Shown: positions 1 to 64,000 of the stretch, one piece after another
Layout: the number at the start of each line of letters is the position of its first letter
Numbering within the stretch: the stretch's first letter is position 1
Origin: Azolla caroliniana
Taxonomy: Eukaryota; Plantae; Polypodiophyta
DNA length: 64,000 bases
Reading direction: 5' to 3'
Assembly: GCA_043228905.1 (NCBI GenBank)
Contig: JBHGNT010000002.1
Coordinates: forward strand, 20,026,001 to 20,090,000
Notes under the pieces: model-generated
What the model was told of the DNA's origin: nothing
Databases searched by the model: none
Seen by the model: the letters and a program-made list of their open reading frames with translations, nothing else
Translations under genes and position numbers: made by a program

Positions 1-609
1 CCTTTCATCATGTCTTCGGCATACCCTTTCGACTTTAGCCCAATCCTCGGTAAGGCCGTTCGCACCGTCATCATCTTCGAGTTCGATCCCAATGTCCATC
101 CTTTCTTTTCGATCGATCGATTTTACGAACATTAGGACTTTATCTTCTCCCACCAATCGTTGTTCCCGCTCCGAGAGTCGAGCAAAACGATGCTCGAACT
201 CTAGGAATGCTTGTGTTGCACTTCGGTGGGTCTTCTCCGATGCCACCCATTCGTCAAACTCGCGTCGATCTCGTCCCTTCGATCTCTCGTAGTCATATGC
301 CTCTCGTAAAGCTTCTTCAAATGATCCCCATGTCGAGTTTTGTTGCCGTATCTTGTAGATTCTTTCTTGTAACTCATCCGTGGCTACCCGACTGAAGGAT
401 ATCACTTGCAATTCTTCTGGTATCCCACATCGCATCATCTCCCCTTTGTAGTCACGTAGATAGCGTGACACATCATTTCCGTTGAATTCCCCATTTCGTC
501 GCACAAGCCGCTCTACTGCCGCCTTCATCTCCGTCATCGCGCGTTGTTCTTGTTGCATCCGCTCAACCATCATCATCATCATGTTCATCACCTCTTGTTG
601 ATTCTCCAT
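1..609 (-). CDS. Ty3/Gypsy Gag N-terminal region of element G1 (ORF runs off the left edge of the window)
   Basis: Manual translation from ATG 609 gives MENQQEVM...LVRRNGEFNGNDVSRYLRDYKGEMMRCGIPEELQVISFSRVA...WGSFEEAL..., with no stop before the edge. It follows an LTR and PBS directly, and is homologous to the fragment at 12130-12770. Confidence 0.75.
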   Translation of the reverse strand, partial: MENQQEVMNMMMMMVERMQQEQRAMTEMKAAVERLVRRNGEFNGNDVSRYLRDYKGEMMRCGIPEELQVISFSRVATDELQERIYKIRQQNSTWGSFEEALREAYDYERSKGRDRREFDEWVASEKTHRSATQAFLEFEHRFARLSEREQRLVGEDKVLMFVKSIDRKERMDIGIELEDDDGANGLTEDWAKVERVCRRHDER

Positions 610-625
610 CCCCTTGCCACCCGTC

Positions 626-643
626 TTCACGTCGGGTTCACCA
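626..643 (-). promoter_or_regulatory. Primer-binding site complementary to the tRNA-Trp 3' end
   Basis: The minus strand reads TGGTGAACCCGACGTGAA, 4 nt after the LTR end. This complements the plant tRNA-Trp 3' end (...TTCACGTCGGGTTCACCA, recalled). Confidence 0.8.
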
Positions 644-647
644 ACTG

Positions 648-1379
648 TGTCGTGCCTTTCGGCGTCAGATCGTTTGCGTGAGTCGGGTGGGAACCGCTGG
701 GGTTTTGGACTAGGAAGAGGAGAGTTTTAAGGCTAATAAGAATATAAATATGTTGTAAGAAAGAGTTATAGCAAACTCGTGAATCCCACGAGTGTATTGT
801 ATTAGATTAATCAATATGAATATAAGAATATAAACTTCGGTTGAAAGAGAATGATATAGAATTCTCGTGAATCCCACGAGTATAGTTTATTAATTGGTGT
901 TTTTTAGAAACATATCCAGTTTCCAAATATTTTTCACACCCAATTACATTGTGCTTCCCCATCCTTATGTAGTGATGAGGAAGTCTTAGTAATCCATGCT
1001 TTTTCTCTAACTATAGACCCCATGCTTTTCCTATAGATAGACTATATGCTTTATCTAAAGTGATCATGCTTTTTTTTCTAACTTGTGCGTTTTTTATCAT
1101 GCACGTTAGATGTGTATGTGTAGCTTTTTCTTTTGTTATGCGTTTTTCTAATGTTTATCCTAGCGTGAATTTACCTTTCTATGTGGGACATCTATGCTTT
1201 AACACTAATGAAATGCTAGTGTAATGGTAAGACATTACATTATTAACATGGAGGTGCAAGGTTCGAATCTTGCCCTATGCATGTTTCATTTATTTTGCTA
1301 TTTTCTTCTATTTCTTCATTTTTTATTGAATCTAATACTATATACGTTTTTCACGTAGTGTACAAAATACACTACGACA
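648..1379 (-). mobile_element. 5' LTR of Gypsy G1 (LTR family T, carrying the tRNA-like module)
   Basis: Minus-strand termini are TGTCGTAG...GGCACGACA. It is nearly identical to the reverse complement of 34975-35700, has a PBS and gag downstream, and is flanked by ACGT at 1380-1383. Confidence 0.9.
1210..1282 (+). ncRNA. tRNA-like (Pol III A/B box) module inside the LTR, antisense to the element; not a functional tRNA gene
   Basis: A-box-like TAGTGTAATGG starts at 1217 and B-box-like GGTTCGAATC at 1260, which is tRNA-like spacing. GCAAG/CTTGC forms a hairpin around the B box, TTAACAT sits at the anticodon-loop position, and T-runs follow. The acceptor stem does not pair. Confidence 0.6.
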
Positions 1380-1982
1380 ACGTGCATAGGGCAAGATTCA
1401 AACCTTGCACCTCCATGTAGATAAACTTCAACTTTACCATTAAAATAACTTATCTTTAGTGTTATACATATAGATTTAATACGTATAAGACCTTTATTTA
1501 CACATACCTTTATAAAAAGGTAAAAATCATGCACATCTAGCGTGAATATTTTATTTACACGTGACATTGAAAGTGACTCATGCACATCTAGCGTGCATGA
1601 GCCCTATATTTAGGAAATGACAAAGCATCACATGCACATTTAGTGTGCATGGACACTTTTGGTGAAAAAGCATGAAGCCATGCTTAGCCTCTTCCATCTT
1701 TATATAAGGAGGAGAGAAATATGTATAAGGTTGTTGATTAATATACAAGGATTGATCAATCTAATATATTCGTGGGATTCACGAATTTTGCCACCTAAAT
1801 TACTCTTATAATCTAAATATTGTTTTAAATACACAAAACTCGTGGGATTCACGAGATTGCTATCTTACTTCTATTTCTACTATTCCTAACTAGCCTTAAG
1901 TTGTATTCCTCTTCCTCCTAGTCCAAAACCTCGGCGGTTCCCACCCGACTCACGCAATGATCCGGAGCCGAAAGGCACGACA
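1380..1982 (+). mobile_element. 3' part of an older family-T LTR, interrupted by G1
   Basis: It ends in GAAAGGCACGACA and contains the same tRNA-like segment and TCGTGGGATTCACGA dyads. G1 is inserted at ACGT within it. Confidence 0.8.
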
Positions 1983-2527
1983 CCGCTCTTTACTGCATCA
2001 ATGGAACGAGCTATCTCACTCAATGAACCATCCCTCTAATTTCACTGCTGCATTGGATTAAATAATAAATAGTGTATTAAAAAAAGAGAATTAACCTATG
2101 GTACCACAATTAATTAATCACTAAATGAGACATCAAATATGTGTTAATCATAATGGAGAACATCTAGACATATATGTTTGAGGGATCATGTAACAATCGA
2201 CAATGGTTCGATTCGATTTGAGAGGGTCCAAACCGAACCGTTTAAAAATATTGAAACCTAAACCAAACCGAACCATGAAATTATTAAACCGAACTGTTAA
2301 AAAATTTTCAAACCATTAAAACCGCGGTTTCATGGTTCGGTTTCGGTTTTCAACATAGGTCATAATTTAAAATTTTAAAATTTTAAAGACATTCTTGAAA
2401 TGTGAGAATAAGGTCTAAAAATGAAAAGATTGTTTAAAAACAATTTAAATTAAAAAAAAATAAAAAATCGTTAAACCGTTTAAACGACAGTTTCTAATGA
2501 TTGAAATCGCACTGAACCGTTTAAACC

Positions 2528-5500
2528 TGTAAAGAATCAAGAGATGGATTCTTGTGAAGCGGAATAGGTGTGAACTGTGTGTGTGTGTGTGTGTATGAGA
2601 TAGAGATAGAGAGAGACATAGAGTATACGCAAGGTTAAGTATATTAGCAAAGGAGAAAGACTCAACATTATACAAGGTGGGAGGAGGGTGCTTTATGTAG
2701 TCACCCTCTCTCATGGAGCATGGGGAATGTGAAAGCTCATAAGTTATGTGTCATAGAATATGATTCTATGACTCATACTAAATGCTAGAATACAAAGTGG
2801 TGACATAATGGTGACTCTTGACCATTGGAGTGTCTCTTCACTCTCAAGGTGAGTTCACACACTAGACCAAGTTGAACTTGATTCTCAACACACCCCCTCA
2901 AGCTCAAGTCGGGGGTCGGTTTCAGACGGTATCCGAAATCCACTTCAACTCACGTTCCGGAGTCCGCGTTGACTCGCTTTATGCGGAGTTGCGGAATCCG
3001 TGCTCCAGCTTGCGTTGTGCGTAGTTGCGAAGTCTTTGCTTCGGCTTGTGTCTTTCTTCGCGGCTTTGCGCGGTAGATCTACTCTTTGCTGCTTCGTTGC
3101 ATGGTTGCGGAATCTACGCGTTATTGCGTAGTGTCTTCAGTACTCCCCCTCAAGCTTAGTAGGTCAGGGATCGTCAATCCGAGATCCGTCATGAATTGCC
3201 ATAGCTTGTCGGCTCCTAAGGCTTTAGTGAAGATGTCAGCCGTTTGAAGATTGGTGCTAATGTGTTGTAGGTCGACATCGCTAGCCAGAACGTGCTCTCG
3301 GATGAAGTGATAGTGCACTTCGATGTGCTTTGTCCGCGCATGGAACACCGGGTTTTGAGCCAGATAGATACTGCTCATGTTGTCGTAGTAAAGGGAAGTT
3401 AGATCCTTGATGGGTACGCCCAGATCCTTCAAAATCCTCTTGAGCCATACGGCTTCACACGCAGCTACGATTGCGCCCCTATATTCCGCCTCCGTACTCG
3501 AAAGAGCGACGGTAGGCTGCTTCTTGCTACTTCAGGATATTGCTCCGCTGCTGAGGGAGAAAACAAATCCAGAGGTTGATCTTCTATCCACTTTGTAGCC
3601 GGCCCAATCGGCATCTGTGTACCCCTCGAGTCGTATTGGCATCGCGATCTTGTAGAGGATGCTGCAATCCATTGTGCCACTCACATAGCGTAGAACTCGC
3701 TTAGCACAATCCAAGTGAGTATCACGCGGTGTTTCTATGAATTGGCTAAGGAGACCGACCGGATAACTGAGATCGGGTTGAGTGATCATGAGGTAGATGA
3801 GACTCCCGATGAGTTGCCGATACTGAGTCCACTCACACGCTTTGGTGCCGGAGTTCGCATCTAGTTTGAGATTGCGATCGAGCGGTGTTGCCGCGGATTT
3901 GCACTCAGCCATACCGAACTTGTATAACAAGTTGAGGATGTAGTGCCGTTGAGAGATCATGATTCCGGCCGGAGTCCGAATTACCTCGATGCCGAGGAAG
4001 TAGTGGAGCTCCTTCATGTCCGTCATCTCGAACTTGTCGGAAAGGAGGGATTTGACCTTATTGATGTTGACGAGATGCTCACCGCCAATTAATAGGTCAT
4101 CCACATATAAAATGATGACGATCGGACTTGCGGAATCGCTTCGTATGTAGAGGGAGTTGTCCGATTTTGACATATGGAAGCCGATTTGATGAAGATATTG
4201 CGTTATCTTCGAATGCCAAGCACGTGGTGCTTGCTTGAGGCCGTAGAGTGGCTTCTTGAGTCGTCATACAACTTTCGGATGGGTGCTCGAGTTGAAGCCG
4301 GGTGGTTGTATCATGTACACCTCCTCTTTTAATTCGCCTTGTAGAAAGGCATTCTTGACGTCCATTTGATGGAGGTGCCACACTTTCGCCGCGGCAAGCG
4401 CAATTACGGTCCGCACCGTCGTCATCTTTGCCACCGGGGCAAAGGTCTCTTCGTAGTCGACGCCATGCATCTGAGCGTATCCTTTCGCTACGAGTCGAGC
4501 TTTGTAGCGGTTTACGGAGCCATCGGCGTTATACTTCACCTTGTAGTTCCATCTGCATCCGATCACCTTTTTGTGTGGTGAGGTGGAAACAAGATCCCAC
4601 GTCTCGTTCTTCCGTAGTGCCTGCATCTCCTTCCTCGTTCATTGCTTCAATTCATCGCAAGTCCTTCGCAGCTTCCAAAAAGGTTTCCGGCTTCCGTACT
4701 GTCGCTACCTTCATCATAAAGGCGTAATGGTACGCCATATAATCGTTGTAGCCGAATCTGCTTACGGGGTTCTTTTCACGGGTGGATTGACGGAGTTTTT
4801 CATTTGCAGAGATGAGGGCTTTCTTAGCTCCGATTGGTACCTCGAAACCGTCGAACTCACTGTCGAGTGAGTGAGTCGACTCATCGTCGTTGAAGCGATT
4901 GTCTTCGTATTCCGACATTTTCGCCTTGCCTTTGTCCATCTTTGAGCTAGGCCGTGATGTGCTTTGATCGCTCAAAGGCTCTTGTGGTCCACTCAATTGG
5001 GTCGTGATCGAACTTTCTTCGAATATGCGTGTAAGGCGATCTTCATCCTTGATCTCTTGTTCGGCGAATTCCGGGTCGAGCAGAGTCGGACTCGAAGTTG
5101 TCTTTGGTGCGTACCAGGATGCAGACTCGTCAAAAACGACATGTCTACTTACTTGAGATTTTCGAGTTGAGGGGTTGTAGCACTTGTACCCCTTTTGCTC
5201 CAGTGAGTATCCTACGAGGATACATTTCTCCGACTTCGGGTCAAGCTTTTGACGCTTCTCGTCGGGGATGTGCACGTACGCAATGGAGCCGAATATCCGA
5301 ACATGAGATAGGTTTGGCTTCTTTTCGAAGAATCTTTCGTGCGGAGTGACCTCGTGCACGCCGGATGTTGTGCACCGGTTCATTAGGTAGACGACTGTAT
5401 TTGCAGCTTCGGCCAATAAGACTTGGGCATATGCTTCTCATTCATCATTGCCCGCGCTACTTCGAGGATGTGCCGATTTTTGCGCTCGGCTACCCCGTTT

Positions 5501-7984
5501 TGTTGCGGAGTGTGTCGGCAAGTGAATTCTCGCCGAATTCCTTCCTTTCGGAGATACGCCGTGAAATCGTCCGAGAAGTACTCCTTGCCGCCATCCGATC
5601 GAAGACAACGTACATGTCGGCCCGTGGCTTTCTCGACTTCATTCTTGAATATTTGGAAGTGTCTGAACACTTCGCTCTTTTGCTGCATTGGATAGATCCA
5701 AGTGTGCCTAGAAAAGTCGTCAATGAAGAGTACGTAATATCGGCATCTGTCGAATGTTGCTGTTTGAGCCGGACCCCATACATCGGAATGAATTATGTCG
5801 AGTACGCCTTTGCTCACATTCCGCTCCTTCGGAAATGGGTGTCGGTGTTGCTTGCCGAATTGGCACGCTTCGCATACACCTTCAATCTCCTTCTCTTTGA
5901 ATGTCGGGAGTCCGATGACGACTCCTTTCGATTTCATTGCTTTGAGTTTGTTGAGATTGATGTGGCCGATTCGCTTATGCCATAGCTCTATGTCGGAGTC
6001 GGCTTTCGTGCTTTTCGCGAACATGGCGGATTTCATCTCGTGCGAATTGAGAATGAACATCTAGCCCTCTCTTCTTCCGCGTGCGATGATTCAACCTTCT
6101 TTTTCGATAAAGCACCCTTCTTGGTCGAATTGTACTTGCATCCCTTGCTCAACCATTTGGCCGACCGAGACCAAATTCTTCGTGATGGTGGGAACATGCA
6201 AGACATTTTTAATGTATGTTTGCTTACCTCTTTCGCCGAACGGAACATTGCCGATGTGCCGAATCGGGTGCGTAGTGTCATCTTCGGTTTCGACATAACC
6301 GGGTCGCTCCGGCTCTCGAAGTTCGAGAAACCATTCTTTGTGGGATGTCATATGGTTTGAGGTTCCAGAGTCAACAAACCATACGTCCTCCGGATTGAGG
6401 GCACTAGTTGAGGTAGAGGCCGACATAGAGTTTGCTCTATGTTTCATCATGAACATTCCGCCATGGTCGGAGTTGTATGCGTACATTCCGCCACGATCCT
6501 CGTAGTCGGAGTTGTGCCCGTACATTCCGCTATACTCTTCGTAGTCGGAATTGTGCGCGTAATTCGTGAGTTGTCGGCTTGTGGAAGCCGATTCACGCAT
6601 CTTCTTTCGGCACTCTTCTTTGTGGTGGTCGAGCTTTCCGCAATATCTGCATTCGGTTGCGTTTTGATGGCTCGGGCCAGAGTCGAAGCTCCCCCTTCTT
6701 GCGAAGGTTCCTCGTTGGCCTCCGTTTTGTGGCCGAAATTGGGAGTTGTTATCGTAGGTCGGACCTCGTCCGCCTTGTCCTTGGCCGAATCGGCCTCTTG
6801 CTCGTCTGCGTCCTCTTCCTCCATTAGAGTGCGTGTAGAGCATGTGGCCTTCCGACTCATTGCTCCTTGTACGCACGTGGTTTTCTTCGACCAATAGCAT
6901 TGATTGGAGCTCGAAGAAGGAGGGAGATTTCTCCCGTGCTAGAACGGCGGTTCGCATCGCGCTGAACCGTGGTGCGAGGCCGCCGAGGCATATTTGCACC
7001 ATCTCATCATCATCTATACTTACGCTTATTGAGCTGAGTGAGTCGCAAAGCTCCTTGATCTTCAAGGTGTATGTCGTGATGGACATATCCCTTTGTTGAA
7101 TGTTGTTCAACTCTTGGCGGAGTTGAAGCTTCCTCGCGGTCGTGTTGGCGGCGAAAATCTTTCGTAGATTTTCCAACACTTCCTTCGGCGTCTTGGCTTC
7201 TCGAATGTAACCGAGCATGTGGTCGTGAACACATGTCGCCAAACAATACATCACGCGGCTTGCGGCTTGCTCCCATGTCGCGTATCCGGGAGCCGCTTCG
7301 GCGGGTCGGTCTTCATGTGCTCCTTTGATGTAGCTCCAATAGCCTTGTCCGACAAGGTATTGGTGCATCTTGTACTCCCAAGATGCGAAGTTGTTTCGAT
7401 CCAACTTCTCGGTAGGGAGAGCGCTCCCCATTTGAGTATTCATTATGTCGATTCTTCTTCTTCTTCTTCTCTCTTGGAATGCGAGCTATGTAGCGAAGCT
7501 ACGATAACGATGAGCCGGTTCTTGGTCGTCGGCGTGGAGCACAACACACGATCACGATGAGGCAAATGGGCTAGATCGAGCTACCAAATCTCTCTGATAC
7601 CATGTAAAGAATCAAGAGATGGATTCTTGTGAAGCGGAATAGGTGTGAACTGTGTGTGTGTGTGTGTGTGTATGAGATAGAGAGAGAGAGAGACAGAGTA
7701 TACGCAAGGTTAAGTATATTAGCAAAGGAGAAAGACTCAACATTATACAAGGTGGGAGGAGGGTGCTTTATGTAGTCACCCTCTCTCTTCATTAACTACA
7801 AGACTCATGGAGCATGGGGAATGTGAAAGCACATAAGTTATGTGTCATAGAATATGATTCTATGACTCATACTAAATGCTAGAATACAAAGTGGTGACAT
7901 AATGGTGACTCTTGACCGTTGGAGTGTCTCTTCACTCTCAAGGTGAGTTCACACACTAGACCAAGTTGAGCTTGATTCTCAACA
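2528..7984 (-). mobile_element. Full-length Ty1/Copia retrotransposon C1
   Basis: LTRs at 2528-2890 and 7603-7984 have TG...CA ends and are near-identical apart from microsatellite length and a roughly 20-bp indel. TSD is AAACC (2523-2527, 7985-7989). The iMet PBS TGGTATCAGAG is at 7592-7602 and the PPT adjoins 2891. Confidence 0.95.
3121..7443 (-). pseudogene. C1 gag-pol with frameshifts and stops: Gag zinc knuckle, protease, integrase, RT, RNase H
   Basis: Motifs appear in Copia order: [91 protein letters not shown]. They are spread over several reading frames. Confidence 0.92.
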
Positions 7985-9900
7985 AAACCGTTAAGTCGTG
8001 GTTCGGTTCGGTTCAAACTGAACCGTTGCCGATTGTTAGGATCATGATAGTGGAACAATGTGTTTTGGAATATGTACTTTTGGTTCCACAATTCCAATAG
8101 AACATAATGCTAGTGTCAAGGATGGTGGATTTTGACTATGAGGTACTCTTCTCAAAGTTAGATGAAGAAAAGTAGAAGTTAGTAATTGGATTTATGGAGC
8201 AAAGATGCAATTTGTTTGATCTAAATACGTAAATTGTGGAAAAACATTGTGTATACAAAGTGAATAGTGCTTTGGCCTCTCAGGTTTCTTGATATCATAG
8301 AAGATACATGTAGAAGGATTGGTACATGAAATTCTCAAAGGCTAAGAGCATGTTGGGCAACAAATCCCAAAAGTCATTTGCATTGAAGATCGAGATAGTG
8401 TAATCTCATCTAGATTTGGTCCACACCAACCTCTACAAAATCATTAAGCATATCATCCCACTTCTTCTTTATTGTTTTTATAGGCATAACCATGCAAAGC
8501 CAATTCCATAACTAATGTTAGTGGGGTAAGGGTATTGTGCAACCAATTATCTCGAGAACTAGGACAAACCCATACATAGCTATTATATGTGGTGGTATTT
8601 AAGCTTTAGGTGTTGGGCTACATGAAGGGAGCTAGCAACCCGCATCGTTACATCATCTTGAGACGTTATCAAGAGTCTTAGCGGTGATGCTAAATTCTCT
8701 TATTCAGATCCATTATTCAACAACCAAGCTATAACATAAGGTAATAGTTTAGAATGTTGTTCAAATAACCGATTATAACACTACATAACTTGACTAATAG
8801 ATTGGTTTGTAAGTGACCTTGGATCTTCTTGAAATATAAGAAGCAAATCCTTTACATTGTTGTGAACCCCATATTGAAATCAATCCATCAATGTCCCTTT
8901 GTCCCTAGGAATGTCACGTGCAAGTGAAATTTTGTTACATAAGCCAAGCAAAGTCAATATCCTTGTCGTAATCTTGAATCCTATTTATTGTTGTTCTCAC
9001 ATTGTTTAATATATCTCTTAGGCATGCTTGAATGATTTAATAAAACCACCAAAATCATCGTGCAATGGTGTGAACGATGATTGTGTTTCTATCAACACGA
9101 TGTCACTTAACCCATTTCAAGCTACATCCATTAGATATTAGGTAAGATGTATCTAAATTACTTGATGCACCTAATTTTGGAACATTTGACACTAAGACTA
9201 CACATTATTGAACTTCAACGGTAGATTAATATTTGGTTCTTCAAGGAAGCCTTGTACTTAAAAAGATTGTTATCGCAAAGATAATAAGTTTCTTGTAGTT
9301 TATGAACACTTTGAAATAGGTTTTCATGTTATTGTGCCTATTCGACATTCACTTGCTTCAAATCCCGATCGATCTTTGGTTCTCTTATGTCAATACAATA
9401 CACTTGGTTGTGGAAGCCTCTATCTCTAGGAGAATATGCACCTAATATTGTTTGCAAAATCTTGGTAAGATTCTCGAATGGAGGAGGCGAAGAAGAAATG
9501 TCTCCTAATTCAAATGATCAAGGGTTGAAGCCAAAAACATCATTGAATAGGTAGAGACTAGAGGGAAAAAAGGAAATTTATCCTAGAGCATATGAGCTAG
9601 AACTACACAATTACTCTTTAACATTTTGTATCTAAACAAAATGCTTTGACAACATCAAAACCCTCGTAAATATATCTCCCATTCAATGTGTTATAGGCGT
9701 AAGCTTGCGGACCAATTCTATTGCCAATTTTTAATGGGTTAAGGGTAGGATTTTCAAGAAACTAATTATCCTAGGATTTGAGGCAAACCCATATGAACCT
9801 ATGTCACATGGGAACAAGTAGTGGTTTGGGAGCCTTAGATGTTGAGTTGTAGTATAGCGGGGACTAGCTATCCCTTCATTACAACATCTTGAGATGATGT

Positions 9901-10306
9901 TGTCGTGAAGATTTTCGGCAACAATGAGAAAATCTACTAAAGAAGGTAAATCGGACATGTGCGAGTGTATGCACACCAACGAGCATTTGTGCACATGCAC
10001 ATTAGAAAAAAGGGGGAAAAGATGATGTAAAGGGGTAAACGGATGTAAATGGCAAAAAATACATTGGGAAGAGTAATTGTGGCCTGCATTGAGATGCTCA
10101 AGCACACATAACAAGAATGAAATGAGTAGTAGGTGAGAGTGAGTGGGGTGCACTAATTAAGGGGGAAAACATTCCTCTCTGACATGAGAGGAAGATTGGA
10201 TCTCCTCTTTGTAACGAAGCACCCTCCCCTTTAGGACTATTAAAGGAAAGGGTGTTGATGCTTCTTGGTTGTTGTCTGCTTCATATAATTTCTTACTGTG
10301 TTTGGA

Positions 10307-10346
<40 letters not shown>

Positions 10347-10624
10347 AGGAGAGGGTGTTGTCTCATTAATATACTTTGATCTCTGAAGACGATAATAGAA
10401 TCTATCTATCTCTCTTTTTCTCTCTCTTGCTCCCTCGACAACTTGCACTCGTTGTCGTGAGCCCAAGAGCTCGCCGTTTGCGTGGTTGAATGCTCGGTTC
10501 ACCGTTGGGGGTCCATCGAAAGTGAGAGCGTTGGTGCTGCTGTGCCCTCGGATTTCTCTACTCACTACGCCTTTGGTTGGTGCTAGTCGTTCCAACCGAC
10601 CCACATGCACGGATATCCGTGACA
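9901..10624 (+). mobile_element. Solo LTR of a different family (termini TGTCGTG...GTGACA)
   Basis: It has TG...CA termini with flanks ATGT (9897-9900) and ACGT (10625-10628). The joined flanks align with an uninterrupted diverged repeat at about 8500-8745. It contains (CT)n(AT)n. Confidence 0.65.
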
Positions 10625-11339
10625 ACGTCGAGACTATTTTGGTGAGGCTAAACTCTATTCTTCAAATTCGTAATTTAACATCTAAGATATAACATAAGGT
10701 AATGTTGGGTGTGGCATGGACACCATTGATATTTATGTTCGTCTCGTCTCCTTCATTCGTAAGTGGTCACTATGGTTAAAAACCCTTAAACAATTATTGT
10801 CCGTAGTCCCTTATTCTTTTGCTCATCATTAGTATGTTACATAATAACATGACTAAGCTAACAAACATGTTTGCCAATTACCAATAATTTGGAAAGGTTA
10901 TAATAGCTACTATATTTATTTTATTTCCAAAAATGTACTACTTCCATTAGTTATGTCCATGGACATAGGATATTATACATCTCATATTGTATAGGCCAAC
11001 TTGCATGGCTATGAAGAGACAAGCATGCACAAAGGAATCAACCCCCCCAAAAAAACTAATAATCACCGGATCAAGAGGGATGAACATAGAAGGATAAGCA
11101 ACCTTCCTGCCATGGATACGAGCCACGAAACATATGAGACCCCACTAGCCGTTCCACTTGCAGGTGCCATTTACAATGCTCCCTTTGAATTGTGAGCCAC
11201 TTCTGAACCATGGACAAAACTGGATATGGAGTATAACAATATGCATCCGATGAGCACAATATTACTCGACAACAGACCCTCAACATCGTGAGCCACATAT
11301 GATCCTATTTCAGCATAAACATCCTCCAATCTCCTCATG

Positions 11340-12085
11340 TGGCAGCATTCACCTATTTTTTATGTTTGGTGCTTTCGGAGTGAACAACCATTGTGGTGGT
11401 TGATAAATCCACTTTCCATTGCCATCCACCATCTACAACATCGGAGAACCTCCCCATTTCATGAGAAAACACGCTCTAGCTTCTCCACTTGTGTCTGAGG
11501 TCCCCTGAATGCTTTCATACTCTCCTTGTAACGTAGAAATAAGATTAAACCAAATAATCATTAAACTCTCTGCCGATGGGGTTCGCTTACCCGTGAAAGT
11601 CTCCTTGCATCTAGATACCCACACTTGCCAAACTGTAAGGCATGCCACTAATAACCAAATGTCCACAAGTCGTTCCTGCATGTTTAATGAACCCACCATG
11701 TGCTGTAAGTTGTACATTTCCGTGTGCTTTACTTTGAATTCGGTTCAACTATATTCCTTTGTCGATGTCTACACCAATCCACGTTCGCAGATATCTGGTG
11801 GCTTCGCCTTCTGCTATCCATTTGAATTCAGCATTTGGTTTCCAGTTAGAGAGATTCTAGTTCCTTTCCTCCCTGTAATCAACACCTTACTCGAGTTATT
11901 CCTATATAAGGCTTGAGCAACACACCTCCATTCCCACGATAGCTGAATGACATTCGTCACTTCTTCAAGGAACGACCATTGCACACGATCATAGGCTTTC
12001 TCGAAGTCGAGTATCAAACTAGCTAACTTCTACTTGGTCTCCTTCGCCGTCGTAACAACTTCCCAGAACAATATCACATTGTCCA
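11340..12085 (-). mobile_element. Degenerate, internally deleted L1-type LINE fragment (RT and C-terminal region)
   Basis: The RT motif LDFEKAYDRVQWSFL is in ORF 11814-12017, and a C-terminal VWQVWVSRC motif (WxxWxxRN-like) is in ORF 11433-11717. Boundaries are approximate. Confidence 0.75.
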
Positions 12086-12129
12086 TTATAAACCATTGTC
12101 CAGAACAATATCACATTATCATAGAGCCT

Positions 12130-12770
12130 GTGGATGTTTGGCCTCTCAACGGAGACCCATCGTTCCATTCCCTTCTCTTATGAAGCGACTACAAACCCAT
12201 TTTACCATAGCCCAATCGGTCGTGAACCCATCATCAATTTCGAGGAGGAGCCCCACCTTCTCTCGGTCTCATGCATCAACAACTTTTATGAATAGTAGGA
12301 CCTTTCTTGTGTCAAGCACCGTCCTATCAAGAGCCGAGAGCCGAGAGTCGCGCGAAGCGCTTCTCAAATTCTTGTAGAAGTGCCATAGTATTTCTCCCCT
12401 TGCCGGGAAGCTCAACCCACTCCATTAGATCCCTTTTCGAAATTCTAAGTGAGTCATCAAGGTCGTACTTCTCAGGAGTCTTTCTTCGAACCCCTCCCAA
12501 TTGCAAGAGTCTGCTTGGATCTTGAGTACCTTTGCGTGGATACTTGGCATTACCACTCTAGCGAATCCAGTTAGGCGCCTATCCTCGGGGATGTTTCGCA
12601 TAAACATTTCGGCCTTATAGGCATCCAAGTAGCTCGTGGTATCTCTTCCATTGAACCGACCCGTTGTTCTGACCACCGTCTCTATGGCCCGGTCTAGGCC
12701 GATGATGCCTTCTCAAGCATTTACCAAGCAGTTCGCCGCCGCCGCCATCGCTTTAGCGAGTTCTCCTCCT
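12130..12770 (-). pseudogene. Truncated Gypsy gag of element G2 (same lineage as G1)
   Basis: VRTTGRFNGRDTTSYLDAYKAEM...WEGFEERL aligns with G1 Gag. It is frameshifted and preceded by an identical tRNA-Trp PBS. Confidence 0.75.
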
Positions 12771-12797
12771 CACATCTTGGATCTCTCTTGCCGCCCT

Positions 12798-12815
12798 TTC
12801 ACGTCGGGTTCACCA
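12798..12815 (-). promoter_or_regulatory. tRNA-Trp PBS of G2
   Basis: The same 18-mer as 626-643, lying 5 nt from the LTR end at 12821. Confidence 0.8.
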
Positions 12816-13107
12816 ATTTATGCCACGATGTTTCGCACGTGTGTGTTACTTGGGCGGGACCACGGGGGTCTTGGACTAGGGAGTACTAAAGGGATAGAGA
12901 AGACCCGAGGTTTGCTTTACGACAATACTACTTCCAGACCCCTTCTCGAGCAAGGGCTCATTGCCCCTTTTGTGAGTCCGATGGCTTTCGTTGATCACGA
13001 CTAGTCGAGGTTTCGAGATCACCGCACGAGCCAAGTGATCAAACGGGTACAAGCAAAGATGAGCATGCAAGATGAACACACAAGGGGATGATAACATAAG
13101 CATGAAT

Positions 13108-15605
13108 GACCGTACGTCTTTATGAGGAGGAGAGGTGCATGGGCACGCCCGAACGCTCCCTTGTCACAAGACGTCGAACGTACAAGGAAGGCACAAAACA
13201 CACACACAAATACTCGTACGCCTTTATGAGGAGGAGAGGTGCATGGGCAACCCCGAACACTCCCTCATCACAAGACGACCGAGTACAAGGAATACACAAA
13301 CACGCGCACAAATGCTTGTACGTCTTTATGAGGAGGAGAGGTGCATGGGCACGCCCGAAACGCTCCCTCGTCACAAGATGGTCGAACATACAAGGAAGAC
13401 ACAAACACACACACAAAATGCTCGTATGCCTTTATGAGGAGGAGAGGTGCATGGGCATGCCCGAAACACTCCCTCGTCACAAGACGGTTGAACGTACAAG
13501 GAAGACACAAACACACGCACAAATGCTCGTAGATCTTTATGAGGAGGAGAGGTTTATGGGCATGCTCGAAACGCTCCCTCGTCACAAGACGGCCGAACGT
13601 TGTCGCAGTGTAATTCACACACTACATGAAAATTGCATTTTGGTCCTTCCGGATGGGACGAGGAATCAGAAAGAAAGACCCAGTGCGTACCGGATGAAGG
13701 ATGGAATCGGCAAGAAAGACCCGGTGAGAACCGGATGGAATCGGTAAGGAGGAACCGGATGAAGGATGGAATCGGCAAGGAGGAACTGATAAGGAGACCG
13801 GGTAAGAACCGGATCAAGCAGAACCGGCAAGAGTCGGATAAAGAAGGCCGATGAGAGTCTCTCACCGGATGAAGAGACAAATTTGTAAATAGAAGAAAAG
13901 ATTGTTACATGCATAGGGCAAGATTCGAACCCTGTACCTCCATGTTAACGAATTTTAAGCCTTACCACTATACTAGTATATTATGAATTGTAAAGTTATA
14001 CTAAATTTTATCCCATGCAAATATTCTAGATATGCATGGTACAAAAAGTTATTCATGCATTATAAACTCGAGTTAAAAGAAAAGATGGGATAGAAAGCTA
14101 ATCATGCACATGCAGTGTGCATGAAAACTAAAGTTAGAAAAAGCATGATGCTTGCATGTGATAAATTAAGACTCTCTCATCACTGTATAAGGATGGGGAG
14201 CTCAATGTAATGGGGTGTGAAATACTTGGAAATTGGATATATTTCCGAAAACACCAACCAATTAATATATTCGTGGGATTCACAAAATAATATAATACTT
14301 GTGGGATTCACAAGGTTTGATCTCTTTTCTATTTCTACTCTAAACTATTCTAAACTATTTCAATTTATTACTATGATTAAGATAAACTAAAACAACTCTA
14401 CCTAGTCCATAACCCCAGCGGTTCCCACCCGACTCACGCAAACGATTTGGCGCCGAAAGACACGACAACGTACAAGGAAGACACAAACACACGCACAAAA
14501 TGCTCGTACGCCTTTATGAGGAGGAGAGGGGCATGGGCACGCCCGAAACGCTCCCTCATCACAAGATGACCGAACGTACAAGGAAGACACAAACACACGC
14601 ACAAATGCTCGTACGCCTTTATGAGGAATGAGAGGTGCATGGGCACGCCCAAACGCTCCCTTGTCACAAGACGTCGAACGTACAAGGAAGACACAAAACA
14701 CACACACAAATACTCGTACGTCTTTATGAGGAGGAGAGGTGCATGGGCAACCCCAGACGCTCCCTCATCACATGACGACTGAGTACAAGGAATACACAAA
14801 CACACGTACAAATGCTTGTACATCTTTATGAGGAGGAGAGGTGCATGGGCACGCTCGAAACGCTCCCTTGTCACAAGACGGCCGAACGTACAAGGAAGAC
14901 ACAAACACATGCACAAAATGCTTGTACGACTTTATGAGGAGGAGAGGTGCATGGGCATGCCCGAAACGCTCCCTCATCACAAGACGGTTGAACGTACAAG
15001 GAAGACACAAACACACGCACAAATGCTCGTATATCTTTATGAGGAGGAGAGGTGCATGGGCATGCCCGAAACGCTCCCTCGTCACAAGACAGTCGAACGT
15101 ACAAGGAAGACACAAACACATGCACAAAATGCTCGTACGCCTTTATGAGGAGGAGAGGTGCATGGGCACGCCCAAAACGCTCTCTCGTCACAAGACACAC
15201 GCACAAATGCTCGTACGTCTTTATGAGGAGGAGAGGTGCATGGGCACGCCTGAAACGCTCCCTCGTCACAAGACGGTTAAACGTACAAGGAAGACACAAA
15301 CACACACAAGAATGCTCGTATGTCTTTATGAGGAGGAGAGGTGCATGGGCACACCCGAAACGATCCCTCATCACAAGACGACCCAACATACAAGGAAGAC
15401 ACAAGCACACACACAAATGCTCGTACGCCTTTATGAGGAGGAGAGGTGCATAGGCATGCCCAAAACGCTCCCTCGTCACAAGACGACCGAACGTACAAGG
15501 AAGACACAAACACACGCACAAATGCTCGTATGCCTTTATGAAGAGAAGAGGTGCATGGGCACGCCCGAAACGCTCCCTCGTCATAAGACGGCCGAACGTA
15601 CAAGT
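13108..15605. repeat. Tandem array of about 16 monomers of about 105 bp, interrupted by solo LTR 13601-14467
   Basis: The unit TTTATGAGGAGGAGAGGTGCATGGGCACGCCCGAAACGCTCCCTCGTCACAAGACG...CGTACAAGGAAGACACAAACACAC recurs about every 102-106 bp, with one unit of about 79 bp. Confidence 0.95.
13601..14467 (+). mobile_element. Solo LTR, diverged family-T variant
   Basis: Termini are TGTCGCAG...GACACGACA and the TSD is ACGT (13597-13600, 14468-14471). The tRNA-like module is at about 13910-13980, and there are extra CCGGAT-rich short repeats in the 5' part. Confidence 0.9.
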
Positions 15606-16210
15606 GGACGAGAACAAAGAAAGAAAGAAAGAAAGAAAAACACGAATGATATTGGCTAAGGAAATAAACACGTGTTCAATTCCAACGCAAGAGGGCCCTT
15701 TATAAAATAGGACTTGATTACAATGTGGCAACTTCTAGTTAACCACAAGCTCAACAAAACATAAATACTAAATGCCCTTAAAGACAAAAGAAAATCCGAA
15801 CACAGAGCACGTAGCACGAACACGACAAAGAAGAACACACAAGCAGCACAAAAATGCCGACCCCTACGAACCACGACCACCCAAACGGCAAGCACATGGG
15901 CTCGCAACGACGAATGAGGCTTGCAACGTCGAACCAACGAAGCTCGGGCTCACAAGCATTGTAAACGAGCACTTCGAGTGTCAACGCGAAGAAGACCAGT
16001 ACGTGGCAATGAGGGGATGAAGGGGTATGAGATGAAGAAAAGTGGTGAAGAAGAAGATGAAGATCTCCGAAGGAAAACTGACAATAGTTTCCTCCCAAAA
16101 CGTCCTCCCAAATGAGCCCCCCTCGACCTCCTTTTATAGGAAAAAAAGAAGGGGGGTCGCCAATTTTGTCTTCAATGCAAAAGGAATAAAATTCCTTAAA
16201 TCACGCTACA

Positions 16211-16521
16211 TTGTAAGACCGGATTTGAACAGTGCACCTCTAGCTAGAAGTCAATGTGACTATCGACAAGTCCATTAACTGTCTCTTATATAATATATAA
16301 TTCTATCTCTACAAATTCATAGCTTGTCTCCCCTCAACTTTTTATCTCTCCTCTCTCTTTCTTTTTACAAGAGGTTCTATACCTCCTTTCCACCCTTTCT
16401 TTTCCCTTTTATTTTGCATGTGCACAATTAATTGCCTTTGTGTGCACACACATTGCACATGCTCATTTTGACCGCCCCTTTCATCGGTTTTTCCCACTCT
16501 CGATCACGCCACATCACGACA
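16211..16521 (-). mobile_element. 5' portion of an LTR related to 9901-10624, inserted into the Copia C4 RT
   Basis: The minus strand starts TGTCGTGATG and shares a TGTGCACATGCA-AAAAGGG segment with the 9901 LTR. The flank ACGC at 16522-16525 is Copia RT sequence (compare about 63759). Confidence 0.55.
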
Positions 16522-19083
16522 ACGCAGTGATCGGCTTGCGTTTTGTGGTACCCTTGATCGGTCATGAAGGAATTGAACTTCCGGTACCATTGCCAGGGGG
16601 CTTACTTCAATCCGTATAAGCTCTTCTTCAACCGGCACAGTAAGTGCTCCTTCCCTTTCTTCTCAAATCCTTCCGGTTGATGCATGTATATCTCTTCTTC
16701 GAGGTCGCCATGTAGGAATGCCGTCTTGACGTCCAATTGCTCTACCTCGAGGTCCATGCTTGCCACTATGCCCAATACCGTCCGGATGGATGTCATCTTT
16801 ACTACCGGGGCAAAGATCTCATCGAAATCCACACCTTTCTTCTGCTGGAAACCCTTCACCACGATCCGGACCTTGTACCTCCGTGGATTTCTAGCGTCTC
16901 CCGGTTTCAACTTGTACACCCACTTATTCCAGAGTCCTCTCTTTCCTTTTGGTAGCTCCGTCAATTTTTATGTGTGGTTCTCATGTAAGGAATCCATCTT
17001 GTCCTACATGGCACTTAACCACTTGTGGTTGTGGGTGTCTTTCTTTGCTTCCTCGAAGCTTTCCAGCTCCCCCTCATCAGTCAGCAACACGTGCTCTGTA
17101 TTTGGGAATCTCCGGGGGGCTCTTCTCTCTCGGAGAGGATATCTCTGACCTTGGTTTTCGGCAACTGGTTCCTCCGTCTGTTCCGAATCCGAATCCGATT
17201 CGGGATCTTGTCTTCTTCTTCTTCTTCTTCTTCTTCTTCAGTCGGTTCAGTTTCTTGTCTAAATCCGATCGGTTCCTCGAGTGTCATCTGGTTCCCGGCT
17301 AACATCCGGTTTTCATTGGATGATCTAGAGTTCTTCACCTTCTTCTCCGACTCCCAGTGGGCAATGGTCCTGTCTTCCATGAAGATTATATCCCGACTCC
17401 AGAACACCTTCTTGTCAACTAGGTCCCACACTCGATAACCAAACTCATCATCGCCGTATCCAAGGAATATGCAAGGCTAGGATTTCGGATCCAACTTTGC
17501 TCTCTTGTCCTTTGCAACATGCACATATGCGAGACATCTGAACACCTTCAAATGCCGGTAAGACACGTCTTTACCAGTCCATACTCTCTGTGGTGTGTCT
17601 CCGTCCAAGGGTGCTGCGGGTGATTTGTTTATCACATACGTCGCCGTCATCAGCGCCTCAGCCCAAAACGTCTTGTGTAGCTTTGCATGTGCTAGCATGC
17701 TCTGGAATCTCTCCATTATGGTCTTGTTCATCCGTTCAGCCATGCCGTTCAATTTCGGCATCTTCAGCACAGTAAATTTGAGCTGGATTCCCTTCGACCG
17801 ACAGTACTCCTCGAACTGCCCCTGGTATTCTCGTCCGTTATCTGCTTGAACTGCCTTCAGCTCCAACTGGTTTCTCTTTCCACTCTCACGTGGAGCTCCT
17901 TGAAGACGGATAACACCTAATCCGTTGTCTTCATCGGTGAGACCCACAACTTCTGGTTGTGGTTGCCTATGTACATCATGAAGTACTGCGATCCGGCATG
18001 TGACTTCGTGTCCACTTGACACACATCGATATGCTCCAACTCCAGTGGTGCATTCCATCTCATCAGTGGTCTTGACCGGAAGGAGGTTCGGTTTTGCTTG
18101 CCGGCCAAGCAATCGGTGCACTTCTCAAGTTGCACGTCCTTTACCGGAATGAGATTGTCTTCGGCAAGTCTCTTCATCCCCTTCTGACTCATGTGACACA
18201 ACCTCTTGTGCCATAGCTCACTGGCAGTGTCGGATGCTACGTTCACTTCTTCCCGGCATATTCGGGCATGCATCAAATACAATGTGTTGATCTTCCGGGC
18301 TCAATCCACGGTCTGGCTTCCTTTGCTAAATTTCATGACTCCATTCCGGATGCTACCCGTGTAACCTTCATCATCTAACCAACCGACTGATATTAGGTTC
18401 AACCGAACGTCTGGAACGTGTCAGACTTCTTTCAACAACAATTTGCCGACTATGTAGGATGAGAAACATTTCCGGTCCGGTGTAAGATGGAACGATGCTC
18501 CGGAATCGACAATCCACGTTGTCTCATCACCGATAAGGATTAACTCATTCTCCTTGATAATGAGCATAAGTTCTTCTTCACTTGTCGCGATCGCCGACGC
18601 TCCTTTCCGATCCGAACCTCTCTAGCCCGAACTCTTCTTCGGATCGGTGGTGTCAGCTCCCTTCTCTTTCCGGAAATGCCGATAGTTCTTCTGGAAGTGC
18701 CCCAGCTTCCCACAGTAGAAGCAAGTAGGCCTCCCCCTTGACTTTAACCTTCTCCCCGATTTATCTCGTTTTGGGGACTCTGATTTCAGCCTCTTCCCCG
18801 GTTATGGTCATCTTCCATGACCAAGGCCTTCGGATTGGTTTCAGACTCCCGGTCCTTCCGACAAGCTTCTTCATCTAGCAAGCTTGAATTTACCCTTGCT
18901 AGGGACAACTGCTTTCCTTCCGGCCTGGTGTTGCCCAACTTGACAACTAGCGTCTCCCAACTATCCGGGAGGGAACCAAGCAGGAGCAATGTAAGTACCT
19001 TGTCAGCCAGAGGTACTTCAAGCAAAGTTGTTTGGTTTATGAGCCCATGAAATGCGTTCATGTGCTCCACCATGCTGGATCCG

Positions 19084-22000
19084 TGTTGAGCGGCAAGCTC
19101 GACCGGAGCCGGATCGGCTGAATAAGCCGGAGCTGGTAAGCGAGACGGATCGGGCGAAACGGATCGGTATGACGGTGACAACCGAACCGGCAAGCAATGG
19201 AGGCCGGGTGCAATCCCTAACCGGAAGTCCAATCGGAAGCCTAGTATAGGATAGACTACTAGGTAGCTATAGTCTCGTAGTAAGTGTCAGATGCTTGTGT
19301 GAGCATTGAAGTACATGGTACTTCTGTCAGTCCCAAGAGGACTTGTATAAATAGTGCTGCTTAGCACAGTGTGTGTACAGAGTCTGAAAATAATTTTGAA
19401 ATCACGTTCTGCTCTCTCTGTCTCTGTCTGTTTGTCTGTCTCTCTCTGTGTTGTTCTCTGTTTTACGCTTCCGCAAACACTCACGTTTACATGGTATCAG
19501 AGCGCGAGGGTTGAGAACCTCTGCTGCAGACATTTACTCTTGAGAAGAAAACCCTAACAGGTCGAAAACAGACACAGTAGAAGACATGGATAGAGGCATG
19601 GCTACGTCGCTCCCGGTGGAGAAGCTCGACAGGAGCAACTACGCATCCTGGTCTTACAAGATGCACCAGTACCTGCTTGGATACGGGTACTGGAGTTATG
19701 TCGAAGGAGCGAATGATGCGGCGCCGGACTCGGCACACAAGGACTTCCCTGTATGGGAACATGCGGCAAGCAGGGTGATGTACTGCTTCGCGTCCAGTGT
19801 CGGCGATCAGCAGCTCAGCCATATCTGTGACGCCAAGACACCGAAGGATGCTTGGGGGAACCTGAAAAAGGTTTTCGCCGCAAGCACCACTGCCCGGAAG
19901 CTGCAACTCAGACAGGAGTTGAGCAATGTTCGACAGAAGAACATGTCCGTGGCAGACTACATGAGCCGGATAAAGGAGATATGCGACTCGCTCGCCTCTA
20001 TCAATGTTACCGTAGAGGAAGATGAGATGGTGCAGGTATGTCTCGGAGGCCTGGCGTTCACGTTCGGAGCGTTCCAGACTGCGGTGTGTACAAGGGAGAA
20101 TACCCCCTCATTCTTTGACTTACAGTCGATGCTCCTTGTAGAGGAGAACCACGCCGGTACATCTACCAGTGCATCCCCGGACAGCCGAATGCTGTACATG
20201 GGAACGGATCGGCTCCATGGGCGTGGTGGAAGAGGTGGGTCGGCACGCAGTGGAGGCAGCCGGCTAGAGCAGGAACGGAGGCACTATGAGCGTGCCGACA
20301 GCAGTTCCGGGACTTCCACAAGCAGGGGGAGTCAAGGAGGTGCCGGAGGCCGGCAAGACAAATCCGCTACGGAATGCTGGTATTGTGGCAAAAAAGGCCA
20401 CAGGGAAAGCGAGTGCTGGAGAAAGCGTGCCGATTCGGACAAATCCGGATTCGGCAAGACCGGTAAGGATGGCTGGCAAAACTTCCACTACGCAAATGGA
20501 TCAGGAGGATCCGGAACCGGAAAGGCCGGTAAGGGGCCAGCCTTGGTGATGAATCACAAGGCAAACTCAATGAAGAAGACCACTTCCAAAACGGAGGAAG
20601 TGTGGTATGTTGATTCCGGCGCGTCGAACCACATGATGAGCCACAAAGAGTGGTTCTCCTTTCTGGAGAAACCGGATCGACCAAGAGTAGTCAAAACTGG
20701 AGACGACACTCCTCACCCAATTGTGCACGTCGGAGAAGTCCCTCTAAGCCATGTCGGACAGAAAGGGAAGCTGATGAACGTATTACACGTTCCGACAATC
20801 ACGAAGAACCTGGTGTCCGTCGGTCAGATTGTCGACCAGGGGATGCAGGTGCGGTTTACGCACCTCGGGTGCTTCATTGAGGATGAGGGCAAAGTCATTG
20901 CACAAGGGTGCATAGACGGGAGGATGTTTATCCTCAACACCAATGACTTTGGCACCGCTCTGTTCGCGAAACGACAGAAGGTCGAGTCGGACATCGACCT
21001 GTGGCACAAGCGGATAGGCCACGTCAACTACCGGAGGCTTCAAGACCTACAAACGAAACAAGTCGTTTTCGGTTTGCCAAAGTTCAGCGGCCGGAGAGCC
21101 GAAATTTGTGAAGTTTGCCAACTTGGGAAGCAACACCGGCTTCCATTCCCCACCGAACGGAACCAGAGCCGTAACAAGCTCGATCTCATCCATTCGGATG
21201 TGTGGGGACCGACATAAAGTGTAAGCCTTGGCGGGAGCCGATACTTCGTCTCCTTCATCGACGACTATACTCGACATACTTGGATCTACCTCATTGAGCG
21301 GAAGAGCGAAGTCTTCGACTGTTTCCGGAGCCTCCAGAAGATGGTGGAACGGGAATCGGAGAGGAAGATCAAATGCCTTCGGTCGGATGGCAGAAAGGAA
21401 TATTTTTCCGGCCAATTCACTAGTTATCTGCAACAGAAGGGAATTCGGCGAGAGTTCAACTGCAGATACACACTAGAGCAAAACGGTGTTGCCGAAAGGA
21501 AGAACTGGACACTCGTCGAAGCGGCAAGGGCAATGTTGGAGGAGAAGAGCATGCCCCGGTTCTACTGGGTGGAGGCGGTCCGGACGGCCGTCTACATACA
21601 AAACCACATTGGTGACAAGGTGTCAGCTCATGAGCTGTATTTCTGGCGCAAGCCGAACTTAGGACACCTTCGGATATTCGGCAGCATAGCGTATGTGCAT
21701 GTGCCGGATCAGAAGCGGAGAAAGCTGGATGCAAAATCAGAAAAATGCATCCTAGTCGGCTATGCTCAAGAGCAAAAGGGGTATAAGTGCTATAACCGCC
21801 GGACGAAGGAAGTCCGAGTTAGCCGGGATGTCGAGTTCGATGAACCGGCATCCTGGTACTCCGTACCGACTCCGACTTCCGATCCCGACCCAATGTCGGA
21901 AGATCAGGCCAGTGAGCCTGAATCAGTCCTGGCAGAGGATGATGAAGTCGGGACTCAAGATGAGAGTCCGGAATCGTTACGGTTGAGTGGACCGAACGAG

Positions 22001-24911
22001 CGACTGAGTCGGTTGGACCAGTCGGATGAAGAGACAGCAAGTGGTGGAAACTCTGCCGTGCTCTCCCCGCACAAGGAACCGAGGAAACGGTTCATGCGCA
22101 AAGAGAAGGGGAAGAGGAAGATGCAGGAATTCGAAACCGGCAACGATGAGTCGGATCGGTGCGTATCCGACTCCGGAAAGGAGAAAGGCGGATCTTCGGC
22201 AACGAAGACCGAACTGGCCAAGAAGGGCCTCAAATCAGGTGACGGTGCGTTGCGCCGATCAACCCGCCAGAAGGATCCCGTCATGCGGTACGGGTACAAT
22301 GAATACATGGCGCATCATTATGCGTACATGACTAAGGTAACAGAAGTGCGTGAGCCAGAGAGCTACGCAGAAGCGGCAAAGGACGCAAGTTGGCGTGCCG
22401 CTATGGACGAAGAAATGCGGGCACTCGATGCCAACGAAACTTGGGACCTAGTTGATCCTCCCCGTCACTGTAAACCGATCGGATGCATGTGGGTGTACAA
22501 AGCCCGGTTAGTGGCGAAGGGATACGCGCAGACCCACGGAATCGACTACGACGAGACCTTCGCTCCTGTGGCGAAGATGACGACGGTTCGTGTGGTACTG
22601 GCGGTTGCTGCGGCAAGGGGGTGGCATCTTCACCAGATGGATGTGAAGAACGCCTTCCTTCAAGGAGAGCTTGAAGAAGAAGTCTTTATGACTCAGCCCC
22701 CCGGATTTCAATCGGAGATGAACAAGTCGGCGGTATGCCGACTGAAGAAGTTGCTTTACGGCTTGAAGCAAGCCCCCCGAGCCTGGAACGCAAAGATCAC
22801 GCACCGGTTGCGTAAGTTGGTGTTTGCTGTCTCTAAGGCGGACTCTTCGTTGTTCATCCGGCAAGGCTCTGACGGTCTGGTATGTATACTCTTGTATGTG
22901 GATGATTTAGTCATCACCGGACCGGGTCTTCCCGAAATCAACCACGTCAAGTCCCAGTTGTCGGACGCATTCGAAATGAAGGACCTGGGGGACCTTCATT
23001 ATTTTCTTGGGATCGAAGTGATCCGGACCCCCGACGGCATATTCCTCTCACAATGACATTACGTGTTGAATATGTTGTATAAGTTCGGCATGACGGATTG
23101 CCGACCTGTCTCCACACCCCTGGACCGGAACCAGAAGCTCCGTCCCAACTCCGGACCGGCTTGCAATGAGAAACGGTTCCGACAGGTTGTCGGAAGCCTG
23201 ATCTACTTAACCATCACCCGACCCGACATCAGCTATCCGGTCGGCATGGTAAGTCAGGTCATGCAGAAGCCGACCGTGGAGCACCTTCAGTGCGCGCAAC
23301 GAATATTACGGTATGTCAGCGGCACTAAGGACCGGGGACTGCTATACCGGCGAGGTATACCCGAAGAGCTTGTCGGTTACACAGATGTTGACTGGGCCGA
23401 CGATGCGTCTGATCGCCGCTCCACTTCCGGATACATGTTCTCCATAGGTAGCACGGCCGTTGCGTGGAGCAGCAAGAAGCAGCCCACAGTGGCTTTGTCA
23501 AGCACTGAGGCTGAGTACTGGGCCGCTACTGTTGCCACTTGTGAAGCCATCTAGCTTCGGCGACTGCTGCGAGACTCGCGGATTGAGGTACCGACCCCGA
23601 TCCCGATTTACTGCGATAACATGAGCAGCCTGCAGCTCCCCAGGAACCCTGTGTTCCATGCTCGCACAAAGCACATCGAAGTGCACTACCACTTCATACG
23701 TGAGCGGGTCCTGAGCGGTGAAGTTGACCTACGGTATGTTCATACGGATCGGCAAGTTGCCGACATCTTCACCAAGCCGCTCGGATCGGACAAGTTGTAG
23801 CACTTTACCGACATGGTCGGTATTCAGCATCTTGACGTGCCGCACTTGAGGGGGAGAAGCAAGGGCAAAGTCTTTACCGAAACGGGCAAAGGCCAAAAAA
23901 TTGTTGAACCCGTCGGTAAGAGGAGAGCCGGAAGAAGAGGAGACAAGAAGATGACGGAAGCCAAGTCGACGAAGGAAGTCGACACATCCGAACAGGTCGG
24001 AGCAAGCGGTTGTGAAGAAGAGTTGTGCACTCAGGAAGAGAAGTGCATGCTGTGCGGAGGTCATCACGACGGTACTGACCATGATGCGGAGTCGAATGAA
24101 GAATTCGATTTCGGTTCACCGGCTGAAGAAGCCGAGGGAAGCATGGAGAAGGCCAAGACTCAGAAGTGGTCCGATGTGGTGAGAGGCCTGAAGCCGGAAG
24201 TCGAATCGGAGTATACCGATTTGGACAAGAGCTGGAACAAGTCAGAGACAGCTGACTCGGATCAACAGATGGATCCGGATGAGTCGGATCGACTGAAGGC
24301 CAAGGGGACATGGACACAGCGGAAGTCGATGCCATCGTGGGAGAACCGACGGATCGGCAAGCGCCGGAGTCACAACAACATGAGTGCTGAGATGGGCCTA
24401 TTGAGCAGACATGCCGACCGAGAGGGTCGAGGCGCGTAGAACCAAAGGGGTCGCGGCAAACGGGACCAGACCGGACGAGGAGCGTGAGCAAGGCGGAGTG
24501 ACACCAGGAGAAGTCGGTTGGAAGAACCGACTACCATAGAGGTCGACACTACGACCCCACCTCAGGTTGAGCTTGAGGGGGAGTGTTGAGCGGCAAGCTC
24601 AACCGGAGCCGGATCGGCTGAATAAGCCGGAGCCGGTAAGCGAGACGGATCGGGTGAAACGGATCGGTATGACGGTGAGCAACCGAACCGGCAAGCAGTG
24701 GAGGCCGTGTGCAATCCGTAACCGGAAGTCCAATCGGAAGCCTAGTATAGGATAGACTACTAGGTAGCTATAGTCTCGTAGTAAGTGTCAGATGCTCGTG
24801 TGAGCATTGAAGTACATGGTACTTCTGTCAGTCCCAAGAGGACTTGTATAAATAGTGCTACTTAGCACTGTGTGTGTACAGAGTCTGAAAATAATTTTGA
24901 AATCACGTTCT

Positions 24912-24948
<37 letters not shown>

Positions 24949-24988
24949 TGTTCTCTGTTTTACGCTTCTGCAAACACTCACGTTTACA
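19084..24988 (+). mobile_element. Full-length Ty1/Copia C2 (same lineage as C1)
   Basis: LTRs at 19084-19491 and 24584-24988 differ by about a dozen substitutions. TSD is ATCCG (19079-19083, 24989-24993). PBS TGGTATCAGAGC is at 19492-19503 and the PPT at 24574-24583. Confidence 0.95.
19586..24439 (+). pseudogene. C2 gag-pol: one reading frame with four premature stops and a roughly 195-aa extension after RNase H
   Basis: ORFs starting at 19586, 21341, 23063 and 23813 are all in the same frame, with stops at 21215, 23054, 23552 and 23798. Motifs include CWYCGKKGHRESEC, VDSGASNHM, integrase core, LYVDDL and RTKHIEVHYHFIRE. RT has an in-frame 13-codon deletion relative to C1. Confidence 0.92.
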
Positions 24989-27900
24989 ATCCGTCCTGGT
25001 ACCATAGTCTCACTAACTTCCGAAATACCAAAACCTGATTTACGACGTTTTTACTCTCCAACATAGTGCCAATTTTCTCCCAAAGCACAGGAGCTTGACT
25101 TTCTTCATTGAAGTTGTTATATACGCTCATGTCAAGAAAGCACCGGATGTACGTTGTTGTCTTCATGTGCATCACCTCCCATGTTGTGGCATCGATCTTG
25201 TTCGGTTTCTTGTCCCCGAACTATACCGGTAGCCAGAGATCTTTGACCACGAGCATGTCCCTCATCTTCGACTTCCACACTAGGTAGTTGGAGCCGGTGA
25301 GCTTGAACATGCTGCCAAATGATTCTTCTATTTCCTTTGTTCGCTCTAATACCAGTTTGTACGGAAATAACGCTTGGCCACAAGCGAGTCTTCAACAAGG
25401 AATAGAAGAGAGAACAATTTGAAACCGAGATGACACAGGATGTTTACATGTAAAACCCTAAACGAGAAAAAAACCACAGGAGCCCACAGACTCCAACTAT
25501 TACTATGAGAGGAGGAATACAAAATGAGACTCACAAGGAACGACCTCGAGCTCTATGTCTTCGCCAATGGCGGTTACAAACAGAAAATTAGTTATGTATC
25601 TCTCTCTCTCTCTCTCTCTGTATACAACAACTCTACAGCAACTCACAATAACCACATACTAAAGTAATTGCCCTAAGTCATATTTATAGCTATATGACAT
25701 TTGGGCTATTTACAAATATAGCCTCGATGGGCTCACCATGAAACATATTTACACATATGTCCTTGGATCTGGTTTGCACCGGATCCATCTGGATTCACTC
25801 GATCCGAATTTCGGGTCTTATCCGGAACCCTTCCAGATCCGGTTCTCATCCGGATCCCATCCGGAGGGACCGAATTCCCAACATATGTATAAGTATAATC
25901 AATACCAAATCATTGTATGAAACCTTGAGCAACAAACCTTGCCTTAAATAACTTCTCCTTTATCATTACTTCTGCACAAAAACCCAACGATAGCCAACAG
26001 GTGTATGGACAATAGGTATCTCTTGAATTTTACCAAAAACTCCTCATTTGAGAAGACTATTTAGCTCAACTTGAATAGCTTCTTTCCATTGATCCCAAAG
26101 AGGAGATGATTTTGCTTATTGAATAGTTTGAGTATCTGATTCTTTCACGAAAGATGTTTCTTAATTGTTTATCTTTTGCTCCAATAGGCCACCCACACTT
26201 CCTTTGAGATTCTATGACATCTGGTGGTGATTCTCCAATCGAAATTCAAGCAAGCACATTCATAGCAAGATTAATGTCGGAGACCTTCATGTTGAAAGTG
26301 TCAACAAAAGCATGTAGTGCATTGTTGGCAATACTTTGTAGATGTAATATTCGTTGAACTTCTTCTCCCCCTCTCCAATATAGGGATCCGGTGGTACTAC
26401 ATGTCCCCATGTTGAACGATAGATTCGCAATAGTGAATAAAGGTTGTTGACGTAAACTGGGCAGCGTTTTCCATCCGAATCGACTTAATTGGAAAATCTA
26501 GGAATTGTGCACGCAACTTGATGTTAAGGATGAGGAGTTGAGACAATGCCATGTTGCGAGTAGAAAGAAGTGTGACGTGAGAAAAATGCGTTGAAGCATC
26601 TTTGACTCCCATGAAGTAATCAAATGGTCCAGAAGGAGGGTGCACTGGTCCATGGATATCACCATGTATATGCTCCAAAAATTTTGGTGACTCATACGGT
26701 TCCTTGTGCAAGGAAGGATGAATCACCAACTTTCCTTGTGCGGATGGAACACAAAAACGAGTTTTAACTCGATTCAAGTATTCCAACTTTAAAGGTAGAT
26801 CATGAACATTATTGATCATTCTCCTAATCATTGTATGGCTAGGATGACCTAGTCTATCATGCCAAAGATCCATTATATTAGTATTGACCTTCGAGGAAAT
26901 ATTGGAGTAGTGGGCAAATGAAGCCATGTGGATCTTCAAGGCTTTAACGTTGAAACAATACGATTGGTTTGGTAAGACTTCTGACTCATCAATAACTTGG
27001 GTAGTATTTGACAAGTGCTTGACAACTTGCATTGTCTCTTTCCCATCTTGTTCCCATGTCATGAGATGGTATCTGTGAAAGTGATTTTAGAATTCAAGGT
27101 ATTGGACACTACAAAAATATAAGGTATGGAGCATTCACATCTGGAGGCCAAGAACACGATCTAAGGTTTGGAGGATAAGTCAAACTAAAAGCAAGAAAGA
27201 TGGAGAAAAGTAAAAGAAGAAAAAAGTGGGTCACCAAAACACAGTCTACAACGAATGATAATAACTCATTCGTTTGGAGGCAAAATATCATGTTCAAATA
27301 TGGGTTAGAAAGAAAGCTTATGACGAGAGCTATCCGTAGCTTTTTAAAGCTCTACATTTGGAGCTTGTATGAGGGAGATATGACAATTAGAAGATCATTG
27401 TGTCATAGCTAAGAATAGGAGACGGAAAACTTCTAAAAAAAGCGTAAAAAAGAAAGCAAGGGAAAGTTATCTAGTTTAGAAGACTTTTATATAAAGGAAG
27501 AAGAGTAAGGTAGTGAAAGTGGAGTCTCTTTCTTGTGATGATTTCTTTCCAATTCATGTAGTGTTGTTTGAATTCTTATCAATAGATATTTGTAATTGTA
27601 TCTTCTTTCTCTCTTCCTTCTTTCATGATCAATAGATCTTTGTAGTTTTAGATTTATATATCTTCTTTATCTTTTCTTTCTATCATCACTCTTTCATTTT
27701 GGCGCTCCAGGGAGGGCCGATCCTTTCTGTATAACGGGAGGAACGGTTGTCCACTCATTGATGCTTGGATCTACCGATTCATCATCAAACTAATGGCAAG
27801 ATATGGAGTTCGCGATGCGACAGATCTATGAAGAGAACTTTTCAAATTGCGAATGGTTTCATCAATGTGCTACCTCGAGTATGAGAAGACGTTTTTGGAT

Positions 27901-29414
27901 AGATGGTCCACTTGGATTCACTTGTTGGAGGCATTGAAGATGTATACTTCAAGATGCAAAGATTCAAAGCAGGGCTAGATCCATATTTTCAATATGAAGT
28001 GCATATGAAGTACCCAAGGTCTTTCCATGATTTGCTTCGAGTATGTCAAAGTTATGATCAAGAATTGAAGAAGTTGTTATTTGGTGAAGCATATGGAGTA
28101 TTGACGTCATATACCATAAATCCAAGCTATAATAATTGTGGATCAGTCATGAGCCAACAACCAACATACTTGCAATGTCTGATTCAACAGGTTCCCTCAT
28201 ATCATTATTCTAATTTTTGGAGTTATAATGATGTCTATGAAGGTGATTCCAGAGACAAAGAAGAAGAGGTGATGAATGTTGAGTTCCCCCATATAGTTCA
28301 TGAAGATAACCATGATATAAAGAATGATGATGTGAAAGATGAATCCAAGGAGATTGTTATGAGAAGCGATGCTATGGATGGTGATGCCAATATACATCAT
28401 GTTGAGGACATTATTGATACAACAAGCGATATGGTGGTTGATGACGAATATGTGCAAGATGAAATGGAAGATATGACAGAAAAAGTTGTTGATGGTGAAG
28501 TACCCACAAGGGAGTTGCAAGATGAAGAAGGTAACCTGGAAGTGATAGATGAAGATTGGCTTTTGGAGATCAATGCGTGTAAGGAAGCATTGGTAAGTTC
28601 CAAGTTGTAGTGTATGAAGGTGTTCATGCAAGATTTGTCTTTTGGATTTGCATTGAGTAGCAACAAAGTTATGTAGGCATCAACTCTTCAACAACAATTT
28701 GAGAAAGAGCCAAGAGTGTTATGGGCATGACCATATAATATCTCGTAGTGAGAATTTACCGTAGTATTCTATACACGTGGATAAGTGTGAGGGTTAAACA
28801 AGAGTGTAAAGAAGGGGAGGATTACTTTTAATCCTCGGGATTGAGGCAACCCATTAGGCCAAGTGTGAACTTGCATGGGGGCCTTGGGTATCGTTATAAA
28901 TAAGAGGCCTCGCTACCCTCATTTCATCATCTGGTTGACTACGTCGAGACTCTGTCTTGTGGTGGGTCAACTCTTGTAGCGAGCGCGCCAGCACCAGGTA
29001 CGACTCGACGCCACGGCGGTGGTATGGGACGCCGATCGAGGTTCGAGTCCGTCTCGATCCCTTCGCTCGGGGGTGGTCGGGTGGATCAACACCCTTCTTT
29101 CTCTCTCTCCTTTCTATCTATGTATATTCTATCCTTATCTAATGCTTACATTAGTTCATGTTTCTAACCGTTGGTATCAGAGCCTATGTTGTAATGTTTC
29201 TTTTGTTGGTTTTGTCTTCTTGATGGATGGCGATTGATCAACGTGCGGTCGACCTTGTTCCAAACAGCAATCAACAAAGGAACTTCGGTAATATTTCTTG
29301 TTTTTTTTCTATTCTTTTGTCTCCCAATTTAATCATGTGTATGGTTAATATGTAATTTATTTTTTATATATATTCAATGATGTGGAAGTGGTAATTAATT
29401 GGTTGTATAAAACG

Positions 29415-29680
29415 TTTACATATGTGTATGAGGTCAATACCTCATTTGACATATATTGAATATGTGATTAGTGTCGTATGCGCACGAGGTTAATACCTCA
29501 ATTGCGTATTACGCTCACATACATATGTTACGTATGCGTATGAGGTCAATACCTCGATTTCGTTGTAAATGATATGCGTTTGGTGTCGTATGCGTATGAG
29601 GTCAATACCTCAATTAAGTATTATGATTAAACCTTATTTTTGGATGTTTCGTGTGCGTAGAGGCTACATGCCTTGATTAC
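29415..29680 (+). repeat. Array of GAGGT-CAAT-ACCTC stem-loops with a 56-bp period in the G4 leader
   Basis: The motif occurs at 29430, 29486, 29542 and 29598, with a degenerate copy at about 29660. Confidence 0.8.
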
Positions 29681-30082
29681 GTGTCTCGATTTGATCATAT
29701 GTTGGCTATTTAATGTTGCGATTTGTTTTAATATACGCATATGCGATCACGTGTATACGAATTTGATCATATATATGTGATAAATAAACATATGTGTATA
29801 TTTGATATTACGTGATCTTTATAACGAATGTTTTCCTTTTCGGGGAAAGGATCTTGGTGGCCGTCCTCACATTTTTGTGAGAATGGCGTTGTCACCATCC
29901 CTTTTTTCAACAATTTTTTATTGTTGACATTCCCGTTGGTGACTTCGATTTTATTACGTAAAGAAATCCTATAGCCACAATGATGTTGAGAACGTAGGGC
30001 TTGACCCACTTCATGTGAGGTCGCTCCTATGACACACATATCCAACATCCCTCATATGGCCACGTAGGTCTACTACGAAAAG

Positions 30083-30402
30083 AGCGTGGGCCATGATGAA
30101 CGAGAAGCATATGCCCAAGTCATATTGGGCCGAAGCTGCACATACGGTTGTCTACCTAATGAACCGGTGCACAACATCCGGAGTGCACGAGGTCACTTTG
30201 CATGAAAAATACTTCGAAAAGAAGCCAGACTTATCGCAAACCCGGATATTCGGCGCGATAGCATACGTGCACATACCCGACGAAAAGTGACAAAAGCTAG
30301 ATCCAAAGTCGGAGAAATGTATTCTCGTAGGATACTCACTCACCTAATGAACCGGTGCACAACATCCGGAGTGCACGAGGTCACTCCGCACGAAAAATAC
30401 TT
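30083..30402 (+). mobile_element. Captured fragment of a C1-like Copia integrase inside the G4 leader
   Basis: AMMNEKHMPKSYWAEAAHTVVYLMNRCTTSGVHEVT... is highly similar to C1 at about 5205-5455. Positions 30342-30402 repeat 30153-30213. Confidence 0.85.
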
Positions 30403-31025
30403 GACCATTAGTTTGCACTTTGGCGTATACCATCATAATTATGAGACTTGAGGTTAGGTAATGTACCAACATATTTTGTAGTAAACGAGGGGGAAATAAG
30501 GACTCTTGACATATATGTTTCTTTTAAAAAAACATATATGGGCAAATGCATCGCATATCTTTTATACGCATGAAACATTAAACATTCAAGAAGAGCAACA
30601 TACTTGGTTGGCTCAAATGTTTAATGCAATTGTTCTCGAGGTCTTGGGGTCCTCGTAATAGGACTTAAAGAGCTAAAACCACATATTTGGGCACAAAAAC
30701 ATAGTTTATTGTTAACATTTTTCGTAGTTGTGTGTATAAACTACTCATGACGCGAACATACATGGTTGAGCCTCGGGGAGCCGCCATGAAAAAATTGATA
30801 TAGAGATCAGGGAAAGACATTAATTTGTCACCCCCATGGTTTTTAAAACACCTTTGTGTTACCATAGTAACCTGATCTTGAACCTCATCTCATATGTCTA
30901 GAGGGGGTATTGACGTGAGATCATGATATCGATTAATGTTTGCCCATGATATGTTTACATCACGGCATGATGTTATGACTATTTGTCTGACATTATCCTA
31001 TTTCTTTGCAAGAAATAACCAATCA

Positions 31026-34000
31026 ATGACTCAAAATAACGACCCGATGTCATCCGCTCAAGCGGAAGGAACTTTTTCGCAAATAACCTAATACCTTAGT
31101 TTCACCGCTCAACAGATGACTGAACTTCGGAAATCTCAAAGTGCTCTCGAGGCACGTGTCATTAGTTTACAACGTGAGACTAATAGGCTTGATGAGCGAC
31201 AGGGTGAACCATCGTTTGTCGTTAAGCCATTTACGGGAGAAAAAAAGGAAAGAACCGAAGAAGCAATCTACACATGGTTGGGCCGATGGGAGTCTCATTT
31301 TGAGCTCTATCCCACGCTAGATAGTATGAAGATTGCATATGTCCGCCGAGAACTAGGGGGTAAGGCCGTCGCCTAGTGGCGTGGACTCCATACTTTGGGG
31401 AAATTGCCATATACCTGGACAGATTTTGTCACAGTTTTTAAGGGCCAATTTCTACAACCTCCCTCTCGAACCGAGGCAGCAGAAGCTTTAATGAACCTCT
31501 CTAGTAGGAAGTTTTCCTCGCTAGAAGACTATGTTCACCATGCTAGAACCCAAATCCAAAAGTCGGGTCTAGAAGGGGACAATTGGTTAATAGCTTGTTT
31601 GGTCAATGGCATCCCCCATTTGGACTATCACTGGATAGTGCACGATAAGGATCCAAAATCCTTCTAAGAGGCCGTTGAAATAGTTCTTCGCTATCAACGC
31701 ACTTTGAAGAAGGACCACAACAAACCCAACGAAGCGCCCGAGACTAAGCAGTCGCAATTCGCTGGGAAACACAAGACACCCAACGAATTCATGGATCGCG
31801 ATTGAAAGTGACAACATCCTTTTTGCGTATTCTGCAAAAAGAAGGGTCATACAAAAGAGAAATGTTGAAAGCTCCAACGGAAAGAGCACGACAGCAAAGC
31901 TAAAGTTGCAGTCCATAAAGGTCAAATTCCTAATGTCCTTCAGGTCTATACACATCATTTAAGTAATTGTCAATGTTCTTTCCCTCATTATGTATTGGAA
32001 TCCAATGATTTACTACGTGCAAACAGGTATATCAATGGATCTCCCGTACAATTTTTGTTTGATTCGGGAAGCTCATACAACTTTGTGAATGATCGTTTGG
32101 TTCAAATATGGGGAATCCAACCCACCGTAAGTGATCACACCTATACGGTGCACTTGGCTGATGGAAGAGTACAATACATCAACGGGGTGATTCATTCATG
32201 AGGAATTTCTATTAACACTTATATAGAGGAAGTAGACTTCCATGTAATGAATCTTTGTACCACTGATGTAATATTGGGTTATCCCTGGTTCTATAATAAA
32301 AGCTCTTCTTTAACTATTGATTGGGTTCATCATTCAATTACATTTGTACTCAACGATTGTACTTAGTTTATTCAATGTGTAAAAAAACAATCCCTCTCGA
32401 TTGTTTCCTCTCCATCAATATCCGAGTTGTCTTGTTCTACTCTATTTTATTGTGTACTTGATCCAGACATTCACGTTTACAATATCGATAATGTCTCGGT
32501 TCAATTAACATATTTTGAACAACAACTTGATGAAATCTTAAATGATCTTCGTGATGCTTTCCGAGTGAACTACCAGATGGATTACCTCCTAAATGTAATA
32601 TAGACCATCGTATAGATATTGTACCTGGCGTTGCACAATAAGTATATCGCCTTATCGCTTAAGTCAATCCGAAGAGGAAGAGGTATCTAAGCAACTCAAG
32701 GACTATTTACAAATGGGTTATATACGTTATAGTAAATCTCCATGGGGTGCACCAGTTCTCTTAGTTAAAAAGAAAGACGGCACATGGCGTATGTGTATTA
32801 ATTACCGACGCTTGAATAAAGTGACGATCAAGAATTCGTATCCATTGCCCCGGGCTGACGATCTAATTGACCGTCTCCAGGGAGCTCAATATTTTACGAA
32901 ACTTGATCTCCGTACTGGCTACCATCAAATACGTATAAGTGAGGACGATGTTCCTAAAATGGCATTTCGTATGCGCTATGGCCATTATGAGTTTTTGGTT
33001 ATGCCTTTTGGTTTGACCAATGCTCCGACTACATTTCAACAAGAAATGAATGACATTTTCCGAGAACAACTTGGAAAATTTGTCGTTATTTTCTTGGATG
33101 ATAGTTTAGTTTATAGTCGTACATTACAAGAACATGCTAAACATGTCCGCGTTGTTTTACAAACATTGCGTGACAAACAGTTTTATGCAAAGATCTCAAA
33201 ATGTGAGTTCTTCAAGAAATCAATTACTTATCTTGGACATCTCATAACCGAACGAGGAGTTGAAATTGATCCTTCTCACATCGAGAAAATCAAACTTTGG
33301 CCCACTCTTCAGAATATTCGAGAAGTTCGATTATTCATTGGTTTTGTCAGGATTTTGCGAAAATCCCTTCGTAATTACTCCCAATTGACAACGCCGTTTA
33401 CTGATCTTCTAAAAGGTCAAATGCGTAAGTCTACAAAACCTATTGTCTGGAATGCTACACTAGACCTCGCCTTTAAGGAAATCAAGGACCCGGTGTGCAA
33501 GGCTCCTTTACTTCTTTTACCTGATCCTTCAAAACCTTTTGAGGTTGAAACCGATGCAAGCGATTATGCTATAGGTGTTGTCTTATATCAAGATGGTAAA
33601 CCAATAGCATTCAAGAGTAAGAAACTTGATTTTGCTCAATATCGGTATACCGTTCAAGAAAAGGAATTATTTGCAGTTATACATGCGCTCAAAACATGGC
33701 GCCATTATCTTTATGGAAATTGCTTTGTGGTAACTATGGACCACGAGTCCTTGAAATATTTTTGTGACCAACAAGACCTGAAAGGTCGTAAGGCACGATG
33801 GGCTGATCTCATCCAGGACTTTGATTTTTCCATACGATATCGTAAAGGTTCCATGAACACTGTCGTTGATGCACTAAGTCGCATCCGTGAAGTTAACATG
33901 CTTAGCTTCACCGAAATATCATCAGATCTATATGATCACCTTCGAGGAAAGTATCCTAATGACAGTTATTTTGTGAAATATTGGGCAAGAGTTGAGTCTG

Positions 34001-36128
34001 GAATAGACACCACCACATCCTCGAAGGAATACTTCCACATTGTTAACAATCTACTCTATCGTAATGGGAAGGTTTGTGTTCCAGATTTGCTTGAGGTCAA
34101 AAAGAGAATTCTTTTTGAATGCCATGATGCACCTTCACCAGGGCACCCTGGAATACATTGCACACTCGTTCTCATCTCCACTCAATTCTGTTGGTCTAAG
34201 ATGCGCCTTGACATACATAGTTATGTGACTAAATGTCACCAATGTCAGGTTAACAAAGCCGAGCGACTTAAAGCCGCGAGACTTTTACATCCCTTGGACA
34301 TTCCCAATAATAAGTGGGAAAGTATATCCATGGATTTTATTGTTAGCCTTCCTCGCACCCAAAAAGGTCATGATGTCATCTGGGTTGTGGTTGATAGACT
34401 AACTAAAATGGCCAGATTTATTGCTACTAAAACCACGGCAACAACTCCTGAATTGGCTTACCAATTCATTGACGAGTTATTTCGTTTTTATGGGTTACCG
34501 ATATATATTGTGAGTGATCGAGATCCAAAGTTTACTAGTGACTTCTGGACGCAAGTCTTTAAGAAATTAGAAACTACATTGAGCATGAGCTCCACGGATC
34601 ATCCTCAATCCGATGGAAAGACAGAACGAGTAAATCAAATTATTGAGGACATGCTTCGAGCATACGTTGGTGCAAAACCAACAAAATGGGAACGTTATCT
34701 CCCAATTTTGGAGTTTGCTTATAACAGCTCCAAGCATACGTCGACGGGATATAGTCCTTTTATGTTGATGTATGGTTTTCAGCCACGAGCCCCGATTGAT
34801 GTTAATATACATCATGATGAGTTGCGAAGTACGCAAAACTTTCTTCGGGATATGCAAGATATGTTGCATATTGCACGAGATAATATAAAAACAGCTCAAG
34901 ATAGAGCGCATTTTTATGCAGATCATCATAGGCAACCTCGTGTATTCAAACCTGGACAGAAGGTATTTTTACGTTGTCGTAGTGTATTTTGTACACTACG
35001 TGAAAAACGTATATAGTATTAGATTCAATAAAAAATGAAGAAATAGAAGAAAATAGCAAAATAAATGGAACATGCATAGGGCAAGATTCGAACCTTGCAC
35101 CTCCATGTTAATAATGTAATGTCTTACCATTACACTAGCATTTCATTAGTGTTAAAGCATAGATGTCCCACATAGAAAGGTAAATTCACGCTAGGATAAA
35201 CATTAGAAAAACGCATAACAAAAGAAAAAGCTACACATACACATCTAGCGTGCATGATAAAAAACGCACAAGTTAGAAAAAGCATGATCACTTTAGATAA
35301 AGCATATAGTCTATCTATAGGAAAAGCATGGGGTCTATAGTTAGAGAAAAAGCATGGATTACTAAGACTTCCTCATCACTACATAAGGATGGGAAGCACA
35401 ATGTAATTGTGTGTGTGAAATACTTGGAAACTGGATATGTTTCTAAAAAACACCAATTAATAAACTATACTCGTGGGATTCACGAGGATTCTATATCATT
35501 CTCTTTCAACCCAAATTTATATTCTTATATTCATATTGATTAATCAAATACAATACACTCGTGGGATTCACGAGTTTGCTATAACTCTTTCTTACAACAT
35601 ATTTATATTCTTATTAGCCTTAAACTCTCCTCTTCCTAGTCCAAAACCCCAGCGGTTCCCACCCGACTCACGCAACGATCTGGCGCCGAAAGGCACGACA
35701 ACGTGTACCTCACAATTCTACGACATTGTCTAAGGGTAAGTGCGCTAAGTTAGCCCCATGGTTTTGTGGACTTTTTATAGTCCTCAAACGCATTGGGTCA
35801 TCAACCTATCGTCTCGCTCTTCTCGAAGGTGTTGAAATTCATCTAGTTTTTCATGTGAGTCGTCTAAAAGAACTTCTAGGTTCTGGAGACAATATAGTTA
35901 CAACTGAAACTCTGGTTACTTCTGAAGAATTATCTTCTAAACTACATGTACCAGAAAGAATTCTCGATGTTAAAACAAAAAAATTACGTACTAAAGAAAT
36001 CCGAGAATTTAAAATAAAATGGAGGGATAAATTAATAAAAGATGCCACATGTGAACGCGAAAATACTCTCAGAACTAACTTCCCTAATTTTCCATTACAA
36101 GAGTGCAATGTTTTAAAGAGGGGGAGTA
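31026..36128 (+). pseudogene. G4 gag-pol: Gag, protease, RT, RNase H, integrase, chromodomain
   Basis: Protease is LFDSGSSYNFV. ORF 32713-34974 contains [29 protein letters not shown] and HHCC/DDE integrase motifs. After the solo LTR come a GPY/F-like segment and the chromodomain PERILDVKTKKLRTKEIREFKIKW...DATCE. Gag contains stops. Confidence 0.92.
34975..35700 (+). mobile_element. Family-T solo LTR inserted into the G4 integrase
   Basis: Termini are TGTCGTAG...GGCACGACA and the TSD is ACGT (34971-34974, 35701-35704). It is nearly identical to 648-1379. The tRNA-like module is on the minus strand at about 35074-35145. Confidence 0.95.
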
Positions 36129-36356
36129 TGTTACGAGCATGACCATATAATATCTCGTAGTGAGAATTTACCGTAGTATTCTATACACGTGGATAAGTGT
36201 GAGGGTTAAATGAGAATGTAAAGAAGGGGAGGATTACTTTTAATCCTCGAGATTGAGACAACCCATTAGGCCAAGTGTGAACTTGCATGGGGGCCTTGGG
36301 TATCGCTATAAATAAGAGGCCTCGCTACCCTCATTTCATCATATGGTTGACTACGT

Positions 36357-37102
36357 TGTTGTAGTGTAATTTGCACACTACATGAAAAACTTATAAAGTA
36401 GCGTTTTAGTAAATATGAAGAAATAGAAGAAAATGTCAAAATAAATAATACATGCATAGGGCAAGATTCAAACCTTGCACCTCCATGTTAATAATGTGAA
36501 ACCTTACCATTACACTAGCATTTCATTAGTGTTTAAAAAGTAGATGTCCCACATAAAAAGGTAAGTTCACGTAGGATAAACTTTAGTTAAAAGAAAAACG
36601 CATGCTAAAAGAAAAAGCTACACATGCACATCTAGCGTGCATGAACACTATAGTCGATAAAAACGCACAAGTTAGAAAAAGCATGATCACTTTAGATAAA
36701 ACATATAGTCTATCTATAGGAAAAGCATGGAGTCTATACTTAGAAAAAGAAAAGGCATGGATTGCTAAGACTCCCTCATCACTACATAAGGATAAGGAGC
36801 ACAATGTAAGATGTGTGTGGATTATTTGGAAATTGGATATATTTCCTAAAACACCAATTAATAAACTATACTCGTGGGATTCACGAGGATTCTATATCAT
36901 TCTCTTTCAACCCAAATTTATATTCTTATATTTATATTGATTAATCTAATATAATACACTCATGGGATTCACGAGTTTGCTATAACTCTTTCTTACAACA
37001 TATTTATATTCTTATTAGCCTTAAAACTCTCCTCTTCCTAGTCCAAAACCTCAGTGGTTCCCACCCGACTCATGCAACGATCCGGCGTCGAAAGGCACGA
37101 CA
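36357..37102 (+). mobile_element. Family-T solo LTR inserted into the G4 3' LTR
   Basis: TSD is ACGT (36353-36356, 37103-37106). The empty site, with a single ACGT, is visible in the G4 5' LTR at about 28941. Confidence 0.95.
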
Positions 37103-37874
37103 ACGTCGAGACTCTGTCTTGTGGTGGGTCAACTCTTGTAGCGAGCATGCCAGCACCAGGTACGACTCAACACCACAACGGTGGTATGGGACGCAGATCG
37201 AGGCTCGAGTCCGTCTCGATCCCTTCGCTCAGGGGTGGTCGGGTGGATCAACACCCTTCTTTCTCTCTCTCCTTTCTATCTATCTATATTCTATCCTTAT
37301 TTAAAGCTTACATTAGTTCATGTTTCTAACAAAGAGAATTACTTGTAATGCATGATTGGAGTATCATGAACTTATCACCATCAAAGGATCCACCAAAACT
37401 AATCAAATGTATAAAGGAGAAGGAATCGTCTATCGACAATGGCAAGCAAGAAGAGGAAAGCATAACAATTGATGAATCTTCATGGGATAGGGAAAACAAA
37501 TCATTCCACATGGTGTCTAAGGAGGAAGAAGAAGTCATTGAAGAGAAAAATATTATCGCCCTAAAGGGGAAAAAGAAGATGATTTCAAACGATGTCCAAG
37601 GAGAAGAGGATCTAAGGTTTATTTCTCTTCTTTTTAAGTTTCCAAAGTTATTCATAAATGACTATTCACATATAAGAGTAGAAGGCATCAAGCACCACAT
37701 CAAGTTGGAGGATTTGAAGTTTGTCTCACCTATTGTTGTGGTTCCAAAGGAGAAATACATCAACTTCCAACCCTTGAATGATTCAAGCAAACAAGATCTA
37801 TTTTTGCTTCCTTTTCGAGATGAGATTATAGATGAAATGGTCAAACATACAAAACAAGGTAGTGTGGAGAATGT

Positions 37875-38408
37875 CATGTGCCAAGAAGGAATTCACGTGG
37901 AATCAAAGATCAAAGTAATTCAAAAGGTGACAACTCCGACAAGTCTCAAAGCTTTGAAGGTGTTTGTGCAAAAGGTTCGCTCGCTCAAAAGGTTTATTCA
38001 TATGTTAACATGCTTACTTCTATCCAAAGTTATGTATCTCATGGACCTACTTGTGTTTGGAAAGTTGATGAAGACATACTAATTGTTGTAACCTCTTTCT
38101 TTGTGTTGACAAGGAGAAAGATGGTGATGGCAATTGTCAATGTGTGTGGTTGCCATCACCATCTTTCTCCTTGTCAACACAAAGAAAGAGGTTACAACAA
38201 TTAGTATGTCTTCATCAACTTTCCAAACACAAGTAGGTCCATGAGATACATAACTTTGGATAGAAGTAAGCATGTTAACATATGAATAAACCTTTTGAGT
38301 GAGCGAACCTTTTGCACAAACACCTTCAAAGCTTTGAGACTTGTCGGAGTTGTCACCTTTTGAATTACTTCGATCTTTGATTCCACGTGAATTCCTTCTT
38401 GGCACATG
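37875..38408. repeat. Near-perfect long inverted repeat (259-bp arms, 16-nt loop)
   Basis: Arms are 37875-38133 and 38150-38408, with two mismatches seen. Mirror ORFs appear in the ORF track (37878..38204 + and 38079..38405 -). Confidence 0.95.
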
Positions 38409-40465
38409 TCTAGGAGTGTGAGGTTTTTCCTACCGACTAGCGGGGGTTTTACTCACATAATTTGTTTTATTTATTCTCTCCTTCTTTGTCTATAGCCATG
38501 AATAAGGCGAAGGAGAATCTTTTGTTTTATTGGTAACTTAGGGTTCACCATAAATGGTTCACCAAGAAGCAAGGGGGCGGGCTAAATGTGAAAATGATTT
38601 TAGAATTTAAGGTATTGGACACTACAAAAATATAAGGTAAGGAGCATTCACATCTAGAGGCCAAGAACACGAGCTAAGGTTTGGAGGATAAGTCAAACTA
38701 AAAGCAAGAAAGATGGAGAAAAGTAAAAGAAGAAAAAAGCGGGTCACCAAATCACAGTCTACAACGAACAATCATAACTCATTCTATTGGAGGCAAAATA
38801 TCATGTTCAAATATGGGTTAGAAAGCTTATGAAGAGAGCTATCCGTAGCTTTTTAAAGCTCTACATTTGGAGCTTGTATGAGGGAGATATGACAATTAGA
38901 AGATCGTTGTGTCATAACTAAGAATAGGAGACGGAAAACTTCTAAAAAAAGCGTAAAAAAGAAAGCAAGGGAAAGTTATCTAGTTTAGAAGACTTTTATA
39001 TAAAGGAAGAAGAGTAAGATAGTGAAAGTGGAGTCTCTTTTTTGTGATGATTTCTTTCCAATTCATGTAGTGTTGTTTGAATTCTTATCAATAGATATTT
39101 GTAGTTATATCTTCTTTCTCTCTTCCTTCTTTCATAATCAATAGATCTTTGTAGTTTTAGATTTATATATCTTCTTTATCTTTTCTTTCTATCATCACTC
39201 TTTCAGTATCCATTGTATCGTACATTTGCAAATGCAAGAAGATTTCTCAGTGAGGTAGGTGCATAGATAACATCATGTATTTCCAAGAAAACACCACTTG
39301 GAAGTTGGATAGTGACGGCGCCTCTTCCTTGTCCAATACAAGAAACAATTGTAGCCTTGATGTCGAAAGGGGCTTGATCTTAAACATGATGAAATAATTC
39401 TTTATGACATAGAATATTGTGTTGAGGCACAATCAATAAGACAAAGAAAACGGCTTGTACGCAAATCAATCATGTTGGCGCTGGGCTCAAATTCCAAAGG
39501 TTGATCCATAAAACTATATTCCAAGATTGGAATTGATGGTGAGATCGTTGATGATTCTACTACCATATTAGCCTCTGGTTTCCTAACTTGACCTTGTTTG
39601 CCATACTTCTGGTAAAGATCAACATGAAACTTAGAAGTTCGGCAAGTATTTGCCCAGTGCCCTCGTAAACCACATCGAAGGCATGAATTCGATGAAGGCT
39701 TATCTTGACTTGACGTTGATTGATGATGCATTGTCTTGACTTGATTACTTGTGGGATATTAATTCCTTTGTTGTTTTCTTCCTGTCCTTTCTCTTCCTCT
39801 CCCTTAACTCTGTGCATATGTTGCTCAGCGACAAGAAGTGCAAATAAAAGTTCAGCATAGGTTTTAGAATCACGATTACGATATTGTTCGGAAATATTAA
39901 AATTTGATGCATGAAAAGTAGTTACCGTTTTGTTGATTAGATTCGCCTCTTGAACAAGTTTGTCATGACCACAAAATTTAAGTTTAGAAATGATACTAAA
40001 TAGTGAGGAATTATATTCAGCAACTGTCGTGAAATCTTGAAAACGAAGTTGATTCCACTCATGCAAAGTGTTGGGGCCGAGAACAGTTCATTGATGATCA
40101 AAGCGGGCTTTGCGTTGCTTCTAGAGAGTTGTATAAGAGAATAAGGTAGATTTGTAAAAGAGAATAATTAATTGCTATGGTAGAGGCTAATCGTGCTGAT
40201 AATGTGTTATAGAATAGACTATTAAGCAAGATCAAAGAGTGATTAGATATTAATCAAGATCACTAATCACATATCAAGATAATCTCTAGATAGAGCTCAT
40301 AGGCTATGCTCTTCTCAATACATCCAAAATGATTGAGATACATGAGTTTATGACCCACAAGATGATGGGATGCATGGATACTATTTACATCATGAAGTCT
40401 TGTTAACTAAAGCTTAAGACTAAAATAGATATAGCATGACTCATTTCATGCATGAGTTCATAACA

Positions 40466-40626
40466 TTCTCTATTTTTTTTCAAAGACTTGTAACCTTTCT
40501 CTTGTACTTCCCTCTCATCATAGTGAAAGTTTGTTGGTCTGTGGTTTTCCCTGTTTTAGGGTTTCCACATAAATCTTGTGTAATGTGTATTTTATTGTTT
40601 TCAGTTTATTTTTCTTCTATGTATCA
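40466..40626 (+). mobile_element. 3' fragment of a Tork-like Copia LTR
   Basis: CATAGTGAAA...GTGGTTTTCCC...TTAGGGTTTCCAC(A)TAAATCTTGTGT...TATCA resembles the U5 ends of the 25358 and 62137 LTRs. Confidence 0.5.
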
Positions 40627-42771
40627 TTAGAGTCTATTTTGCTTGTTGATTTACGACCCTATCTAATACAACCGTCATATGAACAACGAACACTTCAACC
40701 TACCCACTTCTTCTGCCATCCTTTGATTCTCTGCAGGAGAAAGATAAAGGTCGATATCCTTCCTTTTCTGTCATCGATGACCTCCTCCATCGCCTTCTCT
40801 GGGATTGGACCAATGTCGTTATCGTCTTGTTCCACCATGACATTGTCCATGGCTTCCTTGATATTCGTTTCTGCATGTATCGTGTTCGGCTCCTCGCCTA
40901 TCTGCTTCGGGTCTGGATCTATACTTGTTCCTACTATTTCAACTAGAGGAAGCTTGACCATCCCTGTCTCCAAAAGATCACCGCCACTCTCATTGTTTTG
41001 CTCTTGCGTAATGAGCATCTAACACCTTCCTAACATTCTACCCGCTGTTGCCGAAGACCTGTCAAGTGCTTTCATTGGCCGACCCGGTCTCCTAGTAGTC
41101 ATTCCTTCATTCTAGCAACCACTCTCATCGTTGTCAGCTCCAAATATGTCTTTCCTCTCCCTCCTGTCTCTACACTCCTTTCACTCCAATGCCTATGTGT
41201 AGGTAGCTCCCGCTACTCTGTCATCTCTGCGATCGCGTTGATATATCATTCGCTAAACCCTAAACCACCATTTCTTCCAAGAATCATATAATATCTACTA
41301 TTACCATGTCAATAAATGATAATTGCATTCCTTGTCACATTTCATCCCAATACATAATCAAGATGTCTAAACATTTTATTTGGACATCTTGGTAACAATT
41401 ATGTTCCTTCCACCAAATTCCTTCCTTTCTTAACGGAGGAAAAACACACCATCGACATTCCCAAACAAATAAAAGGAAATAATATTGAGCCAAAGAAAAC
41501 AATGTTAATGCGTGAGGATTGACATTGGAGAGAGCTTCCTTTAAACAAAATTAAACTAACTTAAAAGTAAATAATTTCAAAGAAACTGAAGAATAATATT
41601 AATAAACCAAGATAAAATTGAGTTTAGGGAATAATAAAGTAAGAATCAAAAGTACTAGAATACCAGAAAATGAAAATTTCAAAGAATAAAAAAATACAAA
41701 CAAGATATTACGTGCATAGCACAATATAATCTTCTCCTTGTTTCTTTGAAAATGTTTGATGAATTAACACATCACAAGAAAAATGCATGACAATTTCATT
41801 GAATAAATACTATAATTTATAGCTATTCATATGCCCAATTGCTCTTTGTTTTCTCAAAAATGAAATCTTATTCACCAACTTAGAGAAGCCCTTGTTGGAA
41901 AGCTCATGCAAACAAAGCATACTCCACCAAAGAAATGGATCAAATGAACATAAGAAGGAACTACAATACCACACTATGCACACAATTGAATGTGATAATG
42001 ACCTTTTTATTTGTTGAATTATTTGAGATGTAGGGCCAAAACGCCGAGGATTAATAGTAAATCATGATAAAAACATTCGCCTTTTTATACAAATGCCCAT
42101 TTATTCATAAACGAACGGTCATAGAATCTTCTTTAAAAAAAGAAGCATTGACAATTTATCAAAAAACCACACAATTATGTTATAACTTATAATTCCCAAA
42201 ATATTAGTCTATTTTAATAAATTCTCAAAAACCCAATTAGGGATTTTGGTAAAGGTGAGTGGCATTTGGGTAATAACGCCTACATATCTACAAAGAAACT
42301 TACCCATGCTATTCAACACAACACCTGAATCATCACGATACATGAACTAATGATCTTGCTAACCAATCGGGGTTTACGTGGAGCAGACAATACTTCTCAC
42401 ATCACTTATTATGTGTGATCTATGGGACCATAGTGAGATGAATTCAACAATGATTTGTTAGAAGGGTTATCCAAGAAAGATACAGAAGGCCCTTCGATCC
42501 CAAGGAGTTTTATGGTATTCTCTTCTCCAAAAGCTGATAAGTTTTTGGCCATGTCTCCGAATGAGCCGGGTGAATGGAAGTCTGAAGATTAGCACACATC
42601 TCCATTGTGTTGAAGAAGGGCACCTAAGAGATAAAGAAAACTGAGGGGCATCCATGAAATAAAGGAAAAAAGCTCAGGAGTATGTATTTGTAAGAGATTT
42701 TGAATACACAACGAGAGAGAGACAGAGTCAGAGAGAGAAAGAAAGAGAGAGAGAGAGAGAGAAAGAGAGCT

Positions 42772-45700
42772 ATGTCTTCAGGGCTGAGATTAATTGATGG
42801 TTCTCAGATAGCTTCTCTTCTCTCCTCCATCTATGATGAAGATCCGCAATTTGACCATATATTTGATGAAGCTCGAGGCCACCATGGCTCTAATAATCAA
42901 GTGGAACACAAGCAACAACAAGGGGACGAAGACATGGTGGATTCTTCCCAATTCCTTTCTGTCGCCATGTCTCTCATCAATCAAGCTAATGGTGGAACTG
43001 AGATCCCATCAAAGATTATGGATGAGGCTCTTCAAAGCACACAAATGAATCTCCTTTTTCATGGCGATGGTGAGGATGATGATAAGAAGAAGAACAATGT
43101 CGTCATGATGGATCGTCCTACCTTTGCATCGAAATTAGGCGATCTTCTTCGATCTATAGTCTGTTCTTTGCAAGGTAACTTAATGGAGATTCACATTTGA
43201 TTGTGATGATCTACTTATGTGTATGTGTATGCGAGACAGAGAGATGATAATAAAATATCCCTAAAACCCAAAACTGGTTAACTTAAACCCAAAATGTTGG
43301 TGGAGAGATCATAAATATGTACCTCAGTCTTTTAGGTAATTTGGTAAGGAGATCCAGAAGGTCATTTCTTCAACCATTACGATCATTTTCTCAATCAATC
43401 CCTACATCCCACGTGATCATGTAGTAACATTGGTAAGATTTGAATCCAGGTCTATCAGTTAATAAAAATACAGTTTGGAGCCTGCCACAAAGATCATTCT
43501 GTAAAGGTTTTGATGCAAGTTTATGGGTTCATAAAATACATCTTGAAGAATAAAAGGCATGCATTCATTCAACTCTGACTTTCCAGTTTCCACACGTTCA
43601 GATGGGCTTTTTGGACTACATGGTTTGAAGAGCAAAAGTTCATGTTAGTTTAGGCCCCACTTTCCACGATATCATGTCGTAAACGGGTTGTATTTCAAAC
43701 CAAGGTCACTGGCTAATACTAACAGCTAAGTGTAGCCTTAACATAGAGAAATATTTCTCTTTATGAAGTGCTATGTACGTCCATCAAGTGGACATTCTCT
43801 TTCTTTCATCTGCTCTTTGTTCTGACCCATTCTCATCTTGGTGAGTAGTTAAGCAGATGGTTTTCCTGAGTTCCCACCCAACGCCTCTTGTGAAGATGGC
43901 GACAAGTTTGTTGTCCATAAGGACAGAAAATTTAGCGTCGCGATATTGTTTTCTAAATCCATTTCCCAAGAATAGTGATATTAAATTTCAATGTGCTTCA
44001 CTTGTGCATGGGAACACCAAACGCACTTTAGGTATAAAAGCTTTTCCCTCATTCTGATGGACGAATCCTGTATCTGGGAAAGGGAAAGCCCCTAACTGGC
44101 CAAAATATTGATGATAGAGTTTAAATAATATGCATTATCAAAGTGGAATTGCAACCTTTTATATGATTCCTTTGTTTTTGTTAAAGATCTACTTTCTACT
44201 TGCTTGATTTTGAAAATAAATCGATTTTTTGCGGATTTTTTTAAACAGAAAATCCATTGGTTGTGTCGATTATGGATGGATCTGCTATAAAAGCATCATT
44301 GGAGGATGAGGATGATTTCGCAATGCTTGCAGAGAACATATTTACAGATTTGGATGTAGAGGACAGTGGGAAGATTAGTTCAAATGCATTCCGCACAGCA
44401 TTGCAAAACATGGGATTGGAGATGGGTGTTCCTGATCCATCAGGTTAAGAACCTTTTCATTAGGTTCTTATAAATTTCTCATTGTTTTGGCATACTGGTT
44501 ATCCTTTTCTTCTTGTGTTTTGTAATTTTTGTCTTTCTCCATGTTCTTCGTGCATATTATAATGTATGTATAATCTAATCTAACAAAAAAAAGGATTCTG
44601 GTTCTTTTTGGAAAACAAACCCAATTTCTGCTTTTGGGACTTTGCAGCAACAATAGAAGCAGAAACTGTGATTTCATCCATCTTGAAAAAGCATCTTTCT
44701 GGAGAGGAAGTAGATATAGGTCAAGCACGATTTGCTGAGCTTCTTCAAGCAATTCTTGAAGATCTTGCAGAAGCTCTTACAGTAAATCCAATTGCGGTTA
44801 CATTAGATCTGAACGTGAACAATGGATTTCAAATACAGAAGGTAAATCGTTCTATTGCACATGAATTTATATAGTTTTTTTACCATAATGTTTATCTCAA
44901 GTTAAAATCTGTAGAAATAATAAATTCCAATACAATGATGAAAATAGAAGAAAGGTTGGCCTACAATTATGGAAGCATATTAAAATGAGGAGTTTAGTGA
45001 AACAAGCAATAGCTGTAACTGAGGACATATTATATATTATGGTCAATAGAGATTGGTGTTAGGCCAGCCACTAAATATTTTCTGGGGAAGAATGAGGTTA
45101 CCAAATCCATGGCAAAAATATAGTCTAGGTTCAATGGATTTCAACATTTTTTTATCGCATGTAATGCCAACTGTATCCAACAAGCTGGAAATTTCGAATG
45201 AAAACATGCAGATATTCGAAAGAATATAACATTTCCAATAGTTTGCCATTCATTGCATGACTACTATCTACTATGGTGTTTAGAATGGACATCAAAAAGA
45301 AAAATGGATTGAAGTTGAAAGTTTTTCTCTTTCAACTAAAAACTCCTTAAATAATCTGTAAAAATCGAAGTGGTATTAGGTTAGCAACTCAAAAATCCTT
45401 AAATAATCTGGAAAAACCGAAGAGGTATTTAGCGTTGTAACAACTGGTTGAAGAGGTGTAGCTTTATAGCTAAACTTGCTACTATAATTTTGAATGACTA
45501 CAGTTGCTAGATGATGGAGAACGCTTTTCCAAGGTAGCAGACAACATGTTTGACGAGTTTGATACTAACAAGGACGGAATGCTTGACAAAAATGAACTAA
45601 AACTTCTTCTCGAGACGAGAGGTGAAGAATGGGGCTTGCCTTCAAAAGACTCTAATGAGCATATGGAACAACTTTATAATGAATTGTTCTCGTTGTGTGA

Positions 45701-45815
45701 TGTGGACAAGAGTGGTGAAATTGAGAAGGTAGAATTTCAGGTACTTTTAAGAGAGATTTTTGAGACCTTTGCAGTGCAATTGAAGTCGACTCCAATTTTT
45801 ATGAGCTCGAAATAA
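42772..45815 (+). CDS. EF-hand calcium-binding protein, 367 aa (resembles the Arabidopsis At5g28830-type family, from memory)
   Basis: GT-AG exons are 42772-43174, 44249-44443, 44648-44841 and 45504-45815, totalling 1104 nt in frame. Family motifs are LEDEDDFAMLAENIFTDLD...MGLEMGVP and GQARFAELLQ. EF loops are DTNKDGMLDKNE and DVDKSGEIEKVE. Confidence 0.9.
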
Positions 45816-46782
45816 CCTTCATTCATTGAGCTGAGTGTTTATTGGCTCCTAATATGCCTGGCAAATTAAATTCTAAAGAGTGGGAAAATAATTTACAGAA
45901 GTTAACTCCATGATTTCTATAACTTTGCAGCAAACTTTACCAGTATTTTTATTGAGGAAGACATTGTGATCCTTCCTCAAGTTATTCTTTCTGTGTTTTC
46001 TAGACTTAATTTTTACCAAATTTTTTTCTCAAAAGCTTAATTGGTTTACATCATTGCAGCAAGCCTTGCCAGCATTTTATTTGAGAAAACGATAAATGCC
46101 TCAAGATCTGATACACTTACAAGAACTTCCACAATTTCTTTAAAGCTAAAGTTGGTTTCCATGATTCCACCAAAGCTTTAACAGCACGTTGTTTGACTCA
46201 GGACTTATCCTTGCTTGAGTTTGTTCGTATAGACATTATAATCAGAAATTTATTGTTCCCCATTTCGTTTTTGACTACTGCATTTGCTTTTTGAGTCCAT
46301 AAATTTATTCATTACAGATTGAAATATTATGTTCACGTCCATCCCTCTGATGATTCATAATTTGTTCACTTTTAGTATCCCTACCAGCAATTAATTGAGG
46401 TTTTAGTCCTTGTTTATCATTACAAAAAACTGCGCATCCAAAAAGGTGAGAATTGTATGAAAGAAAAAACTCAATGTGTAAAAGATAGGATACAGATATA
46501 CACAGCAAAGCAAGACATCTGCAATATGCTTTGGTAAGTTGAGATTATCAATAAATGTTCATTTAAAGGGCCTTCATACACCAATAAATGTTGAGAGATT
46601 TCACTCTTGTGAACTGAGTGAAAAAAATGCCACTTACAAAGCAAATAAGATTTCCTCAGCCACTAAAAAATAGAGAAGGGGGGAGCCGAGAAAGAATTTT
46701 TTTATATTATGTATGAAGGAGAATTACCTTTTCATACATTTCTGAATAGTATAATACTACAATTCTTATCATGGTATTTGTG

Positions 46783-49700
46783 TTATAATGAAGAGATGGG
46801 ATTCCTTGTGTAAACCCTCTCTAATTCAAGGTGTGGTACCTCTTTACGTTCCATGCCCAATGCTGACGAACCATCTGCACTGGGTTTAGTCTCTGGATTT
46901 GTGATGGTTGGGTAATTGTTGCACTGAAAGTGCTTCTCCAACCACCTATCCATCTCCCACAGCACATGCATGATACTCTCCCTTGCACTGAAACCATGGC
47001 TTTCCAGTGGAAGAATAACAAGACGACACGGCACACCATGACCTTTCAAAGCAGCATAAAATCTTTCTGACTGAAAACAAGAAAAGCCATATGATTGCAG
47101 TGGCACCATACACAAATTATACTAAAAAGTATGTTTTTTAAGGCTTCTCTTTTGTTCGTTATTGTATTTGTTCTTTTTTCTATAAAAGCAACAGAATGAT
47201 GCAATATAATGGCACTATACCTGCAAAGTTAGTGTTCCTGAATTGCTGTCCTCCTCTCCATGAATTAGAAGAAGAGGTTTCTTTATTTTGTTGGCCAACA
47301 TAAATGGACTCATGCTGATATATGTTTGTGGTGCTTCCCATAGAGTCCTCTCCTCATTCTGCAGCATCATCACAGTTCGTTTTAAGACTCGAGAGCTGAT
47401 TAAGCGGAGAGAATGAAAAACCTCTTGCTACGAGGAGACATCACAACCATGATCTCTATGTCAAGAAAAACTGCAGCAAAGAAGAGTTCCTGGATGGAGG
47501 CCACAAGAAGATAATGGCTGAGATCCAGGAGAGTGCTGATTCAGGAGAATTATGTCATTATATTAATTCTCCATCTAAAGAATCCTGGTTAAAGGCCACA
47601 AGGAGATAAAGGAGATCCAGGAGAGCCCTGATTCAGGAGAATTATATTATCATATAATTCTCCATCTAAAGAATCCTGGCAAGAGGCCACAATGAGATAA
47701 TGGCTGAGATCCAGGAGAGAGCTGATTCAGCTCCAAAATATCATCACATAAAAACATAAATACTTCATAAATATTTATGGTTGGAGAATAAACACAAGTG
47801 CTTGTATTCTTCACATCATTGTATTAAGATACCATGACCATGAGCTCTATGTTGAGACAGAACTGCATCAAAGAAGAGATAATTCTCTATCAAAAAGACC
47901 CTGGCTGTAGACCATAAGGAGATAATTGGCTGAGATCCAGGAGAGATTAAGATAAAAAAAATTCAGATGATTGATTGTTGTCAGGTTGTTACTAAATGAC
48001 AGTCTCAAATTGAATGTCTCCAAAACCTAACCTACTAATCTAAGGAAAAACTGTGAAACTCATCACAGACTGCTTTATATAAAATATTCATGTTATTTCA
48101 GGTCTTCCCTTAGTGATTGTATGAAATTTGGTTGTATTTCTTCATTTTGCTCTAGCTGTTTTGGATCATCGATGTATCTTTTCTCACCTGAAATCCGAAG
48201 GGAGTCAAGGTTCGATTGTATGCACCAGCACGAGCAATACCACAACAAAACAAGTGGGGAGCATGTGCGAGCAAATTAGCTGTCATAAACGCCCCATATG
48301 AATGACCACCAACAGCTACACACCCTGCTCGAGCTACCTAATAAAGTCAATAAGAAATAAGAATATTCCTTAAAAGATAGAATAATGTTAAGATTAATCA
48401 TAACAGAAAGTCTCACTCAAATTTAGAAGTCTGGCATATATCCTAAGACAAATCATACATACCCCTCTCTGAATGACTTCATTGACTGCAGCCTCAGCAC
48501 TAGCCACAAGCTGCTCAACATACCTGCAAACAGAGTGTGCAACATTCAAGGGAACATCTCTGCAAAGAGTGGAGCTTCTTCATTTTAAAGGAAAAATGTG
48601 TGATAAAGACCTGTCATTCGCCTCTTCATTTCCCTCTCCAACAATTGGAATTGTAGGCCCATCTAATACTGCAAATCTATATATTAAACAGGGGAGCCTC
48701 AATAATACCAGTGGAAAGTAAAACGAGTTTACGATCAAATGAAAATATTGTTAATGATTGATACTCACCCTCTGGCCAGCCACAAGAGAGGCGAAGTTGC
48801 TCCAATACCTGCAAACTCGTTGGGTGAACCACGAATTTGCCCTGCCATATCTTTGTTTTTAAATTCCCCGGGATATGACCACACCAGAAGCGGCAAAGGG
48901 CCATCCTTTGTTGGTTCATATTGTGGAGGAGTATAAAGTATTGCACTGAGTTGCACACCATCTTCTCTTGAGTACTTTATAAGTTCTTTCTTCAGGTCAA
49001 CTAACTGCGGATATGGATGTGGAAAGTTGGTTATTTGCTTTACCCTGTGATCTGGCCAGTATAGCATGAAGTACTGAGGGCGTTCTGTCTGTGACTCTTT
49101 TGAAAACAAGATTTTGAGTCCATCATATTCTAGATCAGAATCAGAATAATCAGACATGAGTGAAACCACTGATTCATAGTATTTTTCTTTGGGGCTTTGC
49201 CAAATGCGCTCTTTTTCCTTTGTGTGGCTGCAATATAAAGAAATAATCAAATCAGGAAGTGCCTACAAATATCTCAGTTAAAAAGCAGATGACACTGGAA
49301 CTGGGTTGAAATTACATACGGATCTAAAAGATCAAGGAAGGGAATATCTCCCTCAGGAGTGGCCCCATTCCCATTCAGAAGCAAGTACTTCTTTCCATCA
49401 TTCTTTCGAACCCATGCAAGGACGTATGTTCCAAGTGATGTTCTTCTCAACATTGGTGAACCAGGATTAGAATAAGCATCCTCTGATGATCTGTCAAACA
49501 AAATGTGTGGCTCTTGCTTGATTTCGGGAGAAATTATCCAGGTCCTTGTCTTCCTTGTCTTATACCATGATTCATACACTAATGCAAATGAATCATCTCC
49601 CCAAACAATTCCCCTACAAAGAACAAGCTGAAATGAAAACATTTAAAGGAAATAGACATCAGTTCTCCAGGATAGCTTAAAAGCTTCATACCCATAACGT

Positions 49701-52700
49701 AAATCAAGCTGATGAAGTATTTTCACATCTTCATCACTTTCTGATTCTGCATTCTGAGTGTATATAATATCACGAGGTGAAACCTCAACTCTTGCATCTC
49801 CGCCATCTTGTGTCTCAACCCTAGTTCAAAAACACACAAAGCCAGAGGGATATACAATCCCAAATGACTGAAAATTAACACTCCCTTACTTACACATTTT
49901 CAACTTGCACTACAAATTACTTCTCTTGTATTTGCAAAAAGAAGCACTTCATGTCTAAAGAGGCCAACAAATATAGAGCAACACAGGCCAATAACTGACC
50001 AATAAAGCGATGACTCCTTGTCTGATCGCCACCCAACAGATCGCTTCCCTTTCCTAACACTGTTGAATGCTATTGGAATATCTTCTGCAAGAGGAAGACT
50101 GCAAATCTCTCTCACAAATTCCCCAGTCTTTCGCCATAGCTCAGTCTTCTGTGGAAACCGTCCACATGGGACTGTGAATGAATAAGGCTTCTGTATTGTT
50201 GATACAAGAAGATATTTTCCGTCAGGCGATGGCTCAACAGAAGTGTAGATTGCCGGTGACTGAAATGGTGTTACAACGCCATCCAAAGAGACAAGGACAA
50301 GTTGTGAAGTAGCATAATAGTCAAACAAATCTTCGTCGTGCTTATCTTTTAAAAGATCTTGATATGTGCGAGCTTGAACAACTTTTCCCACTTCGTTTGT
50401 TTGTATCTTTGGACTGCTTGGAATTCTGGGCTTCTTTGGTACTTCCCCTCGGTTGCTCGGAACCGTAAATGCAAGCAAAGTTGAGTCATCTAGCCATGTG
50501 TATCTGCAATTTTGTATATTACATGTGTGAAATCTGTTTGTTCCCTGATGTTTGGAATAAAAACTCACAACTTATAATTCATATTCAGATAAGCATGTGA
50601 AATCTGTTTCATGTTGGGTTAAGAATTAAAAGATTAAAAAACTCACGAATCGAAAATTGTATTCAGGCTAAGTTCAGGTGGGCCAAAAAGCTTTCGAGCT
50701 TGTCCAGTAGAGATTTCTGCTACCCATAAGCTCAGCATACTGGACCCATCTTCTTCCTAGATAGGCATGTTATTAGAATGCTTGCAGATGATGAAAGTTA
50801 GATTACACTTTATAAACTCTTTCTCACAAACCTGGTTTCCTCCTCGCACACCAAATGCCAAGTGGCGACCATCTTTTGACCTGCATTTGGCAGATAAATA
50901 AGAGTTAAAATATTGGGATATTCTTGAGCTATGATGTACTCAACAGAAAGAAAGAGTCCAGTACACAATGGTGATGTACTACGAGAAGGTTGCATCACAC
51001 AAAAAAGGGTTTAGTATAGTATACCATGATATAAAGTTGATTTTCACTGATTCTGGGAGCCCCACAATTTCTAGTTCTTCACCTAAGCTACCATCTTCCA
51101 AAAGAGAGTGAACAGTAATTCCAGTGTAGAAAGACCTGCAAAACCATGTATTTTCAAATAGGTGAACAAAAAAACAACGATAGTTCATTTATAGTCAATG
51201 ACAAAAGCCAAAAGAATCTAAATTGTCAGGATTTGAGCACACATGATAAAAGCTGCAAGGATTGAAACTCGATTACTGGTATGTCGGAAATTAATGTTGA
51301 CTCAAGCCTCACTAGAATTATAGTTTAGAAGGAATGAGAAATCAAGACTCCTTCAGGTGCTTACAGGACTTCTGATCCAGCATTAATTTTAAGTGATCTC
51401 TATGCTTCCAAACCTGCACTCTCTGCAACTTGCTAATAGCTACTATTTTAGTTCGAGATTCCCAATTCGAGGAATTGGCCACTAGCATATGGGTTATAGG
51501 TGAGCACCATAAAGTTCGCTAATAAAAATCAAACAGTAGCTAACAAATTTCCTAGAACCTTTCAACACTATAGTAGTGTGGTGTCCCAAATTCTTAAAAT
51601 TGTCAGAATGTATTGAAGTTTGTAAATAAATGTATGTATTAATCTGGTGGCCACACAATTCAGTATGCATGACATGTTTATGCGATATGATCAGATTCAG
51701 ACAGCTTATAATGGCTTGATTTCTCATTGCAGCACCATATTCTTTACTCGGCTTCAAAGGATAAACAAAACACATGGACAAACATAATAAAGATGGTAAA
51801 AGAACTTGTGATGAAATTTATTTAGTAGAAAACACAGTACACTGTAGACAAACTAGACACCTGTTGGAGGAAAGTAAGGTTTGCCTGGTGTACTAGTTGG
51901 ACAGGAGAATTTCATTTGGTAGAATTTCACATAGATACAGCACGAATTTATTATGTCATGTGTAAGGACGACACTAAATGTAAAGGTGAAATTGCCATTT
52001 TAGATACAATAAACAAAAACATAGTGCCATTAGTGGACATGTACACTCTTGAATATATACAGCATCACAAATTTTCTTGATCTCGAAAAGTAGCATAGAT
52101 GTAGACATGCAAAAAAATGACATGTTAAGGTGAAACAACTAAATTATTTCAGATTGCATACTTTCTTGCTCATGATGGTATTCAATTAAACAAATAAGAT
52201 GCTGTGCTTTAATTTTAAGAGGGAGAAAACCCCAAATCTACAAAAACAATGAGAGTTGTATCAATTTCATTTCAGTGGTAGAAAGGGTAAAAATATCTCT
52301 ATGTTTTGGAATCATGATGAATGAATAAACCGATAACGAACACAATGATAATCCTGATGCATCTTTTTTAAGAATAATGGATGTTATGCATGGTTCTTTA
52401 ACGACATTTTTGGAAGAGAGCATTTGATTCAAGAAGTCTGTTGCATTAGGAACAGATTGGGCAAGTGTAACGATAAAAAACAATCAAGAATTGGAACTAG
52501 GATGGCAGTTGATTGTCCTTTCATAACTATGCATTGTGTAGCCCTTCACACAAATCATTGTTCATCAGAGAATATAGAGAGTTGCTCCTCGTTGTCGACA
52601 AGTGTATAAAAGTAAAAAGAATTACAAGAGCCATTTGAATGCTCCATCATTCAATTTGAGAAAATTCTTTTGATTTAAAGGTTGAATAGGTTATTAGTCT

Positions 52701-55700
52701 TAAGAAACATTTTGGTAAGTAATTAAACCCTCTTATCGAATTCTTTGATAATGACAATCTCATACTATTTCATTTAGGAAATAGTAAGCTTATTTCTCTT
52801 GGCTGACCTATATGATAATTTAGGAAAGTTGACATTAATTTTCCTAGATGCATGTTGAGAAAACACATGTCAATGTCAAATCAACTCTAGGCATTGTGGA
52901 TCTAAGATTTGTGGCCTCGTAGACTTTGTAGAACCTGACGTAGATATGAGCAGCCAAAAGGATGATTCAATGGGTTTCGATATCCTTCTGATTATGAACC
53001 AGATAATGGATACTTGTTTTGCCTACTATCCTTTTTAAAAGCAATATTCAACCACACCAAAGGGATTCCTCTTTTTCTTCATGAAGTGATTTTGATTTTG
53101 TTATTGTCTATCAAAAACCATTTATCTCATCACATTTGATGATTTAAAGGAGAGGTTTGAAGATAGCTCTACCTCACCATGCCAGGAAATTCTCTCTTGC
53201 TATCCTCCAGGAAATCTGCCTACAAGTTTTAGTGGTCATGAATTGGATAAACTTATGTTGTTTTATAGAGATAAAACGTTCATTGAGGAATTGTTTTAAG
53301 ATTACCTCTGAGGTATCAACTTATTCTACATTTTAGATCTGTCATTTTAAATGTTATACATAATCTACATACTTAACAAGTAACTAACATTTCCAAAAAA
53401 AACAGGCCAAAAAACTATTGTTAGATAATACCACATATGATTGGAAATATCAAACTTGCAGGGAACTTGATCCTCTATTAGCACCAATGCCCCCATCAAC
53501 TAACATATGAGGGTTTGTGAGCCTTGTCACATATCATATAAATGTAATGTTCTAGTAGAGGATACATGTAAGGATGGATTAAGAATTCAAAATAATATCA
53601 AGACAAAGTTACATGATAGCATGGGTACAGAGTGTCTAGCCAGCCTCAATACAAATATAAATTTCAGGTCCTCTAATGTAGGGGTTCAAGTTTAACTTGG
53701 CAATAGAGCTATGGAGGAAGCTAGGGTCCTCCGAGTCACTAGGAATGCTTTTATAAAGAATGACTGAAGTCTTCTTTTTACTTTATGGTGTTTTAATTTC
53801 ATTCAAACACTGGATTTCAATGATAAAACCTACAAGGATTTTAAAACAATGATAAGAGCTGCAAATGGTTTCAGCACAATGCTAAAAGCCATAAATGATT
53901 TTGATAAATTGGTACACACTAAGTATTTAAATGTAGCAACACAATCTGCGAGGACTACAATTTAAAAACTTGATCAATGTGCTTGAAGGATTTATACACG
54001 ATGACAAATAGCTACAAGTATTTTAACACGATATTAAAAAGTCACCAAGATTTGAGTAAAATATCAAAAGTTGCCAGGATTAAGCATCAATGAAGGCCAC
54101 AACAAGGAATTAAACTCAAGCGATGGATCTGCAAGGATTTAAACTCAATCAACAGGCTGCAAAAACTTAAAATACAAAATTATGATTCTATAAAAACCAC
54201 GATGATTCTATACAAATGACAGAGGGTTATGAGATGTTAAACACACATTGACAGGCTTTAAAACTCACATCGATTAGCTGCAAATGTATGTAAATATAGT
54301 TCCTTTACTTACATTCGGCTCCTTGTGTTGCTATTGGCATCTAATCGCAATCCCCCTAGCTTGAGTTCCGAGACGGCAAGGTCTGAGAGAGTTGGCAGAG
54401 ATCTTCGTTTGAGAAACAATATCTTGTCCCTTTGAGGGGAAAAAGAAAGTGCTGGTGTCGGAGGAGCATCAACTATCTCTTGAATCTCAAGAGGTGGAAG
54501 CCGATAACCTAAAGCATTCTCTTCATCCTCTGCTGAAGGAGAACAAATAAGAAGCAGAATGTTAAAAAAACAGGGGAAAAAACCTACACTTAACCATTAC
54601 TCCTCTCCTAAAGAAGATTAACAACAAAGTGAACAAGAAGAAAATAAGTGATGATGTATTATGTGAGACCATTGCTTTTATGCATCATACACGAAACTTT
54701 CAAATGTCTCCACAATGACTGATTATAGATTCAACAATGTTTACCTTAGAACTGAAATTCGAAATTTCAAATATATATAAACTGGATGGTGCAATGGTAA
54801 AGCTAATGCTTTGCAACATTACAGCCATGGGTTCAAATTTCATATGCAACAGGTTTAATGTTGTATTCATTATAGAAACTCTTACATACTTATGGACTTC
54901 TTCTTTTTTGCTCTAAATCATTAGGAATGCAAACGATAGCATACATCACAAACAAAGAAACTATAGCATTGCTCTTTAAAAGGATATGCTAAAAAGAAAA
55001 TGGGCAAAGAGACCCTAACCCTAGACATTACTGACTCATCCACTGAAGAAGAGGATGAAACTAGAAAAAAGGGAAATTGAGGCCTAACATTAGACAGTTA
55101 TTCCTACCCTTCCAAATAAAAGAAGAACGAGTGAGGAAAGAAAAAGAGAAGAAAACATATCCTAACCGTAAACATTAGTCCTATTCTGAAAGAAGAAGGA
55201 AAAACAAACCCTGACCCTGGGCCTTCCTCGTCTAAAATAAAGAGGCAAAATCAGATGTGTGAATAAGTGAACAAAACGAAGAAAAATTGGAAAGTAAACC
55301 CTAACCCGAAACATTAATCTCCTGAAAGAATGTAAGATAAAAAATGGAAAATACACTATAATCCAACACAATGCTACTCAGAAAACAACAAGAAGGAAAA
55401 AGGATTCGGCAAAAAGAAGAAGAAAAATACGAGGAAGCACTACATATGAGAAAACAAACTCTAGCTCTAAAGCAAAATAGATGATTTTCTGGCGAACCTG
55501 AAACAGGGGAGACATGAGAACTGATGGATTGCAATCGATTCATGTTGGGGCTATTGAATAAGGACCAGTTTATACTTCTCCAAGAGTGTAACGATATTGT
55601 ACTTCTATGAATCTGTGAAATAGCAGATCTCGATGAGGATCGAAGCAAGGTGGAGCTATGTCGGTGGTGATGAGGGTGAGGAAGAAGATGCGGATGGGGA

Positions 55701-55846
55701 CGAGGTCGAGAATGGGAGTGGGAGTGGAGGAATGAGATGAGAGGTCGAGAAGCAGAAACAGAGAGTAGAAGAGTGGCAGAAGAAGAAGAAGAAGAAGAAG
55801 AAGCAGGAGATGAAGAAATGGCAGAGAGGCGGGGCAACACCATCAT
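46783..55846 (-). CDS. CGEP: Chloroplast glutamyl endopeptidase (prolyl oligopeptidase family S9D), about 975 aa with a Ser/His-rich transit peptide
   Basis: Fourteen GT-AG exons: 55846-55498, 54532-54313, 51135-51025, 50880-50832, 50756-50647, 50503-50000, 49820-49692, 49613-49320, 49227-48769, 48676-48611, 48523-48463, 48337-48188, 47358-47221, 47070-46783, totalling 2928 nt in frame. Motifs include GYRLPP.EI..IVDAPP, catalytic GGHSYGAFM, IHGEEDSNSGT and ESHG. Exon 1 and the start codon are least certain. Confidence 0.92.
47440..47950. repeat. Diverged internal repeats (about 95-100 bp, 3-4 copies) in a CGEP intron
   Basis: GGCCACAA..GAGATAATGGCTGAGATCCAGGAGAG..CTGATTCAG recurs at about 47499, 47594, 47685 and 47910. 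Confidence 0.7.
54783..54850 (+). other. Possible tRNA-derived SINE head remnant in CGEP intron 1
   Basis: An A-box-like TGGTGCAATGG and a B-box-like GGTTCAAAT lie about 42 nt apart. There is no cloverleaf and no clear TSD. Confidence 0.35.
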
Positions 55847-55893
55847 GATGACGATGATGATGATGGAGATGCCTGCTCGTGTCTATCTGCTAC

Positions 55894-56445
55894 TAACAGT
55901 ACGCAACGGCTCGGCTCAAACCTCACCAGAGCCGTTAAACCGTTATTCAACGGTTTGGCTGTTTAGCGGTTCGCTTCGGTTCATTTCAGGCTTGGGCTCC
56001 GTAGCCAGTTTGAGCTTAGTTTGGCAAGTCTCAAGCCGAACCAAACTGTTTCTTAAACCGGTTAAGGCTTAAACGGTTTGGTTAAAGCCGAACCAAACTA
56101 ACAGTACGCAACGGCTCGGCTCAAACCTCACCAGAGCCGTTAAACCGTTATTCAACGGTTTGGCTGTTTAGCGGCTCGCTTCGGTTCATTTCAGGCTTGG
56201 GCTCCGTAGCCAGTTTGAGCTTAGTTTGGCAAGTCTCAAGCCGAACCAAACTGTTTCTTAAACCGGTTAAGGCTTAAACGGTTTGGTTAAAGCAGTTACT
56301 AAACCGGTTTGGCCAAACCATGTTAACTGGTTTAGGAAGCTGTTTGGTTCAAGCTTGAAAACTCTCAAACCGGTTAAGGCTTAACCGGTTTGGTTTGGAC
56401 AAGGCTAAACCAATTTAGCCAAAATCGGACTCTTGTCGATTCCTA
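55894..56445. mobile_element. hAT-like MITE with a 205-bp tandem duplication, immediately upstream of CGEP
   Basis: It is AACCG/CGGTT-rich. Its ends, TAACAGTACGCAACGG and CTCTTGTCGATTCCTA, resemble the TIRs of the 2191 MITE. Positions 55892-56088 are repeated at 56097-56293. No TSD was found. Confidence 0.55.
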
Positions 56446-57440
56446 TTGAGATGACAAGCTCAACAGAAGACCGAAAGTCGGATCGACCGGAAGCGAAAAG
56501 GGTCGAAGAGGCCAAAAAGGCCATAGGGTCGAATCAGTTGTTAGTCGTTAGGATGTAGGGCTATAGGGCCGAATAGGACCTAGGTTATAGGAATATTATA
56601 GGTCTAGTAGATGTCAGATCTCTTGAATGAGTTCATTGAAGGTTGTCAACCTACTATCAGAGGCTTTGTATAAAAGGTGCTTTGTGAGCACATTGTAGTG
56701 AGTCGACAATTTTTGAAATATAGTTCTCAGTTATCGACTCACTTCAATTTTTGAAATGTAGTTCTCAGTTGTCTCTATGTGTATTATATCTACATCTCCA
56801 TCTCTGTGTTTACCTAACTATCTAACTGTTGCATACGGTGTGTTCGGCTCAGCCGATTATGTCTCTCTAGCTTCTGCACTTTTTCTTTTACATGGTATCA
56901 GAGCGCAAGGGTTAGGACTCTATCCTCTGCAGTCAACATTGTTGACACAGAACTAGCAACATGGACAGAGGAATGGGCGGTGCTCTACTGACGGAGAAGT
57001 TGGACAGAAGCAACTACGCATCTTGAGAGTACAAGATGCCCAATACCTACTCGAGCATGGGTACTGGAGTTATATCGATGGATCAAACGAGGTGATGCCA
57101 GAGCCTGCACACAAGGACTTTCTGACCTAGGAGTAGGCAGCAAGCAGAGTGCTCTACTTCCTTGCGTCATGTGTGCACGACCAGATGTTGGGCTACATCC
57201 GAGATGCAAAGACGCCAAAGGAGGGAGGCTTGGGAGAATCTAAAAAATATTTTCGTCGTGAGTACCATGGCCCACAAGTTGCAACTTTAGCAGGAGCTCA
57301 ACAATATCTGGCAAAAGGATATGTCGGTGACCAACCACACGACCAAGATTCAAGAAATATGTGATGCATTGGGATCCATCAATGTGACGGTGGACAAAGA
57401 TGCGATGGTCCAGATCTGTCTTGGAGGTTTAGTGCAGAGG
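56444..57440 (+). mobile_element. 5' remnant of a C1/C2-lineage Copia (LTR, PBS, degenerate gag)
   Basis: The LTR is at about 56444-56892, PBS TGGTATCAGAGC at 56893, and gag MDRGMGGALLTEKLDRSNYAS starts at 56961. Confidence 0.85.
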
Positions 57441-57700
57441 CACGTCTTGTGAATAAGGTCGTCAATATGTGGAAGACAAACAACACTTAGGTGTTGAAGA
57501 ACAAGAAGTTGATGATAGATTAGCTAGATTAATGGATTAAGGCCAAGAGTTCCAAGACAACATGAACAAAATCAAGATCAAAGACAAAGTGAAGGAGAGA
57601 GACACAGAGGCACAAATCTGTAACTACATTATTCAAAGGTTACAGAGTTCGGCTATAAAGTAATTGAGCTAGGGCAACTGCCCTTTGCTCTTATTAAAAC

Positions 57701-59068
57701 TGTAAAAGAAAATGTGAGCGAAAGCGTGTACGAAAGACAGCGAAGCGAGTACACAGTCGATTACTTAGAACTCGACAGTTAGGTAAACACAGAGAATAGA
57801 TATAGAGAGAGACAGAGAGAGCAAACAACAACACTTCTATTTCAAATAATAAACACTATGTACATACAATGTGCTCGGTGAGCACTTTTTATACAAGCCC
57901 AAACGAGCGGGCTGACACAAGTAGCATCAATACTTAAATGCTCATAAATGAGCCTGACACTAATTCTACCTATAATATTCCTATTTACTAAAATAGGAAT
58001 ATAGGCCTCCAATGGCCTATCGAAATCCCTCCGACTCGGCTTACCCGAATCGAACTCCATTCGATTTGGCTCTCAGCTCTTGGCTTCTTCAGCCCATTTG
58101 GCCCATGTTGAGTTTGTCTCTCAACACTCCCCCTCAAGCTCAACTTGAGGTTCCATCGTGTCATCTCTAGTTGGTTCGTCATTCCCGCCTCTCTTGTGTC
58201 TCGACGCCTTGCTCGTCTTGTTCGGTCCTATGTCCCATGACCCCTTCGGTCCGACGCTTTTTGACTCGTTAGGTTCCGTGCATCTCGACCTCTACGGTCG
58301 GCTTGTTTGCTACTCAAGCCCTTCTCAGTCAGCTCCCTCGTTGTCGCAATATTGGCGCCCCTCGACCTGTCCGCTCCTCTGTCTCGACGTCGACTTCGAC
58401 TGCCTTCTTGTCTGCTTGGCCTTCATGTAATTTGGCTCTTCTGAATCACCTTCCTCAATCGAATCAACTAGTTCTGATTTGTTCCAATTCTTGTTTGAAT
58501 CGGTTGTCTTCGATTCATCCTCCTTCAGACCCTTGACCACATTTGCCCATGTCTTGGTCCTGGCCTTCCCTTGGTCGGCTTTGTCGCCACTCTCGGCTCT
58601 TCCTCCCCTTGGTTCAGTTGGCTTTGGCTTGGGCTCTCTCTTTCGGCCGCTCCCCCTGCATCTGGCTAGTCTCCACTTAGTCGATCTTCTTCCACTTGTC
58701 CATGCGTCCTCGGCTTCTCCAGCCGATCCGGATGTTTCGACTTCTTCGGTCGTGCTGAAATCTAAGTCTTCATCCGATTCGGCTTTTCGGACTTTGTGTC
58801 TCTCCTTTTCGGCTTCACTCCTCCCCCTCAAGTTCAACATGTCGAGATGCTATAAGCCAAGCATACTTGAGAAATGTCGCAACTTGTCAAGGCCAAGAGG
58901 TTTGGTGAAGATATCGAAAACCTGCCAATCAATCGGAACATACACAAGTTCGACTTCAGCAAAGAGGACTCGCTCACAGACGAAATGATAATACACCACA
59001 ATGTGCTTTGTCCGAGCATGGAAGACGGGATTCTTCGCAAGTTGGATGCTGCTGAGGTTGTCGCAATA
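57701..59068 (-). mobile_element. 3' remnant of C1/C2-lineage Copia C3 (RNase H end, extension ORF, PPT, 3' LTR)
   Basis: The LTR is at 57701-58126 and the PPT at 58127-58137. The RNase H tail (NPVFHARTKHI) is at about 58840-59068, and the extension ORF is 58325-58840. Confidence 0.85.
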
Positions 59069-59289
59069 GCATCATCAAATACAAAAATACCCACAATGAG
59101 GTATATATACATCTCATGTGTAAAGGTGCAAATGTGTGAGTGGAATATAGGTACAAATGTGTAAGTCCTATATTAAATGAACATGGGAGTGGAGGATCTA
59201 CAATGTATCCCACTCGAGTACAAAATCCTATGTAAGGCTTTAAGGTCAACACACTAACAAGATTCTATCTAGGTAACCTATTAAGTTAT

Positions 59290-61250
59290 GCGTGTTGACT
59301 AACTAACTAAATCTAGTTGAGCTTGATATTTGTGTATGATCATTTGGTGTTCGGCGTGCTCTTCTGCCATGCGTTGGGACACCTTGATTTGCAATGTAAC
59401 CAGGAACTCCATGAGTTCGAAGGTGGTGCCGAATTGCACGAGGGCCCCGAATTCATGTGCCGTGTCTGGAATGTCCGGGGAGCTCGACACTTCCGCTTCA
59501 GATGTCAATACGCCCTTCGCCAATAGGGCATGGGACCACCCGGAAGGAGTTAATCATGTGGGTAGCTTCAGGGCGTCCTATAAGATAATCAACTGTGCTT
59601 TCCCCTCCTCCATGTGGGAAACATGCGAGCTCTTTTGAGCTCAGCCACTTGGCTAAACCATTATATATGACCATCGGGTGCCAACTGCCAAGTTCGAGCA
59701 AATGATGGCCAAAGCTCGTGGCGTCCGCACCTTGATCCTTTGATCTACGTGTGGTGCCTATATCTAAAGGATTGACATTTACCATTTCTAGGTTTCTATT
59801 CATCTAAAATACTGTGCATTGTCGGGATTGGGTTCTCGCATTGAAGTCTCCTACAAGGAATACTTCTCCTTGGGAAGAATATCGGATTTTTTCATCCGAT
59901 AGAGGTTCTTATGGGGAGGCCCATGTGGCACTCCTTCATCAACTAATCTCGCCTCGCCAGCTAGATTATAACGAGAGCCTTTCGGGGGGAAGTAACAAAT
60001 GGTGAAAAATACTACCTTGTCCTTGCTTGTGGAGACTTTCACCCACATAAAATGAGCTTTTGGGTTTGTCCTCAGTATTTCTATCCTATTATGTAGCTCT
60101 CTCCAAAACAATATTGCGACATCTCTAGATCCCCTGGTAGTGCATCGACGTGAGGTTTGTCTAAAAGCGGGCTCCCAACGAAATCCTTTGACTCGTGGGA
60201 GTCTTCTATTTGGGCTTTGGTGTGTTTCTACTAAGAAAAGTATATATGATACCTTTAATATCTCCTATAGGCGGCCGGGGTGTGTCCAGAGTGCGCCGTT
60301 ACAATTCCATAAGGTCATCTTAAGTGTATTTTCTGTCACATGGGCCACACGCTGTCAATTAGTAGTGTGATCATTTATGATCACTCGTCCGTCTCGATAA
60401 AAGGTGCGATGCCCTTCTTTACGATCTTGCATAACTCGTGGCATACAACTCTTGCGATGCTCAATTTGCATCTTAGTGAGGTCTTCATCGAGATAGATAG
60501 GGTCCCCACCCAATCCTCAAAGAATTGGTCTCTTCTTAAAGAAAGTGATTCGAGAGTCTAAGTCTTTTAATTTAAGGACTAAGGCTCTCTTCCTAGTTGT
60601 GTCACGTCTGGCCCTCCAAGCTTTGGTGATAGGTAGGGCCTCTGTGTACCCTAACATTTTCCCAAGTGTTTGTGCATCCTCGTATAGGGATGCACCTTCC
60701 TTGAGCCCAGTGACATGCACATTTAAGTGTCGGGCCTAACACATTTTCTCTTCTTCACGGGTGGAATTAAGAATATTTTCATCTTTTATTTCTTTTCTAA
60801 TGTTTCTTTTAACCACATTTACCCAACCCGTTTTAGCTAACTCTATGTTATTTTTAACTTCCACTTTACCGTTTTTAATCTCATCTTTTATATCCTCTAT
60901 GGAGGACATTCACCGTCCTCTCAAGATACCTCAATGTCATTAAGTTGTTTTTTAAGGTTGATGTTTTCCACTTTAAGTTTCTCTATTTCGGCCTTGAGGG
61001 CATCTTTTTCCTCTCTATCTTTTTTCTTGTGGGTTTCAACATCTTTCGCCCATTTTTTCATATCTACCTCTATTTTTGTTAGACGATTAAAAATATCTAA
61101 AAATTCCTCTTTACTTATAGCCCCATCCTGTATATCCTTATGTTCCTTAGCTCATTTAGACGTCATTGTGGCGTCAACAAGAAAAAGATAAAATAAATAG
61201 GTGCGAGACTTAGCCGAGTTTGTGTGTATGTTGCAGCCACATCGGCATTT
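59290..61250 (-). mobile_element. 5' half of a degenerate LINE (ORF1 coiled-coil/RRM-like region and ORF2 APE endonuclease)
   Basis: Minus-strand motifs LFLVETH, GVAIL, CYFPP, LVGDFNART and STVDYLIG mark an AP-like endonuclease. Upstream is a Lys/Glu-rich ORF1 with HVTGLKE. There are many stops and frameshifts, and boundaries are approximate. Confidence 0.75.
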
Positions 61251-61602
61251 CGTAGCACGCGACGAGCACACCAAAAGAACCCACCAACGGAGCTAAACAC
61301 ACCGCGAAGGTCAAGGATGCGTGGTCAAGAAAAGAACACGACACCAAGCAACATCAAGAAAAAGAAAGAAAAGAACATGGCATCACGACAGTACGGCCGA
61401 CAACGGCGATGGACGGTGAGAGAGGACCGCGCGGCAGCAAATCGTGCAGCACGCAAACGGTCGCAAACGGCAGTAGACAATGATAGACGGTCGTAGAGGG
61501 CTGTAGACGACAACGTGGCAGCATACGACAGTGCGATAGCACCACACGACAGTAGACAACAACAGATGGTGTCGTTGTTATCACAAACGGCTAGGAGGGA
61601 GG

Positions 61603-61605
<3 letters not shown>

Positions 61606-61669
<64 letters not shown>
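61606..61669. repeat. (GA)n microsatellite, about 32 units
   Basis: Seen directly in the sequence. Confidence 0.95.
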
Positions 61670-61673
<4 letters not shown>

Positions 61674-62136
61674 ATTATCGTCTTCGGAGGTCAAATATGA
61701 CCTATAAGACCAAAAATATTACATTTCACGTGATACGTGTGAAGGTGAGTAGCGACTCTCGATGTTCAAGAACTTTACCAACGAATGTTGCAATCGAGAG
61801 CGTACATCATGGTTGTGGGAGAAATTCATGCAAGGATTGGGCTCGATTGAAGAGATGTGGAAAGCATGGTCGAATATGATCAAAGATAGAGCATTGTATC
61901 AAAGTGTGATACTCAGACTCTCGAACTTGTTTAGGGCAAAGTGTGCATAGTCAGCCACTCTCATCACTTGTGCCCCAATGCCCTGTCTCACATCTCAATG
62001 CATGCGAGCTAAGTTGCATGGAAGCAATGGTTCGAATGGTAGATATCGGGATGGGCTCTGACATGTATCGATGTGTACGGCTTCCCCGTTCTGCGAAGAA
62101 TATGGTTTTGTAGTTAGGTGCAACATTTGTAGTATA

Positions 62137-64000
62137 TGACGCGAAATATTACTCGGCCACAACCGAGTCTCAGATCGTGTCGTTTAGAATTGAACACCGA
62201 GAATGGGAATGGAGGTGTACACACAGACAATATGAGAGAGGGTACACAGTATGTTAACATGGAAAACCCTAAATGGGAAAAACCACGTGAGTCCACAAAC
62301 TCCAACTATCACTATGTCGAGAGGAACACAACAAGTGAACACAGAGGCAACAACCTCTTGCTCACAATCTTTGCCTGGCGGCGGTTACAACAAAGAATCA
62401 CTCTGTATCTCTCTCTCTCTCTGCTATGCTCTGTACAACAGTTACAATCAATAACTCTATACAACAAATAATAACAACAACAACGAATAATAAACAAGTG
62501 TTTGCCCTAGGTCATATTTATACTAATATGACATTAGGACTATTTACAGGTATAGCCCTAATGGGCTCTCAGAAACATATTTACCTATATGTCCCTTTAT
62601 CCGGTGAGAGGTTCTCACCGAGCCTGCGTCATCCAGTTCTCACCGGGTCTTCCTTGCCGGGTACTCATCATCTGGTTCTCACCGGGCCTTCGTCATCCCA
62701 TCCGGAGGGACTGAGATCCTAACAAACTCCCCCTTCACTCCGGCATGGGATGCCTGGTTAGTCCTATTCGCTTCCGACATGCGTCCAACTTGTCGGGCGT
62801 CAGCACCTTGGTCAACATATCTGACCCATTGTCCTCTGTGTGGATCTTCGTCAGCACGAACTTTCGATCTTCCACTCGCTCCCGGATCCAGTGGTACCTC
62901 CGATGGATGTGCTTCGTCCTGGAATGATATGCCATGTTCTTTGCAAGGTGGATGGCACTTTGACTGTCGCAGTAGAGCCGATATTCCTCTTGCCGGATCC
63001 CTAGCTCTCCAATGAAGTCCTTCGTCCATAATATTTCCTTGTCGGCTTCCACGGCTGCCATGTACTCCGCCTCCGTGGTTGACAATGCAACCGTCTTTTG
63101 TAGCCTCGACTGCCACAAAACAGCTCCCCCTGCATATGTCATTACATATCCCGATGTTGACCGGCTGGTATCCGCATCAGCCAACATATCCGAATCGGTG
63201 AAACCGTCAAGTTGGGGTTTACTGGAGCTGAATCGAAGGCACATAGTTGAGGTGCCTTTCAAGTATCAGAGTATCCATTTTACTACATTCCAGTGCTCCT
63301 TACTGGGATTGCTCATAAACTGGCTCACCACTTTGACTGCGTATCTGATATCCGGTTGGGTCCACACCATTGCGTACATTAAACTCCCAACCGTAGAGGC
63401 ATATGGTATCTTCATCATATCCGCCTTCTCTTCTTTCGTCTTCGGGCTTTGCTTACCGGATAACTTGCGGTTTGCCGGGAATGTCGATCCGACCAATTTC
63501 GCATCTGACAAGTTGAACTGCTGAAGCACCTTTGTCACGTACTTCTCTTGTGACAACCACAATTGCTTCGTTGACCGGTTCCGGATGATATGCATCCCCA
63601 ATATCTGTCTTGCCAAACCCAAGTCTTTCATTGAGAAGGTCCGGTTCAGGGCCTTCTTCAGCATCCGTATCTTGACTCGGTCTTGTTCGACGATCAACAT
63701 ATCATCCACGTATAGGAGGAGTATCAGGAAGTCTCCTCCGTCAAATTTCTTCACAAACACGCAGTGATCGGCTTGCGTCTTGTGGTACCCTTGATCGGTC
63801 ATGAAGGAGTCGAACTTCCGGTACCATTGCTAGGGAGCATGCTTCAAACCGTATAGGTTCTTCTTCAACTAGAAAACCAAGTGCTCTTTCCCTTTCTTCA
63901 CAAATTCCTCCGGTTGCTACATGTAGATCTCCTTTTCGAGGTCGCCGTGGAGGAACGTCGTCTTCACGTCTAATTGCTCTACCTCGAGGTCCATGCTTGC
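62137..64000 (-). mobile_element. 3' part of Tnt1/Tork-like Copia C6 (RT, RNase H, PPT, 3' LTR); continues beyond the window
   Basis: The LTR at 62137-62724 is similar to 25358-25883. PPT GAAGGGGGAG is at about 62727-62736. Motifs include LLYVDDML, FTDSDM, ALSTTEAEY and RTKHIHRRYHWIRE, with an in-frame stop at about 63266. Confidence 0.9.

What the first reader, a model, noticed from the sequence alone, without database searches (positions are those of the whole stretch)
1210..1330. Gypsy LTR family carrying a conserved antisense tRNA-like Pol III cassette
Seen: all five family-T LTRs (648-1379, 1380-1982, 13601-14467, 34975-35700, 36357-37102) contain a roughly 70-bp tRNA-like segment, antisense to the element. 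In the best copies it has an A box (TAGTGTAATGG, or TAGTATAGTGG in the 13601 copy), a B box (GGTTCGAATC) at tRNA spacing inside a GCAAG/CTTGC hairpin, a TTAAC loop at the anticodon position (Val-AAC-like) and downstream T-runs. Both boxes persist in the diverged 13601 copy, whose 5' part has been replaced. Two copies have GGTTTGAATC, and the 1380 copy has a decayed A box. Established: Cassandra TRIMs carry 5S-derived Pol III promoters in their LTRs. Inference: this may be a tRNA-type analogue, with each LTR or solo LTR spreading a Pol III unit that could make a short antisense RNA or act as a TFIIIC-bound insulator against silencing. I do not know whether this has been described.
Basis: partly seen in the sequence, partly recalled or inferred. 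Interest (0 to 1): 0.8.

Follow-up and report, generated by a model that had tools for sequence, protein, structure and literature searches.

The report
Backward tRNA-like unit in Gypsy LTRs
A family of protein-coding plant jumping genes carries, inside its end-repeats, a backward-facing 90-base stretch laid out like a tRNA gene's promoter and stop signal; it likely came from a captured tRNA-type element and may act as an optional RNA polymerase III switch in young copies, but one key promoter base is lost in half of the copies and no RNA from it has been seen.

Summary
All five window copies are LTRs of one gag-pol-encoding Gypsy family whose insertion-site preference matches the Phygy clade. 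Each carries an antisense A box and B box at tRNA spacing in U3.

The cassette was found 33 times in 83 sources, always inside an LTR. Across 27 full copies, most tRNA-invariant bases, the 44-nt spacing (24 of 27) and a T4 run 21-24 nt downstream (24 of 26) are kept.

It is not a tRNA. The cloverleaf fails (44% of cells paired) and the Val-AAC reading is out of register. The 3' half folds as a 39-nt hairpin.

Function is unproven. B-box C56 survives in 13 of 27 copies, both boxes in 6 of 27, and no RNA data were available.

tRNA-derived LTR sequence is already described (Helenus/TRIMp3, Kojima 2024), as are Pol III units in foamy-virus LTRs. The difference here is an autonomous element and the antisense orientation. 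The scan held no note on this sequence, but has similar themes in other genomes.

Verdict: new variant of a known kind. About 45% an accessory Pol III/TFIIIC unit, about 40% a partly constrained relic.

The parts
648..1379 (-). 5' LTR (732 bp, TG...CA) of a Phygy-type Gypsy element that runs off the left end of the window
   Evidence: 97.7% identical to 34975-35700
627..643 (-). Primer-binding site, 4 nt after the LTR end. Assignment to tRNA-Trp is recalled and was not tested by a call
   Evidence: the same motif follows the LTR in 13 of 88 LTR ends examined
1..612 (-). gag reading frame, open to the window edge
   Evidence: 52% identical to the gag of L058, which continues into pol
1217..1227 (+). 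A box (tRNA positions 8-19), antisense to the element
   Evidence: T8 27/27, A14 26/27, G18 26/27, G19 27/27, G10 16/27
1260..1270 (+). B box (tRNA positions 52-62), at the apex of the hairpin
   Evidence: G53 27/27, T54 24/27, T55 26/27, C56 13/27, A58 23/27, C61 27/27
1246..1284 (+). 39-nt imperfect hairpin holding the B box; overlaps a CATGCA motif
   Evidence: 88.6% of cells paired, 2 of 15 pairs with changes on both sides
1293..1296 (+). T4 run, candidate Pol III terminator; the predicted unit spans about 1208-1296
   Evidence: at 21-24 nt after C61 in 24 of 26 copies
1380..1982 (+). Older LTR of the same family, split at an ACGT in its own cassette hairpin by insertion of the 648 element; cassette remnant 1380-1461 on the - strand
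13601..14467 (+). Solo LTR, long-U3 subfamily, ACGT duplication, inserted in a 105-bp satellite; cassette 13901-13989 (-), both boxes intact
34975..35700 (+). Solo LTR, ACGT duplication, inserted in the integrase of a chromodomain Gypsy; cassette 35064-35151 (-), both boxes intact
36357..37102 (+). Solo LTR, ACGT duplication shown by the empty paralogous site near 28940; cassette 36444-36531 (-), C56 lost
866..878 (.). Palindrome CGT-N7-ACG (second copy at 778-790); better conserved than the cassette and used as an internal control

Best explanation
The segment is an antisense unit with an A box, a B box and a T4 run in the U3 region of a Phygy-type Gypsy LTR, likely captured once from a tRNA gene or tRNA-derived SINE and likely kept as an optional TFIIIC/Pol III element that would work only in copies with an intact B box. 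Shown: the layout, the orientation, inheritance in every subfamily sampled, loss of the cloverleaf, and a hairpin in the 3' half. Inferred: in young copies TFIIIC would bind the boxes, and Pol III would make an RNA of about 85-90 nt pointing outward toward the LTR's 5' end. It cannot make the genomic RNA, so any benefit would be indirect, most plausibly keeping the adjacent Pol II promoter region open. CpG decay at C56 would switch it off in many copies, and the element appears to tolerate that.
For: T8-G53 spacing is 44 nt in 24 of 27 copies. T4 lies 21-24 nt after C61 in 24 of 26, and its columns are more conserved (0.79-1.0) than 1286-1290 (0.36-0.66). On a tree of 25 LTRs the ten tRNA-invariant sites average 1.6 parsimony steps (0.89 without C56), against 3.2 for the anticodon region and 2.1-3.6 for other U3 stretches; random draws reach these values in 2.6% and 0.06% of cases (dropping C56 was post hoc). 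Cassette identity exceeds the rest of the LTR in all 10 window pairs, e.g. 87% against 71% for 648 versus 13601. In run X1 (organism A) summed contig depth peaks over 1249-1280 at about 28,800, with no variant at 8% or more in the B box, and this block is one of the depth peaks along the LTR. The youngest window pair has both boxes intact.
Against: C56 is the most variable cassette site (8 steps) and is kept in 13 of 27 copies; G10 is kept in 16 of 27; both boxes are intact in 6 of 27. The B-box CpG is retained in 9 of 23 LTRs, against 18-22 of 25 at the palindrome CpGs. C56 losses fall on internal branches (2 in 0.83 length) nearly as often as on terminal ones (6 in 1.79), so replicating lineages lost it. 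The block 1246-1284 is only of median conservation for U3 (2.05 steps against a median of 2.2). The 14 nt after the B box are as conserved as the box itself (0.85 against 0.80). Two LTRs with both ends and a PBS lack the cassette through deletions of about 300 nt (L008 and one in L037). The X1 result has no CpG control and may reflect a young family. A T4 occurs within 40 nt of 58% of LTR positions.
Confidence: 0.45

Rival explanations
1. A relic. A tRNA-derived SINE head inserted backward into the ancestral U3 and has been copied passively since. What conservation remains reflects overlapping Pol II motifs on the element's own strand (for example CATGCA) and mutation bias, not Pol III use.
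For: C56 and G10 decay freely and the B-box CpG behaves like weakly constrained CpGs. Overall conservation is median for U3. Conserved bases extend beyond the boxes. Deletion variants exist. Kojima 2024 proposes SINE insertion into an LTR as the origin of such sequences.
Against: The best-kept sites are the tRNA-invariant ones plus spacing and terminator, while the anticodon region drifts. The B box is intact in the dominant sequence of a second organism. No free SINE with this head was found in 258,596 bases, although that is a small sample.
Confidence: 0.4
2. The selected feature is the 39-nt hairpin, acting as an RNA structure in the U3 part of the genomic RNA or as a DNA structure during reverse transcription. 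The boxes ride along inside it.
For: 88.6% of cells are paired, against 28-52% for slid controls; two pairs switch between A-U and G-C. Mean folding z-score is about -2 on both strands. The arms explain the conserved 14 nt after the B box.
Against: Covariation does not exceed the shuffles (60 of 500 reach the score; 460 of 500 reach the pair count). The structure was derived from one member. One compensated pair is a CpG pair that can arise by decay. The A box and T4 lie outside the hairpin yet are conserved.
Confidence: 0.1
3. Chance resemblance: unrelated promoter motifs happen to look like A and B boxes.
For: Rfam tRNA score is below threshold (13.4 against 29 bits); ARAGORN is negative; no cloverleaf.
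Against: 1 of 5000 shuffles gives such a pair; the match covers model positions 8-63 in register; a T4 follows at a fixed distance.
Confidence: 0.05

Closest known systems
Helenus / TRIMp3 (Kojima 2024, PMC10886601; main text parts 1-4 of 6 read, plus one supplement passage)
   Same: tRNA-derived sequence in both LTRs and in solo LTRs, conserved around boxes A and B, no functional tRNA, proposed origin by SINE insertion; one plant family (Selaginella). The paper also notes that 'not a few' Repbase LTRs hold tRNA-like parts, and followed up only TRIMs under 1000 bp.
   Different: Helenus is non-autonomous, 311-1263 bp in total, and the three LTR sequences I saw in the supplement read in the sense direction. 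Here the element encodes gag-pol, the LTR alone is about 660-875 bp, and the unit is antisense, so it cannot be the element's promoter.
Cassandra TRIM (PMC7215508, passages; PMC10886601)
   Same: Small-RNA-gene-derived Pol III promoter and terminator in plant LTRs, including ferns.
   Different: 5S-type (boxes A and C), non-autonomous, and it transcribes the element itself.
Simian foamy virus LTR Pol III miRNA cassettes (PMC3993851, passages)
   Same: An autonomous LTR retroelement whose LTR holds A box, B box and terminator units making short hairpin RNAs.
   Different: Shown by experiment there (alpha-amanitin, box mutations). Here there are no expression data, and the double hairpin is predicted only in one subfamily (4 of 27 rows with z below -4 for the A-box half).
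Phygy clade of non-chromovirus Ty3/gypsy (Neumann et al. 2019, PMC6317226; passages and one supplement row)
   Same: 4-bp NCGN target duplication, short gag-pol element; pol is 57-69% identical to named Riccia and Adiantum proteins.
   Different: Described from Physcomitrella. The passages read mention no tRNA-like LTR segment. Whether moss or liverwort members carry it could not be tested.
Mouse B2 SINE chromatin boundaries (PMC8136502, passages)
   Same: A mobile tRNA-derived unit acting as a boundary, with TFIIIC discussed as one possible route. This is a precedent for the insulator idea.
   Different: Free-standing SINE in a mammal; boundary shown by experiment; TFIIIC dependence not shown there.

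Membership tests
Ty3/Gypsy LTR retrotransposon | TG...CA LTRs, PBS, PPT, gag-pol with RT-RH-INT order | tested here: met
   PBS after the LTR; purine-rich tract before the LTR in L025, L050, L037, L065; RT, RNase H, integrase order in L058; L025 joins pol to a cassette-bearing LTR
Phygy clade | 4-bp TSD with NCGN preference | tested here: met
   ACGT duplicated at 3 of 3 window solo LTRs, with empty sites for two; 56 of 67 non-PBS flanks are NCGN and 9 more are N(TG/CA)N
Phygy clade | PBS mostly for tRNA-Trp (81% in the paper's table) | tested here: inconclusive
   A conserved PBS is present; its match to tRNA-Trp is recalled and no call tested it
Phygy clade | RT/INT phylogeny groups with reference Phygy elements | not testable with these tools
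   No reference Phygy sequences were available; nearest named proteins are from Riccia and Adiantum
Helenus / TRIMp3 | tRNA-derived sequence with boxes A and B in the LTR | tested here: met
Helenus / TRIMp3 | Non-autonomous TRIM, about 1 kb or less, no coding capacity | tested here: not met
   Cassette-bearing LTRs adjoin gag (window, L027, L059, L024) and pol (L025, L050)
Helenus / TRIMp3 | Pol III promoter oriented to transcribe the element | tested here: not met
   Antisense to PBS and gag in all copies where direction is known
tRNA gene | Cloverleaf with acceptor, D, anticodon and T stems | tested here: not met
   44.3% of cells paired, no better than slid controls; ARAGORN 0; Rfam below threshold
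Type 2 Pol III transcription unit | A box, B box and T4+ terminator in order and spacing | tested here: met
   Both boxes intact in 6 of 27 copies, including 3 of 5 window copies; T4 in 24 of 26
Type 2 Pol III transcription unit | TFIIIC/Pol III occupancy and a discrete transcript | not testable with these tools
   No RNA holder listed; only contigs could be laid
tRNA-derived SINE (free-standing) | Dispersed copies outside LTRs with their own tail and TSD | tested here: inconclusive
   0 of 33 significant hits lie outside an LTR in 258,596 bases chosen by an LTR motif; no whole genome held

The most novel reading that the evidence does not exclude
An autonomous plant Gypsy lineage carries its own antisense Pol III gene in U3, a plant counterpart of the foamy-virus LTR cassettes. 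Each new insertion and solo LTR would seed a TFIIIC-bound unit that makes an 85-90-nt hairpin RNA or shields the LTR promoter from silencing, and it would switch off with age through decay of the single CpG in its B box.
Probability: 0.25. Interest if true: 0.75.

Novelty: new variant of a known kind. Interest (0 to 1): 0.42.

Why it matters
Pol III promoters in LTRs are known in gene-less TRIMs, where they transcribe the element. Kojima 2024 argues that autonomous partners must rely on Pol II. An autonomous family that keeps a backward Pol III unit across subfamilies averaging about 27% divergence would need another use for it, such as a small RNA or a chromatin boundary. Because copies with and without C56 coexist in one genome, the question is directly testable by comparing them. 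If it is a relic, it remains a caution for tRNA and SINE annotation in non-seed plant genomes.

Tried and rejected
No whole genome is held for this window, so copy number and free SINEs could not be surveyed. First idea, a non-autonomous DNA transposon such as GingerRoot: rejected, because GingerRoot has 6-bp TSDs and 100-150-bp TIRs and these repeats have a PBS, gag and pol. Cloverleaf and Val-AAC: rejected. RNA evidence: no RNA holder listed; X2 and X4 are only guessed to be RNA and are contigs, so nothing on expression is claimed. Searches for distant relatives with DNA failed: viral contigs by protein, alignment and PBS motif (the 6 motif hits were unrelated), and genome contigs by cassette motif (0 hits). 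The moss supplement sequences were cut at 400 letters and could not be used. The Rfam miRNA hits over 1242-1424 come from the two inverted LTR copies and are all below threshold. The gag search gave no named hosts. Rows dropped before counts: 6 of 33 cassette hits (L061, L063, L015, L003, L067, L037; truncated, interrupted or deleted); the 1380 copy for downstream columns and T4 counts. The tree used 25 LTRs. Literature: 9 searches found no paper describing this cassette in Phygy or an antisense tRNA-type unit in an autonomous plant LTR; the library lacks most subscription papers and Repbase entries.

Full report
Observation. In the copy at 648-1379 the A box is at 1217-1227 and the B box at 1260-1270 on the + strand, with T8 to G53 at 44 nt. 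An A+B pair at such spacing arose in 1 of 5000 dinucleotide shuffles of this LTR (recalled box pattern). Rfam's tRNA model matches 1217-1273 at model positions 8-63 but only at 13.4 bits, below the gathering score of 29. ARAGORN calls no tRNA in the window.

What the repeats are. Three window copies are solo units with a duplicated ACGT, confirmed by empty paralogous sites for 36357 and 13601. The 34975 copy interrupts the integrase of an unrelated chromodomain Gypsy. A scan with a 20-base motif from the LTR's 3' end gave 82 loci. Of 88 LTR ends in these loci and the window, 13 are followed by one conserved PBS, 8 could not be read, and 56 of the other 67 are followed by NCGN. L058 carries gag and a pol with RT, RNase H and integrase. 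The window's minus-strand frame at 1-612 is 52% identical to that gag, and L025 joins the end of pol to an LTR with both boxes intact. Neumann et al. 2019 single out Phygy as the one plant lineage with an NCGN preference (PMC6317226, passage; supplement row: 4-bp TSD, tRNA-Trp PBS in 81%). The named pol relatives are from Riccia and Adiantum. So this is an autonomous Phygy-type Gypsy of a probably non-seed plant. The host was not identified, and clade membership was not tested by phylogeny.

Distribution of the cassette. A profile search found it 33 times, and a covariance model found the same 33 with E below 0.001 in 83 sources and 258,596 bases. All lie antisense in U3, about 450-760 nt from the 3' motif where that can be measured. 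Of 39 LTR ends with at least 600 nt upstream, 29 have it, 8 are cut short before it, and 2 have both LTR ends but a deletion of about 300 nt that removes it. Contigs of three coded organisms (A, B, C) cover at least part of the region. It is therefore older than the subfamily split (mean identity outside the cassette 73%), not a recent insertion. The contigs are assemblies of repeats and some may be chimeric.

Structure. It is not a tRNA. The cloverleaf register pairs 44.3% of cells, no better than slid controls, and the anticodon position reads TTA in the window copy and varies in relatives. The 3' half folds as a hairpin at 1246-1284 with the B box at its apex: 88.6% of cells paired and two pairs switching between A-U and G-C, but covariation is not above the shuffles. 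RNAalifold gives a partly different register for the lower stem. The fold is about equally stable on both strands. A second hairpin over the A box, giving a dumbbell (z -3.7 for the window copy), is confined to one subfamily.

Evidence for selection. Among 27 full copies (6 of 33 dropped as truncated or interrupted), T8, G19, G53 and C61 are invariant, and A14, G18 and T55 are kept in 26. This agrees with the conserved T...GG of plant A boxes and the 5' GG of B boxes, though the 3' CC is CT in 21 of 27 (PMC11700998, passages). Spacing is fixed in 24 of 27 and a T4 follows 21-24 nt after C61 in 24 of 26. On a tree of 25 LTRs the invariant sites average 1.6 steps, or 0.89 without C56, against 3.2 in the anticodon region. 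In run X1 the block 1249-1280 carries a summed depth near 28,800 with no B-box variant at 8% or more, and it is one of the depth peaks along the LTR. That run is probably DNA, contigs drop rare variants, and no CpG control was available.

Evidence against strict selection. C56 is kept in 13 of 27, G10 in 16 of 27, and both boxes in 6 of 27. The B-box CpG survives in 9 of 23 LTRs, against 18-22 of 25 at the palindrome CpGs. Its losses are not confined to terminal branches. The hairpin block is of median conservation for U3 and less conserved than the two CGT-N7-ACG palindromes and the TATA-like region. The 14 nt after the B box are as conserved as the box. That C56 is essential for TFIIIC binding is recalled knowledge; Kojima reports GGTTC as conserved in Helenus.

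Mechanism. Most likely (0.45) this is a captured tRNA-type unit kept as an accessory TFIIIC/Pol III element that works in young copies and decays with its CpG. Close behind (0.40) is a relic whose residual conservation has other causes. Selection on the hairpin (0.10) and chance (0.05) are less likely. Binding, transcription and any boundary effect are inferred; no RNA holder was listed.

Comparison with known systems. This family fails two Helenus criteria: it is autonomous, and its unit is antisense. In design it is closer to the Pol III cassettes in foamy-virus LTRs (PMC3993851, passages), without their experimental support. B2 SINE boundaries (PMC8136502, passages) are a precedent for the insulator idea. 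Nine literature searches found no description of this cassette in Phygy; Repbase and most subscription papers could not be searched. The scan's notes held nothing on this sequence or on this theme in this genome, but list antisense tRNA-like inserts in Gypsy elements and an LTR-borne tRNA-like promoter in other genomes (unchecked).

Verdict. A real, family-wide feature and a new variant of a known kind, with mixed evidence of function. Interest 0.42.

Noticed in passing
window 1380-1383; L061 near 2955: In both places a family member has inserted into an ACGT that forms an arm of the cassette hairpin of an older LTR. This may only reflect the NCGN preference.
   Followed up: partly
window 778-790 and 866-878: Two CGT-N7-ACG palindromes are the best-conserved part of the LTR (0.8-1.2 steps). 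The resemblance to NAC-factor sites is recalled, not tested. CATGCA motifs (RY-like, recalled) occur at 1098 and 1278.
   Followed up: partly
L024, L029, L050, L055 cassettes: Loss of C56 together with a neighbouring C-to-T change produces a plant telomere-type 8-mer (telo-box name recalled) in these four copies.
   Followed up: no
L033 977-905 (-): A separate A-box/B-box head outside any LTR, next to a palindromic repeat; possibly a SINE of that host. It does not match the cassette model.
   Followed up: partly
L028 1460-1530 (+); L037 4795-4878 (+): A decayed tRNA-like sequence in L028 and a tRNA-Leu(CAA) called by ARAGORN in L037.
   Followed up: no
window 37875-38408: Near-perfect inverted repeat with 259-nt arms, 99% complementary, 16-nt loop; only sub-threshold miRNA hits.
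   Followed up: no
window 13093-15604: Tandem satellite of about 105 bp, interrupted by the 13601 solo LTR.
   Followed up: partly
window 13643-13891 and 62578-62711: The extra 5' part of the 13601 LTR is 71-75% similar to a stretch in another repeat near 62.6 kb, suggesting exchange of U3 sequence between families.
   Followed up: no
L001 3018-6128 (-): An open frame of 1036 aa, unrelated to the Gypsy element, not identified.
   Followed up: no
window 1345-1376: A short terminal hairpin 3 nt inside the LTR's 5' end, present in nearly all full copies.
   Followed up: no
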